A stretch of 38,940 bases of DNA from positions 1 to 38,940 of the forward strand of contig MU626438.1 of assembly GCA_025603075.1 (NCBI GenBank), given 5' to 3'. Positions within the stretch are counted from its first letter, which is position 1, and every line of letters starts with the position of its first letter. Of this stretch, positions 1 through 38,940 are shown in pieces. Below the pieces are notes generated by a model. It was not told the DNA's origin. It ran no database searches and saw nothing but the letters and a program-made list of their open reading frames with translations. The position numbers were made by a program, and so were the translations under genes. This DNA comes from Neoconidiobolus thromboides FSU 785 (lineage: Eukaryota > Fungi > Entomophthoromycota).

Positions 1-144
1 TTATATAGCTTGTAACCTATTACGTGCTATTCCTCATAATCCAAGTCTATCTTAGTCACATAAACTAAGACCTTTCGACTTATAGTGTAGTTAACCCAGC
101 AATAGCTGTTCTTGATTCCAAACCCTGAGTACCAGATTTCACAG
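1..144 (-). repeat. Dispersed repeat family 2, copy 1 (truncated by window start); homologous to 34148-34246
   Basis: Reverse complement (gtgaaatctggtactcagggtttggaatca...aaaggtcttagtttatgtgactaagatagacttggattatgaggaatagcacgtaata) aligns by eye to 34148-34246 (gtgaaactggtactcagcggttggaatca-aaaggttttggtttacgtagctaggataaacttgaattatcaagaatagtacgtaata) with a ~37-nt indel. Confidence 0.75.
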
Positions 145-365
145 TATTTTATTTAATCATTTATAAGCTAAAAAATATTAGCTTTAATAACTAATAGATT
201 TACAAATAAATAAAATAATATGTAATAGTTAAGCAAACTATGTAAAAAAAAGTAATGACTTATATAAAACTAACAAAAAACATGATCAAAAAACAAAATT
301 TAAAGAAAAGGATTATTATATTAAAAAGTCTTCTTTTTATATTTATTAAATAAAGCTTGTAAGCA

Positions 366-470
366 TATAAGGGGCGTTTTTTAGCTTTATCATTTTTTCC
401 ATTTTTTGAATGCTATTTGAGTGGAAAAATTGTTAGTAAAATTCTTAAATAAAAAAATACATCTCTATAT
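366..470 (-). mobile_element. ~100-bp MITE-like element, degenerate copy
   Basis: Matches family core (ttccattttt...tatttgagtggaaaaattgttagtaaaattcttaaat...aatacatc); termini degenerate. Strand is defined by the GGGGATGTATTTTTG end. Confidence 0.85.
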
Positions 471-578
471 ATGAGAGGGAATGTTTTTTTAACTTCATTA
501 TTTTTTCCATTTTTAAGCGCTATTCTAAGCGGAAATTTTATTAGCAAATTCCTTAAATACAAAAATACGTCCCCATAT
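469..578 (-). mobile_element. MITE-like element, head-to-tail with the previous copy
   Basis: Family core with aagcgctatt and tacgtccccatat end; abuts copy 366-470 at ATATAT (467-472). Confidence 0.85.
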
Positions 579-590
579 TTTATTTGTAAA

Positions 591-624
591 TATTCAATTA
601 TTCAATTATTCAATTATTTAATTA
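591..624. repeat. 8-bp tandem microrepeat (TATTCAAT)x3 plus a degenerate unit
   Basis: tattcaattattcaattattcaattatttaattatt read directly. Confidence 0.8.
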
Positions 625-637
625 TTTTCTATTTAAT

Positions 638-848
638 ATATGAGAGTGTTTTTTTTGACTTCATTGTTTTTTCCATTTTTTAAGCGCTATTTAAGCAGAA
701 AATATGGGGGGATGTATTTTTGTGTTTAAGGATTTTGCTAATAACTTTTCCACTCAAACAGTGCTTAAAAGATGGAAAAAGTAATGAAGCCAAAAAAACA
801 TCCCCATATGTTAATAAAATTCTTAACCACAAAAATACATCCCCATAT
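638..848 (-). mobile_element. MITE-like element split by a nested copy
   Basis: First half 638-705 (atatgagagtg...ttaagcagaaaatat) and second half 810-848 (gttaataaaattcttaaccacaaaaatacatccccatat) rejoin into one family copy when 706-809 is removed. Confidence 0.85.
702..809 (+). mobile_element. Intact MITE-like element nested in opposite orientation, flanked by ATAT on both sides
   Basis: ATAT(702-705) GGGGGGATGTATTTTTG...CAAAAAAACATCCCC ATAT(806-809). Confidence 0.92.
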
Positions 849-1484
849 AGTGTTATTTTTTAATTACTTTTTAATTTTTTCATTGTCTATTATAACATAA
901 AAAATTTCAACTACAACAATAAGTATTTTCTATAAAAAAAGCAAGAGTCATTATAGTAAAAAAAATTGATGTTGTAATTCTATATCTCTGTGATTAATGT
1001 TTAACCAAAACTTAATTATTTATAAAACACTTATAAACTCTTATTTTAAACTCAATTGGAAATTCCTATCATCAGTCAGATTTATAGCAGTGTAATTATT
1101 ATATTTATTAAGCTATCATAAATTTTTGTGTTTTTATATAAAAGCCTTTAAAATATTTAACAGAGAACGTTTTCTATTATAATAGCTTTCTCATCAAAAA
1201 ACTATAACATTATTTATAAAAATATATGAAACCTTAGTAACGTGGTAATTTTACTCCTAAAAATAATGAAAATGTGATTTATTATTCTCTCCCCTATATA
1301 AAAATCAACCCTTGAGTTTTTAAAGTATCAAAAGTTACTAATTTAAGCTAAGCGATCTATATGTGATGTTTAGTATGATTTGCTATTATTATCTATCTCA
1401 AGGTCGTTAGCATCATTAAATTATTATTTTAAGCAAAATTTCAATATTCTTTTAAACATAAAATATTAAAAAACAATAAATATT

Positions 1485-1963
1485 TTATTGATTTGCATGA
1501 TACTGAATACGAAGAAGGACTTCTCCGCGGTTTTTAGAACCTTTACCAACGCCATACCAAGACTCAGTAAATCCATTTTGAACTAATCCTTGAATAGGGA
1601 TGGTAGCCTCACCGATTTTATCATCAATAAGGGTATCTTTATCGTAAATAGAAACCTCGACTTCACTATCATCTTTAATTGGGCTAAATGGTAGTTTAAT
1701 TAATGTTATTTAAATATGAAATACTATTACAATTCGAAAGTTTCATTCCATTGAGCACTGCTTCCTGCACCCTTAATTACTTGACTCTTTTCTTTTTTGT
1801 GGTTACACTTGATAATGACATAAGCATCATTTTTTCCAACTAAAGTAGTATCTTCGTTGTGAAGATTCCTTCCTTCAACTTCTCAAATTAATACTTGTTG
1901 TTTATATAAAAAGATAGAGCTACCTAAGGTGATTTGTAATTTTCCAATTTCCTTTCCAAACAT
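1485..1963 (-). CDS. Small single C2-domain protein (128 aa), 3 exons: 1963-1924, 1878-1731, 1683-1485
   Basis: Absent from the ORF track. Manual splice (45- and 47-nt GT..AG introns) gives MFGKEIGKLQITLVEGRNLHNEDTTLVGKNDAYVIIKCNHKKEKSQVIKGAGSSAQWNETFEFPIKDDSEVEVSIYDKDTLIDDKIGEATIPIQGLVQNGFTESWYGVGKGSKNRGEVLLRIQYHANQ, with C2 hallmarks EGRNL, D-AYV, WNETFEF, YDKD..DD-IG and GEVLL. Confidence 0.9.
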
Positions 1964-2179
1964 TTTTAATAATAATCAATCCATCTTTTTAGTCTTATTT
2001 ATATGTTTGCCTTGGTGACATCACTATTAGTCGTTCTTTGTTCATAATATTGATGACGTTGAGTTATAAATTAATAAACTATTTTTAGAATTTATTTTTT
2101 GCATACTTTAGTTATTTCAAAGTTGTGCTAAAGTTTTTATTTAATTTTTGTTTAGAACTGTACATAAATCATAAAAAAG

Positions 2180-2795
2180 ATGAAAGAATCAAAGAATTTA
2201 TTTATTACAGTTGGATCCACACAATTCGAATCACTTATACATCATTTATTGAATAAAGAGGTGCTTTCATTATTATTCAATAATCATTTTGAGACAGTTA
2301 ATTTACAAGTTGGGAATACTAAAGTTAATCAAAATGAATTACTAAAATTAAAAAATGAGTTTAAAAATAAAATGACAATTAATTTATTTGATTTTAATCA
2401 AAGCCTTACTCACTTTTACAGAGAAGCGGACTTTGTTATTTCTCATGCAGGTAATATAAAATAAATACAATATTTAATTTTAATACTTATTATAATAGGC
2501 TCTGGTTCTATTATTGAAGCTTTACGATTAAAAAAGAAGTTATTAGTAGTGGTCAATAATAAATTAATGGATAATCATCAAAAAGAGTTGGCTATTGAAA
2601 TGAAAAAAAACAATTATTCATTTATATGTGAACCAGAGTAAATTTATCGATTTTTTTTTATTAATACTAATATTACTATCTAGAACCTTAAAAACATTCT
2701 TTCTAAGTTTTGATGAGTATTCTACTTTTAGTTTAGAGCCGTTTCCAGATAAAAGAACAGGTGCCTTTCAGGAGATGTTAAATACCATTCTATAA
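2180..2795 (+). CDS. ALG13: UDP-N-acetylglucosamine transferase catalytic subunit (GT28 C-terminal type); exons 2180-2450, 2499-2637, 2684-2795
   Basis: Motifs FITVGSTQFE, ISHAG|SGSIIEAL and VVVNNKLMDNHQKELA; two GT..AG introns (48 and 46 nt) keep the frame to TAA at 2793-2795. Confidence 0.93.
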
Positions 2796-2806
2796 AAAAA
2801 CACCAT

Positions 2807-5486
2807 TTATTTTTTCTTTTCATATGAATAAAATGGTCTAACTCTACCCCATGCTATAATTGGCGAATCAAATAGGATTTGATTTATGTTAGCACCAACA
2901 CCTTTATCTATTGATTCTAGCATCAGATTTGATTCCACAGCTTTAATTTTATCATTCATTGTTCCTATAGTAGCATGAAGATACTTTTGAGTAACTTGTA
3001 AAGCATCTGGTTTTTTATTATTATTAATATATATTTTATCACCATAAAGCTCACTATCATCCTTAGGAAGATACCTTATTTCTTTTACAGATAAACACAT
3101 GACTTTATTCTCTTCCCATATTAATTTATCGAATATTACTATGACACCTTTCCCAATCCATTCTTTTATTTGTTCATCATTGAGATAGTCTTGTACTATT
3201 AACTCATTGTCTTTGCTATTGTTAAATGCTAAAGTGACATGTAATAAGGATGGCATATCGTTGTTAAACCTTTTGTTAGAAAAGGATTTGGTAATGAATT
3301 GAAATGCTTTTTTACTAATATCTTTATCCTTATTATGCGACACCAGCTTATTTTTAAGTATTTCCAAAATATTTTCACCTAAAGATATCCCAATATACTT
3401 TAAAGGATATTTTGAATTAAGAGAATATTCTTTTCCATTACTTTCACTGATCAAGCATTCTTTTAACAATTGACCAACTTGATTTAAATCTGGTAATTGC
3501 GATAATAATAATTTTGGTGGATTCTCTATTTCATTTATTACAGGTATGACTTTGTCTAAGATTTGATTTTCTATTGGTTTTGTTAAGTCAATACTAATAA
3601 GTTTATGATAAGTGTTATCTATCAAATTTGATTCTGAATCAATACTTTCAAAGCTATTAATAAAATTCCACATAATTTTTTCCATTTCTAATGTTCCTTT
3701 TGGTGTCAATTTTTGGTGATTATTCCCTCTTTGAAGTATTCTATGATAAGTAAAATTGAAGTAATCTGAAATTGAAAAGTCATAGTTGTTCTCATCAATG
3801 TTCCATTGAAGTGGAATAATTATTGCATTTGGATATTTTTCTAAAATTGGTGTTAAAATTTTTTCTCTTAATTCAACGGTTTGATTATTTCTATCTGCAA
3901 TAATATGGTCAAATGTTTTAAGTGCATTTAGCACTTCTCTACAGAATGTGTTACCATCTTTATAATCATCACTTTGAATATGATGAAAATTGAATATTTT
4001 ACTGATACATTTTGAAACAACTGTTTTACCACTTCCTATTGTTGCTACTGGTAAAATGATCATCTTTTTCTTATTTTCTTCGTTATTTACTTGGTCTTCT
4101 TTCTTAAAATTATCATCTAAGGTATAGCCCGTATCTTCAAAAAATGCTTCTCTAGATTCAATTATACCTTGCCAGTCCAAATAATTTTTAAATAGCTTAG
4201 GATCACTAACTGTTTTTGATTGAAGCCATTTGAAATAAGCCCTGGATAATGGGTACCTTTGACGAAATGTAAACTTCTTTTTGGAATCTTTATTTGCTTT
4301 GAGATATTTAAATGTAATTTCCCTCCACTCTCTATACATTAAATATGGATAATCGTATTTTATTTTAAAAAAACAATGTTTTGTATTTGAGCTACGAACT
4401 ACAAATCCTTCTATTGCTCTATTTTTATAAATCCCGTTGCATTCTTCCCCAAACTGTTTAACTTGATCGATCTTATCTTTAACAATATAATCAACAGGAA
4501 TAAACCCAAAAAAATTTGCTACTTTAGTAACATATTCACTTGGCCATGTAACTAATTCTAATCTATTAAAATTAATCCCATGTAAATATAATCCAGATTC
4601 ATGAGGTGGGTAAGGTAATACATGTTCTTGAAATTGATCATCACATAACTATAATGACATGTTAGAACAACAATAATTTATAAATAATAAATGGTACCTC
4701 GAAAACTAAAGTAATATCGAAAAGTTTTAAAAACTTTAACAAGTTACCCAATTCGTTCTCACTTTTTTTTAAGTGCTTTCTGATCCAATAAATTCCCATC
4801 TGATGATGTGCTATTTTAATATTATTTAAATCTATTTTATTTGTGCTCTCATCCAAGTTTAATTTTTCGAGTTGTTTAAGTATCCCATCAATATCGTCTT
4901 CTTTAGAACCTATACTATTCTTCGATGCTACCAATAACCTATCATATTTATTTAACCTATCGTCTAATTTAAATGACTGCTCATTAAAATTAGTAGCATA
5001 AATTATACATCCATTTTCTTTAGTGGTAATTTCACAAGGACCAGTTATGTTATTTTTCAGAAAATCCCAAGATGTAAAAGGTGTTTCGTTGATATTAAAA
5101 AATTTGTCATATCCTCTTAAAATAACTTTATAATCATCATTGTTATAGTTTGTAGTAAATAAAGATCTAGCAAAAACATCAGGTATATCAGGTAAACCTT
5201 GAATATTAAACTTATCCTTCCCCTTAATAATATTTCGAAAGTAAGCTTCGCTTAATCTCCATCCATCAATCTTTATTATGTCCTTATCATCCACTTGAGA
5301 AATCAATTCAAACTCTTTCTTATTAAGCCATCTTCCTTTACTAGGCTGACTTTTTTGCCAATTAGCGTAATCATTAAATATATCAATACTTTCACGCTCC
5401 TTTGTTCTATCTTTTGTAGCCAAACCACTAAGTCCTGACTTTACCAAATCTTTCTTTATATCCTCAATAAATTTATCAAACTCCAT
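2807..5486 (-). CDS. TRL1: Trifunctional fungal tRNA ligase (ligase-kinase-cyclic phosphodiesterase), ~876 aa; exons 5486-4698 and 4648-2807
   Basis: Ligase motifs RGYDKFFN, KENG, E|LCDD..QEHV and IEGFVVR; kinase P-loop ATIGSGKT and IADRNN; CPD HxT motifs LHVTL and LHATIG. A 49-nt intron joins the two ORF-track fragments in frame. ATG at 5486 is preferred over the TTG at 5498. Confidence 0.95.
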
Positions 5487-6015
5487 AATAAAAAACAAAA
5501 GAAAACTTGACTCAATTATATATGTCTATACGCAGCAAACCATGATTAATATTTTGTAAACATCGATATAAAAACATAAGCTGATTAATCTTATTAAAAT
5601 CAAGGTCAAATATTAAAATAACAATAGCAATTAACAAGTGACTCAATGTGACTATATCACTACAAAATTATATTAGATTTAAAAAGGGTTTTAAATGATA
5701 TAATTTTTTGTTAATTGCTATTAGAAAATTATCAGAGATTTTTTATTGTAGTGTATTTAGAGGAAATATATTATTATGATATAACCCTGTTAAGGGATTA
5801 TTAAAATCATATATGTATATACTTTGAGCCATTTTAACTAAAATACTATACTGTATATTTATTTATAATGATAGTGTTATCTCAAGCATACTGAATATTT
5901 AATTCCATAGGCTACTCTCGCAAGTTTAAAATTTTGTCTATATATAGTAAACTTTTAACATGTTAAACACAATACTAATTTAAATAATTATGAGTTATAA
6001 ACTACTTTTGTTAAG

Positions 6016-7555
6016 ATGGAAGCTCCACCATTACAAAAATTAATATGGATTTCAATAAATCCAATAATGCAATTATTAATAGTAGGAGGTAATAAAAATA
6101 TATCCTTAATCTGTTATCATTTATTGTCTTAAAAGGTATTGGCGTATGGCTTGCTCGTTCTAAGATCTTAACGCCAGTAGGAGCTAAAATAATGTCACAA
6201 GTATATATAAATGCATTAGTGCCTTCTCTGATGTTTAGTAAAATGTCAGTTGCAGTGAATCCTGACTCACTAAGACGCATGGCGTAAATATAAAATAGTA
6301 TATACTATTTGTCATTTTAATATATATCATTAGAGTTGTTATTCCATTTGTATTCATTTATATGGGGATTGGCTTAATAGGTGGTATTATAGTTCGTAGA
6401 CTATTTCAAAAGAGATTACCAGATGCATTTAATTATGCTTTAATAGGTAATATATAATACATGATGAATATATTTATATTTATAAATGCTTACATTGATA
6501 TATATGACATATTAATATTAATATCATAGTTGCTTCCACTTGGTCTAATTGGGTAGTTTAATATTATAATATCGTTGACCTTTTTTTAATATCTTTAGGG
6601 CGATATTCCTTTAGCAGTAATTTTAAACTTTACTAGCTTACCACCCTTTGAGCCAAAAGACGGCGATCTCGGTGTTGCTTATGTGTCGGTATTTTTAATT
6701 ATATTTACTGTTACATTGTTCCCGCTGGGCGGGCATAAACTTGTTGAAAAAGACTTTAAAGGCGATAAACAAGATGTTGAAATTATGAATTCAAAAGCAG
6801 AAGAACAAGAAGTTATTGAATATACTTTAACTAATATAAGTAGTGGCCATAACGAATATGTTAATAATAACAATAATGAGCAGATAAATCAATACAATAA
6901 AAGTCAAACTACTATTAATCTGAGTATAAAGGCAAAGTTTTATAAAACAATGGCAAAAATCTCAGCCATCGTAATAGCTATAGCAACCCCAGTAAATATA
7001 GGCATTGTATCCGGTTTGATTGTTGGTTTAACTCCATTGAAACCAATATTTGTTCCTTTTAAAGATAACCAATACAATGTAGTTGGCATCAGTCCACCAT
7101 TATATGTAATATTTACAACTACACAATTCCTTGGTGGTGCATGTATTCCAGTTGGGTTATTAAATTTGGGTGCTGGTTTAGCTACTCTAGAAATTAAAAG
7201 TGTGCCAATAAGTTTAACTTTGGTTGTAGCCTTTATTAAACTTATACTTACCCCATTAATCGGTATTTTTCTATAAAATATAATATCTGATAATTAAACT
7301 CATTTTTTAGGCATTCCTTTAGTCAGATTATGCATTACTTTAGATTGGATTTCAAAAGAAGAAAAGGTGCTTCAGTTGGTTTTAATGTTTGCTTCCTGCG
7401 TACCATCTGCAACAACCACACTTATCTTAACACAATACTATAACCCAACTGGAGAAGCAAGGCACATTTCTTCGTTATTAGTTATACAATACGGACTAGG
7501 ATTTTTTACTATGATAATTGCATTAGCTGTATCTAATTATTTGATCTTCACTTGA
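6016..7555 (+). CDS. Auxin-efflux-carrier-like (PIN-LIKES / yeast ECM3-type, Mem_trans) membrane transporter; exons 6016-6088, 6136-6283, 6334-6446, 6530-6552, 6599-7262, 7311-7555
   Basis: Spliced protein MEAPPLQKLIWISINPIMQLLIVGGIGVWLARSKILT...VPSLMFSK...STWSNWGDIPLA...PPF...DGDLGVAYV...GGACIPVGLLNLGA...KLILTPLIG...CVPSATT. Multi-TM pattern typical of the family; five GT..AG introns keep the frame. Confidence 0.85.
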
Positions 7556-7713
7556 ATAAAAACATTTTATTGCTGTAATTTGTTACTTTTATTATTTAAT
7601 TATTTTATTTTATTTATCATAATAAATATAAACAAATCAATAGATTTTAAATTCAATTATCTTATTATATCACTAGACTATAGACAATATATTTAAACAT
7701 TTGCTTAATGTTG

Positions 7714-7745
7714 TATTATATTATATTATATTATATTATATATAT
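7714..7745. repeat. (TATTA)5 + (TA)n microsatellite between convergent 3' ends
   Basis: tattatattatattatattatattatatatat read directly. Confidence 0.8.
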
Positions 7746-7810
7746 GCATTTAAATTTATAATAAATAAATATTACTTTTTTATATTTTTTTTGTTTTTAA
7801 TCAAATAGAT

Positions 7811-8495
7811 TTACTCTGATGTTGGGCTGGGAATGGGATAATAGTTTTTCTTTGCTTCTTGGATAAGTTCTTTTTGTTGTTTACGCTTTTCCATATTTTC
7901 TGGGCTTTCTAAGAACTGTTCTCTACGTTTTAACCATTCTTCTCCAGTTTCTCCTTGATACACACCTACTAGACTATCACCACAGAATCCATATAACCAC
8001 ATGGCTGAGCCAGCTGCAAAAGCCCCAAAAGCAACTTTTCCAATTCTTTGAGCTTAAAAAAATTAAAAATAAATAAACATTATAAACTATTAAACATACA
8101 ACGTGCGCCTGCAATGGCACCTGCAACTGCTCCTCCTATAGCTTTATTCCAATGATCATCTTTTTCTCTAATTGATTGAGCAAAACAAGTAGTAGCAGCA
8201 AAAGCCACCCCGGTTACACCTAAATTAAATGAATTAATTATTAATCTTAAAATATTGTTGTTTCTTTGATAGTTTAACCAATTTATCTCAAGACTTCTTT
8301 GGTATTGTTTTTTATGTATGATCTATATAATGTACCATAATATCCAATATCACCACCAGTACGAGTGAAAACTCCTAAAGCACCAGCATTATGAACTTGA
8401 ACTGCATTTTTATAAGCACTAACTAAGAATCCAAAAGCAGAGAACTTAAGGCCTGTTTCACCAGCATAACTTAAACAAGATTTATCGCCTGCCAT
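7811..8495 (-). CDS. NDUFA11: Mitochondrial complex I accessory subunit B14.7/NUJM (Tim17/22/23 fold); exons 8495-8336, 8219-8103, 8052-7811
   Basis: AYKNAVQVHNAGALGVFTRTGG...IREKDDHWNKAIGGAVAGAIAG matches the fungal subunit pattern; 116- and 50-nt GT..AG introns keep the frame. Confidence 0.85.
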
Positions 8496-8946
8496 TTTAA
8501 TTTCTTTTTTAATAACTTAATATTTGATCTTTTAATTTATAGTAAATATAATCTACCTAAAGTAAACTAAATAATATTTAAACACGAAGTTGCTTCAATT
8601 TAATATTTATAAATTAGCCAATTAAATTCCCAAATTGATTTTGTAGAGATTAAAGATAATCAAAAATCTTATTTCGATAAAATGGGATAATTTGAATTTA
8701 AAAATAGACCATTGTATAATCAATACTAATAGTACATGTATATATGATAGTAAATATATATATTAATGGATAATGAAATTGATATAAAAAATTTCCTAAA
8801 ATATAAAACAATAATTATCACAATGTTTATTATCTTTTATCTTTAATAATAAACTTAAAAATAACAAAGTCAAATAAAATAAAAATACATCAAAATGTAT
8901 TTTTATATAGAGAGAAGTCAATCCATATCATTGAGCACAGAACCTT

Positions 8947-10114
8947 TCAACTTTTTTTATCAGTCACAACTATATGTAAAAAACTATCTGGATACATTAA
9001 ATGGAGATAAAGCCAGATTAAAGGAGTATTTAATGGTACACTTATACTTTGAATTATTATATCGAAAGTATCCAAATCTCTGCTCATGTCCTGGATATTT
9101 ACTATGTCTTTTAAAATATTATAAACACAATCTCCTATTGTTATTAATTTATCATTTGTTTCTTCTTTTTCATTTTCTTCAGAATTAAAGGGTGAAATAA
9201 GCTCTTGAATTACGCTTGGGTAATCTAAAGTTTTTGAGCTGTCAGAATAATATAATCGAAATGGAATATGTTTTGGGAATTCGTTGTTGTTACTCTCTTT
9301 AAAATTCAAAGTTAAATCATAGCTATTCAAAGTAGATTGTATATTCCAAAAGGCTTTAAAATCATCTAAATTTATTCAATTTAATAACTATTTAGTAAAA
9401 TGTTAAACCAGCTTACGAGATATCAAAGATTCCCATAATTGAATATGCTCCTCCTTTGTTAGATTCATCACCTTTTTAGTATTTCCGTGCCTTATATAAT
9501 TTGACTTTAATCCAATTAATATATCTGTAGTAGTTTATTCAAATATTTAATTACCTCCTTTATCATTGACATAAAATAATCTGAATCTGGTAGTGGATTT
9601 TCTGCTGTGAACTTTGCAACACGATATAGTTTGTCCGATGGATAATTACCATACCTTATGACCACCTCCCAAGTGTCTTTCTTGATATTACTTATTTTAT
9701 CTTTATGAGTTAATAAATCATGCAAAAGACCTACAGGAAAATGCCTATCATGATGAATTTATATTCATAATTATTATATAAATTTAATACCATTTTAAAG
9801 GAATACCTTTATATTCTAGCCATATTTCTTCCCAAGAGAAATCCGGATCATTCATGACATTTAAAAAGATATAGGTTACAACCTTAAATAAATTTAAACT
9901 AAAGTAAGAGTTTTTTGGTACTAATGTCTAATGATAATCCGATTTAGTATAATAAAATTAATTTAATTTAAGTTACATAATACTCTTCAAACTCTAAATT
10001 TGGAGGGGTAGAAGGTAGGTTTATTTTATCCTCTGTATTAAATTGGAATATTACAGGTATTTTACTATACCATACCAGTTCCTTAATACTTTCATCATTT
10101 GTTAACATTTCCAT
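8947..10114 (-). CDS. ATG5: Autophagy protein 5; exons 10114-9977, 9927-9791, 9744-9555, 9504-9417, 9365-8947
   Basis: Motifs VWYSKIPV, PKNSYF, IPLKW|HFPVGLLHDL, KE|SNYIRHGNTKKVMNL..QLW, HIPFRLY and PLIWL...YPDSFLHIVV; four 46-51-nt introns keep the frame. Confidence 0.93.
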
Positions 10115-10462
10115 AGTTTAAAGATTCATGTTTATCATTTTTTAGAAAAATATTAGAACTAAGAATATGCATAAAATGCAAATTTACATATAGTAGCCAA
10201 TAATTTTGAACTAAAACTCTGCAAAAATATGATTTCATTGAGCATCACAATATTTAATACTAAAATTAAATTTCATATCAATTTTATTTCATATAGAAAC
10301 TATACCTTAAATTTTTTAATAAAAATTATTTTTGCAAAATCATATCATTTTTATTACATTAAACTAAGTTAAAGGAGAAGACAGTTATATAAACATTATT
10401 AAGTTAAAAAGGATTTCTAAAAAATATGGTTAGCTCAAAAACTATTAAACTATTGTGACAAA

Positions 10463-11749
10463 TCACTGTTGGCCACATTGAACCCCAGAATAGCACTGTG
10501 ATGAACTATCAGGTAAATTACTAGGTCGGTTGTCGTTTTCATCATTTTCTTTTGAACGGGAGGAATTTACATCAGATAAAACCACTTCCTCGTACTTTTC
10601 CAAATTTGATATTGGTTCTTCAGGTGGTAGCAATTGTGATAAAAGCTCAAGATTATTAGGAGTAAGCCAATAGGGAGATGGGAATTCAATGTCAAATTTA
10701 ACATACAAATCGCCTTTTTCTAATTGATGATAGATGGGCATTCCTTCACTTTGAACAATCTTAGTATCGCCTAAAAAACATTAGTATATCTATTATTGAT
10801 AATATTACAATCATTTACCTGATTTGTTTATTTCTCCAGGAAGAACCGATAGCAATAATTCTCTGCCATCTAAATGTTTGATTACTATCCGACCACCACA
10901 TAAAGCTGTTGACAACTTTATTTTAACTTCACAGTGTAAATCACTGTTTTTTCTAACAAATTTTTCATGAGGTTTTTGTTCGACGACAAATATTATAGAA
11001 CCAGGAACTAAGGAAGGTGCTTGATCTCCTTCTCTTTCAAAGATAATACGCTGTTTATCAACCATGCCCTTTTCAATATTTACACGAAATATCTTTTTTT
11101 GATTAATTATTCGACGACCGTTACAAGCCTCACATTGATTTTTTCTTAATGGAACTTCGCCTCTTCCTTTACAATCTATACAAGCAACTTTCACTTTTTG
11201 TAGCATTGGACCCACCGTTCTATACTTTGAAATAAATCGTGTCATATTACAAGTCGAGCAAGGTTCCATATCAACTGAAGTATTATAAAACTCATTACAG
11301 TTTTGACATATAGCATCTTTGTTTAACTTTGGGTAGAAAACTTTTCCATTATATAAATCTTCTAAGGAAACTCTCAAAATATGAGCTACATCTTTGCCCT
11401 TTTTAGGTGACATGTTTTTATTAAATCCGCTATAATGGCACTTGAACTCTCTTTCTTTACCATTATTTGAGGTGAACAATTGAGAAAACAAATCATCTGA
11501 TACTGAGTTTGGGTTATTATACTGCTTTTTTATATTTGTTTCATTATTTATTGTTGATCCCTCTAAATTTATCAAAGTTTCATAGGCATTCGAAATCTCT
11601 TTAAATTTATCCCCAGCAGTTGGATTTTTATCAGGGTGATATTCTTTTGCTAACTTATAATAAGCGTTCTTTAATTGAGATTGTGTACACCCTGGCTTTA
11701 CATTTAATACTTGATATAAATTAGTGTTGTTTTCCATAATATTGATCAT
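10463..11749 (-). CDS. Type I DnaJ/Hsp40 co-chaperone, Ydj1/Mas5-like, with C-terminal CaaX; exons 11749-10819 and 10770-10463
   Basis: J domain with HPD, four CxxC repeats, [22 protein letters not shown] and C-terminal VQCGQQ; 48-nt intron. Confidence 0.92.
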
Positions 11750-12571
11750 TTATTTATATAACTATTAAAAGATTAAAATTTAATTTTTAGCTTTTTTTTG
11801 TTTATTTATACAGATTATTGGAAACTTTGTTTATCCGGAAATCCCATCCTTGATGTTCTACTAAAGAATTCTTACTAAATTGTCTCATATCCTTAATTGA
11901 TTTCACTTTTGTATAGCGAATTATTGATCTTCAAATAAAATTAAACTCTAATTTGTTAGCTTGAATAAGAAACATTACTTTATTTGTAATTCATCTGATA
12001 TAGCATATGGAGGAAAATTGTCACAATTCATTTAATAAGCTTTGTCCCGCATAAAAAAAAGTTCCTTCTTGCAAAAGTTCGGGTTAAGGTAGCTTTTAAA
12101 TTGTAGGTAAACCGGATTATAAATTAAGCATGTTTTTTGAATTTTGAAATATGAAAACCTCAAATGTTTTAAACATAGTTAAATATAATTTTGACAAATA
12201 TGTTTTTAGGATAAATTTAATTCCAAGTACTCATTTAATTTAGAAGTTTACCAATATTGATATAACCTATCTTTTGTTTGTTATAGCTTATAACGATTAT
12301 TTGTAAGATTAATTATAGAGAAATCTCGCGCTTTTAAATACCGCCTTAGTTAAACTATACATCCAACCTGCTAGTTTGATAATATATTAAGCAGTATTTA
12401 GTAGGACTTGGAATGTCAATGTTTATAATTCATTCTTTTTAAAAATATAAATGATTTAATTTTAATTTTAATTTTAACTTAATCTTCTATAATTTAAAAC
12501 TAATAATTAATCAAAATAGTTTTATTCTGATTTATAACTGACATTTGGGAAAAGACTGTTAGAAATATAAC

Positions 12572-12675
12572 ATATGGGGATGTATTTTTGTATTTAAGAA
12601 TTTTATTAACAATTTTTCCACTCAAATAGCACTTAAAAGATGGAAAAAGTAATGAAGCCAAAAACATCACCACAT
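12572..12675 (+). mobile_element. MITE-like element
   Basis: ATATGGGGATGTATTTTTG... family core; right end catcaccacat. Confidence 0.9.
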
Positions 12676-13383
12676 GATAATGTGATATATATCAATAAAA
12701 AAATATTCATTTAAATTTTACTCTAAGAGAGAAATTTTATTCAACAGTTTATAAGTATGAAACAAAGGTATATACTTCATTTTTACAATAGTTGCGGTGA
12801 AATGATATTGGAAACTGTAAACATTTATATATACTTTAACCTAAACAGTACAGATACTTTATTTCATATTGAACCGAAAGTATTAATAATTTAACGATAA
12901 ATTACTATAGCCGGTGTCTTTTATTTTAAAGAGACCAATGAATTTATCCCATACTCCTAATAATAATTTTAAGCAATTTTTCTAATTATCCGCTTAAGCA
13001 TAGATCTTCTGAATTAAATTTATCGCAAACAGAATTTTTTATTTTTAATTATGGTTATATTTCACAAACTAGTCTTAGCCTGATTAGCTCTAGATATTCT
13101 AAAAAGAATTGACAGGCCTAACTTATCAAATGTATTTAAGTAATTAAGATGACTAGCTCTGTATGACAAAACTTTGTACCAAAGTTCAAAAGCACTTAGC
13201 TACTTTGATGACTTTATTTTTATTAGATTTTTATAATAATAATATCACTACTAAGCTATTTAATAATAAACTATAGGTTGATTGTTGGGCCATCACTAAT
13301 ATCACTTTAAGGCACTTTATCCTTTTTTTCAAAAAATGTGTAAAATTCTTTACAGAAGAGTAGTTTCTAAAAAATTATACTAT

Positions 13384-13485
13384 AAATGGGGATGTATTTT
13401 TTTGTTTAAGAATTTTACTAATAATCTTTCCACTTAAATAATGCTTTAAAAAAATGGAAAGTAATGAAATCAAATATCCCAAAAT
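13384..13485 (+). mobile_element. MITE-like element
   Basis: AAATGGGGATGTATTTTT... family core; right end tatcccaaaat. Confidence 0.85.
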
Positions 13486-13863
13486 AGATATTCATGTATT
13501 TAATAATAGATTACAACTTTATAGTCATATTACTATTATTTAAATAAAATAAATAGCTTATTTTGTTATTTTTTATAGTACTATCAATCAATGTTTACGA
13601 GTTTGTTCAATTAACCTTTTATAATAAATTTTACTTACTATAATATATAGAAAAAGTTAATTTTCTTAGGATTTTATAGATATTTTGTATCTTCATATTA
13701 AACATCTTATTTAATTAAAAGATAAAAACTGATGCTTATACTCCTGTAACAAAAAACTGAAAAGCAGTTGTTTAATAATCAAACATGGTGAGAGTATTGA
13801 ATTTCATTTCTTATTTGTTTTTGATTCTTGTATAATATTAATTACTAACAAAAATAGTTGTTT

Positions 13864-13968
13864 ATATGGGGATGTATTTTTGTATTTAACAATTTTACTC
13901 AATTTTTCCACTTAAATAGCACTTAAAAGATGAAAAAAGTAATGAAACTAAAAAAATCATCCTCACAT
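13864..13968 (+). mobile_element. MITE-like element
   Basis: ATATGGGGATGTATTTTTG... family core; right end catcctcacat. Confidence 0.9.
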
Positions 13969-14698
13969 ACTATATGTTTTTAGACTCGATTATCTAACAC
14001 CAAAGCATGCTAATTTTCCGCTCTTTTAAGGATTTTGAAAAAGTTTTAATTTTGCATCTGATTTTATTGCAATTATTATACTATTGCTTATCAACAAAAT
14101 TTATTTATTTTAAAAAACTGATATTGAGGTTTTAATAGAATTTAATAAAAAATAAAATTGAAATTGGAATTTTTTGCTGTGTATATAAATTAATCACTAC
14201 AAATTTTTACAATTACAATGAAAAGTATGAAAGTATAAAAGATTGCTATTCTAAAGTACACATTGCTTGTGCTTACTAAAATTATAAATTATTACCACCA
14301 TGGTATAATATTATAGCTACAAACACAAGCCTTCCAAATTTATTCAAACTTTTGCAAGTTTTCATTAGTAATTTTAGCATTTGGATTAAAAATTAGCTAA
14401 TTTGATACAAAATAGCGTAGTATTGGGTAAGAATAAAATGTAGTTGAACTTTTATTCTTTAATATAATTTTAATGGCAAGTTTGCTAAATCAAAATTATT
14501 TTTTTAATATATATATTAAAAAAATGGTATGACATATCATCCCTTTTAGATAGATAAATAGAAAATAAATAGAATTCTTAAAGAATATTAATATATGGCG
14601 TTATTTTAGCAAATTATTTATAATAGACATATATTAGTATAAAAAGAAAGTAATTGCACTCTTATTTTTATAAATTATAACCCTTAAAAATAAATATA

Positions 14699-15802
14699 AT
14701 GAAATTTCATTTATTAAGTTTAGTTGCTATAAGTGCTGCCGTTAGTAAACCATCTCAAGGTGATTTAAGTGAAGGTAATCGTCTAGTCAAGACTTCCTTA
14801 AATGGAGCTCCAAAGTGGTTAAATTATGATCAAGTTTCAGAACTTATTAAGGAAGGGACCCATTTCATAGATATCACTGATGATAAAGAAGATAATGTTG
14901 GTATTCAAAGATCTAGCATTAAGTCGGTTTTAGATACTGAATTTGAAGTTCCATCTGATATTAGATATTGGGATTTGGTTAGAAAAGGAATTCAACATAT
15001 ATCTAAAACAAAAGCAAAATCTTTACTTACAACTCTTTCAAGCTATCATAACCGTTACTATAATGCTAGTACTGGGGTTCAAAGTGCAGAATGGATTCAT
15101 AATCAAGCAAAACTTTCCATAGATAAGCTTGGTAATGGTGCCAATATTAAGTTCTTTAATCACACTTGGCCACAGCCTTCGGTTATTGCTACAATTCCTG
15201 GATCTGATTTGAAAGATGAAGTAGTAATTATTGGGGCTCATTTAGATTCAATTAACCGTACTGAAAGAGCAACTGGCCGTGCACCTGGTGCTGATGATGA
15301 TGGTACTGGAACCGTTTCTTTGCTTCAAGCATTGAATGCTTTAGCTCAAATTAACTTTAAGCCACGTCGTACATTACAATTTCAATGGTATGCTGCTGAA
15401 GAAGTAGGTTTAAGAGGGTCACGTGCTATTGCTAAAGAGTATAGAGACAAGAATGTAAATGTTGTAACCCAACTTCAATTAGATATGAATGGCCATTTAG
15501 TCAATAGACAAATACGTATTGTAAATGATTTCACTGACCCAGAACTTAATGCTTTAGTTAAAAGACTTATTGAAGCATATACTGAATATTATTGGGTGGA
15601 TGGTAAATGTGGCTATGGGTGCTCAGATCATGCTTCATGGAATGAGCAAGGTTACCGATCTGCATTCCCATTAGAAGATAAATCAACACCATACATTCAT
15701 ACCGAAAATGACACAGTTGCAAATGTTAACTTTGATCATTGGTACCAATTTGCTCGTTTAGGACTTGCATATACGATTGAATTATCTGAACCAAGAAATT
15801 AA
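14699..15802 (+). CDS. Secreted M28 leucine aminopeptidase (367 aa, intronless)
   Basis: Signal-peptide-like N-terminus; di-zinc ligand motifs GAHLDS, GADDDGTG, AAEEVGL, QLDM and CGYGCSDH. Confidence 0.93.
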   Translation: MKFHLLSLVAISAAVSKPSQGDLSEGNRLVKTSLNGAPKWLNYDQVSELIKEGTHFIDITDDKEDNVGIQRSSIKSVLDTEFEVPSDIRYWDLVRKGIQHISKTKAKSLLTTLSSYHNRYYNASTGVQSAEWIHNQAKLSIDKLGNGANIKFFNHTWPQPSVIATIPGSDLKDEVVIIGAHLDSINRTERATGRAPGADDDGTGTVSLLQALNALAQINFKPRRTLQFQWYAAEEVGLRGSRAIAKEYRDKNVNVVTQLQLDMNGHLVNRQIRIVNDFTDPELNALVKRLIEAYTEYYWVDGKCGYGCSDHASWNEQGYRSAFPLEDKSTPYIHTENDTVANVNFDHWYQFARLGLAYTIELSEPRN

Positions 15803-16184
15803 ATAGTTCTCAGGCGCGGTATTTGGTTTCGAATATAGCTATAATAAATTTAATAATTTTTAAATATAAATTATTTTTCACTTTTTTAAACTCAAAGTAT
15901 CCATTTTAGAATTCTATAATTGAAAAATTAAACCTACTGTTTTTTTATTATTTTTCATACAAAAATATATCCCTATATAATTTTAAAAGAGTTATTAGTC
16001 AAATGATGAAATAAAAAGGTCATACTATATCTTTTAAGGGATGACTAAACTATTTATATAGTATTTGCATTATCGATGAGCTGGTATTTAATTTTTATAA
16101 TTAGAAGGTATTAGAAATTGTAAAATTATAAGATTAAACTAAATCTCATATATATGTTTATAATAAGATTATTTAAATTATTTA

Positions 16185-17583
16185 TTAATGCCCAGCTGAA
16201 GTCATAACTCTAGTTCCTTCAAAATCTGCAATTAAATTTTTAACAGAATCAATTGAACCTAAAATAAGTCCCAATACTCCAACAATAACACATAATGTAC
16301 TTAAAACATATTCCCAGATTGCTCTATTTTTAAATCCAAATAATTTATAATGACATGCTAGTGGTACTAAAAAGATAATTATACAGTTGGATACCGCCCC
16401 TATCAAAGCCATGAGATCGTTGAAATATGGGACATAAATAGCAATAACTGTAAGCACAAGCCCAACTACTGTTCTTAAAATAGCTCTAAATATTAATTCA
16501 CGAGTAGCTGACATATATTTACGATCTATCTTTAACCAACTTTCTTGTTCTAAACAAAACGAACATAAATAAATAGGCGCAGCTAAAATAACGTGGAGTG
16601 TAATAACAAGATAAGCAAATATTGCACCTGCTTTATAGGATGCAGATTCTAATAAAGAATCAATTATAGGGGATTTTACATCACTTCCATATACTAAATA
16701 TCCAGCAACACCTACTATTACATACATAGTTGTAATAGTTACAATCGCGCCTAATAATACAAAATTCCAACGTTTTGGGCTCTTCATTCCAACTTCAACA
16801 TGTGGGTAAACAACATTACCACTATATGAAAATGCAATAGTAGCCATGGCCAAAGGTAGTCCCGACCACTCTACAACTTTGGTACTTGGCTGTACATACC
16901 CCACTGAGCTCATTTCCAATCCCCCTACAACAACTACTGCTATAACAACCGCAAAGGTTGCAAAGGCACCAAAAGCAGCCAACCAAGCAACTTCTTTTAA
17001 AGTTTTCAATAAAGTAGTTGGTATGATAATTATAATACCAGCTAATAAAGTCCAAATTTGTTGAGACAATATTTCAGTATTATTGTTAAGATTTGTAGAA
17101 ACCTTATGAATATTTAGTCCAGTTAAAAGTATATAAAGACAAGCACACGAAAGCAAAATAGAATAGTGAAATACTTTGACAAAATATCTTCCAAATTTAC
17201 CAAAAGCAGCTTCTCCAATATCAGGAAACTCTTCTAGTCTTTCACCTCTATTAAAAATAATAAATAAATGTTTAAATGATATTATATAATAATACTTACG
17301 GTTTGTAATAAAGGCACTCAATTAGTAATTTTCCTGTATACATAGCTAATATTGCAGCAATAAAAAATAGAACCAGTGTTACCCAACCACCAGTATGTAT
17401 AGCATAAGGCAATCCTAAAGTTCCGGTACCAGCAACAACACACACTATGTTAAAGTAAGCTCCAAAGCTAGACCCTGTACGATGTTCATCTTGCTTATTA
17501 CTTGTAATTGACTTTTCACAAGCTACTTGATTTACTTCCGAGTTAAATTCATTACTGATTTCACTACCATGATCTTTCCCCAT
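16185..17583 (-). CDS. Amino acid transporter, Aa_trans/AAAP family (AVT1-like), paralog 1; exons 17583-17300 and 17247-16185
   Basis: SSFGAYFNIVCVVAGTGTLGLPYA..GGW, YPDIG-type motif (FPDIGEAAFG), FSYSGNVVYP and ~11 hydrophobic segments; 52-nt GTAAGT..TAG intron. Start taken at MGKDHG. Confidence 0.92.
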
Positions 17584-19917
17584 TATTTTAAATAAATATA
17601 TTATATACAATCAGTAAAAAGTTTGTTTTTTTTAAGTTTATTATAATTAATTAGATCCACATAACTTATTTATATAGTTCAATTTTTGATACATTTTAGA
17701 ATAAATCCCTGTATATGCCCTATGATCATCTATCTAATTACATCTAACATCAGTGGGTATATTTTATAAAATTAGCTATAGACTTATGATATCATTGTAT
17801 CTAAATGAGGACTCTTTTGGTCAATTTTAGTTAAAGTCACCTGCTTAAATAAAGAAAAGCCTAAAAGTGACATCATCATAATTAAATAGGGTTGTTTATT
17901 AGAGTTTAACAAAATGATCAGGAGATATCATTATTAAAGAATAAATAAATTAATGAGAAGTTCTACTTCAAGCCAACCAATTGTTCCCGAGAAAATTACT
18001 TCAAAATGGGCTAATGAAAAAAATTAAAATAATTCAACATTTTAAACCAGGGTTTATATACACATGATAGGATATTAATAACGCTAATTATATATAACAA
18101 TTTTAATTATAATTTGTTTCCCTTTGTAGCAGGAAAATCAATCTTTTATTTGAATCTCACTATAAGCCTACTCAACAGGTGTACATTTTTAATGTATGAT
18201 GATCAACTTTTGGAGAAAAATCGGTTATTACATTTTACTTAGCCTCAGTTAAGTAATCAACCTTAATAGCTTTATTACTTTAGAATAATTAATTATTGAC
18301 ATGTCCAATAAAGTTTTATCTTGATAAATAATTCAATGACAATATCATAATAAAAAGGGTAACTTGGCATTATGTTATTATTTTTTCTATCTATATCAAA
18401 GGATATAAGAAGTGAACAACTTGAAGATGAAACTTCAAAAAGAAAGCAATAATATACCATTCTAATGAATCTCTTGATTGTATTATATTGAAAATTTATA
18501 TATTTGTTTTAAACGGATAGTCCGGCTTTAGATTATATACTTGTCTTTAAGGTTTAATCCCGAATTTGCTTTATTACTACATTATCTGTAATATGATAAA
18601 TAAGATTTGTTGATGTTATTCTATAAATTTTAATCATGGTCAATTCTATTAGCAAAACCATGACATCATTTTAATTTCGAGTATTATTTGACATAATTTT
18701 AATAAATAAAAATAGATAGAAATAAATATATAGCTATATTTCTAGAATTTTCTTTTAATCATCCAGCATAACATTATCATTTATCAAAATTTTGTATACT
18801 ATAATCATAAAGTGTTAAATTAAAATATCTAAAGTGCTATTCCAATTGAATGTTTAACTTTTGAAATATAATACAGATAGTTGAGACAAGCGCCTCTTAT
18901 TAATACAAAAACTATGGATGATAAATCCTTTTAGTATATTCTGATCAAAAAATCAAATAATATTTGTCAAAAGTTAGAAAGATTCTGATCAAAATAAAAA
19001 AGTATTCGTGAAAAAACAAAAATCAAATCTAGACAAAAAATAAGAATCATTCAAGTACTTTTATAAAAAGCGAAAAAAGTGAGCATTTAAATGACAGCTT
19101 TTATATTGATTTCTTTATATTTTAGTAAATGGCAAATCTGTTTTTTGATAAAAACATCAAGGAAAGATATGCTTATTATTTGCTTTACTAAATCCAATTA
19201 TTAGCTGACCCCGATTTTTTATTTATAAAATAACTATATATACTTTCAATAATAAGTAATGATGTCTAAATAAGCATTTTGAGAAATTAAAATTTTTAAT
19301 GTTTTTTTACATTATTTTAATAGTATGATATTAAACTTAGATTATACTATATCCTTTATAATTGGTATAATTTGAAGCATACCTTTCACATAAATATACA
19401 AGAAATGCAAAATCTTATTGCAAATAATATATGCCTCTATGCTAATAGAATAAAGAGATATCAAAAATTCAAACCAGCAACCAGAAGTTAAGAGTGTGGA
19501 GAAATCAGATAGTGACCAGTTTTTATAAAAACCAATGAATCACTTCGATATTCAAATGGTTTTTAGCTGGCATTTAATGGACTGCTTCGGTTGAAATAAT
19601 TTTATTATGATATTATATAAAAAATAGGCTTATAAAGTAATATGAGTTAATTTATTGTTATTAAAAATCCTTAAAGTATTTCAATAACAAATGTCTATTT
19701 ATAATATCAATAAATGTAAAAGATTCCATTACTATGAATAATGGCTAATTAGTAATGATTTTAAGTAAATGACCAATGAAATTTTACCGTTATTTAGCAC
19801 CATGATTTCATGACAAGAAAAATTAGGTTTGGAAGCATTTTTAATAGCGATTAAGGTAATATATCTTATAAATAACTTTTTATATTTAATAAATCAAAAT
19901 AAATAGAAAAAATTATA

Positions 19918-22900
19918 ATGATAAAGAAAAATGATATTGTTGTTTTGGAAATTTTGGCAATACAAGGGCGTAATTTACCTAACAAAGATTTTTTTAAAAA
20001 GCAAGATCCATTTCTAACCTTTCATATTGGTGAACAAGTACATCGTACCAAAGTTGATAAAAACGGTGGAACAAGACCAGAATGGAATAACAGGTTAAGA
20101 TTCGAGAGATTACGTGACCCTGTAGAAACTATAATGAAAATAAAATGTTTTGATGATGAATGGAAGAGGAAAGAGCAATTTATTGGTGAGTGTGCAGTTG
20201 ATTTAGGGCCTGTTTATAAAACAGGTGAATGCGATGGATGGTTTAAATTGTATGATCGAGGTAATCCAGCAGGTGAGGTTTATTTAGAACTAACCTTTTA
20301 TACCCAAAATGGTATCGCCAAAAAATATGCACAGGGAGTTGAAACATTAGCAATGGTACCTGAGGTTAAAACTTCACCGCCTAGCAAGCCTATTACTGGG
20401 CCTCAGCCAATAAACTCTCCAGGAAATACTGTTAAAGCAAATAATATAGATAGTTTGAATAATCAAAAAACAACACTTGATGATAAAAATCAAACTGAGG
20501 TAGTTGATTTAGAAAAAGTTCAACCAGTAAATGTCGTTCAAACACCCTCCAACATTCAGGATATGTCAACTCCAGATATCCCAAACGTTAATGCTATCAG
20601 TTCTGTCAAAGTTGATGAGACCCATAGCGGTCAAGAAGAAAAAATTGATAATGAAAAAAGTTCAAATTCAAAGCCAGAGGGTGTTGTTATTAACCAAAGT
20701 TCAACTGTCGAGGGTCTAACTCAGAGTTTGCAGAGTATAAACATTAATGATCAAGCAAGTTCACCAAATACTTCAGAGGATAGCAACCAACATCCTAATA
20801 AGATAGTTTCGGGGATAACTGGCAATATTGGAGAAATTGCAGCTCCTTTGAAAGCCAACGACTTTACCCCACCATCAGATAACACAGGAAGTATAAAAAA
20901 CGAATCTAAAAATCATCTTAATCCATCTCAGCCTTCAGAAGGTAATATGATAAATCAATATCATAATCAAGCAGTAGATCATCATCAACAAAAGCTAGAA
21001 GAAGCAAAACAAACCGATGTCCAGATAGTAAATGAGCCTTATATACCCGCACATATAAGTGCAAACGTAGCAGCTGGAATAGCAAATGCTGCAGCATCAA
21101 ATGCTCACTTTAACCAAAATGAAGTTACTACAACACCAAGTGATATACCACAATCTAGTTTCCAGGCACAATTGAAAGCACAACTTGAAGCAAGAAAAAA
21201 CAAACAAAATTTACAACATGTAACAAATCAAGATAATGTTTCAACACATCCACATTTAGTTGAGAATGAGGTACCATCTAACGATAGAATTAACTCATCT
21301 ATAAATAACACTGAGAATCAAATATCAAGTCCCCAAGTAAGTCAAATGTATCCTATAAACATCAGCCCAACTACTCAGGTGAATCATGTGACTCAAGCAC
21401 AAAATAACCCAATTTATAATCCACTTCAAATTCATCAAAATACACATGATATCCAGCTAAATAGCCAAAAAGTAAATCAAGAGCAATTCAGCCAAGATCA
21501 TCACGCTAAACTGATATCCAATAATGCTATAGTTGCTGAAACACATTCAATTACTAGTCAAGAACAAAACCCAGCCTTGAATGAAAATCATGCTCCTTCA
21601 ACTGTAACTAGCCCCCAGAACCAAGTATATCAAAATATAGTACCGGTGGGTCAACAAGTTCATACACAAAATACTGTTTATAATACAGATAATAGTACAT
21701 CAATAAACCAACCTTCTTCAAGTTCCCACCAAGCTCAAACTTCAGCTGAAAATATAGTCACCAATCAACTGCAGCCATCAATGGACCAACAAATCCAAGC
21801 TATCCCAGATAGCCTTGTTCAAAGCACTCATATATCTCAGACACCCTTAACTCATCCCATCAATCAAAATGTGACCAATAATCAAAGTTATCCAATTTTG
21901 TCGACAGCTAAGCCACAGCAACAGGCACATATCCAGGCCCACGTGGTGTCACAAACTCAGGATATAGTGACACAAGCTCAAAACGTAACCAGTAATCAAG
22001 GTCACTCAATTCTACCAACAGTTGAACCACACCAACAGATATATACTCAAGCCCATAATGTATCGCCACAAACACAAAATATAACTAGTAATCAAAGTCA
22101 ACCAATTTCATCGACAGCTGTATCACAGCAACAGGTGCATGTTCAAACTCATAATATACCACCACAGCCTCAAAGCAGCATATCTGGAAGCCAAAATTCA
22201 AGTTTATATCAAAACCAAGTCAATCAAAGCTCACCTCCTATTGACCATTATAGTCAACAAAATCAAGGGCAGGTACCTTATAAACCAGTTCAACACCAAA
22301 ACTCAATAAATAATAATGAATTGAACTATAACCAAAATACAAATATACCACATTCATTACAAATATCTACTAATACTACACAGGTGTATGCTAACAATAG
22401 TCAAAGCCAACCACATTTATCTTCTCATCCTACTACATCAGTTACCCAAGTTAATATCCATGGGCAAGCACAAACCGTATCCCAATTGAATCATAGTATA
22501 ACTGGAAAGCCCAATATGGATTCACCTATAGGCTCTCCTTATTATACGACCCCATATTATAATAGCAGCTCATATCAATCTCCTGTTTACAACAATAATG
22601 AGACATTGACAGGAGGAGGAGTATATAATACTGGACCAATCTATCCTCCAGCAATCAATTATACTGAAGTACAACAACAGCCCCTTGGTTTTGTATTCAA
22701 TCAAGTTTACCATCCACCTCCGGCAATGGCATATCCGCCTAACAAATATAGCACTAACAATACTTTTGCACCACAACCTCCAGTATCAGTAAGTAATTAT
22801 ATTCCTAATAGTAATACCAATACAAACAACTATACCCCTAATACCAATAGTTATAACAATTACAATCATAACAGCAATAGTTATAGTAGTAGTCATAGTC

Positions 22901-23265
22901 ATAATAATAATAGCTATAATAGTAATAGCTATAATAGTAATAGCTATAATAATAATTATAACAGTAATTATAATATCAGTACTAGCTCTATTGTACCACC
23001 CCCATTACCGAATAAACCATTAGACATGCCAAGTAATTATACATCGAATTTACCGCCACCTTTACCATCAAGGATACAAAGTCAGCCACCAATTCAACCT
23101 AATTTTGAAGGATTTTCATTTCCACAACCTAATGTACCAACAAATAGTAATAATACTTATCAACAACCAATTCCAGTAGTAAATAATAATAATTATAAAC
23201 CATTCCCTGCACCCGAAGAGAAAAAGAAAAAGAAAAAAAATCCGTTTAAATTCTTGGACTTTTAA
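19918..23265 (+). CDS. N-terminal C2-domain protein with long Q/N/S/P-rich tail and PxxP motifs (Inn1/Fic1-like architecture), 1115 aa
   Basis: GRNLPNKDFFKKQDPF..RTKVDKNGGTRPEWN..F..FDD..IG..GEVYLELTFY is a C2 domain of the Inn1/Fic1 type; PPPLPNKP and PPPLPSR occur near the C-terminus. Orthology is inferred from architecture only. Confidence 0.8.
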   Translation: MIKKNDIVVLEILAIQGRNLPNKDFFKKQDPFLTFHIGEQVHRTKVDKNGGTRPEWNNRLRFERLRDPVETIMKIKCFDDEWKRKEQFIGECAVDLGPVYKTGECDGWFKLYDRGNPAGEVYLELTFYTQNGIAKKYAQGVETLAMVPEVKTSPPSKPITGPQPINSPGNTVKANNIDSLNNQKTTLDDKNQTEVVDLEKVQPVNVVQTPSNIQDMSTPDIPNVNAISSVKVDETHSGQEEKIDNEKSSNSKPEGVVINQSSTVEGLTQSLQSININDQASSPNTSEDSNQHPNKIVSGITGNIGEIAAPLKANDFTPPSDNTGSIKNESKNHLNPSQPSEGNMINQYHNQAVDHHQQKLEEAKQTDVQIVNEPYIPAHISANVAAGIANAAASNAHFNQNEVTTTPSDIPQSSFQAQLKAQLEARKNKQNLQHVTNQDNVSTHPHLVENEVPSNDRINSSINNTENQISSPQVSQMYPINISPTTQVNHVTQAQNNPIYNPLQIHQNTHDIQLNSQKVNQEQFSQDHHAKLISNNAIVAETHSITSQEQNPALNENHAPSTVTSPQNQVYQNIVPVGQQVHTQNTVYNTDNSTSINQPSSSSHQAQTSAENIVTNQLQPSMDQQIQAIPDSLVQSTHISQTPLTHPINQNVTNNQSYPILSTAKPQQQAHIQAHVVSQTQDIVTQAQNVTSNQGHSILPTVEPHQQIYTQAHNVSPQTQNITSNQSQPISSTAVSQQQVHVQTHNIPPQPQSSISGSQNSSLYQNQVNQSSPPIDHYSQQNQGQVPYKPVQHQNSINNNELNYNQNTNIPHSLQISTNTTQVYANNSQSQPHLSSHPTTSVTQVNIHGQAQTVSQLNHSITGKPNMDSPIGSPYYTTPYYNSSSYQSPVYNNNETLTGGGVYNTGPIYPPAINYTEVQQQPLGFVFNQVYHPPPAMAYPPNKYSTNNTFAPQPPVSVSNYIPNSNTNTNNYTPNTNSYNNYNHNSNSYSSSHSHNNNSYNSNSYNSNSYNNNYNSNYNISTSSIVPPPLPNKPLDMPSNYTSNLPPPLPSRIQSQPPIQPNFEGFSFPQPNVPTNSNNTYQQPIPVVNNNNYKPFPAPEEKKKKKKNPFKFLDF
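21868..22173 (+). repeat. Three degenerate 32-38-aa tandem coding repeats (N[VI]T[NS]NQ...QQ..Q[AT]H...Q.Q)
   Basis: NVTNNQSYPILSTAKPQQQAHIQAHVVSQTQ.../NVTSNQGHSILPTVEPHQQIYTQAHNVSPQTQ/NITSNQSQPISSTAVSQQQVHVQTHNIPPQPQ in the translated ORF. Confidence 0.8.
22909..22950 (+). repeat. 15-bp coding tandem repeat (AATAGCTATAATAGT)x~2.8 encoding NSYNS
   Basis: Read directly; lies in the N/S/Y-rich segment. Confidence 0.85.
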
Positions 23266-23933
23266 AAAGAGATTTTGCTAACATTATTACAATATATTCC
23301 TTACGTTTTTGATATTTTTAATAAACTGTTATTTTAATAATATTGTATTTTTTATTATAACTATATATAAAAATACAAGAATCAGATTAAAGAGAAAGTA
23401 AATTCATTTTAAAAATAATTTGCATCTGATAATATAAAACTATAAATAGGTGTAACTAAAGGAAGTCAATGGAACAATGTTAATTCATATTTACAGTTTA
23501 CTTTGAAAACTTAATAGCAGTAAATATGTTTTTGTGATATGAAAATTATATTATTATTTTTGTTTAAACAGTTTATGAACTTATTATAATTATGAATTAT
23601 AGTATAATTGGTCATTCAAAGTACAAATTATTTTGGAACTAATCATTCAAAGAAATAACTTGTTTAAGTCTAGATTCAAAAATCAAATGATTAAATAAAG
23701 ACAATTAAAGTAAAAGTAAGTTAAAATAATGTTACAATGTGATTATGTAATTTATTTAAATATTATATTTATTTTATTTAAAACAATTGTACTTTATATA
23801 GTTATATTTAGAATCAGTTGATTTCTTTTAGAGAATATGGTTTTAGAAATAAAGTCATAATAAACCGATACATAAATCAAGTATAAAGTATATAAATAAA
23901 CCAAATATTAGAACACTTTTGTAAAACACAATA

Positions 23934-24992
23934 ATGAAGTATTTGCTATTAATCTCTATTTTATTAAATTTAGTATTGTCAAACAATAATTTAAGATTAA
24001 TTAAATTAAATGAAAAAGAGGATGGGAAATGGTTAAATGAAGCCCAAATATTTGATTTAATTAAAAATAACATTAATTTTTTTGATATTACTGAACATCC
24101 ACATCCCATTTTGTATACCCCAAACCAACGTAGTAGTAAATTTTATTTTCCAACTAAAACACAGCACAATGTATTGTTAAATAATACTTTTGGTCTAATT
24201 AATCAGCAATTTATGCAAACTTTCTTATCTAATTACTCTTCCTTTCATAATCGTTATTATAAATCAAACCATGGTTTAGATGCTTCAGTTTATTTAAAGC
24301 AGCATATTTCTTTACTACCAAATAATAATAACCTTGTTTTAAATCATTTCAATCACAGTTGGCTTCAACCAAGTGTTATTGCAAAGCTACCTGCAACAAA
24401 CAACGATGAAATCATTGTTATTGGTGCTCATTTAGATTCAATTAACTCAAATAATCCAAGCAACGGTAAAGCCCCTGGTGCTGATGACGATGGAAGTGGT
24501 GTAACTACATTATTAGAGACATTAAGACTTGTTTTAAAAAGTAATTTAAAATTTCAACGTAACATTGAATTCCAATTTTATTCTGCAGAAGAAGTTGGGT
24601 TATTAGGTAGTCAAGACATTGCACAGGATTATAGTAAAAACAACAAAAAAGTAATTGCCATGTTACAATTGGATATGACAGGTTATAATGAAAAGAATAA
24701 AGTTCGAGTTATTAATGATTACACAAATGTGGAATTAACTCAATATTTAAAACTGATTATTCAAAATTATTCTACTTACCCTTGGTTTGATGATAAATGT
24801 GGCTATGCTTGTAGTGATCATGCTTCTTTCAATCGCACTAATTACCCTTCTTGCCGTGCAGCTGAAGATGTAAAAAACTTTCGATTACATACTGAAAACG
24901 ATACTACTCAGTTTCTCAATTATAATCATATGGCAGAATTTGTTAAAATTTCTTTAGGATTTATATTCGAATTAGCTAATCCTATTTTATAA
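23934..24992 (+). CDS. Secreted M28 leucine aminopeptidase, paralog 2 (352 aa, intronless)
   Basis: Signal-peptide-like N-terminus; GAHLDS, GADDDGSG, SAEEVGL, QLDM and CGYACSDH. Confidence 0.93.
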   Translation: MKYLLLISILLNLVLSNNNLRLIKLNEKEDGKWLNEAQIFDLIKNNINFFDITEHPHPILYTPNQRSSKFYFPTKTQHNVLLNNTFGLINQQFMQTFLSNYSSFHNRYYKSNHGLDASVYLKQHISLLPNNNNLVLNHFNHSWLQPSVIAKLPATNNDEIIVIGAHLDSINSNNPSNGKAPGADDDGSGVTTLLETLRLVLKSNLKFQRNIEFQFYSAEEVGLLGSQDIAQDYSKNNKKVIAMLQLDMTGYNEKNKVRVINDYTNVELTQYLKLIIQNYSTYPWFDDKCGYACSDHASFNRTNYPSCRAAEDVKNFRLHTENDTTQFLNYNHMAEFVKISLGFIFELANPIL

Positions 24993-25266
24993 TTTTAATA
25001 AAAATTATATCAAATTTATTATTATGGTTCATTATTCTATAATTTTGATTAGATAATATTTTCATTATTTTAACTTCTTTTCTAAATAGAATTTGATATT
25101 TATTATTAAATAGTAGAATAATTAATTTTGTATTTTAAAACTTTAATATAGTATTACTGGATTATAACATTACAATAAATACAAATACTTTTTCTTTACA
25201 AAAGGGCTTATATATTCAACTTTAATAAACTAAACGATCAAACTAATTGAAGATAATATTAATAGA

Positions 25267-25371
25267 AAATGAAGATGTTTTTTAGTTTTATTACTTTTTC
25301 CATCTTTTAAGCGCTATTTGAGTGGAAAAATTGTTAGTAAAATTCTTAAATACAAAAATACATTCCCAAAT
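25267..25371 (-). mobile_element. MITE-like element
   Basis: Family core aagcgctatttgagtggaaaaattgttagtaaaattcttaaatacaaaaatacattcccaaat. Confidence 0.9.
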
Positions 25372-26214
25372 AATACTTGAATAATTCTAAATAAGGTAAA
25401 TTTTGAATTTATAACAATGGATCTTAGCGATAAAATAAATAGGTATTATTTTTATAATGCTTTGATATGCAACATTTTGTATATTATAAAGCAAATAATT
25501 ATTATTTAAATATAGTAATAAAATCATTTTAAGTTATATTTTAGCAAGTTGAGAATAAACAAACATGAATCATAATGATTATTTGTAATAAAACTATTAT
25601 GAGTAAATTTGAGCTCAAGGCTTAACTTTTTTCCAATTTAATATTTATTGCAAAAAAAGTAAATTAAGCACAAATACCAAGAAAGTGAAGGTGACTGACT
25701 CTTCTTTGTTGAATAAAGCAGGGTTTTTATTAATATTTTAAACTACTTTAAATATATATAAATTAATAAAAAAAAAGTATATTTTTTTTGATTTTTGACT
25801 TAGTCTTTGAAATTTCACGAGTCAAAACCTCAAATTTATAAAAAAATATTTCAGCTTTTAACTTGCCTTTAAACTCACCGATTTTATAAAAAATAAGCCA
25901 ATAATCTCAATAGCTTTATGTGTATGTAATATATTCTAGTTTAATCAAATAGATCACAAAAAAAGGGTCTAAATTATTTATTTACTAAAACCAAATTTAA
26001 TTAAAATAATACCTATTTAAAATCCCTATTATCATTACACTATGAAATCAATACCCGCTTAATATATCGTTTAAAGTTAATAGAAATGCGATGTTTTTAA
26101 AAAATAATAGATATGACCTAACTTCTTATCTTAAGAATAAATTATGAGTTACTAGTTACTAGTATTTAAACAAAGGTAATACTCATCTAATTTTATTTTT
26201 TAAACTTTTATAAA

Positions 26215-27527
26215 ATGGATAAAGATAAATTTGATATTGAAATACCAAACGTAGAAAGCAAAGAAAAGGGAAGCAGTTTTGGTGCCTATTTTAATATTGT
26301 GTGTGCTGTAGCTGGTACTGGTACTTTGGGTTTACCATATGCTATTAAAATTGGTGGTTGGTTAAGTATGCTAATTTTTTTACTGGTTGGGGTCCTTGCC
26401 ATTTACACCTCAAAATTATTAATTGAATGTCTTTATTATAAACCGTAAGTAATTCTATTTCAGTTTTTAGTGCTATACTAATTATACTTATTAGGGGGCA
26501 TAGGTTAGATCATTTCGCTGACATAGGAGAAGTATCTTTCGGAAAATTTGGCAAATACTTCATATTATTATTTAACTCTTTGATATTACTTTTATGCTCT
26601 TCCATCTATATTCTACTTACTGGTATTAATGTACGTACACTGGTTACACAATTTTACGGGGAGCAAGTTTTGTCTGACCAATTGTATATATTAATATGTG
26701 GAATAGGAATTATAATTCCCTGTATATTCTGCAAAACATTAAAAGAAGTCGCGCTATTAGCCTTATTTGGGACATTAGCAACTGTTGTCTTAGTTATTTG
26801 CGTAATTATTTTAGGTGGTATACAATATTCTCATCCTGATTTTACCCCATCTGAGCATACTTTATTTGATTTATCTGGGTTTCCAATAGCTTTAGTAACG
26901 ATTACTTTTTCATATGGTGGTAATGTTGTGTATCCACAAGTTGAGGCTACTATGCGCAATCCAAAAGCATGGAATAAAGTGATGGTCTTATCAGTATTAA
27001 CGATTACTTTGTTATACTCCCTTATTTCAGGTATAAGCTACTTTTATTACGGAAATTTGGTTACTTCCCCTATCTTGGACTCATTGCCTCCAGTAGCTGG
27101 TACTCAAGTATGTTATATAATGATAACTATACATGTCATATTAGCCACCCCAATCTACATGTGTACTTTTTGCTATGAACAAGAAATGGCATTAAAAATC
27201 GATACAAAGCATATGAGCAAAAAGAAGGAATTAGTTTATAGGACTATTTTACGTAGTTTTGTAGGAACTATACTGATCTTAATTGCTATGTATATACCCT
27301 TTTTTGAGGACCTCACTGCTTTAGTAGGCTCAATTACTGATTGTGTTATTATCTATCTTGTGCCTTTGGCATGCCACTATAAATTATTTGGCTGGCGCGG
27401 TAGAAAATGGTATGAATATATATTAAGTGTATTAACTGTAATAGTTGGTCTAACTGGGTTAATACTTGGTACTAAAGATGCTGTGTTAAATTTGATTGAT
27501 GATTTTCAAGGCATAAAAAATAAATAA
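26215..27527 (+). CDS. Aa_trans/AVT1-like amino acid transporter, paralog 2; exons 26215-26444 and 26495-27527
   Basis: SSFGAYFNIVCAVAGTGTLGLPYA; a 50-nt intron (GTAAGT..ACTAAT..TAG) gives YKP|GHRLDHFADIGEVSFG, in frame with the 26580 ORF. Confidence 0.92.
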
Positions 27528-27563
27528 AGATAAAGTTAACTACTGTTTATTATTAATTATTAT

Positions 27564-28898
27564 CTATTTGTTTCCTTGAAAAGCTTTTATAAGGTTCGAA
27601 ACCGCATCAATTGACCCTAATACTAACCCTAAAGCTCCTACAATAATACATAGTGGCGCCAGGATATAGTCATAGAATGGTCGTTTTTTAAACCCAAACA
27701 GTTTAAAATGACATATAACTGGAATTAAAAATATAATTAAGCAATTAGACACTGCACCAATTAAAGCCATGAGATCATTGAAATATGGGACATACATTGC
27801 TATAACTGTTAAGATAATACCAAAAAAGGAGCGCAAAAGGACACGATATACAAATTCTTTTTTAGGAGACATAAATTCAGTATCAATTTTTAGCCACCTT
27901 TCTTGCTCTAAGCAAAATGAACACAAATAAATAGGAGATGCTAAAATTACATGAATCGTAATAAGAATAGAAGCTACTAATGCACCAGGGCCTTTTTGTA
28001 AAGAATCGAGCACTGGAGACTTTACATTTTCACCATAAAAGACATATCCAGAAACAGCGACCACAATATACATACATGTTATTGATAAAATGGCCAATCC
28101 CATAACTTTATTCCATGCTTTTGGATTACGCATAGTAGCCTCTACATGGGGATATACAACATTACCGCCGTATGAAAAAGCAATAGTAGCAAGAGCGATT
28201 GGTAATCCTGACCAATTTACAACTTGTAAATCAGGTCTTACATAGTTTGGATCATAATACTGCATAGCGCCTAAAATAACTACACATAGTACCACTACTA
28301 ATGTTGCTACTGCACCGAATGCTGCTAATATCGCGATTTCCTTTAAAGTTTTTAAGCATGCGGTGGGGATAATAATGATAACTCCACTTATCAATATCCA
28401 TAATTTCAAAGAAATAAGCTCATCGCCATAGTAGTTTACCAAAAATGAATGTAAGTTTAAACCAGTAAGTAATATATAAATACAGGTACTTGATAATGAA
28501 ATTATGTAATGGAATATTTTAACGAAATATCTCCCGAATTTCCCAAAAGCAGCTTCACCAATATCTGGGTATTCTTCAAGCCTTATACCACTAATAAAAA
28601 TATTAGTAGACAGTTTCAAATGTTAAAATTTTACTCACGGTTTGCAGTATAGACATTCAATTAATAATTTTGAAGTATAAACAGCGAGACATGCAGCTAT
28701 TACAAATAAAACTAATGTAATGTGGCCACCTAACGACATAGCATATGGTAATCCTAAAGTACCAGTACCAGCGACAACACACACAATATTAAAATAGGCC
28801 CCATAGCTAGACCCGGTGCCTTTGCGAGGAACTTTGCTATCGTTATTATCGTGGGCATTTGAAAACTTTTCTACAAATTCATCGCCGCTTGCACCCAT
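27564..28898 (-). CDS. Aa_trans/AVT1-like amino acid transporter, paralog 3; exons 28898-28639 and 28590-27564
   Basis: SSYGAYFNIVCVVAGTGTLGLPYA; a 48-nt GTGAGT..TAG intron gives CKP|GIRLEEYPDIGEAAFG. Confidence 0.92.
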
Positions 28899-29694
28899 TT
28901 CCCTTTATTAAGTAATTAAATTTGTTGAAATATAAAATGTTTACTTAATCACTCAAGCTATTTATACTATTCTTATTTAATTATTTTCTAACCACTAATC
29001 TACTTTATTTCTAAAAAAATCTCGGTGTACTCTGAATTCAATCTAATCTATCAATTAACATTACATTTATAGTAATTATCTTATTTCTATAAAGAATATT
29101 CGTAATGCAGGCATAAAAAGATCCCAATTTTGAAGCTAAATAAGCCAATTAATCCACACTAGTATACCCTATAAGTTAATTTTATTGGAAAAATTGGAAT
29201 TATTCGAATGACAGGAATTTTAGCTATTTAAATAAGTCAAAACCACAATTCATTAAGATAAATATTAGTTTATTATAAAACATTAGTCACGTTTATAATA
29301 TTCTTTGGCTTAATATTTGAATACTATATTGGGCTTTATTATAGACTCCTGTAGTTTTTCAGATTAGAGAAAGATAGTCAGCTTACTCATTGTGATGGTT
29401 ACTTTTAATCAATCAGTTGTTATTTTCTTGTGATGCTTACATATTTTTAACCTTTCACGATTATAGAAAGAAAAAAATCTAAACAAAATATATAGGTAGG
29501 TAGTTTTATAGTGGAGTTCTTTATTTGTTACAATCGTATTCTTATTTGGCTTTAAGAATCGCATAACTTCAGTATAAAACTACTCATCTATATTAGATAT
29601 TTCTCCTGTTGCATTAAGGTACCTTTACCTTAAGTTTGTCCAAAATAAACTACAGAAACTTTTAAAAAAACCCCCACTATATTTGAATTAAAAT

Positions 29695-29799
29695 ATACAG
29701 GGATGTATTTTTGTATTTAAAAGTTTTATCAATAATTTTTCTACTCAAATAGCGCTTAAAAAATGGAAAAAGTATGAAACCAAAAAAACATCACCATGT
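29695..29799 (+). mobile_element. MITE-like element
   Basis: cagggatgtatttttgtatttaa...agcgcttaaaaaatggaaaaag...catcaccatgt. Confidence 0.88.
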
Positions 29800-30081
29800 G
29801 TATTTCAAAGCTTTAAGCTAATTAAATCGCAAATGTTTTAAATTTATAAATGGTTTATTTAACTTTTATAAATGATGTCATAATAAAAATTTAAAAAACA
29901 AATTAAAAAACTTAAATTAAAAAATAAGACTTTTATTTTTAATAAAAAAACTCTTTCATATATAAGATATAAACTTTAAATTTTTAAATTTATGTTTTAA
30001 AATAATAATAAAAATTGGTTTTTAAAAATTTATAAAAATTTAATGAAATAAGCGTATAATTTAATTTAGATATAATAATAA

Positions 30082-30186
30082 ATATGGGGATTTTTTTTTG
30101 ATTCATTACTTTTTCTATCTTTTAAACGCTATTTAAGTGGGAAGATTATTAGTAAAATTGTTAAATGAAAAAATACATCCCTATAT
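30082..30186 (-). mobile_element. MITE-like element
   Basis: atatggggattttt...family core...aatacatccctatat. Confidence 0.88.
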
Positions 30187-30384
30187 ATCTATTATAGTAA
30201 TACAATCCAAATTTGTTATAAATATAAAAGCTATCGTTTTTAAAATCATTATATTTTAATTAAAAACACTGAAATAATATTACTTATACAACTTAATTTA
30301 AATAAAAAAGTTTTAGAATTAACTCGAACTTTCAATAGTTCTAAATAATTTAACAAAGCAATACAAACTACAAAAGCTAACTTT

Positions 30385-30491
30385 GTATGGGGATGTACTT
30401 TTGTATTTGAGAATTTTACTAATAACTTTTCCACTTAAATAGCGCTTAAAAAATGGAAAAAATAATGAAACTAATAAAAACATCACCATAT
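30385..30491 (+). mobile_element. MITE-like element, left arm of a head-to-head pair
   Basis: tatggggatgtacttttg...catcaccatat; shares ATAT 30488-30491 with the next copy. Confidence 0.92.
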
Positions 30492-30592
30492 GGGAAGTTT
30501 TTTTGACTTCACTATTTTTTCCATTTTTTAAGCGCTATTTAAGTGGAAAAGTTATTAGTAAAATTCTCAAATACAAAAGTACATCCCCATAT
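30488..30592 (-). mobile_element. MITE-like element, right arm of a head-to-head pair
   Basis: atatgggaag...caaaagtacatccccatat; 30513-30591 is the exact reverse complement of 30386-30464. Confidence 0.92.
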
Positions 30593-30607
30593 AAATATTT
30601 GTATAAT

Positions 30608-30713
30608 ATATGAGGATGTTTTTTTGGCTTCATTGCCTTTTCTATCTTTTAAGCATTATTCGAGTGGAAAAATTGTTAATAAAATTCTTAAATACAAAAA
30701 TGCATACCCATAT
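30608..30713 (-). mobile_element. MITE-like element
   Basis: atatgaggatgttttt...family core...tgcatacccatat. Confidence 0.88.
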
Positions 30714-31172
30714 ACCAGATTTATAAGCGCTTTCATATGTATTTATTTGAAGAGAAAATAGTTAAACAAGCTTAAATAAAAAGTAAAAATTAAAATTTTT
30801 CACTATGACTTAAGTTAATTCGCAGCTTTATTGAAGCTACTACTGGATGTATTGTTTGGCACGGCTATTATTTAAATATTTAGAATGTGATGTAAAAGGA
30901 GATTTTAGTGTAAATTTAACATCAAATAACTTTTAATACTTCTGAAATATGTCTAATGATCAGTATTTATTTATGTGGGGCTTTTTTTGAAGCTAAAAAA
31001 TCCTTTTATCATCATCCTGCTGTTTTTTAAAATTGCTTTATTTTTTGCGTTTTTGTTGTTCAATCTATTAATCTTGAAAAAACATAAATTCGGCGAAAAA
31101 TTAAAATAGAAAATGACAATGTAAATATATAAAATAAGTCTATAGATAATATTTATTATAAGTGATAAGAGA

Positions 31173-32297
31173 CTACATTAATTTTTTGATAGAAGCGGCA
31201 ATATCACCGAAATTATCTTTGATAAATCCTTTCGCAAGGTCACGACTTTCCTTTAAAACTTGTTTACGGACACCACTAAGGATAACTAATTTTTCATCAT
31301 ATTTAGCACCTTTGTATTCATTTAAGATCGCTTCATCTGCAGTAGGACCTAAAATAGCATTAGTAGTAGCAGCCAAAACTAAGCCTGCATATGGAATGGC
31401 ACTAATTCCAGAAGTTACGGCTGTTCTCATATATTTTAAAGCTTTGTTACTATAAGCCATTTTAGACGCATTAATCAAAGGTAAATTTTCAAGACATGAG
31501 GCTAAAGTAGCTGCTTCATTTGACCATTTACTTGATCCACAAAAATAACCACGATCTTTTTCATAACTCGTACCCCAATAACCACAAGAAGATTTAGTTT
31601 CCGAATTTGGTATTAATCTGAAACAATTGCTAAAATCGTGTGGCATGGCAGCAGTTTGCAGTACGTCATTAGCCAATAGGCAAATCTTATCAATACCTAA
31701 TGCATGGTCATCAGATTGAATTGTTTGTGCGTCTTTATTATATAACTTAGTATTGTTTAAGATTTTAGTGACTATACTTTCAGTCATCTTAATTTGAAAT
31801 ACTTGACGATAGTTACGATCATCTGGATGTAGATTATCCATTGGTACAATAATGGATCTTAAGCCTTGTCTTAAATCCACAGACACATAGTTTAAATTAC
31901 CAATATTAGGTGCTACATATAAGTAATCTCTGGCTTTTTCAGTAGACGAAATTTCCATAGTTTCTAAATTATTCATATCTGCAATGGAATCAGTAGTCTT
32001 GACTCGAAAATTATCAGTACAATATTGACGACAGGTTAAACAACAGGATTCAGTATCACGAAGACAAGTTTTTCCTTGATACCAGCTTCTTGATTCATCA
32101 AAAGTATCTTTTCCTGCTATTGGTACCCAATGGTGTAGCGGTTGACAGTTACGTTGATATTTTGGTGATATATCAACTTCAAACCATACCATACCATTCT
32201 TAAGCTTATAGCATTTCTTATCCAAATAAGCAAGCCCAAGCGGGTTTTGACATAAAGTTGAAACAATAAAAAAGAAGAGAGGTAAAGCTAAAAGCAT
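31173..32297 (-). CDS. Unrecognised secreted Cys-rich protein, paralog A (374 aa, intronless)
   Basis: Long ORF in AT-rich DNA; hydrophobic N-terminal signal-like segment; 12 Cys after the leader; ~80% identical by manual count to 35242-36360. Confidence 0.9.
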   Translation of the reverse strand: MLLALPLFFFIVSTLCQNPLGLAYLDKKCYKLKNGMVWFEVDISPKYQRNCQPLHHWVPIAGKDTFDESRSWYQGKTCLRDTESCCLTCRQYCTDNFRVKTTDSIADMNNLETMEISSTEKARDYLYVAPNIGNLNYVSVDLRQGLRSIIVPMDNLHPDDRNYRQVFQIKMTESIVTKILNNTKLYNKDAQTIQSDDHALGIDKICLLANDVLQTAAMPHDFSNCFRLIPNSETKSSCGYWGTSYEKDRGYFCGSSKWSNEAATLASCLENLPLINASKMAYSNKALKYMRTAVTSGISAIPYAGLVLAATTNAILGPTADEAILNEYKGAKYDEKLVILSGVRKQVLKESRDLAKGFIKDNFGDIAASIKKLM

Positions 32298-32335
32298 TTG
32301 ATTGTTTTGTATATTTTTGAGTCATTTGGATTCCA

Positions 32336-32344
32336 TTATATATA
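32336..32344 (-). promoter_or_regulatory. TATA box (TATATATAA) ~40 nt upstream of paralog A
   Basis: Same sequence, flank (AAAAAAACTATATATAA) and spacing are conserved upstream of paralog B (36401-36409). Confidence 0.6.
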
Positions 32345-33920
32345 GTTTTTTTAGTATTTCGGATACTGAATACAAAATGAATATTATTTATAAAGCAGTG
32401 TTTGATATCTAATAATTTAACAACAAACATGAACTAATAAAGAACAAATAAGTGTAACGATTTCAGAATAAATACTGATATGGTTTAGTTTTTGAAATAT
32501 CAAAATAGTGCAACTAATTATATTCTTTAAATCATTACATAATTTATAAACCACTCGTTATTTAATCTTTATTTTATTTTCCTGGTCTTAAAAATGCTTA
32601 ATTACTTATTCTGTCCTTTAGCAGTTATATGTTAAATCAATGAATTCTCTGATATCACTCTAACTTATCCATGGCAGTTTAGGATACTATAATTACCCAG
32701 CTCTTTGATACTCGATCATATTTGTAGTAATTTGATTATTGTATCGAGCTAATATTATTTAACACATTTTCATTGAGGTTTGTTATTAAAATAGCATATT
32801 TTATATTTATATTATACTGGTTAATGATACAAAGCCCATATTTTTACGATGAATATACATTAACATAGAAATTTTTCTATCAAAGGTGTAGTCAACATGA
32901 AGTGTTTTTTTAAATTATGCACTAAATAAAGGCCATTCATTCATTTGCGGTTTATCTAAAATTAATAAATTACGTTAACTTGAAAGTATGTAAAAAAGCC
33001 ATTTTTGTACTTGAGAAGAAATACAAATTTAAAGTGTATTAATTATACTTCCGTCTAAAACCGATTAAATGTTTGGATTTTTTTATCGTTCAACCAATAT
33101 TAATTGAAATGATTTTTATAATGTAAAAAATTTAAAATTTAAATTACAGTTAATTCAAGTTAATCTCAGTCAAAATTTAATTTCTTCCAATTAACAGAAT
33201 CTTTTTCATGAGTTTCGTTTTCTAACTTTACAGTGCTTATTTATCTCAAAAATTGAGGGGCTAAACTTAAATACCCACATTTCTTAATAACTAACAATTA
33301 GATTTTTTTTTTCGATTATATTTAAAATTTATCTTTTTTTTATGCTGATGTTACTTTCACTACTCTTGTATTTAATTATAAGGGGATTTATAAAGTGATC
33401 TGGTCTTTTTTCCTGATCCAAACCGCAAGAGTAATTAACTGCAACTATAAAACTAATTTTAAAATTCAGCCTAAAAATCCAAAAAACATTATTGATATGT
33501 TAAAACAGCTAAATAGCGCTCTCCATTATAGTGTTAGTTTTCATTTTCTAAACAGACATTTTAAATCAATTTGAAGTGATCAATGTTTTGTTATTGCTGA
33601 TTGTAAAATAGTATCAGCTACTTTATTTATAATGGAAGTAGAATTCAAAGAGTTCAAAAAGTAAAGCTTTTATAGTAGTCTATGGCCTATTTTCACACAA
33701 ATCAAATAGGCTAGATTATTTTACAAATTACTTTGTATTAAATATATTTAAAAAAATAGGTATTTTTGGTTGTTAAAAATATTTTTTAAAACTATTTATC
33801 CAAGCGACCGTATCATATTGATGAACTTGCCAATTTTTGTTTATATTATATTAATTAAAAATGTCGGATTAACTTTTGAACATTTTTAAAATTTTCAGAT
33901 ATAAGACTGTTAAATCCAAC

Positions 33921-34027
33921 ATACGAGGATATATTTCTGTGTTTAAGAATTTTACTAACAATTTTTCCGCTTAAATAGTGCTTAAAAATGGAAAAAATAA
34001 TGAAGTCAAAAAAAGCACTTTCCATAT
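33921..34027 (+). mobile_element. MITE-like element, degenerate termini
   Basis: Family core tttaagaattttactaacaatttttccgcttaaatagtgcttaaaaatggaaaaaataatgaagtcaaaaaaa. Confidence 0.87.
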
Positions 34028-34147
34028 TATAGAGTAATTTTTTTAGTGATTTTTTAAATTATACAAAAATCGATTTATTTGGTGTTAAAATCTAAAGTTT
34101 AAATAAAAAAAGTTTTTCGTATTAATTTCAGTTATAATATCTGAAGT

Positions 34148-34246
34148 TGTGAAACTGGTACTCAGCGGTTGGAATCAAAAGGTTTTGGTTTACGTAGCTA
34201 GGATAAACTTGAATTATCAAGAATAGTACGTAATAAATAGGCTATG
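34148..34246 (+). repeat. Dispersed repeat family 2, copy 2 (homologous to 1-144, opposite strand)
   Basis: Manual alignment to the reverse complement of 1-144; mostly transition differences plus a ~37-nt deletion. Confidence 0.75.
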
Positions 34247-34896
34247 GACTATGTAAGACAAATAGAATAGACAATACTAATGTAAATCTACGTAAAATAC
34301 TACTAAGAAAACTTAGTGGCTTTACTAAATGTTCGAGATATCAGAGGATAATTCAGTTAAAAAGCCTCGAGTTACTATGTTTTAGGATCTTTTTTATACT
34401 CCGGCAAGTATGGATATCAAAACGAGAGGATGATATTCTTTGAGGCAAAGATAGAAATTTTCACAGCAAATCAAACCAAGAACGTGGGATTGATTGTCTC
34501 TAAACTCAAGAACACGACAGCTTAGGCGATTATTATGCTATAATCAACCATGGGGCTGACAAAGCGATATTTCACATTATAAAAAATTAAAAACTGATTT
34601 TAATATTCCTGCTTAAAATAACTTAAAATTAAATAATATATTAAAAAGGCTATATTATTTATATAATAAAAGAGTAAAAAGATTAAATATTGAAAGCTTT
34701 TTTCAAAAACAATTTTATCAGTAGTATTTAATGATGTAAGTAATTGGATAATTCAAGGCTTAAAATCAGGTACATGAGATTTTTATATGATAATAGTAAG
34801 CTTTGCTTTGCTAAAATAACTAAAAAATTAAATGATTTTAGATAAAAGCTTTTATCCATTTATTTCATTTTCTAGGTTTAACTTTTTCATGTTAGT

Positions 34897-34933
34897 ATTT
34901 AGGGATGATTCCTTTGGCTTCATTACTTTTTAC
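34897..34933 (-). mobile_element. Truncated MITE-like fragment (one end only)
   Basis: tttagggatgattcctttggcttcattacttttt resembles atatggggatgtttttttggcttcattactttttc. Confidence 0.55.
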
Positions 34934-35241
34934 TAAATATATAATAAAAAGTCATAGACTTAAAAAGTGTAATTTTTTATTACACAACCTAACAGTTTTG
35001 ACTTTGGGGTGTTTTCTAGTAAACTCTATTTCTTTTTCTGCCTTTATTTGGCCTTTTTACAAATAGCTATAAAGATGTCTTTATATTATATAGCATTTTC
35101 ATTGCTTGATTAGGCCATTATGATTATATGTATATTTTATAAAAATAACATTTATAATTATATTATTTAAACCAAGGATTGAAAAAACATCATGAAACAA
35201 AATAAATTTAAAGCCAAGCGTTTATTAAAAACAATATACGA

Positions 35242-36360
35242 TTATAACACTTTCTTAATGGATTTGATAATGTCACCAAAATGTTCCTTAAAATATCCTT
35301 TTGCAAGGTTACTACTTTCCTTTAAAACTTGTTTACGAACTCCACTAAGGATAACTAATTTTTCATCATATTCAGCCCCTTTATATTCACTAAGAATTAA
35401 TTCATCAGCAGTTGGGCCTAAAATAGCATTAGTGGTAGCAGCTAAAACTAAACCAGCATATGGGATAGCTGAAATACCAGCAACAACAGCAGTTCTCATA
35501 TATTCTAAAGCTTTGGTATTATAAGCCATTTTAGATGCATTGATTAATGGTAGGTTTTGAAGACATGAAGCCAAAGTGGCTGCTTCATTTGACCATTTAC
35601 TTGATCCACAAAAATAACCACGATCTTTATCATAACCCGTACCCCAATAACCACAAGAACCTCGGACTTCTTTATTTGGAATTAATTTAAAGCAGTTACT
35701 AAACTCATATGGCATAGCAGCGGTCCTCAACATATCATTAGCTAATAAGCAAATCTTATCAATACCTAATACATGGTCATTGGATTGAATTGTTTGTGCA
35801 TCTTTATTATATAAATTAGTATTATTCAAAATCTTAGTAACAATACTTTCAGTCATTTTAATTTGAAATACTTGACGATAGTTATGATCATCCGGATGTA
35901 GATTATTCATTGGTACAATAATGGATCTTAAGCCTTGTCTCAAATCAACCGAAAGATAATTTAAGCTCCCAATGCTAGGAGCTAAATACAAATAATCCCT
36001 GCTTTTATGAGTCGATGTAATCTCCATGACATCTAAATCCTTCATATCAGCAATGGAATCAGTAGTACCAACGCGAAAATTATCAGTACAATATTGACGA
36101 CAAGTTAAGCAACAAGACTTTGAATTACGAAGACAACTCTTTCCTTCATACCATTCCTTTGATTGTTTATCCTTTCCTAATATAAGCACCCAATGGTGTA
36201 ACGGTTGGCAATTACGTTGATATTTTGGTGATATATCAATTTCAAACCATACAATATCATAATCGAGCTTATAGCATTTCTTATCAAGGTAAGTTAAGCC
36301 AAGAGGATTTTGACATAGAATCGAAGCGATAAAGAAGAAGAGAGATAGAGCTAGAAACAT
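35242..36360 (-). CDS. Unrecognised secreted Cys-rich protein, paralog B (372 aa, intronless)
   Basis: Same leader and all 12 mature-region Cys as paralog A; intact ORF. Confidence 0.9.
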   Translation of the reverse strand: MFLALSLFFFIASILCQNPLGLTYLDKKCYKLDYDIVWFEIDISPKYQRNCQPLHHWVLILGKDKQSKEWYEGKSCLRNSKSCCLTCRQYCTDNFRVGTTDSIADMKDLDVMEITSTHKSRDYLYLAPSIGSLNYLSVDLRQGLRSIIVPMNNLHPDDHNYRQVFQIKMTESIVTKILNNTNLYNKDAQTIQSNDHVLGIDKICLLANDMLRTAAMPYEFSNCFKLIPNKEVRGSCGYWGTGYDKDRGYFCGSSKWSNEAATLASCLQNLPLINASKMAYNTKALEYMRTAVVAGISAIPYAGLVLAATTNAILGPTADELILSEYKGAEYDEKLVILSGVRKQVLKESSNLAKGYFKEHFGDIIKSIKKVL

Positions 36361-36400
36361 TAGGTTTTTTTATTGTATATTATTAAACCATTTCAATTTG

Positions 36401-36409
36401 TTATATATA
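36401..36409 (-). promoter_or_regulatory. TATA box (TATATATAA) ~40 nt upstream of paralog B
   Basis: Position and flanks conserved with 32336-32344. Confidence 0.6.
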
Positions 36410-37279
36410 GTTTTTTTAATATTTCCAATACTAAATATATACTGAATATTAAGTATAGTGTAGAATTTTTATATTTAATGATTCGAGTTACTAGTGAATA
36501 TGAACTAATAGGGAATAAATTAATACAAAATTTTGAAGTGATTATATTATAGTTTACTTACCAAGCTATTAAACTAATATAACTAATCGTATTCTTTAAA
36601 ATTTCTACATATAATCTGCGACACACCCGTCATTAATATTTTTATTTGATTTTCTTGGCTTATCAAAATGATTATTTATTCTATTCTTTAATAACTATAT
36701 ATTGAACACATTAGTTTTTTGAGATCATATTAGCTTGCACACAGTGCTTTTAATTTCTATAATTACTTAATTGTTAAAATTTTGTTAATATTTGAAATGT
36801 TCTGTTTGTTATATTAAGTTAATATTACTTTTCAGAGTTTCACCTGATATTTATTATTAATATAATCTATTTATATAATAACATATTGATACAATACAGC
36901 TACTACTTACATTTAAATAGTTGATAAAGTAAAATTAATTAATAACATAAGCATAAACAACGCTATACAATGCTTTACTAAAGCTATAGTTTACATAAAA
37001 AGTATTTTTTAGTTACGTGTTAGACCAAAAGCTAGATATGATATAGTTAAAAATTTTATTAAAGTTCGTTGATTTAGTAGATTTAAAAACGCCATTTTTA
37101 CACTCAAGAAGAAATCCAGACCTAATTTGATTTACACTCCCATGTAAAATTGACCAAGTGTTTTGGTTTTTTATCATTGGAATAGTATTATAATCAATTA
37201 CAAAAAAAATTAAATTTTCATTTATTAAATTATACAATGCTAGAAGATTTGTTTTAAAAAGTGAGGTACTAAAAACTTT

Positions 37280-37373
37280 AAATGGGGCTATTTTTTTAGT
37301 TTCATCACTTTTTCCATTTTTTTAAGTCCTATTTGAGTGAAAAAGGCTGTCAGTAGAACTCTTAAAAAAATAC
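37280..37373 (-). mobile_element. Degenerate MITE-like element
   Basis: aaatggggctatttttttagtttcatcactttttccattttttt...tatttgagtgaaaaag...cttaaaaaaatac; one terminus lost. Confidence 0.75.
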
Positions 37374-37447
37374 TTTATCAAATATTTAAAAAATAGCTAA
37401 AAATTTGTTTTTCAAATACTTTTATTTCGTAATTTAAGTATATGAGG

Positions 37448-37552
37448 ATATGGGGATGTTTTTTTCGATTTCATTACTTTTCCATTTTTTAAGCACTATT
37501 GAGTGGAAAGATTGTTAGTAAAATTCTTAAACACAAAAATACATCCCCAAAT
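37448..37552 (-). mobile_element. MITE-like element with both 8-bp TIRs perfect
   Basis: ATAT GGGGATGT...ACATCCCC AAAT. Confidence 0.92.
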
Positions 37553-38191
37553 GCTAATATATTTACTAAATTTATCATTTTATAAATTAAATATTTTAAT
37601 AAGAGTAAAAAAATAAAAATTGTATTTTAAATAGTAGTTACTATCTGTGACGTTTTTTAAAATTTTAAAAAAAGCTACAAAAATTTATAACAAACCTTAT
37701 AAATAAAAAAACTTCAATATAATAAAATATAAATTATTTAGTATTAATTCTTATTACCTTTGTATTATATTTAATTTTTTTTATAAGATTATAGTAATTT
37801 GAATATCTCTATATCAAATCTAAGTTTTCTAAAAAGTATAAAAGCCAGCTAAATGTTGTTATAGTATATATTATATGTTTTTAATTTATTTTTAGACTTA
37901 ATATAGGCTTGTACTACTTTTTATAATAAATGTAATAACTTCAGAATTTTAATTATTTTAAATTTAAGACTATCATAAAGCTAACTCAGACTATTTCAAG
38001 CTCCTGTACTAAATTACTATTTTATGTTTTATAGTGTTTTTTAAATAGTTACAAAGCTTGTATTCACCCTATATAGTTCTTTTATTACTTTCGGGCTTAT
38101 ATAATCAATTATGTCTCTTGTAGAGTAAAGCTTATAATTATAATATTCAAGTTTATAAAAAACCCAAATGAAATTTATTATAACTTTAAAC

Positions 38192-38205
38192 ATATGGGGC
38201 TGTCC
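38192..38205 (+). mobile_element. Isolated TIR-like terminus ATAT-GGGGCTGTCC (candidate left end of a longer element)
   Basis: 7/8 match to the MITE TIR with the ATAT flank, but followed by non-MITE sequence; no partner end inside the window. Confidence 0.3.
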
Positions 38206-38362
38206 TAATTGGTTTCAGAATCTATTTAGAAATTAATCCAAATTTTAAATTTCAAGTTTGTGTCCAATATAACGGTTAAATCTAAAAAGCCTAAAATTAA
38301 ATGTCTCTATTTAAAACTTATTTTAATTGTTTCCTTTTCTTAAATAGCTAATTTTCCTAACT

Positions 38363-38469
38363 ATATGGGAGTGTTTTTTTTGACTTCATTATTTCTTCCA
38401 TTTTTTAAGCGCTATTTAAGCGGAAAATTTATTAGTAAAATTCTTAAACACAAAAATACATCCCCATAT
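38363..38469 (-). mobile_element. MITE-like element
   Basis: atatgggagtgtttt...aagcgctatttaagcggaaaa...aatacatccccatat. Confidence 0.9.
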
Positions 38470-38582
38470 ATTTTATGTTAGTTCTGTTAGATATTTAACA
38501 GATATATAATATATAACTATATGATTATACAATTATATAAATACAGTTATTTGACTTTATTTTTTGTTGAAATAAAAATAAA

Positions 38583-38940
38583 ATGCAAACTTTCATAACT
38601 AAACTTCGAAACGGGATTTTTGAAAATTTCAATACAATAGGGAGGAGTACACAATATAAACATTGTAACTCATTTACATCAATTTTAAGAGCTACTTATA
38701 ACAACCCAAGGTTTATGGAATTTTATAATAAAACAAAACAAAGAAAAGATATATTATCAAAGTTTACTATCGATAATAATAAACTTAATCAAGTAATGTA
38801 TAAAATTAGTGCTTTAAGGGGAACAGGAAACAAAAATCAGCGAGTAGCGTTATTATCAACTATAGTTTCAGTATATTCTTTTGATGAATGTAAAGGTATT
38901 GGGTTTAATATAAATAGAAATCAATATGATTATTCAAAAA
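38583..38940 (+). CDS. Partial ORF running off the window end (119 codons, no stop); product unknown
   Basis: Absent from the ORF track (no stop). Manual translation: MQTFITKLRNGIFENFNTIGRSTQYKHCNSFTSILRATYNNPRFMEFYNKTKQRKDILSKFTIDNNKLNQVMYKISALRGTGNKNQRVALLSTIVSVYSFDECKGIGFNINRNQYDYSK. That many stop-free codons is unlikely by chance in DNA this AT-rich. Confidence 0.65.
   Translation, partial: MQTFITKLRNGIFENFNTIGRSTQYKHCNSFTSILRATYNNPRFMEFYNKTKQRKDILSKFTIDNNKLNQVMYKISALRGTGNKNQRVALLSTIVSVYSFDECKGIGFNINRNQYDYSK

Follow-up and report, generated by a model that had tools for sequence, protein, structure and literature searches.

An orphan multigene family of putative secretory-pathway glycoproteins with a highly conserved C-terminal module in Neoconidiobolus thromboides

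To our knowledge, almost nothing is known about the molecular basis of the interaction between entomophthoralean fungi and insects. The window analysed here, a stretch of 38,940 nucleotides of contig MU626438.1 from Neoconidiobolus thromboides FSU 785, contains two similar genes, A and B, whose products a preliminary description had taken for secreted proteins of an unrecognised family, plausibly acting on a host or competitor. The question raised by this locus is whether these products are free effectors or toxins, or whether they stay in a membrane of the secretory pathway.

A dispersed gene family restricted to one genome

Both open reading frames lie intact on the minus strand at the positions given earlier (Table 1), and a word search returned the window's own gene A protein (374 aa, 100% identity, full length). 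BLASTP aligned the A and B proteins with 304/374 identities and a single 2-residue gap, that is 81% identity, close to the roughly 80% counted by hand in the preliminary description, and the two long blocks quoted there as invariant were found in both proteins. The likeness of A and B is beyond chance. Their divergence was dN = 0.112 and dS = 0.78 (dN/dS 0.14, Nei-Gojobori), and the nearest paralog of gene B is a copy on contig C3, with a dS of 0.205 and 93.4% nucleotide identity. The two genes had been presented as a tandem pair; they are real neighbours, but they belong to a dispersed family and do not form a stand-alone duplication. MITEs surround the pair and M28 peptidase genes are located 6-16 kb away, in keeping with the MITE-rich setting near peptidases that had been described.

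Counting of the genomic paralogs, a check proposed beforehand, uncovered at least nine intact copies in the genome, A and B among them, together with at least five decayed copies and several copies broken off at contig ends. The copies are mostly found near contig ends, often in tandem and among MITEs, and what was duplicated is the ORF with some 100-700 bp of flanking sequence.

The family matched nothing recognisable. Among nine members, Pfam-A contained no family common to two or more at E up to 10, the best match (E = 0.099; 12.8 bits, cut-off 26) being confined to a single member, and the same scan contained no CFEM or other cysteine-rich domain. NCBIfam gave no match, PHROGs only single-member matches with E of 0.02 or worse, and a nine-member profile 0 matches at E up to 10 among 177,635 PDB sequences. 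In 1.84 billion proteins, the cluster representatives of about 15 billion public proteins, a profile search returned no relative outside the N. thromboides genome, and viral (IMG/VR) and metagenome contigs returned no match. The family is therefore lineage-specific as had been supposed, and its restriction to a single species may come in part from the small number of sequenced close relatives. The AlphaFold2 models were not usable as folds, with a pLDDT of 33 over the full length and 52 at the C-terminus. The best Foldseek hit obtained with the low-confidence C-terminal model (pLDDT 52) had an E of 0.56, and no structural match emerged. A pore-forming domain or family signature was likewise absent by sequence (Pfam, PDB and the 1.84 billion proteins) and by Foldseek with the same low-confidence model.

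These data bear on the origin of the family. It might descend from an envelope-like glycoprotein gene of a virus or mobile element that was domesticated and later amplified, and copies scattered among MITEs, as well as the combination of a predicted signal peptide, a cysteine-rich and putatively glycosylated domain, an Ala/Gly-rich hydrophobic segment that follows an invariant Arg, and KKXX at the end, bring some viral glycoproteins to mind. We consider this very improbable, given that the duplicated unit is just the ORF and its short flank, that no viral or transposon gene common to the neighbourhoods of the family copies was found, that the composition agrees with the host genome, and that the IMG/VR contigs, PHROGs and the 1.84 billion proteins returned no hit; moreover, the heptad-repeat regions and second anchor of class I fusion proteins are missing from these proteins.

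Alignment of the nine paralogs also revealed conserved flanking elements. The upstream element of about 29 nt is alignable in all nine paralogs, even at dS >1, and its consensus, with up to 3 mismatches allowed, has eight matches in the genome, every one of them upstream of a family copy, against 0 for the reversed control. At the aligned downstream position AATAAA occurs in eight of the nine paralogs, the C139 copy being the exception. Each copy thus appears to be an intronless transcription unit, complete in itself, with a common family-specific promoter element. In this stretch the coverage of one run (X1), RNA-like and presumably of RNA nature, was confined to genes and MITEs; a 1038-nt contig from this run carries the letters of the C3 paralog at 37 of the 37 listed differences, and a contig of 152 nt agrees with gene A except for 1 mismatch. 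On these contigs from one run, assigned to the C3 paralog and to gene A, transcription of the family is probable.

Table 1. Positions of genes A and B, their protein regions and flanking elements in the window
Feature	Position	Strand	Basis
Gene A, intronless CDS	31173..32297	minus	ORF list; 374 aa + stop
Gene A signal-peptide-like leader, residues 1-16	32250..32297	minus	Hydropathy, small residues at -3/-1; rule of thumb
Gene A cysteine-rich domain, residues 17-292	31422..32249	minus	12 Cys, sequons N181 and N276
Gene A Ala/Gly/Thr-rich hydrophobic segment, residues 293-318	31344..31421	minus	Hydropathy, lowest pN/pS, most columns invariant
Gene A Lys/Glu-rich helical tail, residues 319-374	31176..31343	minus	Predicted helix; ends KKLM
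Gene A TATA-box block, about 40-55 nt 5' of ATG	32336..32352	minus	Core conserved in nine paralogs
Gene A family-specific element, ~29 nt, 125-150 nt 5' of ATG	32421..32449	minus	Paralog alignment
Gene A AATAAA signal, shortly 3' of stop	31149..31162	minus	Aligned position in 8/9 paralogs
Gene B, intronless CDS	35242..36360	minus	ORF list; 372 aa + stop
Gene B signal-peptide-like leader, residues 1-16	36313..36360	minus	Read as for gene A
Gene B cysteine-rich domain, residues 17-290	35491..36312	minus	Cys and sequon positions, nine-paralog alignment
Gene B hydrophobic segment, residues 291-316	35413..35490	minus	Kyte-Doolittle 19-residue maximum 1.83
Gene B helical tail, residues 317-372	35245..35412	minus	Alignment and C-terminus reading; ends KKVL
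Gene B TATA-box block	36401..36417	minus	Paralog alignment
Gene B family-specific upstream element	36491..36520	minus	Paralog alignment, genome search
Gene B AATAAA signal	35218..35231	minus	Paralog alignment

Leader, cysteine-rich domain and C-terminal module

The signal-like leader noticed earlier is a feature of the whole family, on a heuristic reading: its 12-residue Kyte-Doolittle mean is 2.87 in the core of gene A, with Thr at -3 and Cys at -1, and 2.4-3.2 across the family, with small residues at -3 and -1 in nine of nine paralogs. The proteins of A and B have 13 Cys each, and Cys16 would occupy position -1 of the predicted cleavage site, after which the mature protein would start with QNPLG and comprise 356-358 residues with a Cys content of 3.4%. 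Twelve conserved mature cysteines had been claimed; all 12 align between A and B, but only 10 are invariant across the nine intact paralogs, as is the NNT sequon, and Cys86 and Cys89, which form a CxxC pair, are jointly absent from one clade. The spacing reported for the N-terminal cluster was found as written (C78-x6-C85C86-x2-C89-x3-C93), and A and B share both sequons (NNT at 181, NAS at 276). A signal peptide that is then cleaved would bring the product into the secretory pathway, and the domain of about 275 residues would be N-glycosylated and braced by disulfides, with five conserved pairs and an optional CxxC pair.

The last 85 residues or so form an extremely conserved end module, in which a Lys/Glu-rich helix is predicted to follow an Ala/Gly/Thr helix of borderline hydrophobicity. 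The usual threshold for a membrane segment is a 19-residue Kyte-Doolittle mean of 1.6, and values above it are, as a rule of thumb, uncommon in soluble proteins. In A the segment peaks at 1.53; the family maxima span 1.41-1.85, and five of the nine copies reach 1.6 or more. Besides Ala, Gly and Thr the segment contains Pro and Asn, small residues are spaced 3-4 positions apart when the alignment is read by eye, and the intact C112 copy, with a mean of 1.41, has Glu and Asp within it. Two to three Lys/Arg precede the segment (net charge 0 to +3, and +2 or +3 in seven of nine copies), and a net charge of -2 follows it. This arrangement is contrary to the positive-inside rule and speaks against a type I anchor; the composition of the segment, rich in Ala, Gly and Thr and with Pro and Asn, and the acidic residues of the C112 copy also speak against an anchor.

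For the gene A tail both AlphaFold2 runs predicted a helix, with low confidence. Local hydrophobic moments of the tail reach 1.5-1.9 in 18-residue windows, with amphipathic stretches at residues 339-360 and 355-372, and over the whole 44-residue tail the moment is not above that of shuffled sequence (z 0.9-1.4). Lys stands at both -3 and -4 in gene A (KKLM) and gene B (KKVL), and such a KKXX C-terminus is found in six of the nine intact copies and in further fragments. The three intact copies that end otherwise, C3 and C139 (both KNVL) and C112 (a shorter end), argue against a KKXX signal, and a helix rich in Lys could produce the motif incidentally.

Selection and the choice between membrane retention and release

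Analysis of all pairs among the nine intact paralogs gave dN/dS values of 0.09-0.37, and pooled pN/pS in 30-codon windows ranged from 0.10 to 0.46 with no window above this value, which bears out the purifying selection proposed earlier. The lowest pN/pS of the protein, 0.10, is at alignment columns 301-330, the hydrophobic segment. Columns 46-90 and 226-270 are variable loops (0.31-0.46), and a central block at columns 121-225, Cys-free until Cys206, shows 0.12-0.16. The strongest constraint is on the C-terminal module and not on the cysteine-rich domain. The diversifying selection typical of arms-race effectors was seen in no region of the nine paralogs at this window size.

The strong and uniform constraint on the central block, together with the conserved predicted disulfide scaffold and glycosylation sites, would also suit a structural or adhesive glycoprotein outside the cell, in the wall, on the conidial surface or in the matrix. 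Its C-terminal helices would then form a soluble domain for oligomerisation or core packing and play no part at a membrane; the regular spacing of small residues is compatible with tight helix-helix packing. We regard such a role as unlikely: no GPI signal, Ser/Thr-rich stalk or wall-protein-type repeat was found in the A/B sequences or the nine-paralog alignment, and the hydropathy of several copies exceeds what is common in soluble proteins.

In type I surface families such as the Giardia VSPs, the outer loops vary and the anchor and tail are the best conserved parts, a pattern like the one seen here. Our tentative preference, held with somewhat less than even confidence, is that A and B are functional members of an orphan, birth-and-death multigene family of type I membrane-held or secretory-pathway glycoproteins rather than free effectors. 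This reading is weakly preferred because the C-terminal module is the most constrained part, contains a hydrophobic segment and ends in KKXX in six of nine copies; membrane retention fits the segment and KKXX tail at least as well as free secretion does. The end module would anchor the protein in the membrane with the cysteine-rich domain lumenal or outside and the tail cytosolic, and the KKXX of most copies may act as a COPI retrieval or trafficking signal. Against it, simple membrane anchors are rarely as invariant as this segment.

The main competitor, possible though rather doubtful, is a released soluble effector or toxin in which the cysteine-rich domain targets or binds and a latent C-terminal module inserts into membranes of a host or competitor after secretion, the hydrophobic helix being shielded by amphipathic helices as in a colicin-type or Bcl-2-type pore former. 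A predicted signal peptide combined with a segment that is just borderline hydrophobic would agree with release, as would flanking charges that oppose co-translational type I anchoring, acidic residues in the segment of one intact copy, the two amphipathic stretches, and an invariance that suits a sequence-specific machine more than a plain anchor. Like many effector families, the genes also lie in MITE-rich, assembly-break-prone regions with birth-and-death turnover, and N. thromboides has been described as an insect pathogen (PMC9391592). Against release, dN/dS is nowhere near or above 1 in any alignment window, the searches described above showed no pore former similar in sequence or predicted fold, the moment of the 44-residue tail does not surpass shuffled sequence, the KKXX ending would have no role in a released protein, and the protein is larger than the usual small secreted effectors. 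It is quite unlikely, but conceivable, that the family is a new kind of fungal membrane-active protein, with a disulfide-locked glycosylated targeting domain and a compact, invariant helical module that, once secreted, inserts or assembles in target membranes, used by this entomophthoralean fungus against insect or microbial cells.

Under selection, probably transcribed, with at least nine members, no relatives among the public proteins searched and no predictable fold, the family offers a concrete handle on lineage-specific biology. What sets it apart is its invariant C-terminal module, both hydrophobic and amphipathic, whose small size opens localisation, topology and membrane activity to direct testing.

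Comparison with known systems

With CFEM and other fungal 8-Cys extracellular domains, A and B share an N-terminal cluster that is fungal, predicted to be secreted and disulfide-rich, whereas the nine members show no CFEM or other Cys-rich Pfam domain at E up to 10, another Cys spacing and no GPI signal. In combining a predicted, moderately hydrophobic Ala/Gly-rich helix with amphipathic helices rich in Lys, the C-terminus recalls the colicin pore-forming domain and candidalysin-type peptides; however, at about 85 aa the module falls short of the colicin domain, no match was found in sequence or in fold (the latter with a low-confidence model), and the alignment has no conserved dibasic processing sites of the candidalysin kind.

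Type I proteins with a C-terminal KKXX COPI retrieval signal include yeast Wbp1 and Emp47 and adenovirus E3-19K. The A/B family is similar to them in its predicted signal peptide, putative lumenal glycosylated domain, single hydrophobic segment and 56-aa tail, with Lys at -4 and -3 in most intact copies, and differs by lacking any sequence relationship and by its borderline segment, inverted flanking charges and non-universal KKXX.

The lineage-specific, cysteine-rich small secreted protein (SSP) families that are candidate effectors of filamentous pathogens resemble the A/B family, whose signal peptide is predicted, in their signal peptide, their conserved Cys of even number, the lack of a Pfam domain and restriction to one lineage, and in their location in transposon-rich regions with tandem duplication and pseudogenisation. 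With about 358 mature residues A and B exceed the SSP length limit of 300 aa (PMC9391592), the family is under purifying selection over its whole length, and SSP families are normally without a conserved hydrophobic and amphipathic C-terminal module and KKXX.

Compared with the Giardia VSPs, the family has only about nine intact copies, 3.4% Cys without CXXC arrays, a strongly conserved ectodomain core and a long tail, but both are multicopy, with the outer loops most variable and the C-terminal segment and tail most conserved.

The gene pair and its surroundings

Genes A and B lie in an AT-rich window (G+C of 20-37%) that constitutes contig C181 of a 24.6-Mb assembly in 799 contigs. Both ORFs were found intact, with the coordinates, lengths and strand that the preliminary description had assigned to them, and BLASTP alignment of the two proteins revealed 81% identity end to end with a single 2-residue gap, close to the earlier estimate of about 80%. 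Each protein contains 13 cysteines; 12 of these are counted as mature, because Cys16 is the last residue (position -1) before the likely cleavage site of the signal peptide, and all 12 align. The sequons NNT (181) and NAS (276) are found in A and B alike, so that the 12 conserved cysteines, the two sequons and the invariant blocks first noticed in the pair are all present in both. Given the Nei-Gojobori estimates for the pair (dN 0.112, dS 0.78, ratio 0.14), the duplication is old, and both copies have remained under purifying selection. A 110-aa ORF (35192-35524, forward strand) overlaps gene B in antisense at the gene's conserved 3' end; since the ORF list contains no equivalent antisense ORF of at least 100 aa opposite gene A, it is probably due to chance.

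Coordinates of genes and elements in the window and of the parts of the family proteins (residue numbers follow protein A)
Feature	Position	Strand	Basis or occurrence
tRNA ligase, kinase and cyclic phosphodiesterase domains	2807-4339	-	ORF
tRNA ligase, RNA ligase domain	4662-5498	-	ORF
M28 peptidase genes, two	14699-15802; 23934-24992		
Amino-acid transporter genes (Aa_trans family), three	16185-17321; 26580-27527; 27564-28619		
C2-domain protein, 1115 aa	19918-23265		
MITE-like copies, at least 8, about 100-120 nt	29689-30729; 33911-34017; 37440-37568; 38355-38485	both	
Gene A, intact ORF, 374 aa	31173-32297	-	ORF list
Gene B, intact ORF, 372 aa	35242-36360	-	ORF list
Strong hydrophobic leader, small residues at -3 and -1	residues 1-16		all copies
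Part with all cysteines and both sequons	residues 17-292		
Ala/Gly/Thr-rich hydrophobic segment, internal Pro and Asn	residues 293-318		
Lys/Glu-rich tail, predicted helical	residues 319-374		

MITE-like elements of 100-120 nt were found on all sides of A and B, which bears out the MITE-rich setting described before. A head-to-head pair at 30382-30595 is 94% complementary, and the same element occurs just downstream of the paralogs on contigs C3 and C112. In the public sequencing run X1, contig depths over the copy at 33.8-34.0 kb add up to about 13,500, indicating that the element is very abundant in this RNA-like data set. Elsewhere in the window, the three fungal tRNA ligase domains are spread over two adjacent ORFs (2807-5498, reverse strand), which look like a single Trl1-type gene interrupted by either an intron or a frameshift, and M28 peptidase genes are interleaved with amino-acid transporter genes between 14699 and 28619.

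Copies of the family in the genome and the search for relatives

The paralog count proposed in the preliminary description was made by a six-frame genome search with protein A and with the family profile. This search identified nine intact full-length copies, two each on C181 (A and B) and C29 and one each on C3, C122, C139, C112 and C75, together with at least five loci broken by stops or frameshifts (C275, two on C349, C77 and C81) and several pieces cut by contig ends, on C346 (both ends), C237, C532, C637, C773, C161 and at the start of C122. Decayed copies with multiple stops on C349 (2408-3453) and C422 (4897-5942) have identical match scores, and both retain the family-specific 29-nt upstream element; the C422 match and one C349 locus may be one region assembled twice. 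The 14.6-kb contig C346 bears inverted copies at its two ends (2-619, forward strand; 13970-14587, reverse strand), each cut at residue 168, an arrangement that points to an inverted duplication left unresolved or to family members having been collapsed during assembly.

A maximum-likelihood tree of the nine intact copies revealed two well-supported clades, with six and three members. The closest relative of B is the C3 copy (dS 0.205), not the neighbouring A. Ten cysteines are invariant across the nine proteins, and the CxxC pair formed by Cys86 and Cys89 is absent as a whole from the three-member clade; this joint loss suggests that the two residues are bonded to each other. Tandem or near-tandem layouts are repeated on C181, C122, C29 and C349. 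Loci resemble one another over the ORF and no more than about 100-700 bp of flanking DNA, and neighbouring genes are not shared, which indicates that the unit of duplication was the gene itself; a larger mobile element carrying the gene was rejected on account of these short flanks. The seven loci with intact copies are nearer to contig ends than under uniform placement (Fisher combined p = 0.0009), a bias likely caused by repeat-rich surroundings and unresolved near-identical copies. A telomeric position was considered and discarded, as the contig ends examined carry no telomere-type repeats.

Searches of Pfam, NCBIfam and PHROGs gave no meaningful match, loose thresholds on all nine members included, and the family profile retrieved 0 matches from PDB sequences at E up to 10. 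A word-index protein search returned proteins of this genome only, and a HMMER profile search of 1.84 billion representatives gave 2 matches, both from this genome; the profile match P0008 corresponds to the C-terminal half of the broken C275 copy. Full-length and C-terminal profiles detected no relative in IMG/VR and JGI metagenome contigs, and exact-protein look-ups in public assemblies found nothing. Beside these results and the short shared flanks, a captured viral or transposon glycoprotein seems very improbable. In the genome itself, the profile search recovered family copies only, with no distant paralogs and no other protein bearing the C-terminal module (the hydrophobic segment plus the Lys/Glu-rich tail). 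The locus tags appear in no paper that we found, and the family is described in none. Judged by these comparisons, the family is an orphan within the reach of public data, in line with the initial view that it is lineage-specific and belongs to no recognised family; since few close relatives have annotated genomes, its apparent restriction to the species may partly reflect sampling.

The AlphaFold and Foldseek comparison suggested earlier yielded models and no meaningful structural match. AlphaFold2 gave a pLDDT of 33 for the whole protein (9-sequence alignment) and of 52 for an all-helical model of residues 262-374 (13-sequence C-terminal alignment), and the best Foldseek hit of the latter against the PDB had an E of 0.56, which is not meaningful. 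The ESM Atlas own model had a pLDDT of 0.29, and feature and structure searches of this resource with the whole protein and with residues 270-374 produced generic helical matches only, with scores of at most 0.83. When two copies of the C-terminal module were tested for self-association, the score was 0.00 against a mark of 0.32, a result that speaks neither for nor against binding.

Probable transcription units and expression

All nine paralogs have in common a TATA-box block, which precedes the ATG by about 40-55 nt, and, further upstream at some 125-150 nt from the ATG, a second block about 29 nt long. An AATAAA follows soon after the stop in eight of them, the C139 copy lacking it at the aligned position. 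When up to 3 mismatches are allowed, the consensus of the 29-nt block is present at 8 places in the genome, each upstream of a family copy, and its reversed control at none; the element is kept between clades whose synonymous sites are saturated. By these signals the family copies look like real transcription units.

On a 5.8-kb stretch of the window, X1 contigs covered only MITEs, most of B and a small piece of A, and the unique intergenic DNA was uncovered. The 1038-nt contig placed on B differs from it at 42 sites and shows the letter of the C3 paralog, from the same assembly, at 37 of the 37 listed differences, so that X1 has the behaviour expected of RNA from this strain. On that reading, the run contains the C3 paralog at contig depth 68 and, for A, a 152-nt piece at depth 3.5; nothing in its contigs is specific for B. 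These data, from a run that we infer to be RNA, are suggestive of expression of the family and are not proof for A or B individually.

Constraint, topology and comparison with known families

The lowest pN/pS in the family alignment (0.10) corresponds to the start of the tail together with the hydrophobic segment before it. Values of 0.12-0.16 characterise a long central block (columns 121-225) that is well conserved and whose first cysteine is Cys206, and the most relaxed stretches, columns 46-90 and 226-270, reach 0.31-0.46. No window of the alignment is near 1, which, together with the A/B ratio, supports the purifying selection proposed from the pair. Three known types were rejected: phospholipase A2, as the CC-x2-C block comes without the His-Asp dyad; GPI anchoring, as the C-terminus is not hydrophobic; and a Kex2-processed polyprotein, as conserved KR or RR sites are absent.

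The interpretation hinges on topology. We tentatively read the products as membrane-held type I glycoproteins that may be retained in the early secretory pathway or cycle through it, and give this somewhat less than an even chance. For an anchor, the 19-residue Kyte-Doolittle mean is at least 1.6 in five of the nine copies (maximum 1.85), and the extreme C-terminus is KKXX in six of the nine, as well as in several fragments. KKXX is the classical dilysine COPI retrieval signal, functional on a cytosolic tail only. Against a simple type I anchor, 2-3 Lys/Arg precede the hydrophobic segment (net charge 0 to +3; +2 or +3 in seven of nine copies) and the residues after it carry a net charge of -2, the opposite of what the positive-inside rule predicts; the segment is also poor in Leu, Ile and Phe, and in the intact C112 copy it includes Glu and Asp. 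Its near-invariance suggests sequence-specific packing over mere anchoring. A soluble extracellular structural protein appears improbable. Less doubtful, and still unlikely, is the release of a protein with a C-terminal module that would insert into foreign membranes. The tail has local amphipathic stretches (18-residue moments of 1.5-1.9), but its whole-length moment does not exceed the level of shuffled sequences.

That the genes form a real, selected, orphan family encoding secretory-pathway glycoproteins has much stronger support than the membrane-held reading or any other specific mechanism. In genomic setting and orphan status the family is similar to lineage-specific families of secreted Cys-rich effectors; its size, uniform purifying selection and C-terminal module set it apart from them. 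With variant surface families and with type I proteins that bear KKXX it shares the layout and the conservation gradient, the defining feature compared being the C-terminal motif alone.
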